Part shown: piece by piece, positions 1 to 64,000 of the stretch | Numbering within the stretch: position 1 is the stretch's first letter | Layout: every line of letters begins with the position of its first letter | Origin: an uncultured Gemmatimonadales bacterium | Lineage (GTDB): Bacteria; Gemmatimonadota; Gemmatimonadetes; Gemmatimonadales; GWC2-71-9 | Direction of reading: 5' to 3' | Assembly: GCA_963695555.1 (NCBI GenBank) | Contig: CAVOGR010000002.1 | Location: forward strand, 256,001 to 320,000 | Length of the DNA: 64,000 bases | Made by a program: the position numbers and the translations under genes | Notes under the pieces: generated by a model | The model's input: only the letters and a program-made list of their open reading frames with translations | Told to the model about the DNA's origin: nothing | Databases searched by the model: none

Positions 1-1428
1 ACCGACTTCGGGATAGCCAAGGCGCTGTCATCCTCTTCCGGTGCCACGCTGACCGGGGCGGGCGTCGCCATTGGCACACCGTCGTACATGAGCCCGGAGC
101 AGGCCGCCGGCGAGAGCGAGATCGACGGACGCTCAGATCTGTACAGCCTCGGCATCGTCTCGTATCAGATATTGACCGGCGTCCTGCCGTTCAATGCGCC
201 GACGGTCGCTGGCATTCTGATGAAGCAGATAACCGAGCCGGCACCGCTGGTGACGGACAGCCGTCCCGACATCCCTGAAGACCTGGCCCTCGCAGTGAGC
301 CGCTGTCTCGAAAAGGATCCGGAAAACCGCTGGCCGTCCGCCGATTCGCTCAGGCGGGCGCTCGAATCCCGAACGGTCTCGGGCTACCGGCCTACCGGCC
401 TCGGCTGGCGGGCTCAGCGGGGATCACAGGCTGCCCCTCCGCCACGCACCGGTCGCTCCGCTCGGCAGGTGCCGGCTCGCCGTCCGGGCCGGGACCTGGC
501 GCGTGTGCCTGGGTCGGGTCGTCCGGCAGGTCGGATCGATCGGGCACGGTACCGCCGGGAACGGCTCCCGCAGGCGCGGCAGGGGGCCGGCTCACCGTCC
601 CCCAAGACGGACACCGGCGAGCCCAAGATCGTGCAGCGGGCCAGGAGCGAGTTTGCCCGCTGGGCCTCGGTATCCGGCGGGCTGTTTCTGCTTGACGTGG
701 TCACCAGCGGCTTCCCTGATTGGTCGCTGGTCGTCGCGGGAATCTGGGCCGGCTTCGGGTTAGTACCGCGCTATGCGCGGCTGTGGCAAGCCGGGTACAG
801 TTGGCGCGACGTTTTGAGTCGCCCGCCGGCTGCTGACTCCATCGAACGAACCCTCAAGAAGGCAGGCGGAAAACTACCGCGACAGCTCCCCCCGCCATCC
901 GTCCGCGACTTTGGGGCGTACGTTGACCGGATCGAGCACATGCAGCGCGACCGGACGGCGATCCTCAAGCAGTGGCAGGGCCTGCCTCAGGTGGAGCGGG
1001 ACATGTTGCCGGAGATCGTGGAGACGGTCGACCGATTGTTCGAACGCGGCCAGAAACTCGGGCGGTTACTCAAGGACATGGACATCGCCGATGTAAGCGC
1101 CGCGGAAGCGGCCGATCTCGAGCGGCGGCTCGACGAAGCGCGGAGCGGCCCTAACGATGAGGAGCATCGCCGCCACGTTCAGCTCCTGGAGCGCCAGCAG
1201 CGAAACGTCCAGGCGCTCAGGGGGCAGCGTCAGGAGGCCCAACGGAATTTGGAGTCGTGCTATCTGGCGATGCAGAACCTCCGGTTCGACCTGCTCCGCC
1301 TCAAGTCGTCGAGCATCAACGAGGTCCTGGGTGAGTTGACGCAGGTCACGCAGCAGGCGCGGGCGCTTTCCCGCGACGTCGACCACGCGATCAGCGCCGT
1401 AGAGGAGGTTCGCGACGTGATCAAGTAA
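1..1428 (+). CDS. Ser/Thr protein kinase (Hanks type), 5'-truncated; kinase C-lobe, Arg/Pro-rich linker, two hydrophobic helices, C-terminal coiled coil
   Basis: Frame 1 from base 1 reads TDFGIAKA...GTPSYMSPEQ...DGRSDLYSLG (DFG motif, activation loop, subdomain IX); open to TAA at 1428. Confidence 0.93.
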   Translation, partial: TDFGIAKALSSSSGATLTGAGVAIGTPSYMSPEQAAGESEIDGRSDLYSLGIVSYQILTGVLPFNAPTVAGILMKQITEPAPLVTDSRPDIPEDLALAVSRCLEKDPENRWPSADSLRRALESRTVSGYRPTGLGWRAQRGSQAAPPPRTGRSARQVPARRPGRDLARVPGSGRPAGRIDRARYRRERLPQARQGAGSPSPKTDTGEPKIVQRARSEFARWASVSGGLFLLDVVTSGFPDWSLVVAGIWAGFGLVPRYARLWQAGYSWRDVLSRPPAADSIERTLKKAGGKLPRQLPPPSVRDFGAYVDRIEHMQRDRTAILKQWQGLPQVERDMLPEIVETVDRLFERGQKLGRLLKDMDIADVSAAEAADLERRLDEARSGPNDEEHRRHVQLLERQQRNVQALRGQRQEAQRNLESCYLAMQNLRFDLLRLKSSSINEVLGELTQVTQQARALSRDVDHAISAVEEVRDVIK

Positions 1429-1464
1429 GCGTTCGCTCTGCGCTGGGGTCTTCCTGATGGTCGC

Positions 1465-1493
1465 GCGGCCCTCGGACAGTGTCCGGGGGCCGC
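1465..1493. terminator. Hairpin between convergent genes, probable terminator
   Basis: GCGGCCCTCGGAC-AGT-GTCCGGGGGCCGC, 13-bp stem with one G-U; no clear U tract. Confidence 0.55.
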
Positions 1494-1533
1494 ATCGTAT
1501 CCGACGAGAGGGGCGCGACGCAGCCCATCAGCA

Positions 1534-3669
1534 TCAAAATGCCAGCTGCTCCTCCATCGCCCGCTTCAAGTCGGCAACCTGGGGCAGGGTGACGTCCTCG
1601 AGCTGAGGCGCATATGCCACGAAGGTGTCGGTCGCCGCGACCCGTCGAACCGGCGCATCGAGGAATGGGAACGCTTCGTCGGCAAGGCGACTCGCGATCT
1701 CAGCGCCGTAGCCCCAGGAGAGCGAGTCTTCATACGCCACCAAGGCCCGGTTCGTCTTTCGCACCGACGCGTAGATTGTGTCCCAATCCACCGGCGAAAG
1801 AGATCGCAGATCGATGATCTCGACTCGCGCGCCGTGCTCTTCCTCCACTGCTTTTGCCGCGGTCAACGCACGCTGCACCACCGCCCCGTAGGTCACAACC
1901 GACAGGTCGCTGCCTTCCCTTACCACCTTTGCCTTGCCGAGGGGAATCATGAAATTCGGGCCGGGATAGGGGGCCTTGTTATAGGTCTGTCGGTACAGGT
2001 GCTTGTGCTCGAGGAACAGTACCGGGTCCGCGCAGCGAATGGCGGTTCGGAGAAGGCCGTTGGCGTCGAGCGCGGTGGACGGACACACCACCCGGAGGCC
2101 GGGCACGCCGGTGAAGATCGCGGCCCCGGTTTGCGAGTGATAGATCGCCCCACCCTTCAGGTAGCCGCCGTAGGTCACGCGGACAACCACGGGCGCTGAG
2201 AAGTGGTTGTTGGAGCGATAGCGCATGAGCGCCAACTCGTTCCGGATCTGCATGTAGGCCGGCCAGATGTAGTCGAAGAACTGGATTTCGACCACAGGCT
2301 TGAGACCGCGAATGGCCAAGCCGATCGCCCGGCCAACGATGTTGGCTTCGGCCAGCGGTGAGTTGTACACCCGGTGGCTGCCGAATTCGCGTTGCAGGCC
2401 CCACGTGACCTTGAAGACGCCGCCCTTTCCTTTGACCTCGTCGAGGTGGGCCTCGCGACTTACATCGGCCACATCTTGCCCGAACACGAGGATCGAGGGA
2501 TCACGCGCCATCTCATCCCGGAGACAGGCATTCAACAAATCGACCACCGTCGTCGGATTGCCGCTGAAGTGCGGGTCGTCTTCAGTATCAAATTGCTCCG
2601 ACGTCGGGTCGACATCGGGAGAGTAGACGTAGTGATACACCGTGTCTGGGGCTGGCTGCGGCGACGCGAGCGCAATGTCCGTCGCCACTTGGACCTCCTC
2701 GTCGACCTCCTCTGCGATACTCGCGAGTTCGGCCTCGGTCGCGATGCCCTCGTTCTGGAGGTACTGCGGGAAATGCACCAGCGGGTCGCGGGTCGTCTCG
2801 GCCTCCCGTTCTGAAGCGGATCGGTACTGCGCCTCATCGTCGGAAAGGGAGTGACTGTAAGGGCGAATGACATGGGCATGCACCAGGGCCGGTCCCTTGC
2901 GTTGTCGGGCATGCTCCATGGCTCGCCCCAAGGCATCGTAAGACGCCAAGGGATCGCAGCCATCGACTTCTTCGAGATAGAGGTTCGGAAACCCGGTGAC
3001 CAGCTTCGAAATGGAACCGCCGGCCGTGTTTACCTCAACGGGCACCGAAATCGCGTACTCATTGTCCTCGATCAGGTAGACGATCGGCAACTTGAGATTG
3101 CACGCTGTATTCAGCGACTCCCAGAATTCCCCCTCGCTGGTTGTGCCATCACCCGCGGAGCAAAACACGACTTCGTCATCGTGAAACAGCGTCTCATGGT
3201 CGGGAATGTCCGAATTCTGACTGAAGCGCAGCCACGCTTCCGCCGTTCCCACCGCTTGGAGGAACTGGGTCCCCGTCGGACTCGACGCGCTCACGATGTT
3301 GAGGTCCTCGTGTCCCCAGTGCGACGGCATCTGCCGGCCGCCGGAGTTCGGGTCATCGGCCGACGCGACGGCAGAAAGCAGCTGTTCCGTGGCCGTCATA
3401 CCGAGGCCAAGACACAGCGCACGATCGCGATAGTAGGTGTAAAACCAGTCATAGCCGGCGCGGAACACCTTCGCAGCGGCCACCAATACCGCTTCATGGC
3501 CAGCACCCGAGATCTGGAAGAAGATCTTGTTCTGCCGCTTGAGTTGGATCTCCTTGTCATCGATCCGGCGCGACAGGAGCATCAGGCGATAGATGTCCAA
3601 CAAGTCTGCCTTGTCGAGCTTGGAGGAAGCGGGCGCCTTGGTACCACGGTTGGAAGTGCTTTGTGCCAT
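1534..3669 (-). CDS. 2-oxoacid dehydrogenase E1, fused alpha/beta (probably branched-chain 2-oxoacid dehydrogenase)
   Basis: 711 aa; GGRQMPSHW, ThDP motif GDG...N ([15 protein letters not shown]...NEYAIS), HSLSDD loop, beta-domain EIQFFDY and FLEHK. Confidence 0.93.
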
Positions 3670-3714
3670 AGAGGTTACGGAATGTGGCTGGTCAGGGGTG
3701 GATGAGCGGGCCCA

Positions 3715-4890
3715 CTAAGATACCCCGGGGCCCGGCGACTGCGGGAGGTCCCGACTCGCGGTGTGATGGTCGGATTCCTTCTTCCGTGCGCCGTGCGGCT
3801 CCAACCAGTCGAGCGGCAAATCCCTGCGCGTCATCTCCTCCGAGCACCAAGTGAGGATCCGGCGACGGACCTCCTGCGGCACATCCTTGTGTCGGTCCGC
3901 CGTCCCTTTGACGAAGAGCCTGGCTTCCGTTGCCAAGATGTGCGGCGGCCCCATCTCGAAGGTGTCTCCGTGCCGTTGCATGTACTCGAAGCTGCACTTG
4001 GTGAGAACCCGTGCGAGTTCTTCGTCGGTGAGCGGTGCCAGACCCAGGAAGCCCGCGACCTGTCGGGTGATACCGGGCAAATCACGTTTCATAGCTTCGA
4101 AGTGGACGAAGAGCACGTTGCCATTCTGCTTTGATCGCTGCCACCAGCCGTCCACATGAGCCGGCCAAGTTCCCCACCACATCAGCTCGTCCGAGCAATA
4201 CCACCGCTCCGCCTCATCGAGACGCGGCGCAAAGGCGCCCATGTTGGTGTGGAGGAAATCTACGCAGCTCGCAAAGCACGACACCGGGTGCCGCGCGACG
4301 TAGACGTACTTCGCTGCGGGGTCAAAGGGACAAAGCGACGCGGGTAAATGGGTCTTGATGATTCGCGATGGGCGCTCGGCCCCGATCAGCGGCGCGTCAT
4401 CCACAGACACACTCTTTAACGCTTCGAGCCACGGCGACACGGCATACAGGGCGGTGCCCGAGGTGACCAGATCTCCGTTGCCGCGCTTGAGGATTTCGTA
4501 AACGAGATGCTGCATCCATGTCGTCCCGCATTTCATCTGCGTGACCACGAAGACGTCTTCGGCTTGGGCCTGGTAGGCGAATCCCCGCTCGAAGCTCTCG
4601 GGACTGCACGTCCCTTTCGGTCCGGCGATCCCTTCCACGCGAAACGTGGCCTTGGCCAAGGCACCGTCGCTGAACCGGCCGAGCAGGCGCAGGATGGGAG
4701 ACAGCAAGATGGCGTGACGCCGCAGCGTCTGCTTGAACTGGTCTCGCTCAACAGCGGGGAGTCCGTAATACGCCAGGCCCCGGGTCTTCTCGTCTTCCCA
4801 TCGGAGCACCACCGCAAGGTAGATGAACTCGACAACGAGGGACCCGAAGAGGCCGACAACGACCACAACACCCCACATCACTGGACTCAA
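3715..4890 (-). CDS. Sulfotransferase-domain protein with N-terminal membrane anchor
   Basis: PAPS 5'-PSB-like MKCGTTW, IIKTHLP, YVARHPVSCFAS; hydrophobic N-terminus. Confidence 0.85.
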   Translation of the reverse strand: MSPVMWGVVVVVGLFGSLVVEFIYLAVVLRWEDEKTRGLAYYGLPAVERDQFKQTLRRHAILLSPILRLLGRFSDGALAKATFRVEGIAGPKGTCSPESFERGFAYQAQAEDVFVVTQMKCGTTWMQHLVYEILKRGNGDLVTSGTALYAVSPWLEALKSVSVDDAPLIGAERPSRIIKTHLPASLCPFDPAAKYVYVARHPVSCFASCVDFLHTNMGAFAPRLDEAERWYCSDELMWWGTWPAHVDGWWQRSKQNGNVLFVHFEAMKRDLPGITRQVAGFLGLAPLTDEELARVLTKCSFEYMQRHGDTFEMGPPHILATEARLFVKGTADRHKDVPQEVRRRILTWCSEEMTRRDLPLDWLEPHGARKKESDHHTASRDLPQSPGPGVS

Positions 4891-5015
4891 CTCAACGCCT
4901 CCTTGTGGCCGAGTTCGCCCTAGCGCTCGGCTGCAATGAATTACCGATGTACGAAACGCGAAGCAGCGTCACAACGCGGGGTACCCGTAAACTGGGAGCG
5001 GGACGTCTGGTCAGA

Positions 5016-6689
5016 TCATCTCTTCTGGAATACAACCCGACCACCAACGACGGTGGCCCTGACCTCGAGCTGTTCGATGCGGGCCGGTGGAATCGCCGTG
5101 AGATCCTCGCTCAAGAGGACGAAGTCAGCGAGATAGCCCCGCGCCAATCGACCCTGCTCGCGTTCCCTGAAGACTGCGTACGCGTTGCCCGCCGTGTAGG
5201 CCGAGAGCGCTTCCTCGGCAGTGATCTTCTGCTCCGGGACCCAGCCGTCGGGGTACCGGCCGTCGATGGTGTGACGCGCAACCGCAGCGTAGATCCCAAG
5301 CACCGGCTCGAGTGGCGCTACCGTCCAGTCCGATCCGAACGCCAGCGGCGCTCCGGCTTCGAGAAACGAGCGAAAGGCGTAGGTCGTCTTGATGCGTTCG
5401 GGGCCGATCCGCTTCTCGGCCCACCGGCCGTCGTCGATTGCATGATATGGCTGGGTCGATGCGACGACCCCGAGCTGGGCAAAGCGTCGGAAATCATCGG
5501 GTCGGAGGTGCTGGGCGTGCTCGACGCGGAAGCGCCGGTCGCGCGGCCCGTGGGCCGCCGCGACACTGTCGAAGATGTCGAGCAGGATGCCGATGGCTCG
5601 ATCGCCAATCGCGTGGATGGCGAGTTGGAATCCCGCCGAATCGGCTCCACCGATCCAGCGACGCAGGCTGTCCTCCGGATTAGTCAGCGTCCCCGCCGTG
5701 GTTGGATCATCACTGTATGGTTCATCGAACAAGGCGGTGGAGCTGCCCAGTGATCCGTCGACAAATCCCTTGAGACCGGCAAGCCACAGCCAATCATCAA
5801 CCGCGGGGAGTCGGGCGAGGCTGTCGCCGAAGGCCGGCCAGTCGGATAGTTGATGATAGAACGCCACCCGGAGGCTGAGTTTGCCTCGCTCGCGGGCCCG
5901 ACGATAGGCCGCCCAGTTCTGCCAGCTTCCGTCCATCTCGGAGATGGCAGTGACCCCCACCGAGGCCGCGTGGGCGAAGGCTCGGGCCAGCGCGGAGTCG
6001 CGCTGCGAGGGGGAGGCATCGGGAATGGCCACCCACATCGGATCCATCGCGTTGTCTTTGAGCAGGCCGGTCGGGTCGCGGCTGTTCGGGTAGCGAACGA
6101 TGACGCCGCCGGGGACGTCAGTAGTACGGCCGGTAATACCGGCAAGCTCGAGGGCTCGGCTGTTGGCGAGCCCCATGTGACCGTCCAGGCGGGACACGAA
6201 GACGGGGTTGTCCGGGGTAACGGAGTCGATCCAGTCGCGACGCGGGAGGCCGGCCTCGGGCCAGAGTTCGTGGTCCCAGTCGCCGCCGGTGACCCACTCG
6301 CCGGGCTGGAGCCGCTCGGCGTAGGCCTTGATCCGGGCGGTGAACTCTGCGGGCGAGCCTGCGTCACGAAGGTCCACGCTCGCGAGTTGGAAGCCGCCGC
6401 TCATGAAATGGGTGTGATCGTCGATGAGCCCGGGCACGATCAGGCCCCCGCCGGCCTGCAGGACCTCGGTCGACGGATCGACGAGAGCGGCAATGGCCGT
6501 GCTGTCGCCCACGGCCAGGATGGTGTCTCCTCGGACCGCCAGGGCCTCTGCCCAGGGCAGGGTCGAGTCCCCGGTCCAGACCCGGCCGAAGACGGCGAGA
6601 GTGGCGCGGGGCGGAGGAGAACAGCTAACGAGCGTCGCTACGAGTGCGGTCATTGCCGCGAGTCGAGCATAGAATCTGGTAGCCATCAT
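5016..6689 (-). CDS. Amidohydrolase family 3 (YtcJ-like), probable lipoprotein
   Basis: PGLIDDHTH, DGHMGLANS, KGFVDGSLGS, HAIGD, RVEHAQ, FGSDW; lipobox-like LVSC. Confidence 0.9.
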   Translation of the reverse strand: MMATRFYARLAAMTALVATLVSCSPPPRATLAVFGRVWTGDSTLPWAEALAVRGDTILAVGDSTAIAALVDPSTEVLQAGGGLIVPGLIDDHTHFMSGGFQLASVDLRDAGSPAEFTARIKAYAERLQPGEWVTGGDWDHELWPEAGLPRRDWIDSVTPDNPVFVSRLDGHMGLANSRALELAGITGRTTDVPGGVIVRYPNSRDPTGLLKDNAMDPMWVAIPDASPSQRDSALARAFAHAASVGVTAISEMDGSWQNWAAYRRARERGKLSLRVAFYHQLSDWPAFGDSLARLPAVDDWLWLAGLKGFVDGSLGSSTALFDEPYSDDPTTAGTLTNPEDSLRRWIGGADSAGFQLAIHAIGDRAIGILLDIFDSVAAAHGPRDRRFRVEHAQHLRPDDFRRFAQLGVVASTQPYHAIDDGRWAEKRIGPERIKTTYAFRSFLEAGAPLAFGSDWTVAPLEPVLGIYAAVARHTIDGRYPDGWVPEQKITAEEALSAYTAGNAYAVFREREQGRLARGYLADFVLLSEDLTAIPPARIEQLEVRATVVGGRVVFQKR

Positions 6690-6934
6690 CGAAGCCTCGT
6701 GAGTCGTCGCAGGGTCTCGAGCTTCTCGAGCGCGCTGCCCTTCTTCGATTCGGCGGCGGGCGCCACCGCGAACAGGTCGCGGATGTCGAGCAGCACCTCG
6801 AAGAACAGCTGGTCTCGCATGTAGGAGTTGTCCAGCTCGGCCATGCGCCCGGGGAGGTCTTCCGATTTGGCCCGCTCGTAGGACTCACGGTAGATGGCTT
6901 CCAGGTTGATCAGGATTCGTTCGCGATCGCGCAT
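6686..6934 (-). CDS. Small helical hypothetical protein (82 aa)
   Basis: MRDRERILINLE...; stop overlaps the amidohydrolase start (ATGA coupling). Confidence 0.7.
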   Translation of the reverse strand: MRDRERILINLEAIYRESYERAKSEDLPGRMAELDNSYMRDQLFFEVLLDIRDLFAVAPAAESKKGSALEKLETLRRLTRLR

Positions 6935-7070
6935 AGGGATGCCGGGAAGAGGGTCATGAGAAGATATCCCGTGGCGCGACCCCAGGTGAGTCCCCGGCGC
7001 CCCCAACCAAAGAAACGCCGCGGTCCGGGCCACTGGGGCCCAGACCGCGGCGAGATACTCGCACTGCTGA

Positions 7071-8237
7071 CTAATTGGGGGAGTAGACCTGCATCCAGGC
7101 CCGCTCGCCAAGCGGCCGGGCCGTAGCCGACGCTCGGAGTGCGCGCTCCAGGGCACAGGAGGAGAACTGGGCCAAGGAGTTACCCGTCAGGGTCGAGGGG
7201 TCGAGGTCCACCTGGGCGGCCATGAGACCACCGAAGATATGCCCACCGGTGCCGGTGCTCTTGACCGTTCCCTGGACGATGACCGGCCCGTAGAACTCCA
7301 TCCCGCCTGAGAGGTCGAGGTCGCCTTGGACCAGGAGAATACCCTGGCCACGCCCACCGGAGATCCGGAGATTGTTAGGCGCATAGATGATCGGGAAGTA
7401 ATTGAAGCAGGGCGCGTAGATAGTCCCGCCGTAGGGCTCACCCCAGTTCCTATTGTTGGTCTTATCGCATCTTGGCGGCACCGTCGCTGTGAGTGTAGGC
7501 GCCAGCCCGTTGACCGTTCCGGTGACTTGCAGATCGGCCATTGCAGCGAGCTCGGCGAAGCTGATCCCGCCGAAATCGTTGAAGATGGTCGAATCCACCG
7601 TCGGATCGCCGCCCTGGAATTGCGGGTTGCCCTCGACGCAGGCGAGACCGCTACAGTTGGCCCCGTTGGTGTTGATGCTGGTCGCCGAACTCCGGATGCC
7701 TGCCAGGGTATCGGTAGGAGCCGCACAGCTTCCTGTCCAACCCGCAGGGTTCCGGTCGACCCCGCTCACTTCTGTGGACCCTCCGATGGTCATGGTCCCG
7801 TTCACTGTAATGGCAGCGGTCATATCGACCAGCGGCAGGATGAGCCGGGCGAAGGTTCCCACCACTCGTTGGGCCATGATGTTGCCGCCGGCGTCGGTCT
7901 TGGCGCCGGCCGAGACGATCTGGAACAGGTTGTCGTTGAGTCGGGTCACCCGCCTCACATAGCCTGCGTTGCCGCCCATGGAGACGGAGGACAGCGTGAG
8001 GGTGTCTCCAGTGGCCATGGCGTTGTAGACCGTGGGGTCCCAGTTATCCAGCACATCCACGAGCCCCGCCTCCGCCGCTTCGAACGACTGGGCCCCGGAC
8101 ATCGAGTTGAGTCCCGTCCGCTGCTCCAGCCGTCCGGCGTAGAATGTTCCCGCCACGAGGGCGCCGATGACCACGATGGCAAACACGGCCATGACCAGCG
8201 CGATGCCGCGTTCATCGGAGAGTCGAGGGGTTCGCAT
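7071..8237 (-). CDS. PilX-like type IV pilus assembly protein
   Basis: ERGIALVMAVFAIVVIGAL prepilin-like N-terminus, AAEAGL motif; last gene of the minor pilin cluster. Confidence 0.8.
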   Translation of the reverse strand: MRTPRLSDERGIALVMAVFAIVVIGALVAGTFYAGRLEQRTGLNSMSGAQSFEAAEAGLVDVLDNWDPTVYNAMATGDTLTLSSVSMGGNAGYVRRVTRLNDNLFQIVSAGAKTDAGGNIMAQRVVGTFARLILPLVDMTAAITVNGTMTIGGSTEVSGVDRNPAGWTGSCAAPTDTLAGIRSSATSINTNGANCSGLACVEGNPQFQGGDPTVDSTIFNDFGGISFAELAAMADLQVTGTVNGLAPTLTATVPPRCDKTNNRNWGEPYGGTIYAPCFNYFPIIYAPNNLRISGGRGQGILLVQGDLDLSGGMEFYGPVIVQGTVKSTGTGGHIFGGLMAAQVDLDPSTLTGNSLAQFSSCALERALRASATARPLGERAWMQVYSPN

Positions 8238-8269
8238 ATGTGTGACTCCTTCTCCTAATCGGAAGTCGC

Positions 8270-9135
8270 CTACGGTTGAGGCGCGTTTCGCAAAGCAATC
8301 ATGGCCACGAGGCTGTCCTGGACGATCTGATTGGCCTGCCCCAGCCCCCGGCTGACCGCCGCCTGGGTGAGACCCCGAAGGGTGACTCGAACCGCCCGCA
8401 CGGCGGTCGCCGAGGCAGTGGGATTGCCGCTGCCATCGAAGTATTCGAGCAAGAATCCGTTGGCGGCGAGCGGGCCGAGCACCGGCTGGAGGGCGACCTC
8501 GCCGGCACTCACCGACCGGGCGCCCAGCCAGGTTTGCCCCGCCGTGGCGAAGGATTCGAGCCGCATGACCTCATAGATCCGCACCGGACTCCCGACCATC
8601 ACGTCCACGATCCCGCTCGGAGTCGCGGCGGAGATGTCGGCGAACGAAAGCGCGATGGCCGGTCGGCCGGCGCAGGTACTGGGCGCGACGCCGGTCAGCT
8701 GGCGATCGACCCAGAGGTCGTCGTTGGGGTCGGCGGGATCGACTTCGGCGAAGATCAGCACGCGATCGCGATTGTTGTTGGTGTCGATGTTCCGGAGTCC
8801 GTAGTACGGCATGTTCGGCACATCCCAGATTCGGATCTCGGTCGGGGTCACGAGACACGACACTCCGGACCCGCGCATGGCGCGATACTGGATCGCGTTG
8901 GCCCCCATGACTTGCAGGTCCGAGGCGGTCCGGCATTGATGCCCACCTCAGCTAGCTCGGAGGGCACGAGAAACGCCCCGGTTCGAAGACTTGACTGCAG
9001 GCCCACCCGCTCCGCTTGTTCGCGGGACAGGCGCTGGGTGTTCACCAGCATCCGAACCGTCGCGCCGCCCACGATCGCCATCATCACGACGACGACCATC
9101 AGCTCGACCAGGGTAAACCCGCGTGTGTTTCGCAT
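8270..9135 (-). CDS. PilW-like minor pilin, split by a 1-nt frameshift near 8930
   Basis: MRNTRGFTLVELMVV N-methylation motif in one frame; continues in ORF 8270..8908; one extra G (GCC GG[G] ACC GCC TCG GAC CTG) joins them. Confidence 0.78.
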
Positions 9136-9137
9136 GA

Positions 9138-9512
9138 CTATCGGCACCGGATGACGGTTTGCAGGGTATCGGTGTCGGTGCCGCCGGCCCGTGGGTAGGT
9201 GACGATGGCACTCACGGCTCTACTCGTGCCGGCGCCCGGCACGATCCACGTTTCCGTGACACCGTTGGCCGTGACGGGGCCGCCGCTCGCGAAGCCGCCG
9301 GCGGTGCACGGGGGGTTGGTGGTGTTGGCAAACGCGCGGAGGGTTTCCAGGCGCCGAGTGGCGACTTCCATCGCCATGGTCGTGCGCCGGCCCTGTCCGA
9401 TCATCCGCGTCGTCATGGCGGAGGACCCCATCAAGGCGATGACGCCGACGGAGAGGACAACAACCGCCACCAGCACCTCAACGATCGTGAATCCTGCTGT
9501 GCTCTTGGTCAT
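9138..9512 (-). CDS. PilV-like minor pilin
   Basis: AGFTIVEVLVAVVVL prepilin motif, 124 aa. Confidence 0.85.
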   Translation of the reverse strand: MTKSTAGFTIVEVLVAVVVLSVGVIALMGSSAMTTRMIGQGRRTTMAMEVATRRLETLRAFANTTNPPCTAGGFASGGPVTANGVTETWIVPGAGTSRAVSAIVTYPRAGGTDTDTLQTVIRCR

Positions 9513-9952
9513 TTGGTCATCACCCGGCCGAATCCGCTGATCATGACGGTATCGGCGTGAGAGCCCTTGGCCAGCTCGATCATGCCGCCGCTACGGCCAA
9601 AGCCGCGCGGGTCGACGGCGAGCATCGAGTCGGACGACGTCATGGTAACTCCGTAATCGTTGTACAGGTTCTGGACGGCAACGAGGGTGTCGAGGCCGCC
9701 GCCCGGCAGTGTGGCTGTGATCAACGCCGTGTTACCGCTGATGCGTACGGCGGTTGGACGATTGGTGGTCATGGCATTGGCACGGGCCTGGTTGTAGAGC
9801 GTAACGACCTTGGTCCTGGCCCCCCGCACGTCATTCTGCTGCACGACCGAGCGGAACCGCGGCAGGGCGAGCAGCATCAGCCCTCCCATCACCACGACGA
9901 CGATCAGCATCTCGCTCAGGGTGAATCCGGTCCGATTCTTAAGACCAGTCAT
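9509..9952 (-). CDS. FimT/GspH-like minor pilin
   Basis: TGFTLSEMLIV motif, ARANAM, DPRG; ATG at 9952. Confidence 0.85.
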   Translation of the reverse strand: MTGLKNRTGFTLSEMLIVVVVMGGLMLLALPRFRSVVQQNDVRGARTKVVTLYNQARANAMTTNRPTAVRISGNTALITATLPGGGLDTLVAVQNLYNDYGVTMTSSDSMLAVDPRGFGRSGGMIELAKGSHADTVMISGFGRVMTK

Positions 9953-10050
9953 TTCATGTCCAGTTCGTTCGGTGTGTAAAAACTGCCCATGCCCAACCCG
10001 ATGGTCTCCGCTTGGGCCACCCGGGGCGGGGCTCTCTTCTCTACTCCACC

Positions 10051-10066
10051 AGCACACCTCATGCCA
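10051..10066 (-). promoter_or_regulatory. sigma54 (-24/-12) promoter of the minor pilin cluster
   Basis: Minus strand TGGCATGAGGTGTGCT, GG-N10-GC spacing, ~100 nt upstream of the first pilin; AT-rich IHF-like site (TTACAACAACTTA, 10083-10095) next to it. Confidence 0.7.
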
Positions 10067-10454
10067 TGTTTAGACTGTTGTTTTACAACAACTTACAAAA
10101 CATGACCGAATCGCGTCACCGGCATTATGCTACACTCGACTGTCGCGATGATGCACCAAGTCAGTTGGTGGATTGATTCAGTACATAGCTAGTGGACCAC
10201 TCGGGATCCTGCAATCCATAAAAATCGTACACTGTGCGGCCGAGAGACGTTGGATGAGACGGCTATGACGTTGTCCTGTAACAACTTAAAAATTGTCCGC
10301 CGGTACGGTAGGCTGTACAGGGATGGTGATTTCAGGTGACGTGACTCCTAGGCCCGGCGTGCTGCCCGCCCGGCTTGGCCACACGACCCTGCCGGGTTTG
10401 GCGATACCGGCCGGCGCTATCTTACCGCGACACCATCGCGGAGGGACACGGACC

Positions 10455-10973
10455 ATGCGACTCGCCGGCAAGCGCGTGCTGTTCTTCGCCGGGCCGCTCT
10501 ATGAGGACCTCGAGCTCTGGTACCCGAAGCTGCGCCTGGAGGAGGAGGGCGCGGTCACCACGGTTGCCGGGACCGGGGAGAAGAGCTACCAGGGGAAGCG
10601 GGGCTATCCCATCACGCCGGACACCGACGTACACCAGGTCGACCCGGGCACATTCGATGGGCTGGTCATTCCAGGCGGCTATGCGCCGGACATCATGCGG
10701 CGTTCTGAGCGGTTGCTTGCGGTCACCCGGGCCATCTACCAGGCCGGAAAGCCGGTGGCCTTCATCTGCCACGCCGGATGGGTGCCGATTTCCGCCGGCA
10801 TCGTCCGGGGCAAACGGGGCACCAGTGTCGGGGCCATCAAGGACGACCTGGTCAATGCCGGCATGGTGTGGGAAGACAGCCCGGTGGTGGTCGACGGCAA
10901 CCTCATTTCCTCACGCACGCCGGCTGACTTGCCGCACTTTGTCAAGGCCCTGATCACCTCTCTCGAGGACTGA
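10455..10973 (+). CDS. PfpI/DJ-1 family (class I glutamine amidotransferase-like) protein
   Basis: YEDLELWYP, IPGGYAPD, nucleophile elbow ICHAGW, VVVDGNLISSR. Confidence 0.92.
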   Translation: MRLAGKRVLFFAGPLYEDLELWYPKLRLEEEGAVTTVAGTGEKSYQGKRGYPITPDTDVHQVDPGTFDGLVIPGGYAPDIMRRSERLLAVTRAIYQAGKPVAFICHAGWVPISAGIVRGKRGTSVGAIKDDLVNAGMVWEDSPVVVDGNLISSRTPADLPHFVKALITSLED

Positions 10974-10980
10974 CCGTTCC

Positions 10981-11304
10981 ATGTCGCTCGCCGAGATTCA
11001 ACAGCGGGTCGATCAATGGATCGACCAGTACAAGATCGGGTACTTCCAGCCTCTCACCAACATCGCCCGCCTCACCGAGGAGGTCGGCGAGCTCGCGCGT
11101 GAGGTGAACCACCGCTTCGGTCAGAAGCCGAAGAAGGAAGAGGAGCCCCCGGGCGACTTGGGCATGGAGATGGCCGACATTCTATTCGTCATCGTATGCA
11201 TGGCCAATCGCGAGGGCATCGACCTCGACGAGGCGTTCGAGCGCATGATGAAGAAGGTCGAGCGGCGCGATGCAGACCGATGGGTCAAGAAGGAGAAGGA
11301 GTAA
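10981..11304 (+). CDS. MazG-like nucleotide pyrophosphohydrolase (YpjD-like)
   Basis: RLTEEVGELAR and EMADILF ExxE/ExxD motifs. Confidence 0.9.
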   Translation: MSLAEIQQRVDQWIDQYKIGYFQPLTNIARLTEEVGELAREVNHRFGQKPKKEEEPPGDLGMEMADILFVIVCMANREGIDLDEAFERMMKKVERRDADRWVKKEKE

Positions 11305-11314
11305 CCGGCGCCCG

Positions 11315-12223
11315 TTATTCCCAGGGCTTGGGTGCGGCTTTCACCTCACCGAGCAACACCAGGTAGCTCCTGTAGCGATCGTCCTGGATCGTCCCGTTTG
11401 CGACAGCCTCCAGGACGGCGCAATCCGGCTCGTGCAGGTGCCGGCAATCGCCAAAGCGGCATTGGGCCATGAGGGGCCGGAATTCAGGGAAGCAGTCTGC
11501 CAACTCGCCTGGCTCGACACCCCAGAGCCCCACCTCGCTAAATCCTGGTGTGTCGATCACGAAGCCCCCCACAGTGAGCGGGATCATGACCGCCGAGACG
11601 GTAGTCTGCCGTCCGCGGCGAATTTTGGCGCTGATCTCCCGCACGCGAAGTTTGAGGCCCGACTCGACCGCGTTCAGCAGGCTGGACTTCCCGGCTCCCG
11701 AGGGTCCGGTCACGACGCTGGCCCTGCCGAGCAAGCCTTTGCGAAACTCCTCGATGCCTTGGCCGGTCGTGGCGCTGGTGAGGTAAACTGAGTAGCCGGC
11801 GGACCGGAACCGCTCGGCCAACGCCTCGCCCGGGGCCAGGTCGATCTTGTTGATCGCCACGGCGGCACTCAGGTGATTGACCTCGGCGATCGCGAGGTGG
11901 CGGTCGAGGAGTTGGAGTACCGGTGCGGGGTCGATGGTCGCCGTCACCACCACCACCTGATCCACATTGGCCACGACCGGGCGGAGCCCTCGTCCCTCAG
12001 GCACGCGACGCGCGAGCACAGTCCGGCGAGGCTCCACGCTGGTGATTGCGTGAAGGCCCTCGCGCTGGCCAGCCTCCAAGGAGACAACGTCTCCGACGAC
12101 AACCTTTGGCCCCTCGTCTTTGGCCTTCCCGCTCAGCACAGCGCGGACCGTACCCCTGGCCGTCGCGATGTGATAGACCGAGCCGTCGCGCTCGAGCACG
12201 GTTCCGGTCAACGCGGCGGTCAC
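11315..12223 (-). CDS. rsgA: Ribosome small subunit-dependent GTPase A
   Basis: Circularly permuted GTPase NKID...GPSGAGKSS...DTPG, C-terminal CRFGDCRHLHEPDC zinc site; GTG start coupled to the upstream stop. Confidence 0.95.
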   Translation of the reverse strand: MTAALTGTVLERDGSVYHIATARGTVRAVLSGKAKDEGPKVVVGDVVSLEAGQREGLHAITSVEPRRTVLARRVPEGRGLRPVVANVDQVVVVTATIDPAPVLQLLDRHLAIAEVNHLSAAVAINKIDLAPGEALAERFRSAGYSVYLTSATTGQGIEEFRKGLLGRASVVTGPSGAGKSSLLNAVESGLKLRVREISAKIRRGRQTTVSAVMIPLTVGGFVIDTPGFSEVGLWGVEPGELADCFPEFRPLMAQCRFGDCRHLHEPDCAVLEAVANGTIQDDRYRSYLVLLGEVKAAPKPWE

Positions 12224-12537
12224 CACTCTCCTGGGGCAGTCGCGATCGCCTCGTCCAACGCCGCTTTCACGTCGAACAGTGACAGAGCTTTGAGACGCTC
12301 TTCCGATTCTTCCCGCGTTCGGCCCCACGCGAGATACTCGGTCTCCACGTGACCAACCGCGCTCGTGCCTTCCGGGGACCAACGAATGAAGAGAAGGGCC
12401 GCGCCGTAGCGACCGGTACCGTCTGGCTCGTCATCGGTGAAGATGCCGACCGAATACGCTTGGTCGTCGCTGCCGCGAAACGCAGCGGCACGCCCATGCT
12501 TCTCCATATACCCGCCTAGTGTGACTTCGGGCTTCAC
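12220..12537 (-). CDS. Hypothetical protein (105 aa)
   Basis: GTG start overlaps the proline dehydrogenase stop, and its stop overlaps the rsgA start. Confidence 0.7.
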   Translation of the reverse strand: MKPEVTLGGYMEKHGRAAAFRGSDDQAYSVGIFTDDEPDGTGRYGAALLFIRWSPEGTSAVGHVETEYLAWGRTREESEERLKALSLFDVKAALDEAIATAPGEW

Positions 12538-13466
12538 GAGCTCGGCCGCATCTCCCGCAGGATATTGCCCAACATGAACGCCACATTCGATGGGCGTTCG
12601 GCCAGTCGCCGCATCAGATAGGGATACCATTGGCTGCCGAAGGGTATGTAGACCCGCACGCGGGCCCCGCTCTCACGCAACTGCCGCTGGAGATCGCGGC
12701 GCACCCCGTACAACATCTGAAATTCAAACCGGTCAGCAGCAAGCCCGTGCTGGGCCACGAAACCTTGGGCGTGACGAATAATGCGTTCGTCGTGCGTCGC
12801 GATCGCCGGGTAATGCCCGTGGAGGAGCAGGCGTTCCATGAGGGTGATGAAGTTGGCATCGACATCGGCCTTCTTGGGAAAGGCCACGTCCGGTGGCTCG
12901 AGATAGGCACCCTTGCACAAGCGGACCCGAACGCCGTCTGCAATGAGGCGCTGGACGTCGTCTGCCGAGCGACGGAGGGCCGATTGGATGACGACGCCGG
13001 TGTGGGCTCCAAAGTGTGGGCCAATCTTACTGCGGTAGAATTCGAGCGTTCGTTGGGTGTAGTCGGAACTCTCCATATCGATCCGCACAAACCCACCGTG
13101 CTCCATCGCCTTGGACGCGATGGCGGACACGTTCGCCGCGCAGAGGCCTTCGTCGATGTCGAATCCCATCTGCGTTAGCTTGACGGAAACGTTCACCTCG
13201 AGGTCGTTGGCTTTGAGCTGGCCGAGCAATACCAGGTATTGATCGCGGGCGGCCTGGGCGGCCGGAGGGGCGTCGACACTCTCTCCCAGGAAGTCGACGG
13301 TCGCTCCGACGGTCAGGTCCCGGAGGCTGAGGGCTGCGGCCACCGCGTCGTCCACCGTTTCACCGGCCACGAACCGCGAGGCCATGCGCCAGGCCAGCCG
13401 GTTTCGGCGGACGAAGCGGTAGACTCCTCGGCGTTCAGAGAGCCAGAGCAGTCCTCGTCGCAGCAT
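12534..13466 (-). CDS. Monofunctional proline dehydrogenase
   Basis: SVKLTQMG, RIDME, RLCKGAY, ATHD, EFQMLYG, YLMRRLAERP. Confidence 0.95.
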   Translation of the reverse strand: MLRRGLLWLSERRGVYRFVRRNRLAWRMASRFVAGETVDDAVAAALSLRDLTVGATVDFLGESVDAPPAAQAARDQYLVLLGQLKANDLEVNVSVKLTQMGFDIDEGLCAANVSAIASKAMEHGGFVRIDMESSDYTQRTLEFYRSKIGPHFGAHTGVVIQSALRRSADDVQRLIADGVRVRLCKGAYLEPPDVAFPKKADVDANFITLMERLLLHGHYPAIATHDERIIRHAQGFVAQHGLAADRFEFQMLYGVRRDLQRQLRESGARVRVYIPFGSQWYPYLMRRLAERPSNVAFMLGNILREMRPSS

Positions 13467-13683
13467 GCTCGGCAGCGGGCTCCGTTCACAAGGGGTTCAC
13501 GTGCGGGGGATCACTTCCCGGGGCGCCCCGAAACTAGTCCCGCCGCTCGCGGCCTACAAGACGGGCAACGACCCCACACCGGGGTGTCGCACAGTGCCAC
13601 CCAGGGCCCGGGTCGAGACAAGGTGGTTGGTTTTAACTCGTTGTCATAAAAGAACTTAATGTGTTGGTCCGCGAGGGAAATTG

Positions 13684-13699
13684 TGGCATGAGTCTCGCT
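13684..13699 (+). promoter_or_regulatory. sigma54 promoter upstream of the riboswitch
   Basis: TGGCATGAGTCTCGCT, GG-N10-GC; AT-rich tract just upstream. Confidence 0.6.
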
Positions 13700-13761
13700 G
13701 TTTCGTGGGGTGCGGGCAGAGGCCCGCGCAGCAAAAAAACTCGATTGGAACGGACACACGA

Positions 13762-13852
13762 TCCGCCCGATAAGAGCACACCCGGAGCGATCCGGGGCCG
13801 CAAAACTAGAGGTCTCCCCTAGCGGGTGAGATAGCTCGGTGCCGAAGGTGGA
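13762..13852 (+). ncRNA. GEMM-I (c-di-GMP-I family) riboswitch, A20 variant (candidate 3',3'-cGAMP sensor)
   Basis: P1 TCCGCC/GGTGGA; GCACACC-CGGA-GCGA-TCCG-GGG-CCGCAAAAC (GNRA-capped P2); GGTCT...GATAG receptor stem; TGCCGAA 3' end. Confidence 0.85.
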
Positions 13853-13863
13853 AGGCAGTGCGG

Positions 13864-13897
13864 AGCGTGATCCCAGCAAGGGTCGCGCTTTTGTGTT
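13864..13897 (+). terminator. Intrinsic terminator of the riboswitch expression platform
   Basis: AGCGTGATCC-CAGCAA-GGGTCGCGCT followed by TTTGTGTT, 22 nt before the ATG. Confidence 0.7.
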
Positions 13898-13919
13898 AAA
13901 TCGGGCGTGGGAGCCGCAA

Positions 13920-14381
13920 ATGCCTCTCACGCTACACATCCTGAAACGCTGGGCCCAACTGGCCTGCGCCTTTGCCCCGGTGGCAATCGGCGGGTGCAGT
14001 GCCTTCGAGCCAAGCGACATTCCAGCTGGGGCCATTCCCATGGACCCTCCGGCGCACTTCACCGAGTGGTGGGCGCGCACGGAGCAGTGTTCGGGCTTGA
14101 CGGGATCCATGGCGCCGATCCACTGGTACGTGATGCCGAACGTCTCCTCGTTCCAGACGGACATCGGAGAGAAGGTCGGCCTCTGGATCAAGACCCAATC
14201 GCACGTCGCGATCGTCCTGGCGGAAACCTATGCCGATCACGAGTTAGTAGTGCGCCACGAGATGCTCCACCAGCTACTCCAGCGCGCGGGGCATCCGGCG
14301 GACTACTTCGATGGCAAATGCGGCCTGACCTGGGAGCGCTGGAGCGGTGGCCCGACGATGATGGCATCATCGAGGACGTAA
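13920..14381 (+). CDS. Small putative lipoprotein with HEXXH zinc motif
   Basis: Signal-like N-terminus ending IGGC; VVRHEMLHQLL...GH; two further Cys. Confidence 0.7.
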   Translation: MPLTLHILKRWAQLACAFAPVAIGGCSAFEPSDIPAGAIPMDPPAHFTEWWARTEQCSGLTGSMAPIHWYVMPNVSSFQTDIGEKVGLWIKTQSHVAIVLAETYADHELVVRHEMLHQLLQRAGHPADYFDGKCGLTWERWSGGPTMMASSRT

Positions 14382-14416
14382 GCCGGCGGGCGCCCCTCGA
14401 TGCCCGCGAACAAACA

Positions 14417-14458
14417 TCAACGGGGCGTGGAGTGTCATCCACGCCCCGTTGACGTTTT
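14417..14458 (+). terminator. Intrinsic terminator (may be bidirectional)
   Basis: Perfect 15-bp stem TCAACGGGGCGTGGA/TCCACGCCCCGTTGA then CGTTTT, between convergent genes. Confidence 0.8.
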
Positions 14459-14471
14459 GAGTACTCGTGTG

Positions 14472-15323
14472 CTATCGGGTGAACTGTGTTACAAGACGAT
14501 CGAGGCTGGGATTGCCCACCCCGGTGAAGGTTCCCGTAAAGACCCTCGGCGGCTGACCCACGACTTGTAGCGTGACCACGTAGTTCGATTCGGCCTCGCC
14601 GCAGTCATCGAAGTACACCAGGTTGACCGTATAGCTGCCTGTCGGCGCCCCCCCGGTTGGCCACACGATGTTTTCGTTGTTGATGCCGTCGATAGCGCAT
14701 GCGGGATTGGAATCGAGATCCAACACCCCACCGCTCGCGGACGCACGATTGGCGAAGTAGACCTCTTCCTGGGCCGGATCGATCACGTGGAGATCGACAT
14801 CGGTCGGAGCATCCCACCACACGCTCGCCTGCACATCTCCCGTGGCAACCTGAATGATCCGGACGGCACTCGAGGCCGGTGTGCCCAATCCCCCACCTTG
14901 CGCGGCGGCCCCGAACAAGAACGTGGTATTGCTGGGACGCGCCTGGCGGCTCACCGACGCAATCAGGTCCGCCGACGACACCGGCGCGGGGAACGTCAGC
15001 TCGTAGTAGCCTTCGAGCCCCTGCACCGACACGACGACGCGGGCAAAGGGGGCGCTCCCAGTGGCCTCGACCTGGAAGCTACCGCCGTTGATGGCCGTCG
15101 GCGTGGCGTCGACCGTGACCGACGGTCCGCCCGCGGCAGCTGGTCGTCCGCCCTGACGCAGCACGCCGATCACGGCGCCGTCGGCCGTGGCGAGGCGGGT
15201 GACGATGTCCTGGATGTCCGGCAAGATCCCGGTGGGTTCGCTGTCACAGCCGCTGGCACCAACCCAGGCGAGTGCGAGCGCGAGCGCGAGGCCCTGCTTG
15301 CGAATGAACTGGAGTGCTGACAC
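14472..15323 (-). CDS. Lipoprotein with C-terminal YfaP/DUF2135-like beta domain
   Basis: AGGAG + GTG start, lipobox ASGC, WDAPTDVDLHVIDP...LDLD...ENI. Confidence 0.75.
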   Translation of the reverse strand: MSALQFIRKQGLALALALAWVGASGCDSEPTGILPDIQDIVTRLATADGAVIGVLRQGGRPAAAGGPSVTVDATPTAINGGSFQVEATGSAPFARVVVSVQGLEGYYELTFPAPVSSADLIASVSRQARPSNTTFLFGAAAQGGGLGTPASSAVRIIQVATGDVQASVWWDAPTDVDLHVIDPAQEEVYFANRASASGGVLDLDSNPACAIDGINNENIVWPTGGAPTGSYTVNLVYFDDCGEAESNYVVTLQVVGQPPRVFTGTFTGVGNPSLDRLVTQFTR

Positions 15324-15581
15324 GCGACGACTCCTGCTGGAGTGAGTGATCTCGATCACGCGACAAACAAATGCCGGGATCGCCGGATATTCGCCGGTGC
15401 CGAGGGCAATCAGGATGCGTGCCACCGCGTGATGGGCGGACGAGGGCCCGGATTCAGCGGCCCTAACTGCCCTTTTTGGCTTGAGTTATCGCTCTGGAAC
15501 AGGAAATGGGCGCGGTGGGAGAACCGATGCCGCATCTAGAAATCGGCAACGGGGTTTGGCAGGCCGCAAGGGTTCGGAGCC

Positions 15582-17717
15582 CTAGGCGGCCGTCGGATAG
15601 TAGGTGTCGCCGCGCTGGGCCATGTCCACGAGACCTTGGGCCGGGGCGAACCGAGGCCCGAAGGCCGCCTCGAGAGCGCGCAGTACTCCCACGACCTTGG
15701 CAGGCCCGAGATCGTCGATCATCCGAAGGGGCCCGCCACGAAACGGCGGGAATCCGAAGCCGAAGATTGCTCCGATGTCGCCGTCCCGCGGATTCCGCAC
15801 CACACCCTCGGCCAGCGCCATGGCCGCCTCGTTCAGCAGGGAGTACACCAGGCGCTGCTCGATGGTCTCGGGGCTTACCGCGTCGGCGGCCCGAACCCCG
15901 AGCAGGGAATAGACCGATTCATCCGGACCCTGCTTGTGTCCTTTCCGATACAGGTAAAATCCGCGTCCGTTCTTCCGTCCCTGCCGCTTGTCGACGACCA
16001 GCTTCCCCATGGCATCCGCGGGCCGCAGCCGGTCACCAAACGCGTGGTGCATTACGGATCCACCCTTGTGCGCCACGTCGAGCCCGACTTCATCTAGCAA
16101 TGCCAGTGGGCCAACCGGAAATCCGAAGCGGGTCATGGCCCGGTCGATGGCGTCGATCGGGGTTCCCTCGGCAAGGAGATGGCCGGCTTCGTTGAGGTAG
16201 GGCGAAAGGATGCGGTTGACCCAGAATCCTGGGCGGTCGCCCACCACGATCACCGTCTTGCCCATCTTCTTGCCAAACGCCACCGCTGTCACAATGGCGT
16301 CGGGAGCTGTCAGTTCGCCGGGAATGATCTCGAGCAGTGGCATCTTGTCGACCGGCGAAAAGAAGTGCATACCCAGCACTCGTTCCGGGTGGCTGGCCTC
16401 GGCGGCGATGTCGGTAATCGGTATGGTGGACGTATTGGTAGCGACAATTGCGTCGTCGCGAAGAGCTGCTTCGATTTCCGCCAACACTTTCCGCTTGACA
16501 TCGAGATCTTCGAATACCGCTTCAATCACGAGATCGGCTAATCCGAAGCCGTCATAGGAAACCGTCCCCGACAAGAGCGCCTCGAGGCGGGCATGCTCGA
16601 ACTTGGAGATGCGTCGTTTTTTCAGCCGAACGTCGAGGATCTTGCGGGCCGCTCGGAGTCCGCCTGCAACGCGCGCCAAGTCGGTATCCTTGAGCCGGAC
16701 CCCGACCCCTGCCTTGGTGACCGCCGTTCCGGCGATCGCTGCACCCATGAATCCCGATCCCACGACGCCCATGTTCTCGATCGCGTGCGGGGTGGCGCTG
16801 CCCGCAGGCACACCGTCGTCCTTCTTCAGGGCCGTCGTCGCGAAGAAGATCTGAACCAGTTTGCGGGAAACGTCGCCTACGGCGAGCTCGCCGAATTTTC
16901 CGTGTTCTACCCGAAGGCCTTCGGTCATCCCTTTCTCGAGGCCGGTCCGGACGGCGTCCAGTGCCGCGAGAGGCGCCGGATAGTGGCCGCCGCCCTTCTT
17001 TTCGAGTTGGCGCCGTGCCCCGGCGTAGACTACACGACGGCCGAGCGGATTGCCGTCGAGTAGCCACCCCATGAGACCACCGGGGCGGCGGCGTTTCTGG
17101 ATTCCGCGCTCGACCAGGCGGCTGGCGGCTTGGCGTGCCACGGCTTCCATGATGGCGGGAGGGACCACCTCGTCCACGAGGCCCAGGCGGCGTGACTTGG
17201 CTGCCGGCACAGACCGACCCGTCAGAATCATGTCGAGCGCCGCCCTGGCGCCAATCAATCGCGGGAGGCGTTGGCAGCCACCCGCACCCGGCAGGAGACC
17301 GAGCTGGACCTCGGGTAAGCCGAGTTGGGTCTTTTGGTCGTCCGTTGCGATGCGGTAGTGGCAGGCCAGGGCCAATTCCAGTCCACCGCCCAGGCAGGTG
17401 CCATTGATCGCCGCCACGATGGGCTTGGGGCTCGATGCCACCCGGTTGATCATTTCCTGCCCATTCCTGCTCAACGCCTCCGCTTCCTCTTGCGTCTGGA
17501 TGGCGGTGAACTCTTCGATGTCGGCACCCGCGATGAAGTTGCCGGGCTTGCCGGAGCGAAGGACGAACGCGTGCACGCGTTCGTCCGTCTTGAGTTCGGA
17601 AAAGAGAGTTTCGAACTCGCGCCGGGCATCGGCGTTCAGCACATTGACCGGTTGGTCGGGAAGATCGAATGTGATGACGGCGATCCCCTCGTCGATGGAT
17701 ACCTGAAAGGCCGGCAT
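15582..17717 (-). CDS. fadJ: Fatty acid oxidation complex alpha subunit (enoyl-CoA hydratase/3-hydroxyacyl-CoA dehydrogenase)
   Basis: AGADI, GGGLELALAC, PEVQLGLLPG, GSGFMG, EAVFE, NTS, GMHFFSP. Confidence 0.93.
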   Translation of the reverse strand: MPAFQVSIDEGIAVITFDLPDQPVNVLNADARREFETLFSELKTDERVHAFVLRSGKPGNFIAGADIEEFTAIQTQEEAEALSRNGQEMINRVASSPKPIVAAINGTCLGGGLELALACHYRIATDDQKTQLGLPEVQLGLLPGAGGCQRLPRLIGARAALDMILTGRSVPAAKSRRLGLVDEVVPPAIMEAVARQAASRLVERGIQKRRRPGGLMGWLLDGNPLGRRVVYAGARRQLEKKGGGHYPAPLAALDAVRTGLEKGMTEGLRVEHGKFGELAVGDVSRKLVQIFFATTALKKDDGVPAGSATPHAIENMGVVGSGFMGAAIAGTAVTKAGVGVRLKDTDLARVAGGLRAARKILDVRLKKRRISKFEHARLEALLSGTVSYDGFGLADLVIEAVFEDLDVKRKVLAEIEAALRDDAIVATNTSTIPITDIAAEASHPERVLGMHFFSPVDKMPLLEIIPGELTAPDAIVTAVAFGKKMGKTVIVVGDRPGFWVNRILSPYLNEAGHLLAEGTPIDAIDRAMTRFGFPVGPLALLDEVGLDVAHKGGSVMHHAFGDRLRPADAMGKLVVDKRQGRKNGRGFYLYRKGHKQGPDESVYSLLGVRAADAVSPETIEQRLVYSLLNEAAMALAEGVVRNPRDGDIGAIFGFGFPPFRGGPLRMIDDLGPAKVVGVLRALEAAFGPRFAPAQGLVDMAQRGDTYYPTAA

Positions 17718-17740
17718 GGTCTCGACTCCTCTGGGGACGG

Positions 17741-19035
17741 TTAGGCCAGCTCGAGAACGAGCGCGAACCCCATCCCACCTTGGGCGCAGATGGAAACGAG
17801 GCCGAATTGTGCGTCCCGCCGCTTCATCTCGTTGGCGAGCGTGGTCACCACCCGGGCGCCGGTGGCCCCGAAGGGATGGCCGATCGCGATCGAGCCACCC
17901 ATGACGTTGGTCTTGTCCCAGTCGACCTCACCAACGGGTTCACTGCGACCGAGGCGCGTGGCCCACTCCGTCGAGCCCCAAGCTTGCTCGTTCGACAGGA
18001 CCTGCGCCGCAAACGCCTCGTGGATCTCGACAACGCCGAGATCTCGCCAACCGATACCGGCCCGCTCCAACGCCGAGGGGACTGCAAACGCCGGTCCCAT
18101 CAACAGCTGCCAGTCCGGATCGACCGCGCTCACGGCATAGCTGCGAATGAAGGCAAGCGGCTCGTGGCCGAGGGCTCGCGCCTTGTCCTCGGCCATGAGG
18201 ATGACGGCGGCGGCCCCGTCGGTGAGGGGGAGCTGTTGCCCGCTGTCACGGTGCCATATCGCCGGTCGAAGGCCGGCCGGAGCTTGGCGAGCGCCTCCAA
18301 GGTGGTGTCCGGGCGGATCCCGTTATCGGTTGTAATGACGTCCTCTCCCTCGCGCACGTCGAGCCAGGGTACGATCTCAGCGGTCAGGCGACCGTCCGCG
18401 GTAGCGGCAGCTGCCCGGTGGTGGCTCATCAGGGCGAATCGATCCTGCGCCTCTCGGGAGATGTCGTTCTCCTTCGCCATCTTCTCGGCCGACTGACCCA
18501 TCGACTGCCCCGTCGAAGGCTCGGCAATGGCGGGGGCAATCGGAATGAGATCGCGAGGGCGGAGCCGGAGAAAGGCGCCCAGGCGCGCGCCCACGGAGCG
18601 CGCCTTGCTCGCCTGGACCAGGATTTCGCTGAAACGCCGGGAGTGTAGGATGGGGACTTGAGACAACGACTCGACTCCCCCGGCAAGCACGACATCCGCA
18701 TGGCCAAGGGCAATCTGATCGTGTCCGGAGGTGATGGCTTGCGCGGCCGAGGCGCAGGCGCGATTGAGCGAGAAGGCCGGAACCGTGCGCGGGAATTGGG
18801 GCAGCAGGCTCACTTCGCGTGCCACATTCGGGGTCAGGACGGAGGGCACGACTTGGCCGAAGATGACTTCGTCCACCTCGGAGCCCCGAAGGTCCGCTCG
18901 ATGGAGGAGCTCCTTGGCGACGTAGCGTGCCAGGCGGACGGGTGCGACATCGCGAAACGCGGTCCCTGCCTTAGCGAACGGTGTCCGTATTCCGCTGATG
19001 ATGGCCACTCGACGGCCTGCCGGAGCGGTTGTCAT
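17741..19035 (-). CDS. fadI: Acetyl-CoA C-acyltransferase (thiolase), split by a 1-nt frameshift at the G-run 18226-18230
   Basis: RTPF, NRACAS, TAGNSS(PLTDGA restored with one more C), GGSIAIGHPFGATG, ICAQGG. Confidence 0.9.
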
Positions 19036-19150
19036 AGTGGAAAGCCCTTCCCCCTGGGTTGCCATTGGGGCCGTGCCCCATCGATTATCTCAGGAACGCC
19101 GGTGTGACACATCGAATTGATGCGGGCGCTCGACCTCGAACCATGGCGAC

Positions 19151-19696
19151 TCATCGGTTCTGGGCCACCACACTCGCCACCGCTCGCCACGTCTGGGCAT
19201 CGACCGGTTCGGTGACTTCCCGGCAGTGGATCACATCGAGCGGTGCCACGAGGCCGGGCAACTCCCCCGGTCGAAGCAAGTGCTCCTCACTCTGCGGGCC
19301 CCAGCCGAGGTCTCGTTGAGCGAGCGAGTAGGTTTCCATCAACAAGACGCCGCCAGGGGCAAGGCGATCCCGGACGTCGCCAATGCGGGACCGATCGAGG
19401 TAGTTGAACATCAAGACGATGTCGAACTGGCCGAGATCAGGCCAGGGAGCCTGGAGATCGACCTGTCGGAAATCTATCGAGACCCCTGCTTGGCCGGCCG
19501 CTGCCTGAGCGTCGGACAGCTTGGCCGCGTCACGGTCGAGCGCGATCACCGTGGCCCCACGGCCGGCCGCGGCGATGCTGTGCCTCCCTCTGCCACAGGC
19601 AAGGTCGAGCACCCGGACACCGGGAGTGATCAGGTAATCATGCCAGACGAACCAGGTACTGGGTCGGGCGAGGGCGGCAAGCGACGGTATGGACAC
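19151..19696 (-). CDS. Class I SAM-dependent methyltransferase (TehB-like)
   Basis: VLDLACGRGRH, FDIVLMFNYLDR, LAPGG; start uncertain. Confidence 0.82.
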   Translation of the reverse strand: MSIPSLAALARPSTWFVWHDYLITPGVRVLDLACGRGRHSIAAAGRGATVIALDRDAAKLSDAQAAAGQAGVSIDFRQVDLQAPWPDLGQFDIVLMFNYLDRSRIGDVRDRLAPGGVLLMETYSLAQRDLGWGPQSEEHLLRPGELPGLVAPLDVIHCREVTEPVDAQTWRAVASVVAQNR

Positions 19697-21335
19697 TAAG
19701 GCCTCACCTGCACGACGGGCCACCCTCACGAGCCTCACCGTCCGGGCAGTCGATCTTCTCGTGATCGGAGGCGGAATAACGGGAGCAGGTATCGCCCGCG
19801 ATGCGGCCATGCGCGGCCTCAAGACCATCCTGGTCGAGCAGGGCGACCTTGGTTCTGGTACGAGTTCCCTGTCGAGCCGATTGATTCACGGCGGCCTCCG
19901 CTACCTGGAACACGGTCATCTTCGGCTCGTCCTCGAGGCAAGCAAGGAGCGGCGAGTCTTGCTCCACCTCGCCCCGCACTTGGTCCATCCGCTTCCGTTT
20001 GTCTTTCCGGTGCACCGAAGTGACCGGGTACCGCTGTGGAAGCTCATCGCCGGAATGTGGCTCTACGACCTGCTTGCGATGTTTCGGAATGTGCGGCGAC
20101 ACCGCCCCCTGAGCAAGCGCGGTGTGCTCGAAGCGGAACCGATGCTTCGCGAACGGGGCCTCGTCGGTGGCGCCCTCTACTACGACGCCCAATGCGACGA
20201 CGCACGGTTGACCCTCGCCACGGCGCGGTCGGCCATGGTGCACGGCGCCCTAGTCGCCACCTACATGCCGGTTACCGCCTTGGTGTTGGCCGACGGGACC
20301 GTGCGGGGCGTCCATGTCCGAGATGCGCTCACGGGACAGGAGGCCGTGCTCCACGCCAGCATCGTCGTCAACGCGACCGGGCCCTGGAGTGACCGGATTC
20401 GACGGATGGAGGACCCGTCGGCGCCCGCCCTATTGTGCCCCACCAAGGGGGCCCACGTCATGGTTCCCAGAAGCCGGGTCGGGAACCACCACGCCGTAAC
20501 CATCACCAGCCCGATCGACGGCCGGGTCATGTTCGTCCTCCCGTGGGGGGACCTCGCCTACATCGGGACCACCGACACCGATTCGGGCGAATCACCGGAG
20601 AGCGCCCATGCCACATCGGACGACGTCATCTATCTCCTCCGATCGGCCAATGCCTACTTCCCCAATGCCAGGCTTACCGAGGCCGACGTGGTGGCGTCTT
20701 GGGCCGGGCTCCGGCCGATGCTGGTGGCACCGCAGGGGGTCGCGGCCTCTGAACGGTCACGCGAACACCAGATCCATGTCGGGATCGGGGGAATGCTATC
20801 GATTGTCGGCGGGAAGCTGACCACCTACCGAATCATGGCGAGGGATGTCGTGAACCAGGCGGTTCGCCGGTTGCACGAGCTGGATGGCACCCGTTATCCG
20901 GTTCGCGCCGAGACCGACAAGGAGCCGCTCCCAGGAGGCGAGGCACAAGATCTTCAACCATTTCAACAGGCTCCGCGCGACTTGGGAGTGCCACTGGACA
21001 CAGTCGAACACTTGTTGAGGCACTACGGCACGGAGACCGCGGCCATCTGCAACCTGATTCGAGACGACCGGACCTTGCTCACACGCCTGCATCAAGACCA
21101 TCCGGCGATCGAGGCCGAAGTGGTACACTCCACCCGGAGAGAGCTGCCCCAGCACGTCGACGATTTCTTGATCCGCCGCATCCATCTCTACTATGAGGTC
21201 CGCGACCGCGGCGCCCCGGCCGCTGCGCGCGTAGCCGCCCTCATGGGGGCGGAGCTCGGCTGGGCTCCAGACCGGATCGCCGAGGAGGCCAAGCGTTATA
21301 CCGACTTGGTAGCCCAGAGTGCTCCCCATGACTGA
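19689..21335 (+). CDS. glpD: FAD-dependent glycerol-3-phosphate dehydrogenase
   Basis: IGGGITG, GTSSLSSRLIHGGLRYLE, NATGPW, GTTD, AGLRP, GGKLTTYR. Confidence 0.93.
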   Translation: MDTKASPARRATLTSLTVRAVDLLVIGGGITGAGIARDAAMRGLKTILVEQGDLGSGTSSLSSRLIHGGLRYLEHGHLRLVLEASKERRVLLHLAPHLVHPLPFVFPVHRSDRVPLWKLIAGMWLYDLLAMFRNVRRHRPLSKRGVLEAEPMLRERGLVGGALYYDAQCDDARLTLATARSAMVHGALVATYMPVTALVLADGTVRGVHVRDALTGQEAVLHASIVVNATGPWSDRIRRMEDPSAPALLCPTKGAHVMVPRSRVGNHHAVTITSPIDGRVMFVLPWGDLAYIGTTDTDSGESPESAHATSDDVIYLLRSANAYFPNARLTEADVVASWAGLRPMLVAPQGVAASERSREHQIHVGIGGMLSIVGGKLTTYRIMARDVVNQAVRRLHELDGTRYPVRAETDKEPLPGGEAQDLQPFQQAPRDLGVPLDTVEHLLRHYGTETAAICNLIRDDRTLLTRLHQDHPAIEAEVVHSTRRELPQHVDDFLIRRIHLYYEVRDRGAPAAARVAALMGAELGWAPDRIAEEAKRYTDLVAQSAPHD

Positions 21336-21455
21336 GGCTGACTGGGCCGACTTTCTGTCGTAGTCTCTTTGCCGCAGGTTATCTTACGACCCTTCGACCA
21401 GCGTGAAGTCCCTCGCTCGTCCGGCGCGGCCGCGAGCGACCGTAGGAGCAAAGCT

Positions 21456-24400
21456 TTGGATCCAAATCCATTCGAGACGGCAAACGCCGGGTTCGCCCAG
21501 GCGCTGTACGAGGAGTTCCTGCGCGACCCAGAGTCCGTGGGTCCCGCGTGGCGGAAGCTGTTTGAGAGCGGGGTCGTCGGCATGCCGCCGAGCGGACCCA
21601 ACGGCGCAGAGACCCGCCCGGCAGAGCCTCTACCGGCGCCAGCCAGCGAGTCCCTGCCCCCCGGCGCCGAGCCCATCACGGGTCCTGCCGCTCGGCTCGT
21701 TCTGAACATGGCCGAGAGTCTCACCGTGCCTACGGCAACGAGCTTTCGCGACGTGCCGGTGTCCGTGCTCGAGCGCCGCCGAAAGGAACTCAACGAGGCA
21801 CGTTCTGCCGCGGGGCAGGCCGACAAGATCTCCTACACACACCTCATCGGCTATGCGCTGATGGTGGCGGCTCGATCGCACCGCGGCATGGCGCACTCGC
21901 TCCGCATGATCGATGGGGTGCCCCATCGAATCGTCCCACCGGAGATCAGCCTGGGGCTCGCGGTCGACATCCAACGCAAGGATGGGAGTCGGGGGCTGGT
22001 CGTGCCGGTCATTCGTGGCGCGAGCGGCATGGGCTTCGCCGAGTTCTATGCGGCGTACGAGGCAGTGGTCGCCAAGGCCCGCAGCCACAGACTCATGCCG
22101 GATGACTTTGTCGGCGCCACAATGACACTGACCAATCCGGGCGGGCTGGGCACGGTCGCTTCCGTACCCCGCCTGATGGCTGGGCAGGGCACCATTGTGG
22201 CCGTCGGATCCATTGGCGTCCCAGCTGCGTTCGCGGACAGCCACCCTGGCCAGGTCCAAGCCTTCGGCGTCAACAAGGTGATGACCCTGACCAGCACTTA
22301 TGATCACCGCGTGATCCAGGGCGCCGAGTCGGGAGAGTTTCTGGGCGCGGTGGACGGACTGCTGCAAGGGAACGACGGATTCTATGACCAGGTGGCGGCT
22401 GATCTCGGATTGACGATCGGCCCGTCCCCACGGGGCGGTGTGCCCCTCGAGTCGGTCCCTATCTCCATGCCAGCGGTGGTGGGAACGCGACCCCGCGAGG
22501 CAGCACCGGACGATTTGACGCACGTTGCCGCGGCAATACGTTTGGTCGAAGCACTGCGGACCTTCGGGCACCTGGCCGCCCGCCTCGATCCGTTGGGAGC
22601 CAAACCCATCGGCGACCCCTCACTCGATCCCGTATCGGTCGGGCTGACGCCCGAGATCATGGCCGCGATCCCGGCCCAGGTCCTCCGCATTGCCGTCCCG
22701 GGCGAGACGCTAGCCGAAGCGTTACCCCATCTCGAAACGACATACTGCGGAACGATCGCGTACGAGATCGAGCACATCGACAATCACGACGAGCGGGTAT
22801 GGCTACGTCGTGTTATCGAATCGGGAATGTACCGCGCCCATCTCACGCCCGAGGAACAGCACCGCCTCCTGACCAGGCTGACCGAGGTCGAGACGTTAGA
22901 GCAATTCCTTCACAAGGCCTACCTCGGACACAAGCGCTTCTCGATCGAAGGCGTGGATGCGGTGGTCCCAATGTTGGACCTGGCCATCGAGAGCGCCGCC
23001 GAGGGTGGCGCTCGCGAGGTCGTCGTCGGCATGGCGCACCGAGGCCGGTTGAATGTCCTCGCCCATACGGTGGGCCGACCGTACGAGACCATCTTCGCCG
23101 AGTTCGAGGGAGGTAGGCACGTCGAAGCCGGCCGACTCACCCCTGAAGGCGGGACAGGCGACGTCAAGTATCACCATGGCGCGGAGGGCGCCTATCAGAC
23201 TGCCAGCGGACGGGCTGTCACCATTACGCTGTCCCCGAATCCCAGCCATCTCGAATACGTCAACCCGGTTGTCTGCGGTTGGGCTCGCGCGGAGCAGACC
23301 CAGCGACAGCGACAAATTGCCTCGCACGATCCGACCACCGCGCTTCCCATCCTCATCCATGGGGACGCGGCATTTGCTGGGGAGGGCATCGTAGCAGAGA
23401 CGCTCAACCTCAGCGCGCTGCGTGGCTACGGTACCGGCGGCACTCTTCACATCATTACCAACAACCAGATCGGTTTCACAACCGACATGCAGGATGCGCG
23501 CTCCACGTATTACGCGAGCGACCTCGCTAAGGGCTTCGATCTTCCGATCATCCACGTGAACGCCGACGATCCGGAGGCATGTCTGGATGCGGTACGACTG
23601 GCCATGGCGTACCGGAGCCGGTTTCACAAGGATGTCCTGATCGATCTCGTCGGGTACCGGCGTCATGGGCATAACGAAGGAGACGAACCTGCATATACGC
23701 AGCCGCTCATGACAGCGCGCATCAAGGAACTCCCGACGGTGCGCGAACGCTACGCCGACCGTCTCGCGGCCGCCGGGTCGATCGAGGGCGAGACCGCAGA
23801 GCGCGAGCGCGAAGCACAGTACCAGCGGCTGGTCGAGACCCACACCGCGTTCAAGTCATCCAGCCCGAAGACACCGCACATGGACGAGCCGGAGCGCGCC
23901 GGGACGCCGAGTGGGTTCGTGACCAGTGCGGTGCCGGCCGAGTTGTTATTGGCGTTGAATGACCAGCTGTTGCGCTGGCCCGAGGGGTTCACGGTCCATC
24001 CCAAGCTGGCGAAGCAGCTCGAGCGGCGCCGAGGGGCGCTTGGCGAAGAGCCCGCGATCGAATGGGCCCACGCCGAAGCGTTGGCGTTCGCGTCCCTCCT
24101 CTCGGAGGGAGTCCCCGTGCGTCTCACCGGACAAGACACGGAGCGCGGCACGTTCAGTCAACGGCATCTGGTGCACCATGACATCGTGACCGGCGAACGA
24201 TACGCTCCGATTCAGCACCTGCCCGGCGCACAGGCATCCATGGAGGTGTACAATAGTCCTCTCTCGGAAATGGGAGCCTTGGGTTTCGAATACGGATACG
24301 CTGCCGCGGCGCCGGACACCATGGTGCTGTGGGAGGCGCAGTTCGGCGATTTCATCAATAGCGCGCAAGTCATCGTCGATCAGTTCATTACGTCGAGCCT

Positions 24401-25091
24401 GTCCAAGTGGGGAGTTACGTCCCGCCTCACCTTGCTCTTGCCGCACGGCTATGAGGGCCAGGGCCCTGAGCACTCGAGCGCGCGCCTCGAGCGGTTTCTC
24501 GATCTTGCGGCAGAGCGGAATATCCGCTTAGCCAACTGCACCACACCGGGGCAGTACTTCCACCTTCTCCGACTCCAGGCATTGCGGCAGCGGGGCCTGC
24601 CATTGGTCATCATGACCCCGAAAAGTCTCCTCCGTTTGCCGCAGGCCCTCTCCCGACTCGAAGAGCTGTCGACCGGACGGTTCACCCGGGTGATGGACAA
24701 CACGGCACTGACCCCGAATCCGGATGCGGTTCGCCGAATTCTCCTCTGTTCGGGGAAGATCTACTACGACCTCATGGAGCAGGTGGGCAACCCGGGACCA
24801 GACGTGCCTGCCATCATCCGCCTGGAGCAACTCTACCCATTCCCCACGGACGAGCTGGTGCCGGTGCTCGCACGATACCCCGCGGCCACCGAGTTGGTGT
24901 GGGTCCAGGAGGAGCCGCGAAACATGGGCGCGTGGCGGTTTGTCCACGAGCAGATGCACAAACTCCTCCCGGACCAACCCGAGGTCCGCTATGTCGGTCG
25001 GCCCGAGCGGGCCAGCCCGGCCGAAGGCTATCCGGCACTTCACCAGCAAGAGCAACAGCACGTCATTGCCCACGCTTTAGGGCTTTCCTAA
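21456..25091 (+). CDS. kgd: Multifunctional 2-oxoglutarate dehydrogenase E1 with fused succinyltransferase domain (Kgd/OdhA type)
   Basis: AGGAG + TTG start; E2-like TLTNPG...TYDHRVIQGAESG; E1 motifs GMAHRGRLN, HGDAAF...NNQIG, GHNEGD, WEAQFGDF, PHGYEGQGPEHSS. Confidence 0.93.
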   Translation: MDPNPFETANAGFAQALYEEFLRDPESVGPAWRKLFESGVVGMPPSGPNGAETRPAEPLPAPASESLPPGAEPITGPAARLVLNMAESLTVPTATSFRDVPVSVLERRRKELNEARSAAGQADKISYTHLIGYALMVAARSHRGMAHSLRMIDGVPHRIVPPEISLGLAVDIQRKDGSRGLVVPVIRGASGMGFAEFYAAYEAVVAKARSHRLMPDDFVGATMTLTNPGGLGTVASVPRLMAGQGTIVAVGSIGVPAAFADSHPGQVQAFGVNKVMTLTSTYDHRVIQGAESGEFLGAVDGLLQGNDGFYDQVAADLGLTIGPSPRGGVPLESVPISMPAVVGTRPREAAPDDLTHVAAAIRLVEALRTFGHLAARLDPLGAKPIGDPSLDPVSVGLTPEIMAAIPAQVLRIAVPGETLAEALPHLETTYCGTIAYEIEHIDNHDERVWLRRVIESGMYRAHLTPEEQHRLLTRLTEVETLEQFLHKAYLGHKRFSIEGVDAVVPMLDLAIESAAEGGAREVVVGMAHRGRLNVLAHTVGRPYETIFAEFEGGRHVEAGRLTPEGGTGDVKYHHGAEGAYQTASGRAVTITLSPNPSHLEYVNPVVCGWARAEQTQRQRQIASHDPTTALPILIHGDAAFAGEGIVAETLNLSALRGYGTGGTLHIITNNQIGFTTDMQDARSTYYASDLAKGFDLPIIHVNADDPEACLDAVRLAMAYRSRFHKDVLIDLVGYRRHGHNEGDEPAYTQPLMTARIKELPTVRERYADRLAAAGSIEGETAEREREAQYQRLVETHTAFKSSSPKTPHMDEPERAGTPSGFVTSAVPAELLLALNDQLLRWPEGFTVHPKLAKQLERRRGALGEEPAIEWAHAEALAFASLLSEGVPVRLTGQDTERGTFSQRHLVHHDIVTGERYAPIQHLPGAQASMEVYNSPLSEMGALGFEYGYAAAAPDTMVLWEAQFGDFINSAQVIVDQFITSSLSKWGVTSRLTLLLPHGYEGQGPEHSSARLERFLDLAAERNIRLANCTTPGQYFHLLRLQALRQRGLPLVIMTPKSLLRLPQALSRLEELSTGRFTRVMDNTALTPNPDAVRRILLCSGKIYYDLMEQVGNPGPDVPAIIRLEQLYPFPTDELVPVLARYPAATELVWVQEEPRNMGAWRFVHEQMHKLLPDQPEVRYVGRPERASPAEGYPALHQQEQQHVIAHALGLS

Positions 25092-25137
25092 TCGGCTAAC
25101 CTTCACCGCCTCGTTCCGATGCGCGGTCCTTGACCCG

Positions 25138-26118
25138 ATGCGAATCTGCCTTGTCATCGACGCGGAACTGCCAGCTCGGCGCTACGGCGGAACCGAGCGG
25201 GTCGTGGTCACGCTGGGCCGTGCCCTCCGCGAACTCGGCCACGGTGTCACCTATCTTGCCCGGCCCCGCTCGCGCATCGATTTCGCCGACGTCCAGCCCC
25301 TCGACCGGGGGCGTCCGCTCGAAGCCCAGATCCCCGGAGGGACGGACATCGTCCACCTGCACACCGCTCTCCCACTACCAGAGGGCGTCCCCGCCTGCCG
25401 GACCATTCATGGCAACACCCGCGAGGCCACGGTATTTCCCCCCAATACCATCTTCGTCTCACACAGCCACGCCCGGAACCACGGCGCGACCGCATTCGTC
25501 CACAACGGGATCGATGCCCGCGACTACGGACCCGTCGAATTTACCGCGCCGCGCGACGCATTCGTCTTCCTCGCCAAGGCCGCGTGGCACGTAAAGAACG
25601 TGCGGGGGGCGATCCGCGTCGCCCGTCTCGCGGGAGCGCCGATCGACATCCTCGGCGGCCACCGGCTCAATTTCTCCATGGGGTTCCGGCTCACACTCAG
25701 TCCGAGCGCTCGTTTCCACGGCATGGTCGACGATGCGGCGAAGACCCCGGTCCTGCGCCGCGCGCGCGGCCTCATCTTTCCGGTCCTGTGGCCGGAGCCC
25801 TTCGGCCTCGCGGTGATCGAGAGCCTCTACTTCGGTGTTCCCGTCTTCGCGACGCCCTATGGATCGCTGCCCGAGCTTGTCCCCGCCGAGGCGGGCTGCC
25901 TATCCAGCGAGGCCGCTCGTCTCGCGGAGGCGGCGCGTGACTGGGAGAGCTACGACCGGCGAGCGATCCACGCCTGGTGGGCGCAGCACTTCACCGCCGA
26001 GGCTATGGCGCGCCGCTACCTCGAGTACTACACCTCGATCCTCGACGGCGAGGACCTCCATCCGGGGCCGATCTCAGCGCCCCTCGTTCGCAAGCCCGGA
26101 CTCCTCCCATGGAGCTGA
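25138..26118 (+). CDS. Glycosyltransferase family 4 (GT-B)
   Basis: YGGTERVV, VHNGID, EPFGLAVIE. Confidence 0.9.
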   Translation: MRICLVIDAELPARRYGGTERVVVTLGRALRELGHGVTYLARPRSRIDFADVQPLDRGRPLEAQIPGGTDIVHLHTALPLPEGVPACRTIHGNTREATVFPPNTIFVSHSHARNHGATAFVHNGIDARDYGPVEFTAPRDAFVFLAKAAWHVKNVRGAIRVARLAGAPIDILGGHRLNFSMGFRLTLSPSARFHGMVDDAAKTPVLRRARGLIFPVLWPEPFGLAVIESLYFGVPVFATPYGSLPELVPAEAGCLSSEAARLAEAARDWESYDRRAIHAWWAQHFTAEAMARRYLEYYTSILDGEDLHPGPISAPLVRKPGLLPWS

Positions 26119-26245
26119 ATGCGCCACCAACCTCGGGGTCGCGGAGGCGCTCGCCGCGGCCAGCTTGCTGAGGCTCGAGGTGGACGAGGGTCTAGTCCCT
26201 GGCTTAGGGGACGTGTTTGTGAAGGAAGTTTCGGTTGGGGGGAGA

Positions 26246-26274
26246 GAAGGGCGCGCTTGGGCGGCGCGCCCTTC
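26246..26274 (-). terminator. Hairpin just downstream of the HNH gene
   Basis: GAAGGGCGCGC-TTGGGCG-GCGCGCCCTTC, 11-bp perfect stem. Confidence 0.55.
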
Positions 26275-26280
26275 GGCTAG

Positions 26281-26700
26281 TTACGCGCTCTTGGACGGCG
26301 ACATGGGCCGCTCAGAGGCCTTGCGCGCCAGGTCCAGCAGCGGCTCCGACAGGTGCTCGCCGTAGTGAGCGAGAAACACGCCGCGGGAGCGCTTGGCCAA
26401 GAGAAAGGCGAGCAAGGGTTTGTCCGCCTTTTCCGCGTTGCAGGTCCGGCACGCCAGGACCAGGTTGTCGGGTCTGTCATAGGCCGACTTGCCCCGGCGT
26501 GGCGTGACGTGATCGAGAGTGATCGAGTGCTCCTGCGACTCCGCGCCGCAGTAGGCGCAGACTGGTCCATGCTGCTCGAGCAGCCACTCGCGATGAGCCT
26601 GGGGAGAACGTCCGCTTGACCGACGAAGTGAGGTGCGGGAAACCGATGCGGAAGGCGAGGATGAGCGGGGTGATCTGTGAATTCGTCTTCGTGTTGCCAC
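26281..26700 (-). CDS. Stand-alone HNH endonuclease
   Basis: CAYCG...TLDHVTP...NLVLACRTCNAEK. Confidence 0.88.
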   Translation of the reverse strand: MATRRRIHRSPRSSSPSASVSRTSLRRSSGRSPQAHREWLLEQHGPVCAYCGAESQEHSITLDHVTPRRGKSAYDRPDNLVLACRTCNAEKADKPLLAFLLAKRSRGVFLAHYGEHLSEPLLDLARKASERPMSPSKSA

Positions 26701-26923
26701 AAATATCCAAACAAAAGAGGTGTACTCAGGGGCCCGGACTCTCCGGACCCACGGGAACTCGACATGAGCTCATATCAAGAATAATGCCAGAAACCCCAAG
26801 CCGCCACCTTCCGGGCTGCTGCCCCGGCGCTCGAGGGCCGGGTGGCCCTGACCCCGCCCGAGGTTATTTTCTCCAGACCTTGCCGATCCCGGCTATGCGC
26901 TCCCTCGCACAAGGAGTCCCATC

Positions 26924-28987
26924 CTGACGCTCGAGGCCGCCCGCGCCCAAGAGGGCACCGCCATTTTCCCCGCCATCGACGATCCGCAGGCCTGGACCAG
27001 TATCAACACGATTCGCGCCCTCGCCATGGATGCGATCGAACAGGCCAAGAGCGGCCACCCAGGGGCACCCTTGGGGCTTGCCCCGGCGGCCTACGTGCTC
27101 TGGCAACGTCATCTCCGTCACAGCCCGCACCATCCGGACTGGGTCAACCGCGATCGCTTCGTCTTGTCGTGCGGGCACGCATCGATGTTGCTCTACAGCT
27201 TGCTGCACCTCACCGGCTACGACCTTCCGCTGGATGAGCTTCGCCGGTTTCGGCAATGGGGCTCCCACACCCCGGGCCATCCCGAGCGCGGGGTCACCCC
27301 CGGCGTCGAGGTGACCACCGGGCCTTTGGGCCAAGGGGTCGGCAACGCCGTGGGAATGGCCATCGCGGAGCGAGTCCTTGCGGGCGAATTCAACCAGCCG
27401 GGATTCCCGGTGATCGATCACCGGGTCTTTGGCTTCGTGAGTGACGGCGACCTCATGGAAGGCGTCGCGAGCGAGGCCGCCTCCTTGGCCGGTCATCTCA
27501 AGCTTGGCAAGCTGACCCTCATCTACGACAACAACCACATCACCATCGACGGATCCACTGCCCTGGCCTTCACGGAGGACGTCGGGCGCCGGTTCGAGGC
27601 TTATGGCTGGCAAGTGCGACGAGTGGACAACGGCAACGATCTGGCTGCAATCGACCGCGCGCTGGCAGCTGCCACCGCGTCGGTCGACGCTGGTCCCAAT
27701 TTGATCATCCTCCGGACAGAGATCGGCGATCCCGCGCCGACCAAGAAGGGGACCGCCGCCGCCCACGGTGCCCCGCTCGGAGCCGAGGAAGTCCGGCGCA
27801 CCAAGCAGATCATGGGATTTCCGACCGAACCAGCGTTCTATGTTCCGCCCGAGACGTATGACGATATGCGCCGCGCCGAGGCGCGTGGGGATGGGTGGGT
27901 GGAACGATGGACCACGCTGTACGACGACTATCGCGTGGCCCACCCCTCGTTGGGCCGGGAACTCGAGCGCCGCCTCGCCGGGCGGTTGCCGGAGGGGTGG
28001 GCAGGCCACTTGCCGAGCTTCGCGGCGTCCGATGCAAGGCTGGCCACGCGCCAGGCATCGGCCACCACCCTCAAGGCACTCTCCTCCGTGCTACCGGAGC
28101 TCATCGGTGGTTCGGCGGACTTGAGCGAGAGCACCGGCACGGTGTTGCCGGAACTCGGCGTGTTTGGCCCCGACCAGCCGGGGCGCAATTTTCATTGGGG
28201 AATCCGGGAACACGGCATGATGGCGTGCTTGAACGGAATGGCCGCACACGGCGGAGTGCGGCCCTATGGCAGCACGTTTCTGATCTTCGCCGACTATCTC
28301 AAGCCGGCGCTCCGTTTGGCGGCATTGTCGCACTTGCCAGTGATTCTCGTGGCGACGCATGACTCGATCGGTTTGGGAGAGGACGGACCAACCCATCAAC
28401 CGGTGGAGCAGCTCGCCATGTTGCGCGCCATGCCGAACCTCGTGGTCATACGCCCTGCCGATGCCGCGGAAACCGTCGAGGCGTGGCGAACGGCTCTTGA
28501 GCATCGCGACGGGCCCGTGGTGCTGGCTCTTACGCGGCAGAAGCTCCCGGTGCTCGACCGCGCGCGCTACGGATCGGCCACCGGAACGCGCCGCGGCGCT
28601 TACGTGCTATTCGATCCACCGGAGCCATGTGTGGCCGTGCTGATCGCGACCGGCTCGGAGGTTGCCCTTGCGCTCGATGCCGCTGCACAGCTCCTGGACC
28701 AGGGCGTCCCCACCCGAGTCGTATCGATGCCGTCGTGGGAGTTGTTCGAGACCCAGCCGGCGGAGTACCGAAACGAGGTGCTTCCTGCCAATATCCGTGC
28801 GCGTGTCGCCATCGAAGCGGGCGCTTCGATGGGATGGGCACGATACACCACCGACGACGGCCTCACGATCGGGTTGGATCATTTTGGTGCCTCGGCACCT
28901 GCCACTGAATTGTTCGCCCAGTTCGGATTCACGGTTGAGCGCGCCGTGGAGGCCGTGAAGCACGTCTCAGGACGGAGATCGCGATGA
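26924..28987 (+). CDS. tkt: Transketolase (conserved N-terminus extends upstream of ATG 27026; possible CTG start)
   Basis: [57 protein letters not shown]. Confidence 0.95.
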
Positions 28988-30090
28988 CCAACCCGCTGGT
29001 GGACCTCGGCCGGCTCGGCCAGAGCATTTGGTACGATTACATCACGCGCGATCTCATGGCATCGGGCGCGCTCCGCCGTTTGATCGAGCACGACGCGCTC
29101 GCGGGCATGACCAGCAACCCCACCATCTTCGAACAGGCTATCAGCGGGAGCACGGATTACGACGCGGACATTCGTCGCTTAGCGACGAAGGGATACCGCG
29201 CCGACGCAATCTTCGATGCCCTTACCATCGCGGACGTCCAGGCCGCGTGCGACGCCTTCCGGCCGGTGTACGACACGACCGACGAGGTGGACGGCCTGGT
29301 CTCGATCGAAGTCTCCCCCTCGCTGGCCCACCAAACCGCGCCGACACTTGCCGAGGCCCGGCGACTCTGGGGTGCGGTCGATCGTCCCAATCTCATGATA
29401 AAGATCCCCGGCACCGCCCCCGGCCTGCCGGCAATCGAGCGAGCGATACGTGAAGGGATCAACGTCAATATCACATTGCTCTTTTCCGTGGACCGCCATC
29501 GTGAGGTCATCGACGCGTACATGCGCGGACTGGAGCAGCGTCTGGCCGACGGGCTTCCCCTCGACCGGGTCGCGTCGGTGGCCAGCTTCTTTGTCAGCCG
29601 GGTCGACAGCAAGATCGACCCATGGTTGGACGCGGCGGATGCCCCGCCGGAGGTTCGCAGCAAGGCCGCGATCGCCAACGCGTGCACCGCCTATGACGCG
29701 TTCGAACGCGCGTTTCGTGGCCCACGCTGGGAGCGTCTCGCCGGGGCGGGCGGGCGCGTCCAGCGGCCTCTGTGGGCCTCCACCAGCACCAAGGATCCGC
29801 AATTGCCGGATGTGTACTACGTCGAGGCTTTGATCGCACCGTACACGGTCAACACCCTCCCACCCGCCACCCTCGAGGCCTATCGCGATCACGGCCGCCC
29901 CGAGGTTCGGCTGCCAGCCGGATTAGCCGCGGCCCCGCACCAGCTCGCCGCGCTGGCGGAGCACGGTATCGATTTGGATCGGGCCACTCGCGAACTCGAA
30001 GATGAGGGCGTCCAGAAGTTTGCCGATTCTTATCTCAAGGCCATCGCCAGCATCGAGCAGAAGGCCACACTCCTCGTGAGCGCCCCATGA
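28984..30090 (+). CDS. tal: Transaldolase
   Basis: [19 protein letters not shown] Schiff-base Lys, [21 protein letters not shown]. Confidence 0.95.
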
Positions 30091-31439
30091 CCGACGTCCC
30101 GGACAGCCCCTGGTACCGCAAGCTCCACTGGCAGATCATCCTCGGGCTCCTGTTCGGGGTCGCCTACGGTGTGATCGCCGCCGCAAACGGCTGGGGTGAA
30201 TTCACCAAGGACTGGATCGACCCCTTCGGTAAGATCTTCCTCAACGGGCTCAAGCTTATTGCGGTCCCGCTGGTGCTGGCGTCGCTGGTGACGGGGGTCG
30301 CGTCGCTCAGCGATCTCAAGAAGCTGTCCCGCATCGGTGGCAAGACCATCACGATCTACATCGCCACAACGGTCGTCTCCGTCACGCTGGGCCTCGTATT
30401 GGTCAATATCTTCAAGCCCGGCCATAGCGTGCCGGCCGACATGCGAGCCGAACTCCAGGCGACCTATGCGCAGGATGCGTCATCGGGCGAGGCCGCGGCG
30501 CAATCGGCCAGGGACCGGGGACCGCTCCAGATCATGGTCGACATCGTGCCCGACAATTTCTTCGAATCGGTGGGCGACAATCGGAACATGCTGCAAGTGG
30601 TGTTCCTGGCCATCTTGATCGGCATCGGCCTGATTCAGGTCCCGAAGGACCGAGCAAGCCCGGTGCTCGCGGTGTTCGAGGGATTCAACGCCATCATCAT
30701 CCGGCTGGTGGACCTGATCATGCTGATGGCCCCGGTCGGCGTGTTCGCGCTCATTGCGAGCACCATCACGTCGGTGGCCGGGGACAGCTTGGTCCAAATC
30801 GCGGAGCTGCTCCGCGCCTTGGGGTTCTACAGTCTCGTGGTGTTGTTGGGGTTGGTGCTGCACACGACGGTTACCTATCCGGTGCTGCTCAAGCTGTTCA
30901 CGCCCATGCCGCTCAAGACGTTCTTCGCCGGCATGGCACCGGTTCAATTGGTGGCGTTCTCCACGAGCTCGAGCGGCGCCACGCTGCCGCTCACGATGGA
31001 GCGCTGCGAGGAAAAACTCGGGATCTCGGAGGAGGTTTCGTCCTTCGTGCTGCCGCTCGGCGCCACCATTAACATGGATGGCACCGCCCTCTACCAAGCC
31101 GTGGCCGCGGTCTTCATTGCGCAGACCTTGGGCATGAACTTGGGACTGGGTGCGCAGTTGACCATCGTGTTGACGGCGGTGTTGGCGTCGATCGGGACGG
31201 CGGCAGTGCCGGGAGCCGGGATCATCATGTTGGTGATCATCCTCGAAGCCGTCGGCGTGCCGAGTGCGGGGATCGCATTGATTCTCGGAGTGGACCGGAT
31301 CCTGGACATGTGCCGGACGGTGACCAACGTGACCGGCGATGCCACCGTGGCCACCATTGTGGCGGCGTCTGAAAACGCGTTACTCGCGCCTGACTTGAGT
31401 GAGGCGGGGGACCGGATCCGGACGCGGTGGCGCGGCTAG
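30087..31439 (+). CDS. Dicarboxylate/amino acid:cation symporter (GltP/GltT family)
   Basis: FSTSSSGATLP, GATINMDGTA, DMCRTVTNVTGD. Confidence 0.93.
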   Translation: MTDVPDSPWYRKLHWQIILGLLFGVAYGVIAAANGWGEFTKDWIDPFGKIFLNGLKLIAVPLVLASLVTGVASLSDLKKLSRIGGKTITIYIATTVVSVTLGLVLVNIFKPGHSVPADMRAELQATYAQDASSGEAAAQSARDRGPLQIMVDIVPDNFFESVGDNRNMLQVVFLAILIGIGLIQVPKDRASPVLAVFEGFNAIIIRLVDLIMLMAPVGVFALIASTITSVAGDSLVQIAELLRALGFYSLVVLLGLVLHTTVTYPVLLKLFTPMPLKTFFAGMAPVQLVAFSTSSSGATLPLTMERCEEKLGISEEVSSFVLPLGATINMDGTALYQAVAAVFIAQTLGMNLGLGAQLTIVLTAVLASIGTAAVPGAGIIMLVIILEAVGVPSAGIALILGVDRILDMCRTVTNVTGDATVATIVAASENALLAPDLSEAGDRIRTRWRG

Positions 31440-31476
31440 TCGAGCTCGAGCTCCAGTCACTTCCACATTACCACGC

Positions 31477-31520
31477 AAAAAAGAACGACCGCTCGATCCA
31501 TAGAGAACCGAGCGGTCGTT
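31477..31520 (-). terminator. Intrinsic terminator on the minus strand
   Basis: 12-bp stem AACGACCGCTCG/CGAGCGGTCGTT with an A6 run at 31477-31482 (U tract on minus). Confidence 0.75.
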
Positions 31521-31735
31521 ATAAGCCGGGCGGGTGGATTGTCCACCCTCAGCAGGCGCGGCGTTTTTCTACCGTGCCAGGTTCATGCCCCGAACAGGCA
31601 CAAATACCTTTTGCCCGGCCACTCAAGCGCCTCATCATGGGGCTCCTGCACACCCGCTCGGAGCGCGGTCCCCCTGGCCGTACCCCGGGGATGCCAACCT
31701 GCGGCATCCTACTCCAGCCCCCACGACCAGACGCC
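31521..31735 (-). ncRNA. Candidate structured non-coding RNA, 6S RNA-like
   Basis: ~200 nt without a credible ORF between an extended -10 (TGCTATGAT, 31742-31750) and a terminator; AGGGGGAC...GTGTGCAGG-[hairpin]-GCTTGA arrangement resembles the 6S apical region. Confidence 0.45.
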
Positions 31736-31817
31736 ACGCACATCATAGCACCCGCTGTATGAAGTGGCCGGGAAGGTCGGATGAAGAAATCCGCTAGCCG
31801 GCCAACCGCTTGGGTCA

Positions 31818-32486
31818 TCAGTACTTCCATACCTGCCCGGGTTGCATGGCCTTCACCTCGACGCCGGCAGGACGGAAAGTAGACGGGTCTTGCTCGATGG
31901 GGGGCCAGGTGTTGTAGTGGATGGGGATCGCCACCTTGGGCCGAATCAGCTCGGCGGCCCGGGCGGCGAGGTCGGGCCCCATGGTGAAGCGGTCGCCGAT
32001 CGGGATACAGGCAATATCCGGACGATAAATCTCCCCTATGAGCTTCATGTCGCCGAAGATTGTGGTGTCGCCGCAATGATAGACCGTCACTCCACCCATA
32101 TTGATCACCAGTCCGCACGGCATGCCCATGTAGCGCCCCTCATAGGACGAGGAGTGGAATGCCTGCGTGAAGGCGATCCAGCCGAATGGCAGCGAAATCT
32201 TGCCTCCCGGATTCCCGGGTTCCGTAGCCGCGACGCCGTGTTCCGCCAGGTAGTTACAGATCTCGAACGCGGCGATCACGGTGGCCTTGTTGTGCTTGGC
32301 CAGGGCGATGGTGTCGCCGAAATGGTCGGCGTGCCCGTGGGTCAGCGCGATGTGGGTCGGGTGGAGATCCTTGGGAGTCACCGTCGCTAAGGGGTTGCCG
32401 GTGAGGAACGGATCGATGGCAAGGGTGTGGCTCCCGCTCTTCAATAGGAAAGCGGAGTGGCCCAGGTAGGTGATGTCGAGAGGCAT
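31818..32486 (-). CDS. Metal-dependent hydrolase, metallo-beta-lactamase fold (UPF0173)
   Basis: LGHSAF, IDPFL, THGHADH, YHCGDT, IPIHYNTW. Confidence 0.92.
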   Translation of the reverse strand: MPLDITYLGHSAFLLKSGSHTLAIDPFLTGNPLATVTPKDLHPTHIALTHGHADHFGDTIALAKHNKATVIAAFEICNYLAEHGVAATEPGNPGGKISLPFGWIAFTQAFHSSSYEGRYMGMPCGLVINMGGVTVYHCGDTTIFGDMKLIGEIYRPDIACIPIGDRFTMGPDLAARAAELIRPKVAIPIHYNTWPPIEQDPSTFRPAGVEVKAMQPGQVWKY

Positions 32487-32589
32487 GACCGGGCTCCCAG
32501 TGGTTACGCGGGTTCTGGATGCGAAGCGGGCGGCTCCGCGGTATCGTCACATGTATGGACTCGCGTTCTGAGAATAGCGTGAAACCCGA

Positions 32590-33021
32590 ATGAGAGAACC
32601 GTCTCGTGCAACGTCGCGCTGGGTGGGTGTGCTGGCGGCGGCCGGCCTCGCCCTGCTCATGGCCTACGGCTGTGACATCGAGACCCTGCGGATCCAGGTG
32701 TGTTCCGACGGCCTCGGGGTATTGGTGAGCACCGAGCCCGGGGCCGAGTTCGATTGGAGCGGCGGCTGCGGGGTGGGTGAGCTGCAGGTGCGCGAGGCCG
32801 GTGCGAGCGGGCGGGTCGTGTGGCGGATCCGCGATCGCGCGGCGATGAACCGGTTGGTGGCGCCGATCCGTTATGGTAGCGCACCATCTGAGGCGACGGT
32901 CATCGTCCCGCCGGCGCCGCTCGAGGTGGGCGTGGGTTATCTCGTCGAGGTCCGGTCACTCACGGCACTCGGCGGTGGCGGTACCAGGATCGTCGTGGGT
33001 CAGGCCGCGTTCGTTCGGTGA
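32590..33021 (+). CDS. Hypothetical lipoprotein
   Basis: Signal peptide with lipobox AYGC, 143 aa. Confidence 0.65.
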   Translation: MREPSRATSRWVGVLAAAGLALLMAYGCDIETLRIQVCSDGLGVLVSTEPGAEFDWSGGCGVGELQVREAGASGRVVWRIRDRAAMNRLVAPIRYGSAPSEATVIVPPAPLEVGVGYLVEVRSLTALGGGGTRIVVGQAAFVR

Positions 33022-33183
33022 GTCGGTGCGCAGCGTTATCGTAAGTTGCGGCGTGGCGTAGCGATTATAGGGCACCGTGTGCAGTACTGGGTTTGGTGTA
33101 CGTGATATGCGGCGGAGTGCGATTTGAGAGCTCGGTGGGTTAGCTGGCGGCTTTGCGGGTCTATCGCTCCGCAGCCTATCACC

Positions 33184-33221
33184 TAGGGTTTTCCCTAGTG
33201 CGTAGGGTTTTCCCTAGTGCG
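33184..33221. repeat. Perfect 19-bp tandem duplication, each unit containing a palindrome
   Basis: TAGGGTTTTCCCTAGTGCG x2. Confidence 0.9.
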
Positions 33222-33465
33222 ATGGTGTTGAGTGGCTTGGGCTGGACCAAGCAGAGCCGCGGCTCATGGAGGAATCCGCAGTGGTGGGTCAGATTGTTTG
33301 CAGTTCATTTTCAAGTAGACGTACAGAAACAGAGGCAACACAGCAGAATGAACAAGCGCCGATCGCCAAAAACTACCCTTGGAAAGCTACCACGTTGTTA
33401 TCCTCGCTCAGATTGCGTTGTCGCTTTCGATTGCCCCATGTCATTCACAAGCACAAGGACAGCCC

Positions 33466-33867
33466 ATGACTCAATCCGCAAGAGGTGAATTCGTCGTCTC
33501 CTTGAAGCCTTTGGCGTTTGAGGGCGCCGACCCAGAGTTCAAGCTTGGGCGAATGTCCATCGACAAGCAGATTTCCGGCGACCTCACCGCGAGCACAGTG
33601 GGTCAAATGCTCAGCGCGATGACGAGTACTAATGGGTCTGCCGGCTACGTCGCAATTGAGCGGGTAGCAGGTGTTCTAAACGGAAAACGAGGAACCTTTG
33701 TTCTGCAACACACCGGCACCATGAATCGTGGCGCACCATCCCTTGTAGTAACCGTAGTTCCGGACTCAGGCACTGAGGAATTGGTCGGACTGGAAGGCGA
33801 GTTCAAGATCAACATCGAAGAAGGCAAGCACTCTTACGAGTTCACGTATCGCTTGCCTGCGCAGTAG
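33466..33867 (+). CDS. DUF3224-family protein, integron cassette gene
   Basis: AGYVAIERVAGVLNGKRGTFVLQH, VVPDSGTEELVGLEG; visibly lower GC than the flanks; attC follows. Confidence 0.88.
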   Translation: MTQSARGEFVVSLKPLAFEGADPEFKLGRMSIDKQISGDLTASTVGQMLSAMTSTNGSAGYVAIERVAGVLNGKRGTFVLQHTGTMNRGAPSLVVTVVPDSGTEELVGLEGEFKINIEEGKHSYEFTYRLPAQ

Positions 33868-33877
33868 AGCAAATGAC

Positions 33878-33985
33878 GTCTAACCACCACGTGCAGTGGA
33901 CGGGCCCTGCTGGTTTCAAAGGGAATCATTGATTTGTGAGCAGGCAGGCCGAGGTGGCCCGCCACTGACCCGGAATTCGTTAGGC
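33878..33985 (+). mobile_element. Integron attC recombination site (108 bp)
   Basis: R'' GTCTAAC 10 nt after the stop, R' GTTAGGC, inner imperfect inverted repeat CAGTGGACGGGCC/GGCCCGCCACTG. Confidence 0.8.
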
Positions 33986-34089
33986 GGCGAATCAGTCTTG
34001 GGTTCTCACGGCCGAGGACTCGATGAGCATGGGACTCAATAGCCCCAGTTCCAGTCGGACGTCGTGTTCGCCCTAGGGGGAACTGAGCC

Positions 34090-34308
34090 CTACGCCTTCG
34101 ACTTCGCCATCATTCCGATACCGGCCAGTAGACTCACGGCACCCAGCCCCAGCAGGATATAGGACTGGGTTCGCCCACCCTGGTCAGTGGCGGAGACTTC
34201 AATGTCGCCGACAGAGAGAGAAGCACCAGAATCATCAAATTGTGAGAATCCGAAGAAGCCAAGCGCCAAGCCAACGACAATGAGTGCGATGGGAAAAAAC
34301 TTGTTCAT
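34090..34308 (-). CDS. Small two-helix membrane protein (72 aa)
   Basis: Two hydrophobic segments around a short acidic loop. Confidence 0.7.
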   Translation of the reverse strand: MNKFFPIALIVVGLALGFFGFSQFDDSGASLSVGDIEVSATDQGGRTQSYILLGLGAVSLLAGIGMMAKSKA

Positions 34309-34471
34309 AGAACCGCCTGAGTCGAAGTGCGGGAAAACGGGACCACGCGCCGTTGGGGCTCAATCGGCCGCTTCCACCACAAAGATATGTGTCGCGCGGA
34401 GCCGCGCAAACAAACCCACCGGGCATTGAATGAACCGGTTGGCCGGCGCTCTGCATTCGCCCTCGAGCGCC

Positions 34472-34537
34472 GTGGCGAGATGTATCGATCCGGCGTGGCT
34501 GATCGAGACGGAGGTCGATGCCGTCGTCGGAGGCTGA
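34472..34537 (+). pseudogene. C-terminal remnant of a RidA/YjgF-family gene
   Basis: Reads VARCIDPAWLIETEVDAVVGG*, like the RidA C-terminal strand; no N-terminal part upstream. Confidence 0.45.
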
Positions 34538-34671
34538 CGCCGAGCCCGCCCGCAGCGGCCTAGCCTTGCCTCGCTCGACATAAGGGGTTGATTGGGTGAA
34601 ACAGGAAGGGCTCCGTAGCCGCTCCAGGCCCGGACGATCCGAGCGATATGACCACGCGATGGAGGCACGAC

Positions 34672-36464
34672 ATGAAGACCGGAACGCTGTTGGTGCTGGG
34701 TGGCGTAGGCGTGCCCGCGGGACTTGCCGCCTGGCTGGTTGTGGGCGCGAGCCCAGGCGCGCCGACCGGCGCGGCTTTGGCCGAGCTCGGCCCTCAGGAG
34801 GCCGACGGGATCGAGTGGTACTGGGCCCTCAACGGGCCGGTGTCCGCCGATGCCGGGGTCGACCTGTCGGTCGACCCGCAGGGCAACGTGTTCCTCGCCG
34901 GCGGCCACGGCGGCCTCGACATGGATCGCGACGGGACGTCGACCTCCCGTCGGGGGCCACCGCTTACGTGGGTGCCAAGAACCCCCTGTTCATGAAGCTG
35001 AGCCGGCACGCGGCGGGCGAACCGATGAAGATTCGCTGGGCCCGCTCTCCCAGCACGCCGGCGGACCGTACCCAGACCAAGATCGCCGCCGACGGGCGCG
35101 GCGGGGCCTACGTGGTCAGGAGCGTTCATGGAATCGCTGTCGTTCGAGGACGGGCCCACCCTCCAGGGGGCGGGCGGGAACGACGCCTTCATCGCCCGCT
35201 ACGACGGCGAAGGGTCGGTGACCTGGGCGCGAGTGTTCGGCGGGCCCGGCGGAGGCGACGCCATCTATGGCCTGGCCAGCGATGAGGACGGGAACGCCTA
35301 TCTGGTCGGCACCGGGAACGAAACGTTTCCGCTCGACGATCAGGGTGCCGAGTTTCGGACCTCGACTGAACGCGCCGCCGCGATCGTGTCCTACAACCCG
35401 GAAGGGGTGGTGCGCTGGGCCCGCGTGTTCGGGGCCGGTGCCCCGCTCGCGTTCGCGGTCAAGGTGTCGCCCAACGGCCGGATCTACGTGACGGGTGAGC
35501 TGGCGGGCGAGGCCGACTTCGACGGCGACGGGACGGCCGACCTTCCCGCCCCCAGGGACCGCGACGGCTTCGTGGCCCGATTCGATAGGGAGGGCACCTT
35601 TCTGGGCGCGTGGGCAGTTCCGACAGCGGCGGTCCCGACATTCACGCCCGAAGGCGACGTCCTGCTGGGCGGTCCGATGGGAGGCGCGATGGAGCGGCGG
35701 TACGGGCCCGCCGATTTCGATGGTGACGGCCGGCCGGACGTGGAGCTCAAGGGCGGCGGACCGACCGGAACGTGGGTCGCCCGCTACTCGTCGGAGGGCC
35801 GGCTTCGGTTGGGTCCGCTCGTATGCGCTGCGAGCAGCCGGCGGACTTGGAGGTCCGGGGCGACCTGATGGTGATGTCGGGCAACTACAAGGGCGTGCGC
35901 GATCTCAATGAAGACGGCGAGGCCGAGCCGCGGTTGGACGTGGTGGATTCGGAGCTGGAGACGGACCTGGCGATCATGATCCTGTCGGCCCGGGACGGCA
36001 GGCCCCTCCGCGTCTGGACCGCGCCGGGCCCGGGCAACGACTGGGCTAACGCGGTGGCGTTCCTTCCCAACGAACCCGCGCTGCTGGTCACCGGCGCGAT
36101 CCAGCTCACGGCCGACTTCACCGGCGACGGCGAGCACGGCGAAGGCTGGATCGTGTGCGAGAACCTGGGCGATCTCTATGTCGCCCAGTACCGGTTGCCC
36201 GAGCCGGTCGAGACGCCCAACGAGATTCTGCTGGACGTGTCGCTGGCCCGGCGCGAGGGCGAGCTGCGCGCCACCCTCATGTGGTCGGGTGCCACGACGG
36301 ATCGGATTGACGTGTACCGCGGTGACGAGCGGATCGCCACGGTGAAGAACGACGGGTCGCACACCGACGTGATCCCGCAGGACGGTGCGGCACCCCCTTA
36401 CCGCTACCGCGTGTGCGACCGGGGCAGCTCCAGGTGCTCGGCGACATGGAAGGGCGGCCGCTGA
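34672..36464 (+). pseudogene. Secreted beta-propeller (SBBP-like) protein with DxDGDG motifs, broken by several frameshifts
   Basis: GGAGG + ATG signal peptide; repeats DPQGNVFLAG, DGRGGAYVV, DEDGNAYLVG, DFDGDG spread over different frames; indels near 34938, 35118 and 35808-35832. Confidence 0.7.
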
Positions 36465-36586
36465 TGGCTCGGTTACATGTTCAATCGACGCTCGCTCGGA
36501 GCCGGCCTTTGCGCCATCGTCATCCTCCTCGGCACCGCCGTGAATTGACGGTGCGCGTCATCGTGGTTCCCAAGAGCTATTAGGGC

Positions 36587-36611
36587 GCCTAACAAGTAAA
36601 TGCACCTGGCG
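36587..36611 (+). mobile_element. Truncated attC (left arm only)
   Basis: GCCTAACAAGTAAATGCACCTGGC resembles R''-L''; no matching R' found. Confidence 0.4.
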
Positions 36612-36905
36612 CTGGCTCAGGACTTCTTCGCGGGCCAGCGGGTGCGGCGCGACATCGTCCGTTTCGTGAGTGTTCTGTCTCGACGTCCTCGCGCCGCCCC
36701 CAAACTCCCCATGAGCCTCCCTTCCCACGGCAAGTGGCTGCAGAGAGTTCTCGCGCGCGATGACCGGTTTCTCGTCGGGTTGCACCTGCGCCAGATGAAA
36801 GCCATCAGTTACCTTGGCACGTTAGATCGGGTCTTCGGGGTACCCGTCACCACGCGCAACTGGAATACCATGAGCGCAGTCGCCAGGCTGCTGGACCCCG
36901 AGTGA
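36612..36905 (+). pseudogene. C-terminal remnant of a DUF1697-like gene
   Basis: Ends FGVPVTTRNWNTMSAV; the N-terminal LRGINVGG-type part is absent. Confidence 0.55.
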
Positions 36906-36993
36906 GGCAAGCGCTGGCGAGTGGACCAGGCCGCCGGCTATGTGGGCATGCCGGTGGCGTCCCCGCTCACGCTGTGTCCGTTAGAGTGAACCC

Positions 36994-37860
36994 ATGGATT
37001 CCAAACCAATCCTGATACTGGGAGCGACCGGGATGCTGGGCCGACCGGTCGCGCAGTGCCTGACCGCTCAGGGCCAGCGGGTGCGTGCCTTGGTTCGTGA
37101 GGCTGGGAGGGGCCGCCGACAGCTGGGCGATTCCGTCGAAATCGTCGAGGGGAGCGCGCTCGAGGAGCGAGACGTGCGCCAGGCGATGGCGGGGTGTTGG
37201 GCGGTCCACGTCAACCTGGTCCAGGAAGCGGAACTGACTGCCATGCAGCACGTCGTCCGGTCGGCGGCGGCGCGGGGAATTCAACGGGTGTCCTATGTGT
37301 CGGCGACCACCGCGTGCGAAGCGAATCGATGGTTCGAAGTGGTGGATGTGAAGATGCGCACGGAGGAGGTCCTCAGGCAGAGTGGCGTCCCGCACGTGGT
37401 GTTTTGCCCGACCTGGGTGATGGAGACGCTCGAGAACTTTGTCCACGGAAGTCGAGGGACGATCATCATTGGGCGAAACCCTCCCGAGCTGCACTTCGTC
37501 GCCGCCGCCGACTTCGGACGGATGATGGCCCAGTCCTACGTAGATGAGCGCGCCCTCGGCAAGCGCTTGTTCATTCACGGGCCCGACGCCGTTACGCTTC
37601 CCGACGCGCTCCAGCGCTTCTATGCGGCCTGCCATCCTCAGCTGAGGGTGATGCGGTTGAAGCTGTGGCAGGCCCGGCTCCTCGCCAGGCTGACCCGGCG
37701 GGCGGGGCTGACCTATGTGACCAAATTGATCGACTACTTCGACCGAGTGGGGGAACTCGGCGACCCCAGCGAAGCGAATCGCCTGCTGGGCACGCCGTCG
37801 ACCACACTCGATGAGTGGTTCATCTCGCCGCACGGCGAGCGGCAGGGGTTACCGCACTGA
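36994..37860 (+). CDS. NmrA-like/atypical SDR NAD(P)H-binding protein
   Basis: ILILGATGMLGRPVA, VRALVR, SGVPHVVFCPTWVME. Confidence 0.85.
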   Translation: MDSKPILILGATGMLGRPVAQCLTAQGQRVRALVREAGRGRRQLGDSVEIVEGSALEERDVRQAMAGCWAVHVNLVQEAELTAMQHVVRSAAARGIQRVSYVSATTACEANRWFEVVDVKMRTEEVLRQSGVPHVVFCPTWVMETLENFVHGSRGTIIIGRNPPELHFVAAADFGRMMAQSYVDERALGKRLFIHGPDAVTLPDALQRFYAACHPQLRVMRLKLWQARLLARLTRRAGLTYVTKLIDYFDRVGELGDPSEANRLLGTPSTTLDEWFISPHGERQGLPH

Positions 37861-37965
37861 GGATGGGGCAACTCTGGGCCCTGGCCACGACGATTCCCTC
37901 CGTGAACGAGATAAGTCCCTCCCTGCCGCAGCGCCGTCACGACGCACCAGCGCGCCGTCGCCGCG

Positions 37966-38745
37966 TCAGCGGGACGAGCGGACCGTGCGCCCGGACAGCG
38001 GTTGCACGGGACGGTTCGTCGGCCCGTGGTCCCCGGCCAGGGCCGCCAGCTGATCTGAGCTGAGCGACATGGACTCGGTCAAGAGATTCCACCGAACGCC
38101 CTCCGAACACGGCGGTGTCGTCAACGACCCGTCATAGGTGATGTAACCGGCTGCGTCCGGCAGGAGCTCAGCAAGGTTTACCTCCATCGTCGCGCCGCCT
38201 TCCCGACCGGCGCCGGCGATGGCTTCGTACGCCGCCGATGACGCGCCCTCCTCGAACATCACGCCGACCACCGCGAGCTGACCAGCATCGTTCTGGTGCA
38301 CGAAGTGGATCTCGAGCGGGAAGCTTTGGCCGTCGATGGTGTGCTCGCTCGGTCCGTGGGGATGGAACTGGAGGAGCGTGTACTGGTCCTCCCCGATGGT
38401 GAGGCGTTGCGTCGTCTCAGGTGTCACGACCATCCCGTATCCCGACGTCTCGACCCGCACCGTCGTGTTGCCGTAGTCAAACTCCAGCGGTGGGAGATCG
38501 TGCGACTCCACGGACGCGGTGGCCACGTCAATGGGAGACTGCGCCATTCCCGCGGCGCACGCCGCGTATTCCTCGGACAGCATACCCCACCGATCAGGAC
38601 CGGTCTCGCCCGCGTACGACCAGGCCACCTCCGTGTGGGCAGCCTCCGCTGCTTTGTCCTGGGAGGCGGTATCTCCCCGGGCGCATGCAGCGACGAAGGG
38701 CAGGCCAATGAACAGCAAGCTCAAGCAATATGTGGTTCGCCTCAT
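37966..38745 (-). CDS. Alpha-class carbonic anhydrase, lipoprotein
   Basis: WSYAG, QSPID, QFHPHGPSEH, EIHFVH, YDGSLTTPPCSEGV, NRPVQP; lipobox VAAC. Confidence 0.93.
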   Translation of the reverse strand: MRRTTYCLSLLFIGLPFVAACARGDTASQDKAAEAAHTEVAWSYAGETGPDRWGMLSEEYAACAAGMAQSPIDVATASVESHDLPPLEFDYGNTTVRVETSGYGMVVTPETTQRLTIGEDQYTLLQFHPHGPSEHTIDGQSFPLEIHFVHQNDAGQLAVVGVMFEEGASSAAYEAIAGAGREGGATMEVNLAELLPDAAGYITYDGSLTTPPCSEGVRWNLLTESMSLSSDQLAALAGDHGPTNRPVQPLSGRTVRSSR

Positions 38746-38845
38746 GATTGTCTCTCCTCGTTGATGACTTCGGGGCCGCTCATGCGACCGTCGGTTTTCG
38801 GACGCCTCCCGCCCGGGTTGGCGCGCCGCACTCCTGGGCCCGCTG

Positions 38846-39154
38846 TCAGGGCGATCGGCCTTCGACCATCCGGATCAGCTCGCGAACCGTGCGGTGGGCC
38901 TCCAGGGGATGCCGGAGCGCTCCGTCCAAGTGCAGCACGTAGCGGTTGCGACGGCCTTCCCGCACGCGCTCGACGATTCCTTCCGTCTCCAGATCCGCCA
39001 GAATCAGCTGCACCGCCCGCTCGGTGATGCCTACGACCTCCGCCAGATCACGAATCCGTGCGCGTCGATTCCGGACCAGCGCGACCACGACGTGAGCGTG
39101 GTTGCTGAAGAACGTCCACGTGCTGCCTGCGCGCTTCCGGTCTTTCACTTTCAT
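38846..39154 (-). CDS. Winged-helix transcriptional regulator
   Basis: WTFFSNHAHV, IRDLAEVVGITERAVQLI, GRRNRY, LRHPLE. Confidence 0.88.
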   Translation of the reverse strand: MKVKDRKRAGSTWTFFSNHAHVVVALVRNRRARIRDLAEVVGITERAVQLILADLETEGIVERVREGRRNRYVLHLDGALRHPLEAHRTVRELIRMVEGRSP

Positions 39155-39175
39155 CCCGACCTCGTTAATATGTGA

Positions 39176-39204
39176 AAACTATTTCGGTAATTATTGTTCG
39201 TCAA
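39176..39204 (-). promoter_or_regulatory. sigma70-type promoter of the regulator-carbonic anhydrase unit
   Basis: TTGACG-N17-TAGTTT on minus; imperfect palindrome GAAA-TAGT-TTTC overlaps the -10. Confidence 0.6.
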
Positions 39205-39313
39205 TACCGACCTCGGCACTCGAGGAGCGTGTGACTCCGCCACTGACGCGGGATTTGTCAATGCGGCGGTCTAGAGTGCTTGGCATGGCAAGTTACCCGG
39301 GCTATCGTGCCAT

Positions 39314-39421
39314 ATGATCCGCTCCTTTGCGGATCCCGGCACCGAGGATGTCTTCTACGGCCGTGATCCCCGGCGCGCCCAGGGTACCTCCCCACACAGA
39401 GGCATGTCTTTCAGCTCCTAG
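39314..39421 (+). pseudogene. N-terminal remnant of a HigB/RelE-type toxin gene
   Basis: MIRSFADPGTEDVFYGRDPRRA, then unrelated sequence and a stop at codon 36; no antitoxin gene; TTGGCA-N17-TATCGT just upstream. Confidence 0.6.
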
Positions 39422-39460
39422 CACTGTACCGGGTCCCAAACGACCAGCGCGGAGAGCAGC

Positions 39461-41773
39461 GTGCATCTCGAATTGATCGACCTTTTGGCCATCCTGCTAG
39501 CGGCATGGGGAAGCGGACTCCTCGCCGTCCGGCTCGGCTTTCCCGCGATTCTCGGCGAGCTCGCGGCCGGCGTCGTGTTTGGGCCCGCACTGCTCGGCTG
39601 GCTGGTGCCCAGCGAATCGGTGGACGTGCTCGCCGAGCTCGGCGTGTACCTGCTCATGCTCTACATCGGGATGGAGATCCAGCCGCGACAGCTGGTCTCC
39701 GCCTCGCGGGCCGGCGTGCTGGCCGCCATCGGCGGCTTCCTGGTCCCGTTCGGCATCGGCGTCGGCCTGATGCTGTCACTGGAGTACTCGACCGCGGCGG
39801 CCTTGTTCATGGGCATGGCGATGGGGGTCACCTCTCTCGCCACCAAGTCACGGATTCTGGTCGATCTCAACCTGCTCGGCACCCGCGTCGCCAGTGTCCT
39901 CCTGGTCGGCGCGGTGTTCGCCGACACCCTCGCCCTCATGACCTTCGCCGGTATCCTGGCGATGGGCTCGCAGGGGGCCGGAAGCGACGCGTGGATCGGC
40001 GTGGCCGTCACCGGGGTCAAGGCCGTCATCTTCTTTGCCGCAGCCGTGGTCATCGGACTCCGGGTCTTCCCGTGGATCGGGACGCACCTCGCGCGGTGGA
40101 AGCTCGGTAAACGCACCAGCAACTTCACCATCGTCTTGATCGTGGCCTTCCTCTTCGGCGAACTCGCTCATCTGGCGGGGCTGCACGCCATTCTCGGAGC
40201 GTTCGTGGCCGGCCTCTTCCTCCAGGAGGGGATTCTCCAGCGGAAGTGGTCATACGAAGTCACCGATGTCGTGCACGATCTGTCGCTGGGGTTCCTCGCT
40301 CCCGTGTTCTTCGTCTCGGCCGGCTTCCACATCTCCCTGCCGGCGGTCATTGCCAACTGGGAACTTCTGCTGCTCGTCGTGGTGCTGGCCACCCTCGGCA
40401 AAATCGTCGGGACGGCGCTGTTCTACCTGCCAAGCGGCCATGGCTGGCGCGAAGGGCTCACCGTAGGTGCCGGCATGAACGGCCGCGGGGCGGTCGAGAT
40501 CATCGTCGCCGAGATCGGCCTGGCTATGGGACTCATTACGCCGGACGTGTTTTCAATTCTGGTGGTGATGGCGTTCCTCACCACGTTGTCGGTTCCCTTC
40601 TTCCTGACCTGGCTGGTGCGGTGGCTCCGGGCGCGGAACGAACTCGTACCGGCGGCGACCGGTCGCAGCGGTGTGATCATCACCCCGGTGACGGCGTTGG
40701 GCCTCAAGCTGGCAACCTTGTTCGTGGACGAGGGCAAACCCGTCACGTTCGTGGATCGGTATCCAACGGGCTGCCGCGATGCCCAGCGGCATGGCTTTCG
40801 CGCGGTGCACGGAGACATCTTGGACCGCGACATCCTGGCCGATGCTGGAGCGACCGATGCCAGAATGATCATCTCGCTGTTGGACGACGAGCCGGAGTCC
40901 GTTGCGCTGGGGCGCTATGCGCGGGTGGAGTTCGGGGTTCCGGAATTCTACTTGCCGGGTGCACCCGAACGCGCGACGGCCACCGCGGCGGAGGTCGAAC
41001 GATTGGGGCTCCGGCGCCTGGTGTTGGGTGGCGACGCGCTGGTGAGCCTACACTCGCAAGCGGACCTCGAGCGCTTCGAGCTGATCCAGGAAGTGGTTCC
41101 CGACATGATCTTGGGGGACGAAATCGCCGTGGTGTTCCCGGCCGATGCCCAGGCCGTGCCGCTTGCCTTCCGGCAGGATGGGCGGACCCAACCGCTCCAC
41201 CGCAACGCCACCCTCCTCCCCGGTGCCACGGTCTGGGTCCTCAAGTGCGCGCCCCACGAGAAGCTGCCAGAGCCTCGGGCCCGCGCGCTCGCACGGCTCC
41301 ACCGGGCCGAGGTCATCGACCTCGGGAATCTCCAGGAAGCCGATCAGGTGGTCGGCGCGCTCGCGAAGCCGCTCGCCGGGGCAACCACGCTCTCAGAAGA
41401 GGAGGTCCAGAGCCTCCTCTGGGAGCGCGAGCGAACCATGACCACGGTGGTGGCGCCAGGCATTGCGATCCCGCATGTGCTCGTGACCGGCCTCGGGGAG
41501 CCGGTGCTGGCCGTCGCGCGGTCGAAACCGGGCGTCGTCTTTGCCAAGGGCCGGCCCCCGGTGCACGCCTTCTTCGCGATCGCCAGCGATCCCGACCGAC
41601 GAAGCCCGTATCTCTATTTGCTGTGGGCCATTTCCTCGATCGCGTCGCTCGAACGCTTTATTCCGCTGTGGACCGCTGCGGAGCAGGAAGCCGACCTCAC
41701 GCACGTGCTGCGCACCCTCGCGGCCGAGTTGGCAAGTGAGAACGGACCCAGCGGCGGAGCCGCCCACCCATGA
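39461..41773 (+). CDS. CPA2 cation:proton antiporter fused to TrkA-N-like and PTS EIIA domains
   Basis: ~400-aa hydrophobic domain (GAVFAD, ILGAFVAG, GMNGRGAVE), VHGDILD...AGATDA, RERTMTTVVAPGIAIPH. Confidence 0.87.
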   Translation: MHLELIDLLAILLAAWGSGLLAVRLGFPAILGELAAGVVFGPALLGWLVPSESVDVLAELGVYLLMLYIGMEIQPRQLVSASRAGVLAAIGGFLVPFGIGVGLMLSLEYSTAAALFMGMAMGVTSLATKSRILVDLNLLGTRVASVLLVGAVFADTLALMTFAGILAMGSQGAGSDAWIGVAVTGVKAVIFFAAAVVIGLRVFPWIGTHLARWKLGKRTSNFTIVLIVAFLFGELAHLAGLHAILGAFVAGLFLQEGILQRKWSYEVTDVVHDLSLGFLAPVFFVSAGFHISLPAVIANWELLLLVVVLATLGKIVGTALFYLPSGHGWREGLTVGAGMNGRGAVEIIVAEIGLAMGLITPDVFSILVVMAFLTTLSVPFFLTWLVRWLRARNELVPAATGRSGVIITPVTALGLKLATLFVDEGKPVTFVDRYPTGCRDAQRHGFRAVHGDILDRDILADAGATDARMIISLLDDEPESVALGRYARVEFGVPEFYLPGAPERATATAAEVERLGLRRLVLGGDALVSLHSQADLERFELIQEVVPDMILGDEIAVVFPADAQAVPLAFRQDGRTQPLHRNATLLPGATVWVLKCAPHEKLPEPRARALARLHRAEVIDLGNLQEADQVVGALAKPLAGATTLSEEEVQSLLWERERTMTTVVAPGIAIPHVLVTGLGEPVLAVARSKPGVVFAKGRPPVHAFFAIASDPDRRSPYLYLLWAISSIASLERFIPLWTAAEQEADLTHVLRTLAAELASENGPSGGAAHP

Positions 41774-41877
41774 TGCCACCGACGTCGGTCGCCTCGGGGC
41801 GCGATCGGTGAGGCCGCGGCAGCGGGCCTGATCCGAGCTCGATCCGTCCGCGCGACTGACTCGCGCGACCCCTGCCC

Positions 41878-44130
41878 CTACCCTTTCAACTGATCCAGAA
41901 TCGGCAGCCGCCGGATCCGCTTTCCCGTCGCCCGGAAGATGGCGTTGGTGAGCGCCGGGGCGGCGCTCGGAATGCCGATCTCGCCCACACCGGTCGGCGT
42001 GTCGCCAAACGGGAGGATGTGGGCCTCGAACCGGCTCGGAAACGCGGCGATGCGTGCCAGCGGGTAGTCGTGGAAGTTGCTCTGCTCGATCTGCCCGTCC
42101 TTGACCGTGATCTGGAGACCCAGGGCCGTGCTGATCCCATCGACCGTGGCGCCCTGGAGCTGGGCCTCGACCGCGTTCGGATGCACCGCGAGGCCGCAAT
42201 CGATCGCGGCGACGATGCGCTCGATCCTGAGATCGCCGTCGTCGCCCACCTCGACCTCGATCGCGTGGGCCGCATACCCGCCGAAGGTGAAGTGCGACGC
42301 GAGCCCGATGCCGCGGCCGGCCGGTAGTGCCCTCCCATATCCGATCCGCTCGGCCACGAACCCGACCAGCCGGGCCAGACGGCCCGGGTTGAACGTCGGG
42401 CCGCCGTGGCTGGAATAGGGCAGTGTCCTGTCCGCGCCGTACAGCCGGAGGCGGAGCTCGAGCGGGTCCTGACCCGTGGCGGCGGCGACTTCGTCGATGA
42501 AGCTCTGGACCACGAACGCGTTGGCCGTGTGGGCCGGCCCGCGCCACGAGCCGCGCGGCACACCGATGGCGTTGTGGAAGTACTCCAGCCGGAAGTTCGG
42601 CACCATGCGGCGCGGGAAGTCGTCGGGATAGAGCTCGGCTTGCCACAAGTTGTCGTCCGGCATGTTGGGCCGCCGGTAGTACTTGCTGGCACTGGCCAGG
42701 CGGTGGGTCCACGCGACGATGTCGCCACCGGCGCTCATCCCGGCGCGCAGTTCATGCGTGCCGGCCGGGCGGTAGAAGTCATTCTTGACGTCGTCCTCGC
42801 GGGTCCATTGAAGCTTGATCGGCCAGCCGGTCTTCTTCGAGATCAGCGCCGCCTCGGCCACGTAATCGTTGGTGAGCCGGCGGCCGAACCCGCCGCCGAC
42901 CCGCGGGAAGTCGACCTCGATTTGGTCGAGCTCGAGACCCGTGGCCCACGCGGCCGACCGGGCCGCGCCCCCGGGCATCTGGGTCGGTGCAATGATGTGG
43001 CAGCGACCGGCCTCGACGAAGGCGTAACAGTTCTGTGGCTCGAGCGGCGCGTGATTGACGAACGGGACCTCGTAGCGATGTTCGACCACCATCGCCGCAC
43101 CGGCCATGGCCGCGTCGAATCCGCCGTCATCGAGCACCACCTGCCCCCGGCCGTCGAGCAGCCTCGCGTTCTCGGCCCAGAAGGCTGCCGAGCTGTCGCC
43201 CGCGTTCGGGCCCTTGTCCCACTCGACCCGTAGGGCACGCCGCCCCTTGATGGCGGCCCAGGTTGAGGTCGCCACCACGGCCACGCCGCTCGCCAGGATG
43301 TTGTACGGCGCCCCCGGGGCCGGGCCCTCGATTTCGAACACGTCCAGCACGCCGTCGACCGCGCGGGCGGCCGAGTCGTCGAACGACACCGGCTTGCCAT
43401 TCAGGTACGGGCACCGGGCGATCACCGCGTACCGCATGTTGGGCTGCTCGGTATCGCTGGCGTACTTTGCCGCACCAGTCACGATGTCGCGGGCGTCGAT
43501 CGTCGGGTGGCGCTTTCCGACGATGCGGTAATCGGCCGTTGCTTTGAGCGGCGGCCGTTCCGTCGGCACGGCCAGCAGGGCGGCGTCGGCCACGAGGTCG
43601 GCGTACGCTAGCCTGTTGCCGCGGGTGGGCCCGACGACCAATCCGGGCTCGGTGCGGCACTGGCCGGGATCGACGTTCCACCGTGTGGCCGCGGCCCGGA
43701 TCAGTTGCTGCCGGGCCGTCGCGCCGACCTGGCGCATGAAGTCCCAGTTGTTGGTGAGCCCGCTGCTGCCGCCGACTCCCTGGCCGCCGTACTTCCAGGT
43801 ATAGCCGTCGGCCGTCTTCACCAGGCCGAGCGGCATCGGGCGGATGCTGACCGTGTCCCAGGCGACATCCAATTCCTCGGCCACGAGCATGGGCAGCGCC
43901 GTGCGCACGCCTTGCCCGAGTTCGGGCTGGTTGGTGCCGATGATGACACCGCCGTCAGGCAAGATCTCGATGAAGAACCCGAGCTGGCGATCGGGAGAAT
44001 CGACTTGTCCCAGCAGGTCCGCGAGCGGCACGCCGAGCACGAACGTGCCGGCGGCCGTGGCACCGGCAACGACGAACTGCCGGCGCGACAGCGTCAGGGT
44101 CGGGGTCGGAGACGACACGCTATCGGACAT
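41878..44130 (-). CDS. Molybdopterin-binding subunit, isoquinoline 1-oxidoreductase beta (IorB)-like, Tat-exported
   Basis: SRRQFV twin-arginine motif, ELGQG, HAPLEP, GGGFGRR, WRGP, QSNFHDY, GVGEIG. Confidence 0.92.
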   Translation of the reverse strand: MSDSVSSPTPTLTLSRRQFVVAGATAAGTFVLGVPLADLLGQVDSPDRQLGFFIEILPDGGVIIGTNQPELGQGVRTALPMLVAEELDVAWDTVSIRPMPLGLVKTADGYTWKYGGQGVGGSSGLTNNWDFMRQVGATARQQLIRAAATRWNVDPGQCRTEPGLVVGPTRGNRLAYADLVADAALLAVPTERPPLKATADYRIVGKRHPTIDARDIVTGAAKYASDTEQPNMRYAVIARCPYLNGKPVSFDDSAARAVDGVLDVFEIEGPAPGAPYNILASGVAVVATSTWAAIKGRRALRVEWDKGPNAGDSSAAFWAENARLLDGRGQVVLDDGGFDAAMAGAAMVVEHRYEVPFVNHAPLEPQNCYAFVEAGRCHIIAPTQMPGGAARSAAWATGLELDQIEVDFPRVGGGFGRRLTNDYVAEAALISKKTGWPIKLQWTREDDVKNDFYRPAGTHELRAGMSAGGDIVAWTHRLASASKYYRRPNMPDDNLWQAELYPDDFPRRMVPNFRLEYFHNAIGVPRGSWRGPAHTANAFVVQSFIDEVAAATGQDPLELRLRLYGADRTLPYSSHGGPTFNPGRLARLVGFVAERIGYGRALPAGRGIGLASHFTFGGYAAHAIEVEVGDDGDLRIERIVAAIDCGLAVHPNAVEAQLQGATVDGISTALGLQITVKDGQIEQSNFHDYPLARIAAFPSRFEAHILPFGDTPTGVGEIGIPSAAPALTNAIFRATGKRIRRLPILDQLKG

Positions 44131-44599
44131 TGCCGCCTCCTTCCGCCTGCAGTTCCGCCGCCCGGTGGATGGCCGCGCGGATCCGCGGATAGGTGCCGCA
44201 GCGGCACAGGATGGTCAGTTGGGCGTCGATGTCGGCATCGGTAGGGTTTGGAATGCGTTGCAGCAGGTCGACCGTTGCCATGATCTGCCCGGCCTGGCAG
44301 TAGCCGCATTGGGGCACATCGTGCTCCAGCCACGCCGTCTGCACCGGGTGCAGTTGCTCAGCCGAGGCGGCGAGCCCTTCGATGGTGGTAATCGACAAGC
44401 CGGCGATGCTCGATACTGGTGTGAGGCACGACCGCCGTGCCTGGCCATCGACCAGCACCGTGCACGTGCCGCAAAGGCCGACGCCGCAGCCGTATTTGGT
44501 GCCGGTGAGCCGGACGTGATCGCGGAGCACCCAGAGGAGCGGGGTCTCCTGGCTGCCGTCGAACACCACGTCTTGGGAGTTCACTCGGAAGGAAATCAT
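44120..44599 (-). CDS. [2Fe-2S] subunit (IorA/CoxS-like)
   Basis: GTKYGCGVGLCGTCTV, QCGYCQ, CRCGTY. Confidence 0.95.
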   Translation of the reverse strand: MISFRVNSQDVVFDGSQETPLLWVLRDHVRLTGTKYGCGVGLCGTCTVLVDGQARRSCLTPVSSIAGLSITTIEGLAASAEQLHPVQTAWLEHDVPQCGYCQAGQIMATVDLLQRIPNPTDADIDAQLTILCRCGTYPRIRAAIHRAAELQAEGGGNVR

Positions 44600-44878
44600 G
44601 GGCGGAGGCTCCGCGTCGGATGGAAGGTCGGCCCTACCGGCCCTGGCAGGAGGGGCCGGCGGTCAGCGTCGGGGGGGGCACGGCTGGTCGAGACGAGAAG
44701 ACCGTCTCCCGGCCGGCGTGCCTACACTATGAACCTTTACGAGTGGGGCGGGCAAGTGTTTCGCCGCCGCCGTGCGACTCGGCGGGTGCTCGGCGGCCGG
44801 GCCCGCGAGGAATGCGAATTCGATCCGATGCGACGAGGGACGACCGAGCGGCGACCACCGATGCTGCCCGGAGCCATA

Positions 44879-44914
44879 GACGAACGAGCCCGCCTAGCGG
44901 CGGGCTCGTTCGTC
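44879..44914 (-). terminator. Hairpin directly 3' of tRNA-Cys
   Basis: Perfect 16-bp stem GACGAACGAGCCCGCC-TAGC-GGCGGGCTCGTTCGTC. Confidence 0.7.
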
Positions 44915-44915
44915 A

Positions 44916-44987
<72 letters not shown>

Positions 44988-45030
44988 GGGATGTGGAAAG
45001 TGGCGCGGGCCCCAACCCGCCGCAAGGGCC

Positions 45031-45954
45031 TTACAACTCCTTCAGGTACCACCGATTGCATGATGTGTAACCGGTGTTGCCCACCTGCCGGTCTACCTCG
45101 CGGAACCCCGCCCGCTCGTAGAGCCGCCGCGCCTCCGCCATCGGATCGGACGTCTCCAAGTAGCACTGTCGGTAGCCCAGCGTTTTGGCCCGCTCGAGCA
45201 GGCGCTCGAGCACCGTGCGGCCGAGCCCGAGCCCGCGGAGCTCGGGCAGGAAGTACATCTTCCGAAGCTCACAGATAGCCGCGTCGGCACCGGCCAGCGA
45301 GGCTATCCCCCCGCCGCCCAGCACCCGCTGGCCCCGTGCAACCACCAGATACTGGGAGCGATCGCCCCGGTAGGCCTCATACATGGCGTCGACTTCCGAC
45401 CCTTCGCCCGCGCACACGCTGTCGGCCACACCGTACTCAGCCATCACACCGCGGATCATGCGCGCCAGCGCCGGGTCGTCGCTCCGACGGACCGGCCGGA
45501 TGGTGTAGTCGCGGAGCGCCCGGGAGCGGGCCAGCGCCTTGGCATAGAGTTCGAGCCCCTCGACCACCGCCCCGCGGCCGGCCGAGTCCAACAGCTCGAG
45601 CGCGCCGGCCACCTGCCGGTCGGCCGCCCGGTCGAGCCGCGCCACCGCCCGGCGACCATTCGGCGTTAGCCGAATCGGCTTGGCCCGCTTGTCGGCTACC
45701 TTTACCCTGCCGACGAGCCCGCGGCGCCTGAGCCGCCCGACGGTCCGGCTCATGGTCGACTTGTCGAGCGCCATTCGCTCCGCCAGTTCGGTGATGGTGA
45801 GCGGTGCCTCGCGGCCGAGCTCGGTCAGCACGTGACACTCGGACAGGGTCGGGCCGCCACCGGCGGCGCCCGCTCCATCGCCCAGGAGCCCCAGCTGCCG
45901 CACCATCCGGCGCGACGCGTCGCGCACCTGGCGGACGGGTAGCCCTGTCGACAT
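45031..45954 (-). CDS. Bifunctional MarR-type HTH / GNAT acetyltransferase
   Basis: LDKSTMSRTVGRL...DKRAK; ELRKMYFLPELRGLGLG, ARRLYERAGF. Confidence 0.9.
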   Translation of the reverse strand: MSTGLPVRQVRDASRRMVRQLGLLGDGAGAAGGGPTLSECHVLTELGREAPLTITELAERMALDKSTMSRTVGRLRRRGLVGRVKVADKRAKPIRLTPNGRRAVARLDRAADRQVAGALELLDSAGRGAVVEGLELYAKALARSRALRDYTIRPVRRSDDPALARMIRGVMAEYGVADSVCAGEGSEVDAMYEAYRGDRSQYLVVARGQRVLGGGGIASLAGADAAICELRKMYFLPELRGLGLGRTVLERLLERAKTLGYRQCYLETSDPMAEARRLYERAGFREVDRQVGNTGYTSCNRWYLKEL

Positions 45955-46036
45955 ACCTCGATCTCCCGATGGAGAGTAGAATCAAATATAGTTGTAGTAT
46001 GCAACTATATCACGGCTCGGGCCAGGGGAGGGGGTC

Positions 46037-46522
46037 ATGACCATCGAACGGGTGGTGTCGGGCGGCCAGACCGGAGTCGATCGCGCCGCCCTGGATGCGG
46101 CGGAGGAGCTAAGCCTGCCAGCGGGCGGCTGGTGCCCGGCCGGGCGGCTGGCCGAGGACGGCCCCATCCCGCCACACTATCCCCTGACCGAGACCCCGAC
46201 CGACGCGTACGAGGAACGCACCCGGTGGAACGTGCGCGACAGCGACGGCACCCTCGTGCTCACCATCGGGCGGCCCAGCGGCGGCACCGCCCAAACCATC
46301 GAGTGCGCGCGCGGGTTGGCCCGGCCCTACTTCGTGCTCGACCTCCGCGCCACACCGGCCGAGCGGCGCCGGGTCGAGGCGTGGCTCGCGGCCAACCGGA
46401 TCCGCACGCTCAATGTTGCGGGTCCCAGGGAGAGCAAGGCGCCGGGGGTGTACCAACTGGCGAAGGATTACCTGAAGAACCTGCTCACGATCGCGTCAGC
46501 GGGTGATGCTCGGATAGAGTGA
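46037..46522 (+). CDS. Putative molybdenum carrier / SLOG-family protein
   Basis: SGGQTGVDRAALD, RTRWNVRDSDGTL, LNVAGPRES. Confidence 0.88.
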   Translation: MTIERVVSGGQTGVDRAALDAAEELSLPAGGWCPAGRLAEDGPIPPHYPLTETPTDAYEERTRWNVRDSDGTLVLTIGRPSGGTAQTIECARGLARPYFVLDLRATPAERRRVEAWLAANRIRTLNVAGPRESKAPGVYQLAKDYLKNLLTIASAGDARIE

Positions 46523-48151
46523 GAAGGCGAGCCCCTTGGCGATGACCAACACCCAGCCCGCGGACTCGACGTCGGTCGCGAAGCGCCGCGCGACGTCGAC
46601 CCGAAGCGGGCTGAGCGAGGTATCGCGGCTCAGGCCGATCCGGAGGCCGACCCCGGCATCCCATCCCAACCGGCGCTCGAAGCCGTCATACCATGCTCCG
46701 CCGTGGTCGACGAACCCCGCGAGCCCGATGCCCGCGAATCGCCACAAGTCTGGAATCAGGGTGTAGCGGTACTCCGCCGTCGCGAACACCATGCGGTCGC
46801 CGGTGAAGGCGTGGGAGCGGAAGGCGCGCGGCCCGTAGTCGAGGCCGAGGTCGAACTCGGTGCCCGGGGTCGGGTCTTCCAACCACCCGGCCTCCGCGTG
46901 GACCATCACATTATGCCGCTCCGCCGGCTGGAACACGGCCGTACCGCTCAGGCTGACCGACCCCGAGTCGAGCCCCGCGCCGGTAAAGAGCCCGTTGGCC
47001 GCCGCCTCGACCAGGGCAAACCCCAACGGCAACGCGGTGCCGCTCCGAACGGTCACACCGGGGCCGATGCCGTCCTGCTCATACCCGAAGGCACGGGAAG
47101 CGACCAGCGCGCTCACTTGCACCGTGGTGCTCAGGTCGATGTCTTCTTCCCGTCCGAAGGCGAGGAAATTTCGGGTGACCAGGAACCGGGAGCGGCTCCA
47201 GTGCATGAACGGGCCGACGACGCCGGTGATGGTCTCCGGAAACGGCCCGGCCAGAGAATCGTCCCGGAAGTCCTCCCGGCGCAGCTCGCCGAGCCCGCCC
47301 AGCCTCAGGTACCCCGAAGCGCCGGTCTCGAGGGCCCAGGCACCCGCGATGCGAGCCGAGGTGCGACGTTGACGCAGCGTCTCCGACGGCGTCCTGACCC
47401 CTTCCCGGAACCGGAGCACGCGGGTGTCACGCACCGTCCCGCCCACGCCATACGACAGCCGCGAGTCGAGCGACAAAAACGGCCGGCCGACGGCGGCGCT
47501 CAACACGGTGCCGTCCGAGCGGTCTTCGTACACCGCAGCCACGCCAATAGAGTTGGCGATCAGCCGGCCGCGCGCGAACCCGAGCTCGATGGAGGAGCGA
47601 TCGGGATCGTCCCGAAATTCGAAGGACGCGGTGCTTGCCGTGCCGAGCAGGTTTTCCTCGGCCACGCGGATGGTGAAGGCGATCTCATCGCCCGAACTCC
47701 GAAAGCGGAAATCGGTGCGGGTGCTCCAGCCATCTTTGGTGTTGACCCGAGCGATCAGGCCGGAGTCGGTGCGAACGGTATCGATCAGGACTCGCCGAAA
47801 GATGCCGAGCGATCGGAGATTGCGCTCCGTTTCGGCGACGCGCGCGGAGTCGTAGGGCTCACCCGCGCGGAACAGGAGTTCCTTCCGCACCACGGATGGC
47901 CGCGTGGTGAAGTGGAGTGCGTTCACCAGCCGGGCAATCCAACTCTTTTCCGCTTCGTCCTGATCGAAGATGTCCTGCCGCTCGATCTCGATGGCGCGGA
48001 TGGTGTCGGGGGTCGCCGAAGCCTCGGGCCCGCCGGCAACCTGCGCCGTGACGGCCGATGCGTACCCAACGAGAGCGAGGCAGACCAGGGTGCACCTGGC
48101 CAGTGTGGTAGCGGACAGAACCGACTCCGGAGCGCGGGGATCCAGCCGCAA
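46496..48151 (-). CDS. Omp85/TamA-like outer membrane protein with POTRA domain
   Basis: TRPSVVRKELLF...ETERNLRSLGIF, EENLLG, C-terminal amphipathic strands (AEYR, FVDHG, GVGLR); start uncertain (TTG 48151). Confidence 0.8.
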   Translation of the reverse strand: MRLDPRAPESVLSATTLARCTLVCLALVGYASAVTAQVAGGPEASATPDTIRAIEIERQDIFDQDEAEKSWIARLVNALHFTTRPSVVRKELLFRAGEPYDSARVAETERNLRSLGIFRRVLIDTVRTDSGLIARVNTKDGWSTRTDFRFRSSGDEIAFTIRVAEENLLGTASTASFEFRDDPDRSSIELGFARGRLIANSIGVAAVYEDRSDGTVLSAAVGRPFLSLDSRLSYGVGGTVRDTRVLRFREGVRTPSETLRQRRTSARIAGAWALETGASGYLRLGGLGELRREDFRDDSLAGPFPETITGVVGPFMHWSRSRFLVTRNFLAFGREEDIDLSTTVQVSALVASRAFGYEQDGIGPGVTVRSGTALPLGFALVEAAANGLFTGAGLDSGSVSLSGTAVFQPAERHNVMVHAEAGWLEDPTPGTEFDLGLDYGPRAFRSHAFTGDRMVFATAEYRYTLIPDLWRFAGIGLAGFVDHGGAWYDGFERRLGWDAGVGLRIGLSRDTSLSPLRVDVARRFATDVESAGWVLVIAKGLAFSLYPSITR

Positions 48152-48176
48152 TCTAACCCGCGGCCGTGGGAGCCCC

Positions 48177-48962
48177 CTACCCCAACAGCTCCGCCACGCT
48201 CGTGAGGATTCGGTCCGGTGCGACACCGCTCTTGGCGACGGTGTCGGAGCGGTACTTCCCGGTCTTGACCAGCCACCCGCGATAGCCGGCCTGTTGGGCG
48301 CCCTGGACATCGGTCCAGATGTCGTCGCCGATGACGACGATGTCGGCCACGGCCGGATCCTCATCGCCCCGGATGCTCCGGACGGCGCCGTGGAAGAATT
48401 CGGGGCTGGGTTTTCCTGCGATGGTGGCGGTGACGCCGGTGGCGTATTCGAGGCCCACCACGAACGGGCCGGCGTCGAGTGCAAGCCCGTCGCGCCGCAT
48501 CCAGTAGCGGTCGCGTGACAGCGCAATGAGGGCTGCGCCATCGAGTACGTAGCGGAAGGCTTCCTGCATGAGCGCATAGGTCCAGCGCTCGCCCAGGTCC
48601 CCGATCAGGACCGCGTCCGGTCCTTCGGTTGCCGCCTGGCCGGAGGTGCCGCCGCCCAGTTCGAACTCCGCGAGGTCCGGCAGCGCCGCCTCCGCGACGA
48701 ACGGGGCCAGCCGTCGCACGCCGCGCACGCGGGCCGCCGAGGCCCCGGCCACTACCGCGGTGATCACCTCATCCTCGGAGAGGGTGAACCCATAGCCGGC
48801 GAGCCGCTCGAGAATCGCGGCTCGCGAGCGGCTCGACGTGTTGGTGACGCACCGGAACGGGGTGGATCCCCGCAGGGCGGCGAGCACCTCGACGGCACCC
48901 GGAACCGGACCGGCCTCCGTGTAGAGCGTGCCGTCGAGGTCGAACAGATAGGCGTCCGGCAT
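48177..48962 (-). CDS. HAD-IIA family hydrolase
   Basis: FDLDGTL, VTNTS, GKPS, IGDDIWTDV, VKTGKY. Confidence 0.92.
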   Translation of the reverse strand: MPDAYLFDLDGTLYTEAGPVPGAVEVLAALRGSTPFRCVTNTSSRSRAAILERLAGYGFTLSEDEVITAVVAGASAARVRGVRRLAPFVAEAALPDLAEFELGGGTSGQAATEGPDAVLIGDLGERWTYALMQEAFRYVLDGAALIALSRDRYWMRRDGLALDAGPFVVGLEYATGVTATIAGKPSPEFFHGAVRSIRGDEDPAVADIVVIGDDIWTDVQGAQQAGYRGWLVKTGKYRSDTVAKSGVAPDRILTSVAELLG

Positions 48963-49010
48963 TGCGCTAGTGCTCTCGCCGGGCGGCATGCGCCAACCGG
49001 TTGCGGCCGA

Positions 49011-50432
49011 CTAGTACCGGCCCAAGTAGTTGTCGATCTCCCATTGGCTCACCTGCAGGTTGTACTGCAGGATCTCGTCACGCTTTGCCTCGAGGAATCG
49101 TTCCGTCAGATGCGGTCCCAGCGCCTCGGTCATCACCTTGTCCTTGGCAAAGACATCCAAGGCCTCGTGCAAGTCGCGCGGCAGCTCGTCGATCTTGTAC
49201 TTCCGTCGATCCCGGTGACTCATGGTGAAGATGTTCCGATTGACCGGATCGCGGGCCTTGAGCTTGCGCTCGACGCCGTCGAGCCCGGCTGCCAGCTGCA
49301 CGGTGAGCGACAGATACGGATTGGCCGACGGGTCGGGCATCCGCAATTCGCAACGGGTGCCTTCGCCACGGCGGTCCGGGATACGCACGCAGGGCGACCG
49401 GTTCCGCATCGACCAGGCGACGTTGACCGGCGCCTCGTAGCCGGGCACCAGACGCTTGTAGCTGTTGATGAGCGGGTTGGTGATGGCCACGAAGGCGCGG
49501 GCGTGTTGGAGCAAGCCCTCGATGTAGCTCAACGCGATATCGGACAGCTCGTATTTGCCCTTCGGATCCCAGAACGCGTTCTTGCCACCCAGAAACAGCG
49601 ACTGGTGGGTGTGCATGCCGCTCCCGTTCTGCCCTCGAATGGGCTTCGGCATGAACGACGCGACCGAATCGTGACGGTGGGCCACATCGCGCACGACAAA
49701 CCGGAACGTCGTCAGGTTGTCAGCCGTGGTGAGCGCGTCGGCATACTTGAAATCGATCTCGTGCTGCCCCGGGGCCACCTCGTGGTGGGCGGCCTCGACC
49801 TCGAATCCCATGTGCTCGAGGTCCTTCACGATGATTCGCCGCAGCGCCTCGCCCTCATCTACCGGGGTGAGATCGAAGTACGCTCCGGAGTCGTGGGTTA
49901 CCGTCGTCGGCGCGCCGGTTGGGCTCTTGTCGAACAGGAAGAACTCGGCTTCACAGCCCGCCATCATCAAGAAGCCCAGCTTCTTGGCGCGTTCCACCTG
50001 CCGCTTGAGCGTCAGGCGCGGACACCCGGCAAAGGGCGACCCGTCAGGAAGGTGGATGTCACAGAGCAGTCGCGCGACCCGCCCGCCTTCGTCCTCGTAC
50101 GGCATGATCCGGTAGGTGTCGAGGTCGGGCTTCAGCAGCATGTCCGATTCCTCGATCCGCACAAATCCCTCGATCGAGGAGCCGTCGAACATGATCTCAC
50201 CATCCAAGGCCTTGCTGAATTGCGTTCTGGGAACCTCGACGTTCTTGCTGACGCCCAGGATATCGGTGAACTGCAGCCGGACGAAATCGACTTCGAACCG
50301 TTGCATCAGGTCCAAGATGTCCTGCTTGCTCGAGCCCGTCAGGTCGGTGGGGAAGCCATCGAGAATCGGGCGGCCCTTCCGCCCGGTTGCCACTCTGTGT
50401 TCCGATTCGGTACCACGTCCTTCGTGGGTCAT
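49011..50432 (-). CDS. glnA: Glutamine synthetase type I
   Basis: FDGSSIEG, HHEVAPGQHE, FMPKP...NGSGMHTH, NSYKRLVPGYEAP, ELRMPDPSANPY. Confidence 0.96.
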   Translation of the reverse strand: MTHEGRGTESEHRVATGRKGRPILDGFPTDLTGSSKQDILDLMQRFEVDFVRLQFTDILGVSKNVEVPRTQFSKALDGEIMFDGSSIEGFVRIEESDMLLKPDLDTYRIMPYEDEGGRVARLLCDIHLPDGSPFAGCPRLTLKRQVERAKKLGFLMMAGCEAEFFLFDKSPTGAPTTVTHDSGAYFDLTPVDEGEALRRIIVKDLEHMGFEVEAAHHEVAPGQHEIDFKYADALTTADNLTTFRFVVRDVAHRHDSVASFMPKPIRGQNGSGMHTHQSLFLGGKNAFWDPKGKYELSDIALSYIEGLLQHARAFVAITNPLINSYKRLVPGYEAPVNVAWSMRNRSPCVRIPDRRGEGTRCELRMPDPSANPYLSLTVQLAAGLDGVERKLKARDPVNRNIFTMSHRDRRKYKIDELPRDLHEALDVFAKDKVMTEALGPHLTERFLEAKRDEILQYNLQVSQWEIDNYLGRY

Positions 50433-50528
50433 CGCGGTCTCTGGGTAGGAGTTCTGAGGTTGGGCAGGGGGTGCTCCCCAGCCAAGCGGCAAAGATTAAT
50501 GGCGTACGTCAGCATTTGCAAATTATGC

Positions 50529-50543
50529 GCATTTTTGGTGCCA
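50529..50543 (-). promoter_or_regulatory. sigma54 promoter of glnA
   Basis: Minus strand TGGCACCAAAAATGC, GG-N10-GC; AT-rich flanks with several TGCA half-sites (NtrC-box-like). Confidence 0.7.
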
Positions 50544-50611
50544 CGGAAGCAAGAAATCGTGAATATGTGCAGAAGTGTGCATGGAAAAATGCGGGTAATG
50601 TAGAAATATTT

Positions 50612-50660
50612 GGTCGGTTAGGTCGGTAGGTCGGTAGGTCGGTAGGTCGGTAGGGCGGTT
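50612..50660. repeat. 8-bp tandem repeat
   Basis: GGTCGGTA x4 exact (50621-50652) plus degenerate flanking copies. Confidence 0.9.
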
Positions 50661-50739
50661 GGGCGGCCGGGAGAGACCGATAGCGGGGGGTGGGGCGCGG
50701 AGTGGTAGCCGATAGCGGGCTGGGTTGGGGGAGGGGGGT

Positions 50740-51015
50740 TTAGCCCAGGCTTTCCAGCACCCGCCACAGTTCGAGCGGGCTGAAATCGTTGAACCGGTTG
50801 ACGATCTCCTGCTCACTCCATTCGAGGAAGATCCACCCGGTGGTCCTCACGGCATCATCGGATAGGAAATGGAGCCGGCCTGCCACGGTGTCGCCGTGGT
50901 GCCGGGTTTCGAGATACACGCCCCAGGAGACGTCGCTGCGCGCCAAGTCTCCCAGGTGCCTCGCGGAGGGCACTTCCGACAGTTGGCCTGAGCTGGACAA
51001 ACGCGATGGCTCCAT
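50740..51015 (-). CDS. Hypothetical protein (91 aa)
   Basis: GGAG + ATG; globular-looking sequence WGVYLET...GRLHF...GWIFLE. Confidence 0.65.
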   Translation of the reverse strand: MEPSRLSSSGQLSEVPSARHLGDLARSDVSWGVYLETRHHGDTVAGRLHFLSDDAVRTTGWIFLEWSEQEIVNRFNDFSPLELWRVLESLG

Positions 51016-51224
51016 GCAGATCTCCCCAGAACACTGCCGGTCCGCTATCACGGTAATGAGTCCTGGCGAACAACGCCAGCGTTGGCGTTCTTCGCCGCTC
51101 TGATGGGTGTAGATTTCCGACTCGGACTCGACCCGCAGGGGCGGGTGGAGCCGGTCCGGGCACTCACAGTGGCCAGCCGAGGAGGGTTGGGCCGGGAGGC
51201 TACGATCCTGAACCCGTCGATTCC

Positions 51225-52067
51225 ATGACCCGAACAATACACGTCGCACACAGTCCGGACTCCGACGACGCTTTCATGTTCTTCGCCCTCACCGAGGGGA
51301 AGATCGACACCGGTGACCGGCGGTATGTGCATGAACTCTCCGATATCGAGTCGCTCAACGCCCGGGCGCTCCGAGGCGAGTTGGAGGTCTCGGCGGTTTC
51401 GATTCACGCGTATGCGTACATTGCCGATCGCTATGCACTGCTGGCAAGTGGCTGCTCCATGGGCGATGGGTATGGCCCTCGATTGGTTTCGCGGCAAGCC
51501 AAGCCCGAGGATCCGGTGGCCGCGCTCTGCGGACTGCGAGTGGCCGTGCCGGGCAAGCTCACCACTGCCTATCTCGCGCTGAAGCTCTTTCAACCGGACG
51601 TGGTCGAGGTTGTGCTTCCGTTCGACCAAATCGAAGCAGCGGTCCGCGACGGGACCGTTGATGTGGGCCTGGTGATCCATGAAGGCCAGCTCACCTACGC
51701 GGACGAGGGATTCACCCTCTGGGGCGACCTCGGCGCTTGGTGGCTAAGCGAGACGGGGCTCCCGCTCCCGCTTGGAGGCAACGTCGTCCGGCGAGACCTC
51801 GGCCCGGAATTGGTGGCCCTCATTGCCGCCGATCTTCGCCGCAGCATTGAATTTGGGCTCGCACATCGCCAGACCGCCCTCGCATATGCCAAGCGTTTCA
51901 ACCGGGGAATCGGGGATGACCGGACCGACACCTTCGTGGGTATGTATGTCAATGAATGGACGGTCGATTACGGGCCACGGGGAAGGGAGGCCGTACGCTT
52001 GCTGCTCGGGCGCGGCACGGAATCCGGCATCATCCCTGCAGCAGTAGAGGTGACTTTCGCTGGGTAA
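51225..52067 (+). CDS. mqnD: Futalosine-pathway 1,4-dihydroxy-6-naphthoate synthase (MqnA/MqnD family)
   Basis: HSPDSDDAFMF, GYGP, PGKLTTA, IHEGQLTY, LPLPLGG, MYVN. Confidence 0.85.
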   Translation: MTRTIHVAHSPDSDDAFMFFALTEGKIDTGDRRYVHELSDIESLNARALRGELEVSAVSIHAYAYIADRYALLASGCSMGDGYGPRLVSRQAKPEDPVAALCGLRVAVPGKLTTAYLALKLFQPDVVEVVLPFDQIEAAVRDGTVDVGLVIHEGQLTYADEGFTLWGDLGAWWLSETGLPLPLGGNVVRRDLGPELVALIAADLRRSIEFGLAHRQTALAYAKRFNRGIGDDRTDTFVGMYVNEWTVDYGPRGREAVRLLLGRGTESGIIPAAVEVTFAG

Positions 52068-52221
52068 TGGGGGCCTAGGGCACCCGGGAGACCCTCCCAC
52101 AAGGGCCCTGGAGTGGCTGAGGCCGCCTGCCGTGGCGGTTCTGTGACTGACCTTGGCCGCCCGTCGTGGGCCGGAAATGGGTTCCGGCACCGGAAGCAAG
52201 ACCGAACACTGAGGAGATCCC

Positions 52222-53268
52222 GTGTCCGACAATGACGGGGCGCTGACCTTGTTGGTCGTGGATGACGAGGAGTCGATTCGAAGTGCGTTGCATCGATTCC
52301 TCTCCCAGCAGGGGTATCGGGTTCTCACCGCCGAGTCCGGCGAGGAGGCCCTGGAAATCCTCGCGCAGGAATCGATCGACGCCGCGTTGCTCGACGTCCG
52401 ACTCCCGGGCATCAGCGGCATCGACCTCGTGCCCAGGGTTGTTGAGGCCGGGCCGCATATTGCCATTCTCATGTTGACCGCGGTCAATGACGCAACCACC
52501 GCCAGTCTGTGCATGCAGCGTGGGGCGATGGAGTATCTCACCAAGCCGATCGACCTCAAGGATCTCGATCGGGCGATCCGGCGAGCGCTCCAGCGCCGTG
52601 AATCGTCGCGCCAGTCGAGCGAGCTCAGCGAATTTTTCCGAGAAGAGGGCGCGCGCCGCACCTCGGAGTTGGAGCGGGTCTCCGTGGCGACGCTCGAGGT
52701 GCTCGTGAACGCCCTCGAGGCCAAGGATTCGTACTCCCGCGGGCACTCGGCCCGCGTGGCCGATCTGTCGGCCATGGTCGCCGCCGAGCTGGGGCTGGCC
52801 GATGAAGAGGTCGAGCGGGTCCGTACGGCCGGGCGGCTCCACGACATCGGAAAGATCGGTGTCCGGGAAGACATCTTCCTCAAACAGGGGCCGCTCACCA
52901 AACATGAATACGAGCTCGTCAAGCAGCATGTCGTGATCGGATCACAGATCCTCGCCCCGCTGGCCCATCTCCAGGACATCTCCGATTCCGTCCTCCATCA
53001 TCACGAACGCTGGGACGGCAGCGGGTACCCGGACGGGATCAATGGGGAGAACATCCCGTTGGGCGCCCGCATCATCGGGGCCGTGGAAATCTTCGATGCG
53101 CTTACGACCTCCCGGCCGTACCAAGAGAAGATGTCCACGGAATTTGCGATCGAGCGGCTGCGCGATCTCATGGGCACCGCGGTGGAGCCTCGGATCTACT
53201 TGGCCCTCGAAGCCGTGGTGGGACGCCGCCGGACGCTGGTGTTTCTCGAAGATGACGGGAGGGGTTAG
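52222..53268 (+). CDS. Response regulator with HD-GYP cyclic-dinucleotide phosphodiesterase domain (RxxQ variant)
   Basis: REC (VDDE, LLDVRLPG, KP); GHSARV, LHDIGK, HHERWDGSGYP, FDALTTSRPYQ. Confidence 0.93.
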   Translation: MSDNDGALTLLVVDDEESIRSALHRFLSQQGYRVLTAESGEEALEILAQESIDAALLDVRLPGISGIDLVPRVVEAGPHIAILMLTAVNDATTASLCMQRGAMEYLTKPIDLKDLDRAIRRALQRRESSRQSSELSEFFREEGARRTSELERVSVATLEVLVNALEAKDSYSRGHSARVADLSAMVAAELGLADEEVERVRTAGRLHDIGKIGVREDIFLKQGPLTKHEYELVKQHVVIGSQILAPLAHLQDISDSVLHHHERWDGSGYPDGINGENIPLGARIIGAVEIFDALTTSRPYQEKMSTEFAIERLRDLMGTAVEPRIYLALEAVVGRRRTLVFLEDDGRG

Positions 53269-53301
53269 CAGCTACCGCCCTGTACCCACCGGCCCCGGCT
53301 C

Positions 53302-54348
53302 GTGAAGTCTGACCGCAGCAGGGTCCGGATTCTGATCGCGGACGACGATCATGCCATTGTCCGCCTGATGTCGTTGGCCCTCACGCGCAACGGGTTCTCC
53401 ACGCCACTCGAAGTCTCCACCGGTCAGGCCGCGCTTGCCACCGCGGACCAGGCAGACATTCTGCTGCTGGACTACCAGCTTCCGGATCTCTCCGGTGTCG
53501 ACGTTCTCGAGCAGCTTCAGCACAACCCTCACGCTCCATCGGTGGTGCTCGTGACCGCGCATGGCGGCGAGCAAGTCGCCGCCAGAGCCCTCCGCCTCGG
53601 CGCCGAGGATTACCTCACCAAGGACACCGCCCTGGCAGACCTGCTCCCCGAAGTGGTCGAGCGGGTGCGGCGCACCCGAGCCCTTCGGACCGCTCTCGCC
53701 GACGCCGAGCGCGAGCTGATGCTCGCAGCCCGCCGCGAGGCAATCGGTGAGATGACGGTGACCCTGCACCACGAGATCAACAACCCGCTCATGACGGCGT
53801 TTGCCGAGGTCTCGATCCTGCTGTCGGACGATCAGCTACCGGCGCACTATCGCGCCGGCCTCGAGGAGCTGAAGGCGGCGCTCGAGCGCATTCGAGACAT
53901 CATGCAGCGGGCAGGAGACTTACAAGCGGCAGAGGCGGTCGAGTACGTGCACGGGATTTCCATGATGGACCTGTCGGCCCTCCCCGAATCATCCCACACG
54001 CTCGGAAACGCGGTGGTGTACCTCGAGAGTCCGTCCCTCGCCCGGATCGCGGAGCTCCTCATCCGCCGGGCAGGCTACACCGTCGACCGGGTTGGCTCCG
54101 TCGAACAGCTTGCGGAACGCGCGAGCGACGGAAGCGCCGCAGTCGTTGTGGTGGCGGATGCGACCTGGAACGAGGGAGGTACCTGGCTCGGTCGCCAGCG
54201 AGAAAGCAACCGGAACTGCCGGGTGGTGGTGCTCACGGCGGACGACGGTCGGCTGGTGCGCGAAGCCGGGGCCGATGCGGTGTTCTCTCTCCCCTTTGAT
54301 CCGGCTGTGTTCGTCGAGCAGCTCGCCGGCTTCGGCCAGGCTCCCTAG
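53302..54348 (+). CDS. REC-HisKA-degenerate REC protein lacking an HATPase domain
   Basis: ADDD/LLDYQLPD receiver, H-box TLHHEINNPL, C-terminal receiver-like ...AGADAVFSLPFD; no N/G1/F/G2 boxes. Confidence 0.8.
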   Translation: MKSDRSRVRILIADDDHAIVRLMSLALTRNGFSTPLEVSTGQAALATADQADILLLDYQLPDLSGVDVLEQLQHNPHAPSVVLVTAHGGEQVAARALRLGAEDYLTKDTALADLLPEVVERVRRTRALRTALADAERELMLAARREAIGEMTVTLHHEINNPLMTAFAEVSILLSDDQLPAHYRAGLEELKAALERIRDIMQRAGDLQAAEAVEYVHGISMMDLSALPESSHTLGNAVVYLESPSLARIAELLIRRAGYTVDRVGSVEQLAERASDGSAAVVVVADATWNEGGTWLGRQRESNRNCRVVVLTADDGRLVREAGADAVFSLPFDPAVFVEQLAGFGQAP

Positions 54349-55394
54349 ACGGGAGGGCCGGCTGGGGGCATAGAACGTTCGGGTGCCCTACCCTGTTTTG
54401 CAAACTGATACGACATTCCTTTGAGCCGGGCGATCCGTTGCCGGATGGGCGGGTGCGAGGCAAGGACGTCCCCCACGAATCCCTCGCGGGCGGCGATGCG
54501 ACGCTCCGCCGGGTCCACGATGCACAGATGCGCCGCTCCCCGCCTGATCGAGGCCGTCGCCCCGGATGCCGCGTCGAGCTTCTCCAGGGCCGACGCGAGG
54601 GCCCCGGGATTGCGAGTGAACTGGGCGCCCGTTGCATCGGCCAGGAACTCGCGCTTGCGGCTGACGGTCATCGCCATGAGGCGAGAGACGATCGGTGCCA
54701 CGATGAGCGTCAGCACCCACGCAATCAGTATGGCAATGGCGAGCGGATTGCCGCCGCGGCGGCCGCCGCCCTTTCCTAATGTCCGGGGCATGCGGCCAGA
54801 CCCTTGAAACACGCGGCCGAGGCCGTCCGATAACAGGGCGATCGCGCCCACCATGGCGGCCAGCACGGTCATGAGGCGGACGTCGAGGTTTCGGATGTGC
54901 GCCATCTCGTGGGCCACGACGCTCTGCAACTCCTCTCGGCTGAGCACGTCGAGCAGGCCTTGGGTCACGGCGATATGCGCGTGGCTCACATCGATGCCCG
55001 TCGCGAAGGCATTGGGGTCGGGGTCCGGCACGATCCACACGGTTGGCTTCGGGACGCCGGACGCGATGCTCATCTCCTCGACCACATTCGCCAGTTGTCG
55101 TTGCTCGAAGGTCACCGGCGTCACCAATTCCCACGCCCCGCTCGACCAGAGCACGCGCTTGGGCCCCTGACGCCACGAGAACCATGCGAGGCTGCCGGCC
55201 GCGAGCGTTGCCACGATCCCAATGATCGGCACCGTGTGGCGGTAGGCGCCGGGAGCGGCATGTTCGGTCAGGAGATAGAGGCCGAGGTCGCCGCCAAACC
55301 CGATCCACGCAAAAAACACGACGAAGCCTGCAACGAGTAGCGTCGTGGTCCGGCGGTTTGCTGCCTGTTGGCTGAAGAGATCCTGCGCCGTCAC
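54345..55394 (-). CDS. htpX: M48 family zinc metalloprotease (HtpX-like)
   Basis: PNAFATG, VAHEMAH, SRKREFLAD, SHPP; follows lemA. Confidence 0.88.
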   Translation of the reverse strand: MTAQDLFSQQAANRRTTTLLVAGFVVFFAWIGFGGDLGLYLLTEHAAPGAYRHTVPIIGIVATLAAGSLAWFSWRQGPKRVLWSSGAWELVTPVTFEQRQLANVVEEMSIASGVPKPTVWIVPDPDPNAFATGIDVSHAHIAVTQGLLDVLSREELQSVVAHEMAHIRNLDVRLMTVLAAMVGAIALLSDGLGRVFQGSGRMPRTLGKGGGRRGGNPLAIAILIAWVLTLIVAPIVSRLMAMTVSRKREFLADATGAQFTRNPGALASALEKLDAASGATASIRRGAAHLCIVDPAERRIAAREGFVGDVLASHPPIRQRIARLKGMSYQFAKQGRAPERSMPPAGPPV

Positions 55395-55963
55395 GCAGAG
55401 GGCTTTTTCATCGACAGGTCGACGGCAGGAACAGCCCGCTCGCCTGCATCTTCGATCTCCCAGAGGTCTGCGGGCACGGCCTTCGCCAAACCTGCCACCA
55501 GGTTGGCCGGAAACTGCATTTGCTTGGTGTTGTATTGTGTGGCAACGTCGTTATACAGCTGGCGCGCAAAGCCGATCTTGTTTTCCGTTGTCGTCAGCTC
55601 TTCCTGCAATTGGGTGATGTTGGCTGTGGCCTTGAGATCGGGATACGCTTCCACCAACGCGAAGAGCTTGCCCAGCGCCTGTGTGAGCATCCCCTCGGCT
55701 TGCGCAACCTCCTTGACGCCAGAGGCACCGACGGCGCGCGAGCGCGCGGCAATGACCGCCTCCATGGTCTCCCGCTCGAAGTCCATGGCCCCCTTCACCG
55801 CGTTGACCAGATTCGGAATCAGGTCGTGCCGCCGTTTGAGCTGGACGTCGATCTGCTTCCATCCGTTGAGAACCTGGTTCTTGAGCGCGATCAGGCCGTT
55901 ATAGGTCGCAATGAGCCACAGAATGACGGCTGCGATCAGCACCAAGAAGAGGACGGTCCACAT
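55391..55963 (-). CDS. lemA: LemA family protein
   Basis: QIDVQLKRRHDLIPNLV, EAYPDLKA, ENKIGFARQLYN, FPANLVA. Confidence 0.95.
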   Translation of the reverse strand: MWTVLFLVLIAAVILWLIATYNGLIALKNQVLNGWKQIDVQLKRRHDLIPNLVNAVKGAMDFERETMEAVIAARSRAVGASGVKEVAQAEGMLTQALGKLFALVEAYPDLKATANITQLQEELTTTENKIGFARQLYNDVATQYNTKQMQFPANLVAGLAKAVPADLWEIEDAGERAVPAVDLSMKKPSA

Positions 55964-56005
55964 GGCTATCTCACTTTGTTGAGGTAAGCGCGCTCGGCTA
56001 CCGGT

Positions 56006-56632
56006 TCATTCCTTCCCGACGTCCGAGAGGAGCCGACGGAGGGTAGCCGCTAATTCGTCGTCGCTCCATCGCCCCCGAAGGAAGGGGTGTCCCGCATCGA
56101 TCAGCAATTCACAGCCCTGCGCGATCGAGATGCGCCGCACCAGCGACGCGGCAGGTTCTGCCGACGGGTTCGCAGACCCGGAACTACGCGGCGGGTCGGG
56201 AGTAGCCGGCACCCTGCGACGAGTCCAGCCAAGGGCTTCGGGATCCGGAAGCCTGGGGCCGAGGGCAGCGGCAACTCGCCGCTCAACCACGTCGCCGGCG
56301 AGACCGGTCAGCTCCTGCCGAATGGTATCCAAGGTCGCACCTTCCATCTGCCGCAACTTAATGGCTAACACCTGCAGCAGGTGCCGGTACATGTAGATGG
56401 CAGATGTGCCGCGCCCCTCGGGCGGGGAGACCAGCCCGCGCGAAATATAGAATCGAATGGTCCGGTCGCTCGGTACGGCGCGCGCAACCGCATTCACCGG
56501 ATAGACGTCGGAGGCACGGAGAATGGCGCCGGCCAAGGCCGACAATTCCCGCAGGTTCCAGGGCGCCAACGCACGATAGGCCCACAGGGTCTTCAATGGG
56601 CCACCGGTCGTAGGAGCAGGCGTCGCGGTCAT
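56006..56632 (-). CDS. MerR-type HTH protein
   Basis: RTIRFYISRGLVSPP...Y...HLLQVLAIKLRQMEGATLDTI. Confidence 0.8.
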   Translation of the reverse strand: MTATPAPTTGGPLKTLWAYRALAPWNLRELSALAGAILRASDVYPVNAVARAVPSDRTIRFYISRGLVSPPEGRGTSAIYMYRHLLQVLAIKLRQMEGATLDTIRQELTGLAGDVVERRVAAALGPRLPDPEALGWTRRRVPATPDPPRSSGSANPSAEPAASLVRRISIAQGCELLIDAGHPFLRGRWSDDELAATLRRLLSDVGKE

Positions 56633-56850
56633 TGACGCCCCTAGCGAGGGGGCGGGAGACGCGCGGGTTTCCGGCCTGGCTGCGGCATGCGGGTGGCTCC
56701 AGCGTGGCGAATACATGGGTCGATGCTGACGGCTCCGGAGAGTATGCTCCGGTGCGGCGCGTCCGGCAAGATGCCGACGCACGCGATTTCCTGACCGGTG
56801 GCGGGCCATTGCGATGATGCTCTTCAGCCGCGCCAAGCGCACCTTTCGTC

Positions 56851-57282
56851 ATGCAACACGGCATGACCCTTCCCGAGCTGATGCTCGGCATCGCGCTGCT
56901 TGCTCTCCTGACAGCCATCGCGATTCCGAAATACCAAGAAACCCTCGATCGCGTGGCCGTCGATCGGTCGGCGTATGCATTGGTTGCCGCCCACCACCGC
57001 GCCCGAATTGCGGCCATTCTCGAGAGCCAACCGTCACTGCTTCAATTCACGCCCGATTCTCTCGTTATCCGCATCCGCCGCGGGGCCGGGAACTCACTCT
57101 ATTGGAACGGTCCGGGTCCCGCCGCTCGGAGGGTCCAGCTGACCGGGCCAGGCAAGGCAGTGGTGTTCAGCCCAACAGGCCTCACCATGGGGTTTGCGAA
57201 TGGCACCTGGGTGCTGCGGAGAGGGCAGGCCTATCGGCGGGTGGTCACGTCCAGGCTCGGCCGTGCCCGGATTCTGCGCTAG
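56851..57282 (+). CDS. FimT/GspH-like pseudopilin
   Basis: HGMTLPELMLGIALL prepilin motif, FSPTG, NGT, SRLGR. Confidence 0.85.
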   Translation: MQHGMTLPELMLGIALLALLTAIAIPKYQETLDRVAVDRSAYALVAAHHRARIAAILESQPSLLQFTPDSLVIRIRRGAGNSLYWNGPGPAARRVQLTGPGKAVVFSPTGLTMGFANGTWVLRRGQAYRRVVTSRLGRARILR

Positions 57283-57299
57283 ACGGACACGACCCGGAC

Positions 57300-57695
57300 T
57301 CAGCGCGGAGAGTTCCGGGCGGGCGGCTCGATCCCATATCGCCGGATCTTGTTGAGCAGGGTCGACCGAGAGATCCCGAGCAGGAGCGCCGCTTGTCGAC
57401 GGTTGCCCCCCGTGTGGTCCAACATCGCCGCGATATGCCGTCGCTCGACCGCATCCAGGGGTTCCACACCCGGCGGGGCGGCGGGAGCCAGGGCCTGCCT
57501 GAGGCGGGGCAAGTCGAGGCCTGGATCGTGAAGGTCGATCGCGAGAATGTCGGGTGCGCCGCCAGGCATCGGACTGGCAGCGTCGCCGAGCCGATCTATC
57601 CCCACTGCTCGATACCCTGCCTGACGCAGAGCCGCCACCAACGACGCGCGACGTGACGCGTCGGGCCCAACGACAACGATCTCGAGCGCGGTCAT
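57300..57695 (-). CDS. Fis-type HTH protein with a degenerate receiver-like N-terminus
   Basis: LDAVERRHI...TGGNRRQAALLLGISRSTLLNKIRRYGI; no AAA+ domain. Confidence 0.85.
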   Translation of the reverse strand: MTALEIVVVGPDASRRASLVAALRQAGYRAVGIDRLGDAASPMPGGAPDILAIDLHDPGLDLPRLRQALAPAAPPGVEPLDAVERRHIAAMLDHTGGNRRQAALLLGISRSTLLNKIRRYGIEPPARNSPR

Positions 57696-57770
57696 CTGCT
57701 GAAGCTAGCGGCCGTTCAGGCTCGGAGCCACCCGGCCGGCGCCCATCAGCAGGTATTAGCTTTCGACTAT

Positions 57771-58772
57771 ATGGAGACCCGCACATCCGAGCGCTCGACC
57801 CGCCCGGCCATCGACCTGACCCATGCGCCGCTGGGCGAACGCGTCCAAGAACCGTTTGTCGTCGTCGCGGTCGATCACCGCGGAATCGATGAACCGTTCA
57901 CGGTGCTTACTCTCGGCAACCGCACCGGACGGATCGAGACGGCCCCGTTTTGGCTGAAAGACCTGCCCCGTGTGACCGGCATCGTGAAGGGCGACGTGGC
58001 CCAGGTCATCGGAGAGATCGCCTCGTATCACGACCGGCGACAGCTCAAGGTCAGTTCACTTCGCGTGCTGCCGAAAGACATGGTCGATTGGTCCGACCTG
58101 CTGCCGTCGATCGGGGATACTGGTCCCTATTGGGATGCGGCGGATCGGTGGCGGTCGACGATCGTCCGCCCCAGGCTGCGGGCGGTGATCGACCTGTTCT
58201 TCGCGGACCCGGAGTTTCGCCTACGCTTCGGAGCCTGCCCCGCAAGCCTGAACGAGCACCACGCCGCCCTGGGCGGGGTGCTGGTGCATACGGTGGAGGT
58301 GGCGAGGATTGCCCGGACAATTGCCCGGGTGTGCCATGCCGAAGTCGATGTGGCCGTGGCCGGGGCCTTGCTTCACGATATCGGAAAGACCGAGGCCTAC
58401 CGCTGGTCGGGAGGATTCGATCTCTCCGAGCGTGGGACCTTGCACGGCCCACAGGTGCTTGGAGCGGACTTGCTCGCTCAGCGGGTCCGGTCCGTCACGG
58501 CACCGGCCTGCACCGAGCACGAGCTGGCTCTCCTGCAGCACTTGGTGCTTGCGCAGTCGGATACGCGTCCGCATCGCTCTCCCGTGGTTCCGGCAACCCT
58601 CGAGGCCTTGGTCATCCATCACGCAGACCGAGCCAGTGCCCAAACCGCAGGGCTAGCCGAGGCGCCCCCTTGGGGGACAGGCGCGCCGGGCGATCTCTTG
58701 ATCACATTGGCGAACGTCCGAGGCCCCGACGGGCAGCAGGTGTTTCGTGGGGCCAGCGATTGGGGGGCGTAG
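57771..58772 (+). CDS. OB-fold + HD-domain protein (YhaM/Cbf1-like)
   Basis: N-terminal OB fold (LTLGNRTGRIE), PA...HHAALGGVLVHT, LLHDIGK, EALVIHHAD. Confidence 0.82.
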   Translation: METRTSERSTRPAIDLTHAPLGERVQEPFVVVAVDHRGIDEPFTVLTLGNRTGRIETAPFWLKDLPRVTGIVKGDVAQVIGEIASYHDRRQLKVSSLRVLPKDMVDWSDLLPSIGDTGPYWDAADRWRSTIVRPRLRAVIDLFFADPEFRLRFGACPASLNEHHAALGGVLVHTVEVARIARTIARVCHAEVDVAVAGALLHDIGKTEAYRWSGGFDLSERGTLHGPQVLGADLLAQRVRSVTAPACTEHELALLQHLVLAQSDTRPHRSPVVPATLEALVIHHADRASAQTAGLAEAPPWGTGAPGDLLITLANVRGPDGQQVFRGASDWGA

Positions 58773-58790
58773 GTCCGCATAGACCAGATA

Positions 58791-58834
58791 CAAAAGAGGG
58801 ACGGCCGTCTGGCTCTTAACCAAACGACCGTCCC
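58791..58834 (-). terminator. Intrinsic terminator, minus strand
   Basis: 15-bp stem 58798-58812/58820-58834 whose two mismatches are G-U only on minus, followed by TCTTTT. Confidence 0.75.
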
Positions 58835-59215
58835 ACACATCAGCTACCCGAGGCCGGGGCTCGCGCCGCCGTTCTTCTCCCACCCGCCGCCGCTTGGCTG
58901 ATGCGCCGATCGGTAGGGCTAGGTGAGGCCTCAGCTTCCATCCCCAGGCCGGATGGCCCTCCCACCTGGTTCGTTGATGCGAGCGCTGCGAGTCAGATCG
59001 GGTCGCGGACCGACCTTTCGCACTGCACCCCGAGGCGCCACATCGGGGTGGATGAAGCGCGCGACTGGCTTCATCCGCCTCGGTCGAGGTGATCACCGGA
59101 ATCAAACGGCCGCCTGAGCCCTTGGTGCTTGGCAACCTCTCCCGATAACTCGCCGAAGCTCACTCGCCGGTCGTACCCAGAATTCAGGGATCCCAAGCCG
59201 GTCCCAACGAGTGAC
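58835..59215 (-). ncRNA. Candidate large structured non-coding RNA, family not recognised
   Basis: No credible ORF; at least eight helices; flanked by a promoter-like sequence and a terminator. Confidence 0.6.
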
Positions 59216-59221
59216 GACCCA

Positions 59222-59249
59222 AAGATAAGGCCCAGGCAAAACGGCACAA
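59222..59249 (-). promoter_or_regulatory. sigma70-like promoter for the candidate ncRNA
   Basis: TTGTGC-N16-TATCTT on minus. Confidence 0.45.
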
Positions 59250-59283
59250 GTGCCTGTCTTTCTTCGGGTTACGCGATTCGGTC

Positions 59284-59376
59284 TGTGGATAGATGTGGAG
59301 CATTAAGCCCTGATATCGGTATCAGGTAGGGGGGCTCTCCACAGGGTGTGGAGATGTTGATTACTGCTTCTCCACA
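59284..59376. promoter_or_regulatory. Cluster of DnaA-box-like 9-mers
   Basis: TGTGGATAG 59284, TGTGGAGCA 59294, CTCTCCACA 59335, TGTGGAGAT 59347, TTCTCCACA 59368. Confidence 0.5.
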
Positions 59377-59423
59377 CCTGGTGATAGATGGTTGCCGAAG
59401 GTGCCGCGGTTGTGGAGTGGTCC

Positions 59424-60032
59424 TCAGGACTCGAGACCGACCTCGATATATCGGAACGACGAGTCCAGTTCGGTCGGGAGGAACAAGCACCCTGCGGAGC
59501 CAGCGGCGAACCACCCGCCGAGCAACGCCCGGGGAACATCGAGTTCCTGGATCACCGGACCCAACCAGCGGCGCAGGTGCCGCACCTCGGGGGCCCGCCG
59601 CGCCAGGACCGACAGCAGGGCCCCACCGCCGGGTGTCGCACGGAGAAAATGTGCCAGCGCATGGGCGCGCTGTCTGAATTCCACGGCCTTGACGCCCGGT
59701 TCGTCGAACAGCACGGCTCCCTCCAGCAGAGCGGTGGGCGGGGCGTCGAGCCGCGGGCCGAGATACACGTATTGGCGCGACTTCTTGATCTTACGCTCTA
59801 CTACCGCGGCACCGGTCTCGCTCGTGAGCCGCGCCGCATGCAGCTGGTCGTCGTCGTGCAGGATGCCGACTGCCGCCGTCCATTCGAGGGCCGAAAGGGC
59901 GGATTCGATGGGACAGCCTCCATCGTCGGTGGCGACTAGCCTCGGCGCTTCCCCGGCACGAAGCATGAAGTGCGCAAGGCCTTCGGCCCGGTCCATAAAT
60001 GTCCGGACGACAAGAATTTGTGGCAGAGTCAT
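59424..60032 (-). CDS. Hypothetical protein (202 aa)
   Basis: GAGG + ATG; internal repeat RAEGLAHFMLRA / RAHALAHFLRA. Confidence 0.72.
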   Translation of the reverse strand: MTLPQILVVRTFMDRAEGLAHFMLRAGEAPRLVATDDGGCPIESALSALEWTAAVGILHDDDQLHAARLTSETGAAVVERKIKKSRQYVYLGPRLDAPPTALLEGAVLFDEPGVKAVEFRQRAHALAHFLRATPGGGALLSVLARRAPEVRHLRRWLGPVIQELDVPRALLGGWFAAGSAGCLFLPTELDSSFRYIEVGLES

Positions 60033-60124
60033 TCCTCAAACCTAAGGCCGCAGCACCGTAAATTCTACGTGCGCCACCGACCGGTGCGGCGCGAGCCGCT
60101 CACCACAGGCGTCTGCCCCCAACG

Positions 60125-62107
60125 TCAGGGCACGGCGGCCGGCCGGGGCTCCACCCGGACGATCCAGAGCCCCGAGTTCATGTCCGGCACGTAGATCCGG
60201 CCATCCCGGTAGATCGCCCCCCACGCCATGGGGGAGTTGGGCATCGTCGCGTTGGGGTCGCCGGTGTAGACGTGCGCGATTTGTCGTCCCTGCCGGAGCA
60301 GGTCGCCCCTCAGCTCGCCTGAGATGTCGAGCACACGGAGCCCGCCTTGGTAGTCGCCGAGGTACAGCGTATCGCCGGCCACCCAGATGTTGTGCGCGCC
60401 TCCGTCTCTGGGCTCGTAGTACGCCACCTCCCGCGGGTTGAGCAGGTCCGACACATCGACGACGTGCAATCCGCCGTACGGACGGCCCAATCCTAGAACC
60501 GTTGGGCCCGTGAGCGGCGATGGTGTCGCGGCGAACACCTCGTCGCCGACAAAGACATACCGGCCATGTCGCCAGGCGGTATGGGTGCCCCGAATGAAGC
60601 CCGGCCCGCCCACGGCCTCGACATCTCGATACAGCCGATCGAGGTCATACTTGAACTGCGATACCAGCTGCGGGTTCTCCGCGGTTCCGCCCCGGATGCC
60701 GTTGCCAACATCCAGGATCACGAGGCCGTCATTCCAGTAGCTCAGATAGGCCAAACCGTCCTGCACATCGATATCATGCAACATCCGTCCTGCGGGTGCG
60801 CGGGGCACTTCCCAGCGTGCGACCTGCCGCGGACTGTAAGGGTTCCGAATGTCGATCACACGCATCGAGCCGGTCGCGTCGTCTGTCAGGTACACATGGC
60901 CGCGGTAGACGAAGGCGCTGTGGACACCTCCCGTGACCGTCTCGGTGAATTCGGCGATTGCCTTGGGGTGGGCCGGATCCTCGAAGGAGAGAATCACGAT
61001 GCCGTTCTGTCTCGTCGAGGCCCCTTCACGGGTCATGACGCCGAACTTGCCGTCTTCGGTTGTCATGACGTCGTTGATGTGCCGTGCGTCAACCACCACC
61101 GAGTCCGTGATGTGGGGAGCGCCCGGATTGGACAGGTCAATGGCGTAGAGTCGGTCCCCAACCGTAGTCAGATAGCCATATTGCCCGTTGGGGTGAAGCC
61201 AGAATTCGGCGGCGGTCCCCGCGACGGGTTGCCGACCCACGAGCGCAGCCGACCGGACCACGTTCCGCGCCGACGCTTCGACTCTCGCCTCTGCGGTGCG
61301 TCCGGCAAATGTCGCGACGACGCGATAGGATCCCGGCACTTCAGCCACAAACATCCCATCGGGATCGACCAGTGCGTGCCCCGGGCTCACCGCCCACTCG
61401 GGACTGGCGTCTGCCAGCAGATTGCCGGCTGCGTCGCGTGCCCGAAACGTGAACGCCACGACATCGCCCGTTCGGACGGTTGCACTGGGGGGGTCTAATT
61501 CGATCGACGCCACGGGATTGGCGTTGACCCGGAGCGACATCCGCTCAACCACGGTTCCCACCCGCGCGGACAGGGTTGCCCGGCCGGGCCTGAGCGCGGC
61601 AAGCCTCCCGGCGGATGTCACCGCCACCACTCCTGGAGCATCGGATTCCCAGAGCACCTCGTCATACCGGCGGTCGCCGTCGGCCGAATATGGGATGGCA
61701 CGGACCTGTGCTGATTGCCCGACATAGAGCATCGCGAGGGCGGGCTCGAGTGCGATCCGAGATGCCGGCCGGGGCACGATCCGCACGTCAGCAAAGCCTG
61801 TCGCTGGCGCCCCACCTGCACGACGGCTTACCAAGGCCGAGATGCGGAGAGTTCCGGTTGACCCGCCCGTCACCAGACCAGTCGAATCCACGGCTCCTTC
61901 GAATTGGCCGCCGGATTGAAACCAGCGGACGCGGATATCGCGAAGCCTGGCTCCGGATGAATCGTACGCCGCGACAGTGAGTCGAATGGTGTCGCCCACT
62001 ACAATGGCAATGTCACGGGGCTCAATGTCGACCCGGGCCACAGACTGGGACGTTGGCGAGGGTGCCACCTGTTGAAGCGCGACGAGGAGAAGAGCTGCGG
62101 AAACCAT
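60125..62107 (-). CDS. Secreted protein with Ig-like (Big_2) domains and LVIVD-repeat beta-propeller
   Basis: Signal peptide; three Ig-like units (W.S....VAV...G); repeats GLVILDV, GLHVVDVSD, GLRVLDIS, GLWIV. Confidence 0.85.
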   Translation of the reverse strand: MVSAALLLVALQQVAPSPTSQSVARVDIEPRDIAIVVGDTIRLTVAAYDSSGARLRDIRVRWFQSGGQFEGAVDSTGLVTGGSTGTLRISALVSRRAGGAPATGFADVRIVPRPASRIALEPALAMLYVGQSAQVRAIPYSADGDRRYDEVLWESDAPGVVAVTSAGRLAALRPGRATLSARVGTVVERMSLRVNANPVASIELDPPSATVRTGDVVAFTFRARDAAGNLLADASPEWAVSPGHALVDPDGMFVAEVPGSYRVVATFAGRTAEARVEASARNVVRSAALVGRQPVAGTAAEFWLHPNGQYGYLTTVGDRLYAIDLSNPGAPHITDSVVVDARHINDVMTTEDGKFGVMTREGASTRQNGIVILSFEDPAHPKAIAEFTETVTGGVHSAFVYRGHVYLTDDATGSMRVIDIRNPYSPRQVARWEVPRAPAGRMLHDIDVQDGLAYLSYWNDGLVILDVGNGIRGGTAENPQLVSQFKYDLDRLYRDVEAVGGPGFIRGTHTAWRHGRYVFVGDEVFAATPSPLTGPTVLGLGRPYGGLHVVDVSDLLNPREVAYYEPRDGGAHNIWVAGDTLYLGDYQGGLRVLDISGELRGDLLRQGRQIAHVYTGDPNATMPNSPMAWGAIYRDGRIYVPDMNSGLWIVRVEPRPAAVP

Positions 62108-62376
62108 GCAAACCTCGAATCGGGACAGAGAGGGCCGGAGCGGCACAATTGGCCGAGCGGCTAATCTATGCCCACGGTCCGCGTCCCGCGACTGCCTGGT
62201 ATGTCACCCTCGAATCGAACCGGTCAGGAGGTGTGCGACGGCGTTATCGTTCCACGCTCACCGCAGCCGGCGCCGCTCGCCGTGGTATCGGACTGCCGCT
62301 TTCGACCAGGAAGAGGCTGGCCGCGAGCAGAGGGACACGCCTACATCGGGCCACGCCACAGAGATCCAGAAACAGC

Positions 62377-64000
62377 TTACTCACCACCCCCCGTCTGCGA
62401 CACGACGGCATACCGTTCCGCCCACGGCCGGCCGTTGGCATCACGAACAGCGGCCAGCGCCGGGGTCGGGGTCGTGAGTTCTAGTTCCAGACCTGGCGGC
62501 AGTTTCTCCAAGGTGAGCGCATCCGGAAACGGGCTGCCGCGCATCCGGTAGATCAGGTCGCCGCGGCGGAGCTCCAGACGCTCGAGTCCTTCCCACTGCG
62601 GCGTCTGGCGCGAAATGGTCATGATGTGCATGCCGTCCAACTCGAGCCATGTCTCCGTCTCGAAGTACATTCCCGGGGCCCGCGAGATGTATGTGGCCTG
62701 CTCCAGTTGCGCGTAATAGTGGAATCCGTGGGCGAATCCCCCATCGAGCAAGACCACGGCGGTCCTTCCTTCGCGTGCAATATTGCGCAGATCCGCAAAG
62801 AAGGCAGGAAAGCCCTCCCCGTCGAAGTTCCCCTTCCCAAAGCCACCCACCCCGAGGTTACCAAGGAGCTTGCCGCTGGGGTTGTAGGTCCAGTACAAGA
62901 GTGCCCCGGTCGGCATGAACCCGTCATGGGTTCGGAACGAAGGTCCGACGAGCGGATTGATGAGCTTGTTGGGTATGAAGTGCCCCAACCCGACGAACAA
63001 GTGGACGTTGACCAACAGGAGCACTGTTGCCCAAGCACGCGAGGGCCGAAGGATGCGAGTAGTGACCTGTACGAGATCCGTGACCCCCACGGCCGTACAC
63101 AAAGCAATGGGCATGGCGGTCAGCAAAAAGTATCGTGGAGTGGTGGTCGACCCGTAATAGAAGAGGACCGGCACGGCACACCACGCAACGACGAACCCCC
63201 ACACCATTCTCCGCTCCGCCAACAACTGGCGAAACCCAACGAACGCCACCAGGAGAGGAATTGGGGAAATCGCCCAGACGAGATACTCCCAGAACATTGT
63301 AGGATACCAACGATTGAAAATGTGGAGGGCGATTTCCGTTCCCATGCTATCGGTACGGGGGTCGAAGGCGAGCGCGAGAACGTACGGGACCGCGATGGCC
63401 ATCGAGGTAAGCGCCGCGCGCGCGATGGCGGCGCCCCGTCGGTCGGGGTGGTTCACCCAGATCAGGTACGCCACCACTGGCGCAACCAGAATCGCGTCCG
63501 CTCGAACGATGACCGCCAGCCCGAACAGTATGAGGCTCAGGGTCTCGGCCGCCACACGGGGGCGGTTGGACAGGATTGCCACGGCCACCGCGATCATCGC
63601 AGTCTGGAGCATCAGGGAGTTACCGTACTGCGCGCTCGTCCAGACGATCGGGTTGACCGTGAGCACGGCGGCCATCAGCCACCGTTCCTGCGCTGTGAGG
63701 GCATGGCGCAGCGTGAACAGTCCGGCCAGCGGGATCACGGCGCCGCTCACCGCCGAGACGACCTTCATGATGTACGGAATGAGCCCGACTTGAGCCCCCA
63801 ACAGCACATCCACCACTTCGATGAATCGGTAGTAGCCGAGCTGTGGTGCATAGCGGTAGAGCCCCCCGCCAATGCTGTCGCGCACCAACGCCGCCGTGCC
63901 GGCGGCGAGGGACAACTCGTCCTCCTCCCAGAAGTACTGGAAATGGACGGCCAGCAGGCGGGCGGCGAGGAGGAGGACGAAGAATACGACCGCTCCAAGA
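62377..64000 (-). CDS. Polytopic membrane protein, probable GT-C glycosyltransferase; 5' end outside the window
   Basis: Frame open to the window edge (LGAVVFFVLLLAARLLAVHFQYFWEEDELS): acidic DE after the first helix, many TM segments, PRYFLL motif. Confidence 0.7.
   Translation of the reverse strand, partial: LGAVVFFVLLLAARLLAVHFQYFWEEDELSLAAGTAALVRDSIGGGLYRYAPQLGYYRFIEVVDVLLGAQVGLIPYIMKVVSAVSGAVIPLAGLFTLRHALTAQERWLMAAVLTVNPIVWTSAQYGNSLMLQTAMIAVAVAILSNRPRVAAETLSLILFGLAVIVRADAILVAPVVAYLIWVNHPDRRGAAIARAALTSMAIAVPYVLALAFDPRTDSMGTEIALHIFNRWYPTMFWEYLVWAISPIPLLVAFVGFRQLLAERRMVWGFVVAWCAVPVLFYYGSTTTPRYFLLTAMPIALCTAVGVTDLVQVTTRILRPSRAWATVLLLVNVHLFVGLGHFIPNKLINPLVGPSFRTHDGFMPTGALLYWTYNPSGKLLGNLGVGGFGKGNFDGEGFPAFFADLRNIAREGRTAVVLLDGGFAHGFHYYAQLEQATYISRAPGMYFETETWLELDGMHIMTISRQTPQWEGLERLELRRGDLIYRMRGSPFPDALTLEKLPPGLELELTTPTPALAAVRDANGRPWAERYAVVSQTGGGE

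Follow-up and report, generated by a model that had tools for sequence, protein, structure and literature searches.

The window analysed here is a 64,000-nucleotide stretch of the genome of an uncultured Gemmatimonadales bacterium, referred to below as G000. Within it, a structured leader is flanked on one side by a divergently oriented gene for proline dehydrogenase (minus strand, 12534-13466) and on the other by a plus-strand gene of 153 codons, the predicted target of regulation, which forms a single-gene unit (Table 1). The host is a soil and sediment bacterium. Its placement outside the deltaproteobacteria, as proposed in the initial annotation, agrees with its assignment to the Gemmatimonadales, and the closest locus, also from a member of this order, shares 98% identity in the adjacent proline dehydrogenase.

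Table 1. Features of the leader and of the gene that follows it, in window positions.
Feature	Position	Strand	Basis or remark
P1 5' strand (UCCGCC)	13762-13767	+	Pairs with 13847-13852; 5 of 6 pairs changed on both sides, 83% of cells paired (31 sequences)
J1/2 junction, predicted binding pocket, last base A13775	13768-13775	+	Rfam alignment, model positions 4-11
P2, pairs 13776-77/13800-01 and 13781-86/13791-96	13776-13801	+	RNAalifold; compensatory changes in 3 of 6 upper pairs
P2 loop, GNRA tetraloop GCGA	13787-13790	+	RNAalifold consensus
J2/3 adenines, equivalents of Vc2 A47/A48	13802-13803	+	Rfam alignment; invariant, 31/31
P3, 13805-13816 with 13828-13840, variable loop	13805-13840	+	11 pairs, 5 changed on both sides, 98% of cells paired
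J3/1 (GCCGAA)	13841-13846	+	Rfam alignment; TGCCG segment invariant, 31/31
P1 3' strand (GGUGGA)	13847-13852	+	Covaries with 13762-13767
Candidate anti-terminator, 3' part, partner of leader 13757-13766	13860-13869	+	Inferred from the RNAfold minimum-energy structure of transcript 13755-13879
Terminator-like hairpin, stem 13863-73/13880-90, then U-rich tract	13863-13899	+	RNAfold, 11-pair stem
Helix X, 3' strand, complementary to 13765-13771 (P1 5' strand and start of J1/2)	13900-13906	+	Just 5' of the ribosome-binding site
Hairpin S (13904-13/13924-33), predicted to sequester the ribosome-binding site GGGAG (13909-13913) and enclose start codon 13920	13904-13933	+	RNAfold
Predicted regulated gene, 153-residue lipoprotein-like protein	13920-14381	+	ORF; lipoprotein-like N-terminus
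Terminator-like site closing the single-gene unit	14417-14452	+	Consensus scan; 15-pair stem, then T-rich tail

The leader contains a match to the Rfam c-di-GMP-I model (RF01051) at 13765-13846 on the plus strand. In the search of the window, this match spans model positions 1-87 and scores 48.6 bits (E 1.9e-6), above the gathering score of 35 bits. It is the sole RF01051 match in the 3.57-Mb assembly (14 contigs, 87% complete; E 2.5e-8). The score is modest compared with the 60-82 bits reached by some relatives. When 31 members of this riboswitch class were folded jointly with RNAalifold, the consensus structure contained P2 and P3, and 8 of its 19 pairs showed compensatory changes. P1 (13762-67 with 13847-52) was placed by hand onto this structure before covariation was counted. 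Across the three helices and 31 sequences, standard pairing is found in 95.3% of cells, and 13 of 25 pairs have changed on both sides, a count reached by none of 500 shuffles. When the 3' partners are displaced by one to three columns, only 30-45% of cells remain paired. The full GEMM-I architecture that the initial annotation described is thus borne out by a match that covers the whole model and by three covarying helices. Its proposed range, 13757-13897, takes in the aptamer and the terminator-like hairpin but leaves out the last conserved parts of the expression platform, which reach approximately 13933.

Read coverage adds a second line of evidence. Contigs from four public runs (two RNA libraries and two that are probably DNA) cover the region, and no alternative letter is listed over 13708-13953 in any of them. 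One of these runs (X3) represents a diverged strain, in which 13605-13707 holds 20 differences, 13708-13953 holds none, and differences resume from 13954 onward. The entire leader is thus under constraint. An RNA-library contig extends over 13590-14245; since DNA can occur in such libraries, this contig is not proof of transcription. The strong covariation and the absence of strain differences together point to a working aptamer. The segment 13762-13852 is a genuine RNA of the c-di-GMP-I (GEMM-I) fold and is predicted to be a functional cyclic-dinucleotide aptamer. The same two observations weigh against a structured leader that binds no ligand.

The base that sets the specificity of GEMM-I aptamers differs from that of the prototype. 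Model position 11, the unpaired G that directly precedes the two base pairs ('GC') at the foot of P2 and is equivalent to G20 of the Vibrio cholerae Vc2 aptamer, aligns to A13775, which is flanked by G13774 on its 5' side and by G13776-C13777 on its 3' side. An A at this position had been proposed earlier, and an Infernal-type check with the Rfam c-di-GMP-I alignment places A13775 there. Misalignment, with G13774 or G13776 as the true position 20, is excluded by the Rfam alignment together with the invariant AGCA context. Every one of the 31 class members, drawn from 26 genomes, has A in this column, and all five genomes of the genus (G000-G004) have the switch with A20. The initial annotation also called for a read check of this base; contigs of all four runs cover it, and it is always A and never G. 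A sequencing error is ruled out by the A in all 31 relatives and by the absence of variants in the four runs.

GEMM-I switches are widespread in this lineage. The genome set comprises 61 genomes from the family of the window (f1) and two sister families (f2 and f3). Matches were found in 45 of the 61 and, leaving G000 aside, in 34 of 36 genomes of f1, 9 of 12 of f2, and 1 of 12 of f3. Ninety-seven of the 98 matches were compared, with G016:C82 (34.4 bits, under the cut-off) omitted; at position 20, 55 have A and 42 have G. The core class of the window's switch numbers 25 copies in 21 f1 genomes and is accompanied by six looser relatives, all with A20. Class B (21 copies) and three other copies also have A20, whereas class C (16 copies) and 26 other copies have G20. 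The window's switch thus belongs to a distinct class, conserved in one Gemmatimonadales family and with A20 in every copy compared. Outside this class G20 prevails, at times within one genome (for example, G002, G010, and G025). An invariant A20 here and a prevailing G20 elsewhere would also fit two different ligands. A pilin-associated switch of an otherwise G20 type (G021:C107) has A20. This copy hints, from its sequence, that G and A can swap inside one regulon.

The protein encoded downstream has no Pfam family. A large protein collection holds 13 relatives, and the named ones are all labelled 'hypothetical protein'. Its invariant residues include an HEMLH...GHP motif, with H113, E114, H117, and H125, as well as C26, C57, and C134. 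With a structure model of the protein (pLDDT 78.8), Foldseek returned no match at E <= 0.001. The best match from VIA-align is the minimal zincin abylysin, with a middling Z of 7.3 and an rmsd of 3.6 over 89 residues, and zinc metallopeptidases make up most of the best 50 rows. On the strength of this VIA-align match (Z 7.3) and the invariant HExxH, we read the 153-residue product as a small exported zincin-like lipoprotein, a prediction that leans on the model. In G020:C4, G032:C73, and G021:C50, the switch likewise stands ahead of this gene. The majority of the remaining class members are followed by a gene of approximately 100 residues, and the one product scanned (from G019) matches STAS_2 (PF13466). 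Judging by their position upstream, the sister copies in other genera would regulate a STAS-domain gene.

Several helices between the aptamer and the start codon may form the expression platform. A duplex resembling 13757-66/13860-69 is present in the same-genus loci and in G032:C73. The 3' strand of P1 (13847-52) is clear of the hairpin at 13863-90, ending 11 bases ahead of it. This hairpin was not flagged as a terminator by a consensus terminator scan. Several orthologues, as read from their sequences, show a comparable hairpin and U-rich tract. Helix X has at least six contiguous pairs, counted from the first G of the aptamer, in 20 of 25 core orthologues and all 10 pairs in eight, and its 3' strand usually lies directly ahead of the ribosome-binding site. 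The GCGUGG...CCACGC pairing of hairpin S recurs in orthologues upstream of two unrelated genes, with one compensatory change in G021:C37 (GGUGUGG/CCACACC), and the base of this hairpin shares three to four bases with the 3' strand of helix X. The copy in G021:C50 is without the terminator-like hairpin.

These overlaps suggest how ligand binding could control the gene. P1, the anti-terminator, the terminator-like hairpin, and helix X would compete for the 5' strand of P1 and its flanks. Once stabilised by ligand, P1 would occupy its 5' strand (13762-67), and neither the anti-terminator (13860-69) nor helix X (13900-06) would form. The hairpin at 13863-90, followed by its U-tract, would then end transcription, and in any read-through RNA hairpin S would stay intact and hide the ribosome-binding site. 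In the ligand-free state, the anti-terminator would permit read-through, after which helix X would weaken hairpin S. Folding of the free and of the aptamer-enforced ensemble leaves the ribosome-binding site paired in each case (probability unpaired 0.01 and 0.00, respectively); equilibrium folding therefore does not decide between ON and OFF. An OFF switch is the direction that we consider rather probable, as it fits all copies, including that of G021:C50; this direction is inferred from the competing helices, by eye and with RNAfold. The switch would thus probably turn off the zincin-like lipoprotein gene. The proposed layout matches that described for the OFF switch Cd1 of Clostridioides difficile, in which aptamer and terminator can coexist and the anti-terminator requires part of the aptamer (PMC9262584). 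Cd1 differs from the window's RNA in having G (G11) at the equivalent of position 20.

The identity of the ligand can be approached through the residues that line the pocket. According to published accounts, the two guanines of c-di-GMP are read by G20 and C92, one by each; the Geobacter aptamer Gs1761 has A14 in place of G20, and this A pairs with the cGAMP adenine (PMC6140456, PMC5888326). In the window's RNA, the Rfam alignment places the equivalent of C92, which reads a ligand guanine, at C13842 or C13843. The retention of this residue and of the intercalating equivalent of A47 argues for a G-containing 3',3'-cyclic dinucleotide as ligand.

To our knowledge, Rfam includes GEMM-I variant families without a known ligand, which lends some plausibility to a reading in which the RNA binds another nucleotide (such as c-di-AMP, a linear dinucleotide, or an Asn-type cyclase product with mixed purines) or is a ligand-free structured leader. 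The equivalent of Vc2 G50 is A13805 in the window's copy, and this substitution and the modest score of the aptamer also speak for such a reading. Against it, no variation is found in the C92-equivalent segment or at the A47/A48 equivalents, and a C at the C92 site favours guanine. For c-di-AMP in particular, the binding variant described for the 3MUV structure required G20A plus C92U (PMC7288161). With these observations and the constraint on the leader, this reading is very improbable. Put more broadly, a main ligand in the cell other than c-di-GMP or cGAMP is improbable.

The more difficult choice is between c-di-GMP and cGAMP. The initial annotation held that natural A20 variants prefer 3',3'-cGAMP and that this organism therefore senses cGAMP through RNA. 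The first statement holds for Gs1761, which is selective, but not for Cbe 1-2, a natural A20 aptamer of Clostridium beijerinckii, which is reported to bind c-di-GMP with a Kd of 30 nM and cGAMP with one of 463 nM (PMC6140456). The engineered G20A mutant of Vc2 behaves comparably, with values of 53 nM for c-di-GMP and 120 nM for cGAMP (PMC6140456). A20 by itself is thus described as conferring dual binding and as insufficient for selectivity (PMC6140456), and point mutations low in P2 are said to shift selectivity (PMC9262584, citing Ren 2015). In A20 pockets, the binding of c-di-GMP is described as dependent on protonation of the adenine (PMC6140456).

The bases next to the specificity position can be compared directly with published contact lists. 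In the lists for 3IRW and 4YAZ, U13 and C15 flank the specificity A of Gs1761, whereas Vc2 has G and G (PMC7288161); the numbering of the two aptamers is offset by six residues, as derived from the equivalence of A14 and G20 (PMC6140456). A13775 is flanked by G19 and by G21-C46 as in Vc2, unlike in the cGAMP-selective Gs1761. With Vc2-like bases beside A13775, the pocket is expected to behave as a natural 'Vc2 G20A' or as Cbe 1-2. Nanomolar binding of both c-di-GMP and cGAMP, with no strong selectivity for cGAMP, would be expected from its sequence. The step from A20 to cGAMP sensing is consequently unsupported by the present evidence: A20 alone binds both ligands in the published work (PMC6140456), the flanks are Vc2-like, and, as described below, searches for a Ser/Thr Hypr GGDEF in the genus and for a SMODS synthase in 61 genomes returned none.

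The overall resemblance to known aptamers is in keeping with this picture. The RNA shares with Vc2 the covariance model (RF01051), the three helices, the GNRA loop of P2, the A47/A48 and C92 equivalents, and the bases beside position 20. It differs in having A and A in place of G20 and G50 and in its expression platform, and its A20 is shared with the engineered G20A mutant. The Geobacter GEMM-Ib switches (Gs1761/pgcA, Gm0970, and pilM), compared here through their published descriptions, also have A at the G20 equivalent, likewise coexist with G20 switches in their lineage, and likewise precede genes for exported or surface proteins. Gs1761 nevertheless carries U and C where the window's RNA has G on both sides (PMC7288161). 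In addition, the pilM switch is described as an ON switch in which aptamer and terminator are mutually exclusive (PMC9262584), whereas the two can coexist here. Cbe 1-2, to which the window's RNA is likened on A20 alone, is another natural A20 aptamer from outside the deltaproteobacteria; it is described as binding both ligands, c-di-GMP the more tightly (PMC6140456).

A ligand also requires a synthase, and the GGDEF domains of the lineage were therefore compared at the residues that read the base. The base-reading site was mapped through PleD landmarks (D327, K332, N335, D344, L347, R359xxD362, and GGEEF 368-372) as given in PMC12943098, and these residues fit the GGDEF sequences of G000 in register and gap-free. 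G000 has 13 strong GGDEF domains, all read directly; the site equivalent to PleD 344 is Asp in 12 and Asn in one. The Asn-type protein (G000:C7:583922-585631) has 570 residues and combines two Fer4 motifs, an Fe-hydrogenase-like Fe_hyd_lg_C domain, an FeS domain, and GGDEF. When it is aligned with solved cyclases, the Asn falls on their Asp and a Val on the first Arg of NRR. Of the 36 f1 genomes, 33 encode an orthologue of this Fe-S GGDEF protein; none of the 24 genomes of f2 and f3 does. The site could be read in 28 orthologues, and in these site 344 (base-reading) is Asn in 27, Ser in one, and Asp in none. Site 300 (cross-dimer) is Phe in 12, Tyr in 11, Val in three (Val in G000), Ile in one, Leu in one, and Arg in none, and the catalytic motif is GGDEF in all 28.

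These residues recall the Hypr cyclases, which produce cGAMP in Geobacter. The published signatures are Ser or Thr at GacA 348 (PleD 344), a GGDE[F/Y] motif that is never GGEEF, and a non-Arg cross-dimer residue (PMC6456294), the last being Tyr in GacA (Y304, equivalent to PleD R300; PMC6456294). The Fe-S GGDEF protein shows two of the three, namely the GGDEF motif and the non-Arg cross-dimer residue, with Asn in place of Ser/Thr. The definition in print is Ser or Thr (PMC6456294, PMC9140294), and no description of an Asn-type Hypr GGDEF was found in the literature searched.

Other candidate synthases were sought by pattern and by profile. PF18144, the sole Pfam family tried for SMODS/DncV-type enzymes, had no match above its threshold across the 61 genomes. 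A degenerate DNA pattern for Ser/Thr Hypr GGDEFs, which demands G-H-x-x-G-[S/T] and GGDE[F/Y] and lets unusual spellings escape, gave none in the five genomes of the genus (G000-G004; G000 87% complete). Geobacter has a Ser-type Hypr GGDEF (GacA); in the window's genus, only the Asn type was found by pattern or direct reading. Of the 61 genomes of the lineage, 13, all from other genera, gave a Ser-type GGDEF with this pattern, and 12 of the 13 loci examined carry Tyr at site 300. The combination of Ser344 and Tyr300 in these 12 loci makes them good Hypr candidates. In this second family, the G019 copy has Asn in place of Ser. The interchange of Ser and Asn in two GGDEF families, neither of which shows Asp, is the best argument for regarding Asn as a Hypr-like state.

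The distribution of switches and cyclases bears on the same question. In f1, 28 genomes have both an A20 switch and a non-Asp cyclase, two have the switch only, and seven the cyclase only. In f3, Ser-type cyclases occur in six genomes that lack A20 switches. In f2, four genomes have A20 switches and no match to a Ser- or Asn-type pattern; in the two of these four that were checked in full (G045 and G037, 99-100% complete), Asp is present at every recognisable GGDEF site (7/7 and 5/5, respectively). Of the 21 core-class genomes, 20 have the Asn-type enzyme. The exception, G008 (93% complete), has the core class and no Asn enzyme. The link between A20 switch and non-Asp cyclase follows the split between families, and because kin are not independent, no statistic was computed on riboswitch against cyclase type.

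These data allow a reading in which the RNA is a cGAMP-selective sensor, a functional GEMM-Ib, paired with the Asn-type Fe-S GGDEF as a Hypr-like synthase that would pass a redox or oxygen input to the switch. It is favoured by the invariance of A20 in all 31 sequences and by the confinement of the Fe-S protein to f1, where nearly every core-class genome has it, and the A20 aptamers described in PMC6140456 and PMC8835794 all bind cGAMP. The residues of the enzyme are also suggestive, with Asp never found at site 344, Arg never found at site 300, an unvarying GGDEF, a Tyr cross-dimer residue that together with the strict motif forms a Hypr signature (PMC6456294), and a Ser/Asn interchange that recurs in the Ser344/Tyr300 family. 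However, the published Hypr definition names Ser or Thr and not Asn, the co-occurrence tracks phylogeny (with seven f1 genomes that have the enzyme and no A20 switch and G008 as the reverse), and the four f2 genomes have the switch and no Ser/Asn-type match, the two fully checked showing only Asp344. The pocket neighbours are those of Vc2, and the ON layout of Geobacter pilM is apparently absent from this locus, where folding suggests an OFF layout. This reading is accordingly tentative and falls short of an even chance.

A broader form of the same idea concerns the family as a whole. The Fe-S GGDEF may make cGAMP or a mixed purine dinucleotide that is read by the invariant-A20 class, which would control the STAS-domain and zincin-like lipoprotein genes as a second pathway in one Gemmatimonadales family. 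Such a pathway is unlikely on the present comparisons.

The best explanation as a whole, to which we assign a probability of approximately 0.5, is that the RNA is an A20 GEMM-I riboswitch with a dual-binding pocket that responds mainly to c-di-GMP in the cell and acts as an OFF switch of the lipoprotein gene. Under this explanation, c-di-GMP would be supplied by canonical Asp-type GGDEF proteins among the 12 Asp-bearing domains of G000, and it would be read at a set point of weaker affinity than that of G20 switches. A role for cGAMP as second ligand would depend on its production by the Asn-type Fe-S GGDEF. The nucleotide sequence cannot tell c-di-GMP from cGAMP; as to the main ligand in the cell, c-di-GMP has about even odds, and cGAMP, whether alone or along with c-di-GMP, is a less than even prospect.

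A20 variants of GEMM-I beyond the deltaproteobacteria have already been published for Clostridium beijerinckii (PMC6140456). In a search of the Gemmatimonad literature for cGAMP, nothing on the topic was found by title and abstract. Novelty may lie in the Asn-type Fe-S cyclase and in the possible pairing of this enzyme with the window's A20 switch.

The meaning of the locus depends on which dinucleotide is read. If it is c-di-GMP, this class would provide a well-documented natural example of the fact that an invariant A20 is no marker of cGAMP, which would bear on the annotation of the many A20 GEMM-I matches in metagenomes. If it is cGAMP, RNA-based cGAMP signalling would extend to a new and widespread phylum of soil and sediment and would be coupled to a synthase of a new kind, an iron-sulfur-linked, Asn-type branch of the Hypr cyclases. 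The rule that only Ser or Thr predicts cGAMP producers from sequence would then widen. With either ligand, the question reduces to one RNA of 97 nucleotides and one enzyme, and it is directly testable.

A family of GGDEF proteins carrying Ser at the base-reading site (PleD-344), Tyr at the cross-dimer site (equivalent to PleD R300), and a strict GGDEF motif is present in 11 Gemmatimonadales genomes. At the level of sequence features, these three characteristics match the published signatures of Hypr enzymes, the cGAMP-making GGDEF type. Five of the ten genomes with class B switches, that is, GEMM-I aptamers with A at the position equivalent to Vc2 G20, encode this Ser-type family. Six of its 11 genomes belong to family f3, in which no A20 riboswitch was seen and GEMM-I is nearly absent. 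The source genome (G000) encodes the Fe-S GGDEF, with Asn at the base-reading site, and a sigma-54 activator gene lies directly upstream of it. For several Fe-S GGDEF orthologues, the search tool reported that the surrounding extended frame is interrupted by one or two in-frame stops, which may lie within the gene or in read-through to a neighboring one.

Class C, one of the G20 classes of GEMM-I switches, precedes type IV pilin-like genes with an N-terminal G-F-T-L-x-E motif, and a switch before a pilin-like gene of the same sort in G021 has A at position 20. As a separate observation, read from ORF translations only, the window contains three ORFs in a row whose N-termini resemble those of type IV pilins or pseudopilins, with G-F-T-[LI]-x-E leading into a hydrophobic stretch. 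In G023, two class B aptamers stand in tandem approximately 90 bases apart before a single gene, resembling the tandem arrangement reported for Geobacter. In G045, the ORF directly downstream of an A20 switch has a canonical GGDEF domain of the Asp type at its C-terminus; in this genome, a cyclase itself is predicted to be under riboswitch control.

Features in the window and in related genomes (G, genome; C, contig; L, fetched locus).
Feature	Location	Strand	Remarks
Ser-type GGDEF family	L192, L196-L205, L207		G030, G013, G022, G023, G048, G040, G060, G058, G038, G052, G014
Fe-S GGDEF	G000:C7:583922-585631 (L064:1456-3165; L208)	minus	Asn at base-reading site
Sigma-54 activator gene	L208:3321-4700	minus	Pfam Sigma54_activat, HTH_8
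Fe-S GGDEF orthologues, in-frame stops in surrounding extended frames	L211-L215, L218, L223, L227, L235		TGA; TAG in L235
Class C switches, examples	L036 (G002:C10), L014, L021, L028, L050, L158		G20
A20 switch before pilin-like gene	G021:C107 (L165)		
Tandem class B aptamers	L157 (G023:C1:2199733-2199999)		
A20 switch and GGDEF ORF	L153/L242 (G045:C3:2423795-2425146)		
Pilin-like ORFs	window 8848-10057	minus	
First five codons	window 13920-13934		M-x-x-T-x
tRNA gene	window 44916-44987	minus	Rfam RF00005, 67 bits

The extent of the leader can be approached through a diverged strain represented in public run X3. Relative to the window, this strain shows 20 differences in the 103 bases 5' of the leader (13605-13707) and none in the following 246 bases (13708-13953). 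The point at which the differences stop puts the likely 5' limit of the constrained RNA, either a promoter or the transcript start, near 13708. At the other end, in the window and at the corresponding place in orthologous loci, nucleotide-level conservation of the first five codons extends across the unrelated lipoprotein and STAS genes, since these codons supply the 3' strand of the hairpin hiding the ribosome-binding site. The switch seems to have moved between genes along with its start region.

What the first reader, a model, noticed from the sequence alone, without database searches (positions are those of the whole stretch)
58791..59249. Unassigned ~420-nt multi-stem non-coding RNA with its own promoter and terminator
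Seen (plus coordinates): helices TCACTCGCCGG 59160-70/59204-14, ATCGG 58909-13/59142-46, AGGGCT 58915-20/59117-22 (long-range closure), GGATGAAGC 59050-58/59068-76, CACCCCGA 59026-33/59043-50, a stem at 58987-59022, CCAGG 58944-48/58965-69 and CATCAGC 58838-44/58897-903. Most mismatches become G-U on the minus strand. It is bounded by TTGTGC-N16-TATCTT and a U-tailed terminator, with no downstream gene on that strand, so it is not a cis-acting leader. It lacks the hallmarks of RNase P, tmRNA and SRP RNA. Inference: a trans-acting large structured RNA, possibly an undescribed class.
Basis: partly seen in the sequence, partly recalled or inferred. Interest (0 to 1): 0.85.

Follow-up and report, generated by a model that had tools for sequence, protein, structure and literature searches.

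The report
Large structured RNA of Gemmatimonadales
This is a gene for a folded RNA of about 430 bases that makes no protein, is kept in two families of uncultured Gemmatimonadales bacteria almost always beside the same unknown protein gene, matches no catalogued RNA family, and has no known job.

Summary
The finding is real. Window 59218 to 58790 (minus strand) is a stand-alone non-coding RNA gene of about 430 nt. It has a conserved promoter (TTGTGC-N16-TATCTT) and a 17-bp intrinsic terminator. It matches none of the 4227 Rfam 15 families.

Homologues run full length in 120 loci, and all the named ones are Gemmatimonadales MAGs. On 89 non-redundant copies, 97.6% of cells pair against 86.3% in shuffles, and 46 of 75 pairs show compensatory changes.

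five of eight are conserved. The two "long-range closure" helices are not supported.
- **Core:** three hairpins (P3-P5), probably tied by two loop pseudoknots. This part survives in reduced forms with cores of only 107-173 nt.
- **Distribution:** a covariance model finds the RNA in 73 of 151 genomes of the phylum, in two families only. An orphan 202-aa protein encoded next to it has the same distribution, genome by genome. One of 47 RNA-bearing relatives lacks the protein.
- **Expression:** contigs from three metatranscriptome studies cover the RNA gene alone.

Best reading: a new class of large structured RNA, functionally coupled to the adjacent protein as OLE RNA is to OapA. Its biochemical function is unknown. 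This scan met the same family twice before on other DNA.

The parts
58790..59218 (-). Predicted transcript of the structured RNA (about 430 nt), from about 4-7 nt downstream of the -10 box to the end of the U tract
   Evidence: Alignment of 89 non-redundant homologues and RNAalifold. RNA-library contigs span 58787-59250, 58825-59198 and 58834-59197. No codon periodicity, and 191 of 200 gaps are not multiples of 3.
59244..59249 (-). -35 box TTGTGC (family consensus TTGCGC)
   Evidence: TTGNNN-N15-18-TANNNT is kept in 84 of 89 copies.
59222..59227 (-). -10 box TATCTT (family: TATATT 29, TATCTT 28 of 84)
59250..59272 (-). Conserved A-rich block directly upstream of the -35 box (GTAACCCGAAGAAA...GGCAC); candidate UP element or factor site
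   Evidence: An AA(C/A)CCGAA block is found in 83 of 89 copies.
59284..59416 (.). Array of TCCACA/TGTGGA boxes (DnaA-box-like) upstream of the promoter
   Evidence: 6 of the window's 23 hexamer matches lie here. It is the densest such cluster in the genome. It is conserved at the same places in relatives of both families.
59161..59213 (-). P1, a 5' hairpin that varies in sequence and is missing in some genera and in the paralogues
   Evidence: Per-pair counts (up to 6 pair types per position).
59077..59159 (-). P2, a long three-part arm with the conserved apex CAAGGGCUCAGG
   Evidence: for example pair 77/124: C-G 40, G-C 23, A-U 22.
59051..59075 (-). P3 hairpin. Its loop GUCGCG (59060-59065) is one strand of candidate pseudoknot PK1.
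   Evidence: helix 1: 6 of 8 pairs covary and 99.3% of cells are paired. Helix 2 is PK1.
59026..59050 (-). P4 hairpin. Its loop GCGC (59035-59038) is one strand of candidate pseudoknot PK2.
   Evidence: helix 3: 4 of 7 pairs covary. Helix 4 is PK2.
58985..59023 (-). P5 hairpin. Its apex CGCGAC (59002-59007) pairs with the P3 loop (PK1). The GCGC just 3' of it (58983-58986) pairs with the P4 loop (PK2).
   Evidence: PK2 middle pair: C-G 54 / U-A 35, 0 exceptions in 89, at least 2 changes on the tree. PK1 end pair: G-C 86 / A-U 2 / G-U 1.
58836..58981 (-). 3' domain, closed by the long-range helix P6 (58973-58981 with 58836-58844) and holding P7 (58944-58969), P8, P9 (58877-58928) and P10 (58855-58871). 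It is largely deleted in some genera.
   Evidence: helix 7: 8 of 8 pairs covary; also helices 8-14. Searches show deletions of 76-127 model positions.
58790..58834 (-). Intrinsic terminator: 17-bp stem 58798-58834 and U tract 58790-58797
   Evidence: Covarying stem (pairs 390-429). Terminator-like in 87 of 89 copies.
59424..60032 (-). Gene of the orphan 202-aa protein P0001, the candidate partner of the RNA
   Evidence: Adjacent in 59 of 60 long loci. Same distribution as the RNA. No family in Pfam, NCBIfam, PADLOC or PHROGs.
57771..58772 (+). Convergent gene for a YhaM-like HD-domain protein (candidate 3'-5' exoribonuclease); loosely linked
   Evidence: PF01966 at 5.3e-10. NF010007 YhaM at 1.1e-19, 70.6 bits, far below its cut-off of 460. 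Present beside the RNA in 20 of 60 loci.

Best explanation
This is a stand-alone gene for an abundant, stable, structured non-coding RNA of about 430 nt. It belongs to an undescribed family confined, as far as searched, to two GTDB families of Gemmatimonadales. The RNA is built around a nearly invariant core of three hairpins (P3, P4, P5), probably locked together by two loop pseudoknots. Accessory domains surround the core: the 5' hairpin P1, the arm P2, and a 3' multi-helix domain closed by P6. Some genera have lost these accessory domains. I read it as a trans-acting RNA that works through its folded shape rather than by antisense pairing, and that is functionally coupled to the orphan 202-aa protein encoded beside it. 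Most likely it is that protein's binding partner in a ribonucleoprotein, as OLE RNA is with OapA. Shown here: the gene, its ends, the fold, its non-coding nature, its presence in RNA libraries, and the co-distribution and adjacency with the protein. Inferred: physical binding to the protein, action in trans, and any biochemical role.
For: - **No known family.** Rfam 15 gives nothing at gathering or relaxed thresholds.
- **Fold.** z is -3.86 on the minus strand only.
- **Homologues.** 120 are full length from promoter to terminator; 89 are non-redundant, at 56-90% identity to the window's copy.
- **Covariation.** 97.6% of cells pair against 86.3% in shuffles (0 of 500 shuffles reach it) and 38-42% when partners are slid. 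46 of 75 pairs change on both sides. Single pairs changed 4 to 32 times on the tree.
- **Not coding**.
- **Gene ends.** Promoter kept in 84 of 89 copies, terminator in 87 of 89.
- **Distribution of the RNA.** The covariance model R1 finds it in 73 of 151 genomes of the phylum: f1 70/71, f3 2/2, f2 0/31, nine other families 0/46.
- **Distribution of the protein.** P0001 is found in the same 73 of 151 genomes with the same per-family counts, one copy each. In 61 relatives the RNA is in 47 and the protein in 46.
- **Adjacency.** The two genes are adjacent in 59 of 60 long loci. They stay adjacent in f3, where the protein gene is convergent instead of tandem.
- **Core survives reduction.** Reduced RNAs keep P3-P5 while the protein stays 61-75% identical.
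- **Expression.** RNA-library contigs of three studies cover the RNA gene and not the protein gene. Pieces of related copies of the core reach contig depths of 2238-3870 in one sediment run.
- **Precedent.** The adjacency of ole to a gene of unknown function led to the OLE-OapA complex (PMC11332333, one passage of the Introduction read).
Against: - **No binding test** was possible with these tools.
- **The protein is acidic.** Median pI is 5.46 and median net charge -6 over 62 homologues, which is unusual for an RNA-binding protein, although 13 arginines are invariant or nearly so.
- **One exception.** Genome G021 (99% complete) has the RNA but no P0001. Another reading frame sits in its place.
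- **Paralogues.** Extra RNA copies in 18 of 73 genomes have no extra protein copy.
- **Co-absence is weak evidence.** G025 and G058 lack both genes, but adjacent genes go missing together with a single assembly gap.
- **Expression data are limited.** They are assembled contigs, which cannot show true ends, strand or level. One RNA-library contig spans the whole 1.4 kb and may be DNA.
- **Weak promoter match.** The promoter scores only 7 of 12 against the sigma-70 consensus, and the scan did not call it.
Confidence: 0.6

Rival explanations
1. It is a new ribozyme or the catalytic RNA subunit of an RNP enzyme, in the manner of RNase P RNA with its small protein. P0001 would be the cofactor.
For: The RNA is large, with multi-domain architecture. 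It has two candidate pseudoknots and many invariant unpaired nucleotides in junctions. It has a dedicated co-distributed protein. It is abundant in RNA libraries.
Against: No substrate, cleavage site or chemistry can be named. The canonical RNase P RNA is present elsewhere. Nothing distinguishes catalysis from scaffolding in these data.
Confidence: 0.12
2. It is a functional analogue of 6S or Ms1 RNA: an abundant RNA that binds and stores RNA polymerase. This would fill a gap, since no canonical 6S RNA is detected in this order.
For: RF00013 finds no 6S RNA in the own genome or in any of 61 relatives. The RNA is abundant, has a well-conserved promoter and lies 41-135 kb from dnaA in six genomes. 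Ms1 shows that lineage-specific RNAP-binding RNAs exist (PMC9130861 and PMC4191392, abstracts in search listing).
Against: The consensus fold is a branched set of hairpins with pseudoknots, not a rod with a central bubble. Family f2 lacks both this RNA and a detectable 6S, so the distributions are not complementary. The 6S model rings in only 5 of 14 control genomes, so its silence says little. A dedicated partner protein is not a feature of 6S or Ms1.
Confidence: 0.07
3. It is the RNA half of a type III-like toxin-antitoxin or other defence pair with P0001.
For: An RNA gene and a small protein gene are tightly linked.
Against: The RNA has no tandem repeats. P0001 matches no PADLOC or PHROGs model. 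The protein is single copy and inherited with the family at a stable origin-proximal place rather than patchily. One genome keeps the RNA without the protein.
Confidence: 0.03
4. It is a cis-acting element of the P0001 messenger (a 3' UTR or processed tail), or a leader of another gene, not an independent gene.
For: In family f1 it lies downstream of P0001 on the same strand. One RNA-library contig runs from 59230 to 59466 at low depth (3.2).
Against: It has its own promoter, conserved in 84 of 89 copies, with a conserved upstream box array. In f3 the protein gene is convergent, yet the RNA keeps the same promoter and boxes. The gap to P0001 varies from about 120 to 900 nt. A terminator is followed by a convergent gene.
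Confidence: 0.03

Closest known systems
OLE RNA and its OapA/OapB/OapC partners (Rfam RF01071; PMC12054373, PMC10898510 and PMC7936274 abstracts in listing; PMC11332333 one passage)
   Same: Both are large, intricately folded, highly conserved bacterial ncRNAs of unknown chemistry. Both are lineage-restricted stand-alone genes, encoded beside a protein gene of unknown function. For OLE, that neighbouring protein proved to be the binding partner.
   Different: There is no sequence or structure match. This RNA is about 430 nt against about 600. It occurs in Gemmatimonadales, not Bacillota. The partner candidate is a soluble, acidic orphan protein, not a membrane protein. No binding has been shown here.
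6S RNA (RF00013) and Ms1 RNA (PMC9130861, PMC4191392, abstracts in listing)
   Same: All are abundant, stable, lineage-adapted ncRNAs with their own promoter and terminator. No canonical 6S RNA was found in this order.
   Different: The fold is branched and pseudoknotted, not a rod with a bubble. The family distributions are not complementary. This RNA has a dedicated neighbouring protein.
Other orphan large structured bacterial RNAs (raiA motif, ROOL, GOLLD, HEARO; names recalled; raiA: PMC10861870 seen in listing only)
   Same: They share the same kind of evidence: size, covariation, conserved unpaired nucleotides and unknown function.
   Different: None of their Rfam models matches. This RNA is chromosomal, vertically inherited and origin-proximal, with no sign of phage or mobile context in the flanks examined.
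RNase P RNA with RnpA
   Same: Both pair an RNA of about 400 nt with one small protein. Both are housekeeping-like, single-locus and origin-proximal.
   Different: The genome has its own type A RNase P RNA at C2:401595-401974 (299.6 bits). There is no resemblance in sequence or fold.

Membership tests
Any Rfam 15 family | Match to a covariance model at or near its gathering score | tested here: not met
   Whole window at gathering threshold: only a tRNA and a c-di-GMP-I riboswitch, both elsewhere. Region 58600-59450 at E up to 10: three matches of 11.6-18 bits against cut-offs of 59-90.
6S RNA (RF00013) | Match to the 6S model | tested here: not met
   No match in the region, in the genome or in any of 61 relatives. 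The model rings in only 5 of 14 control genomes.
6S RNA / Ms1 RNA | Rod-like helix with a large central bubble (feature recalled; 'structurally related to 6S' from the abstract of PMC9130861) | tested here: not met
   The consensus structure is a series of separate hairpins plus a closed multi-helix domain.
6S RNA / Ms1 RNA | Binds RNA polymerase holoenzyme or core | not testable with these tools
   Needs pull-down or RIP-seq.
OLE RNA (RF01071) | Match to the OLE model; about 600 nt; Bacillota | tested here: not met
   No match. About 430 nt. Gemmatimonadales.
OLE RNP | Adjacent gene for the membrane protein OapA | tested here: not met
   The adjacent protein P0001 has no Pfam or NCBIfam family and no membrane-like stretch (largest 19-residue Kyte-Doolittle mean 1.31).
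RNase P RNA, tmRNA, SRP RNA | Being the genome's copy of that RNA | tested here: not met
   Canonical copies lie elsewhere: RNase P at C2:401595-401974, SRP at C1:841776-841873, tmRNA at C5:134479-134845. ARAGORN finds nothing in the region.
Riboswitch or other cis-acting leader | A regulated gene downstream on the same strand | tested here: not met
   A terminator at 58798-58834 is followed by a convergent gene.
Type III toxin-antitoxin RNA (ToxI-like) | Tandem repeats of a short unit next to an endoribonuclease toxin gene (feature recalled) | tested here: not met
   No tandem repeat in 58700-59450. P0001 matches no PADLOC model.
Protein-coding gene | Conserved frame, codon-phase variation, gaps in multiples of three | tested here: not met
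   Column entropy by phase is 0.60/0.63/0.57. 191 of 200 gaps are not multiples of three. The 160-aa frame 58653-59135 has no Pfam family.

The most novel reading that the evidence does not exclude
The RNA and the orphan protein form a new housekeeping ribonucleoprotein of Gemmatimonadales. The double-pseudoknotted RNA core would be the active (possibly catalytic) centre. Its production would be tied to chromosome replication through the DnaA-box-like array in front of its promoter and its origin-proximal position.
Probability: 0.2. Interest if true: 0.92.

Novelty: categorically new. Interest (0 to 1): 0.78.

Why it matters
Large, intricately folded bacterial RNAs with conserved tertiary structure are few. 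Each one understood so far does fundamental work (RNase P, tmRNA, SRP, 6S), and the orphan classes such as OLE are long-standing puzzles.

This family adds another class, from a phylum that is abundant in soils and sediments and almost unstudied at the RNA level. It comes with three handles that most orphan RNAs lack:

- a candidate protein partner with a matching distribution;
- natural minimal versions that point to a core of about 100 nt;
- a conserved control region.

Heterologous co-expression, binding tests and cryo-EM become possible even though no member of the two families is known to me in culture.

Tried and rejected
- **6S RNA.** The search in the own genome and 61 relatives found nothing in any family, so it does not discriminate.
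- **Fold of P0001.**
  - AlphaFold2 gave a confident model (pLDDT 87.4).
  - Foldseek on PDB gave no match at E <= 0.001; the best was E 1e-2 with TM about 0.2.
  - A profile search of PDB sequences gave a best E of 0.3.
  - The ESM Atlas gave nothing above 0.87 and no family.
  - I therefore assign no fold, and I do not claim the fold is new.
- **Remote homologues of P0001.** A profile against 1.84 billion representatives gave 136 hits, which I read, from their scores, lengths and matched ranges, as the same family or fragments of it.
- **Origin of replication.** The cumulative GC skew on contig C2 has a broad minimum between about 280 and 480 kb. It fits an origin near dnaA at 398 kb but does not exclude the box array at 315 kb.
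- **Boxes inside dnaA.** Three TCCACA boxes lie in dnaA coding sequence and are not regulatory evidence.
- **Uninformative expression data.** Run X1's 1967-nt contig covers everything and may be DNA. The 20 runs I did not lay are not counted as evidence.
- **Mutual information.** A scan over all column pairs was dominated by the split into two clades. Only one non-nested pair stood out.
- **Neighbourhood beyond the two flanking genes.** It holds glutamine synthetase, a menaquinone biosynthesis gene, response regulators, an M48 peptidase, LemA, a MerR-type regulator and a Big_2/LVIVD protein. These gave no functional lead.
- **Literature.** Four full-text searches and look-ups in the 50-genome and 26-genome surveys found no mention of Gemmatimonad* RNAs. 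I did not read their supplements.

Full report
**What is at the coordinates**

The region 58790-59250 holds no convincing protein gene. Rfam 15 gives nothing for it. At gathering thresholds the whole window yields only a tRNA (44916-44987) and a c-di-GMP-I riboswitch (13765-13846). A permissive scan of 58600-59450 gives three chance-level rows of 11.6-18 bits against cut-offs of 59-90.

The minus strand of 58791-59225 folds to -216.6 kcal/mol against -193.7 +/- 5.9 for dinucleotide shuffles (z -3.86, 0 of 100 shuffles as good). The plus strand gives z -1.21. An intrinsic terminator lies on the minus strand at 58834..58798: 17 pairs, a loop of 3, and the tail TCTTTTGT.

The strict sigma-70 scan called no promoter.

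**Organism and relatives**

A degenerate 24-mer from the conserved core hit 120 stretches of the genome collection; the tool estimates about 460 in the whole collection. Of the 80 that were listed, 65 carry Gemmatimonadales, Gemmatimonadetes or Gemmatimonadota titles and 15 carry other titles. A profile made from the first 30 relatives matched all 65 of the former and none of the 15 others (my comparison of the two lists). The window therefore comes from a Gemmatimonadales genome, and the other 15 are chance pattern matches.

120 loci hold the element full length, from promoter to terminator. Thinned at 93% identity, they leave 89 sequences, 56-90% identical to the window's copy.

**The fold**

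RNAalifold on the 89 sequences, mapped to the window, gives these elements:

| Element | Window coordinates | Note |
|---|---|---|
| P1 | 59213-59161 | variable 5' hairpin |
| P2 | 59159-59077 | long three-part arm, conserved apex |
| P3 | 59075-59051 | hairpin |
| P4 | 59050-59026 | hairpin |
| P5 | 59023-58985 | hairpin |
| P6 | 58981-58973 with 58844-58836 | long-range helix closing the 3' domain |
| P7-P10 | within the 3' domain | enclosed by P6 |
| Terminator | 58834-58798 | covarying stem |

On the core alignment A1 (89 rows, 265 columns), with the structure I wrote out including two pseudoknots:
- 97.6% of 6665 cells form standard pairs, against 86.3 +/- 0.3% when 3' letters are shuffled (0 of 500 shuffles reach it).
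- When partners are slid by 1-3 columns, pairing falls to 38-42%.
- 46 of 75 pairs change on both sides, against 30.6 in shuffles and 16-22 when slid.

These controls have known weaknesses for related sequences. I therefore also counted changes on a tree: single helix pairs switched state 4 to 32 times. The fold does not rest on one inherited change.

The region is not coding. Column entropy by codon phase is 0.60/0.63/0.57, and 191 of 200 gaps in the core are not multiples of three.

- Five of eight are the conserved ones: P1, P3, P4, P5 and P7.
- The strand at 58838-44 is real, but its conserved partner is 58973-58981, where all 8 pairs covary, not 58897-903.
- The proposed long-range ATCGG helix is contradicted.
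- The AGGGCT helix joins two conserved stretches but shows no compensatory change and several mismatches. About ten sequences lack the 5' stretch while keeping the 3' one.

**Candidate tertiary pairs**

- **PK1.** The P3 loop GUCGCG is the exact complement of CGCGAC at the P5 apex. The six pairs are standard in 89 of 89 sequences. Five never vary. The end pair reads G-C 86, A-U 2, G-U 1. The A-U form recurs in the copies of family f3. A local extension of the P5 stem is an alternative I cannot exclude.
- **PK2.** The P4 loop GCGC pairs with GCGC just 3' of P5. The middle pair reads C-G 54 and U-A 35 with no exception, from at least two changes on the tree.

Both are supported only thinly and need testing.

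**Distribution**

A covariance model of the core (R1: 244 positions, 67 pairs) finds the RNA in 73 of 151 genomes sampled across the phylum. By family the counts are f1 70/71, f3 2/2, f2 0/31, and nine other families 0/46. In the 61 nearest genomes it is in 47: f1 35/36, f3 11/12, f2 0/12. Plain DNA search had found only 41.

18 of the 73 genomes hold two or three copies. The extra copies I fetched lack P1, are more diverged, and carry other promoter-like sequences.

In several genera the copy beside the protein gene is reduced. Some lack 76-127 positions of the 3' domain. In three loci the promoter runs almost straight into P3. All keep P3-P5 and the PK2 partners. P3-P5, about 100 nt, is therefore the part that cannot be lost.

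**The neighbouring protein**

Upstream on the same strand lies a 202-aa frame (59424-60032, P0001). The overlapping plus-strand frame is less conserved (62-66% against 73-77% identity in the same loci) and is a shadow.

P0001 is found beside the RNA in 59 of 60 loci with 1.5-kb flanks. Across the phylum sample it is in the same 73 of 151 genomes with identical per-family counts, always as one copy. In the 61 relatives it is in 46.
- The one discordant genome, G021 (99% complete), has the RNA with its promoter but another reading frame where P0001 should be.
- G025 and G058 lack both. Since the genes are adjacent, that could be one assembly gap each.
- In f3 the protein gene is convergent with the RNA instead of tandem, yet still next to it.

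Adjacency therefore does not depend on co-transcription.

P0001 has no family in Pfam, NCBIfam, PADLOC or PHROGs. Its 891 word-indexed relatives include none with a Pfam domain among the 120 listed, and wherever a source names them they are called hypothetical proteins of Gemmatimonadales or Gemmatimonadota. A profile over 1.84 billion representatives finds 136 hits, which I read, from their scores, lengths and matched ranges, as the same family or its fragments.

AlphaFold2 gives a confident alpha/beta model (pLDDT 87.4, pTM 0.84) with two similar beta-alpha-beta-alpha-beta-beta-beta halves. No structure search gave a clear match.

The family is acidic (median pI 5.46), which speaks against a simple RNA-coating role. 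It does keep 13 invariant or nearly invariant arginines and several histidines and acidic residues.

**Expression**

17 runs on record as RNA hold part of the 1.4-kb stretch I asked about. I laid four of them, all kept as assembled contigs:

| Run | Contig span | Depth | Notes |
|---|---|---|---|
| X2 | 58787-59250 | 11.4 | a contig of depth 3.2 runs upstream (59230-59466) |
| X8 | 58825-59198 | 15.7 | identical to the window; nothing on the protein gene |
| X11 | 58834-59197 | 22 | sequencing adapters at both ends; nothing on the protein gene |
| X1 | whole stretch | 14.7 | one 1967-nt contig; may be DNA |

In X8, short contigs that match only the conserved core at 90-95% identity have depths of 2238-3870. 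I read these as the same RNA from other species in that sediment.

Contigs cannot show true ends, strand or level, and I laid no DNA run. This is a hint of a discrete, abundant transcript, not proof.

**Control region and genome position**

From about 60 to 190 nt upstream of the promoter lies an array of TCCACA/TGTGGA boxes.
- Six of the window's 23 matches lie in 59284-59416.
- It is the densest such cluster in the 3.57-Mb assembly.
- The same boxes stand at the same places in relatives of both families, including f3, where the protein gene is not upstream. They therefore belong to the RNA gene.
- They resemble DnaA boxes (TTATCCACA, a recalled consensus). One group of paralogues has an even closer match just upstream of its -35 box.

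The dnaA gene is 83 kb away, and the skew minimum is broad. In six genomes with long contigs the RNA lies 41-135 kb from dnaA. It is consistently origin-proximal, as highly expressed genes often are.

**What it most likely is**

It is a new class of large structured RNA that acts through its fold and is functionally tied to P0001. The nearest precedent is OLE RNA, whose partner OapA was first suspected from gene adjacency (PMC11332333, one passage read). It is not a member of that family or of any other tested.

The rivals are a ribozyme or RNP enzyme, a 6S/Ms1 analogue, a toxin-antitoxin pair and a cis-acting element. Each is set out with its evidence in its own section of this report.

**Earlier notes and unpublished genomes**

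Earlier notes of this scan describe the same family in two other genomes (e1-4773820, e1-2335932) with the same verdict. Another note reports a DnaA-box-preceded large RNA in Magasanikbacteria (e1-1282752). I could not compare that RNA with this one.

Two unpublished genomes (G018, G099) are among those counted. They give one row of A1 and two of A2.

Noticed in passing
window 59284-59416 (C2:315283-315416): An array of TCCACA/TGTGGA (DnaA-box-like) hexamers lies upstream of the RNA promoter. It is the densest in the genome and is conserved in position in both families. One group of paralogous RNA copies has a closer DnaA-box match right before its -35 box. It could be a DnaA-controlled promoter, a DnaA-titrating site or another factor's site.
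   Followed up: partly
G000 C2:314835 against dnaA at C2:397812; also G002, G034, G038, G159, G173: The RNA gene lies 41-135 kb from dnaA in all six genomes with long enough contigs, so it is consistently origin-proximal.
   Followed up: partly
window 57771-58772 (+): The convergent neighbour is a YhaM-like HD-domain protein, a candidate 3'-5' exoribonuclease. It is found beside the RNA in 20 of 60 loci. It might trim the RNA's 3' end, or it might be plain synteny.
   Followed up: no
L211-L220 (paralogous copies in G168, G098, G157, G153, G094, G035, G093, G077): Second and third RNA copies lack P1 and have no second P0001 gene. They fall into at least two promoter types. One has a recurring CTTCA-N~17-GGTGTAGGTTG-like sequence that may belong to an alternative sigma factor.
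   Followed up: partly
L017 (G021:C50) 600-1330: In one genome the P0001 gene is replaced by an unrelated reading frame that starts like a secreted protein. The RNA, its boxes and its promoter remain there, and P2 is shortened.
   Followed up: partly
window 13765-13846 (+): A c-di-GMP-I riboswitch aptamer scoring 48.6 bits against a gathering score of 35.
   Followed up: no
L208 2548-2770 (C2:398859-399081): The dnaA-dnaN gap has one TCCACA box and a markedly A+T-rich run. It is a plausible unwinding element of the replication origin.
   Followed up: no
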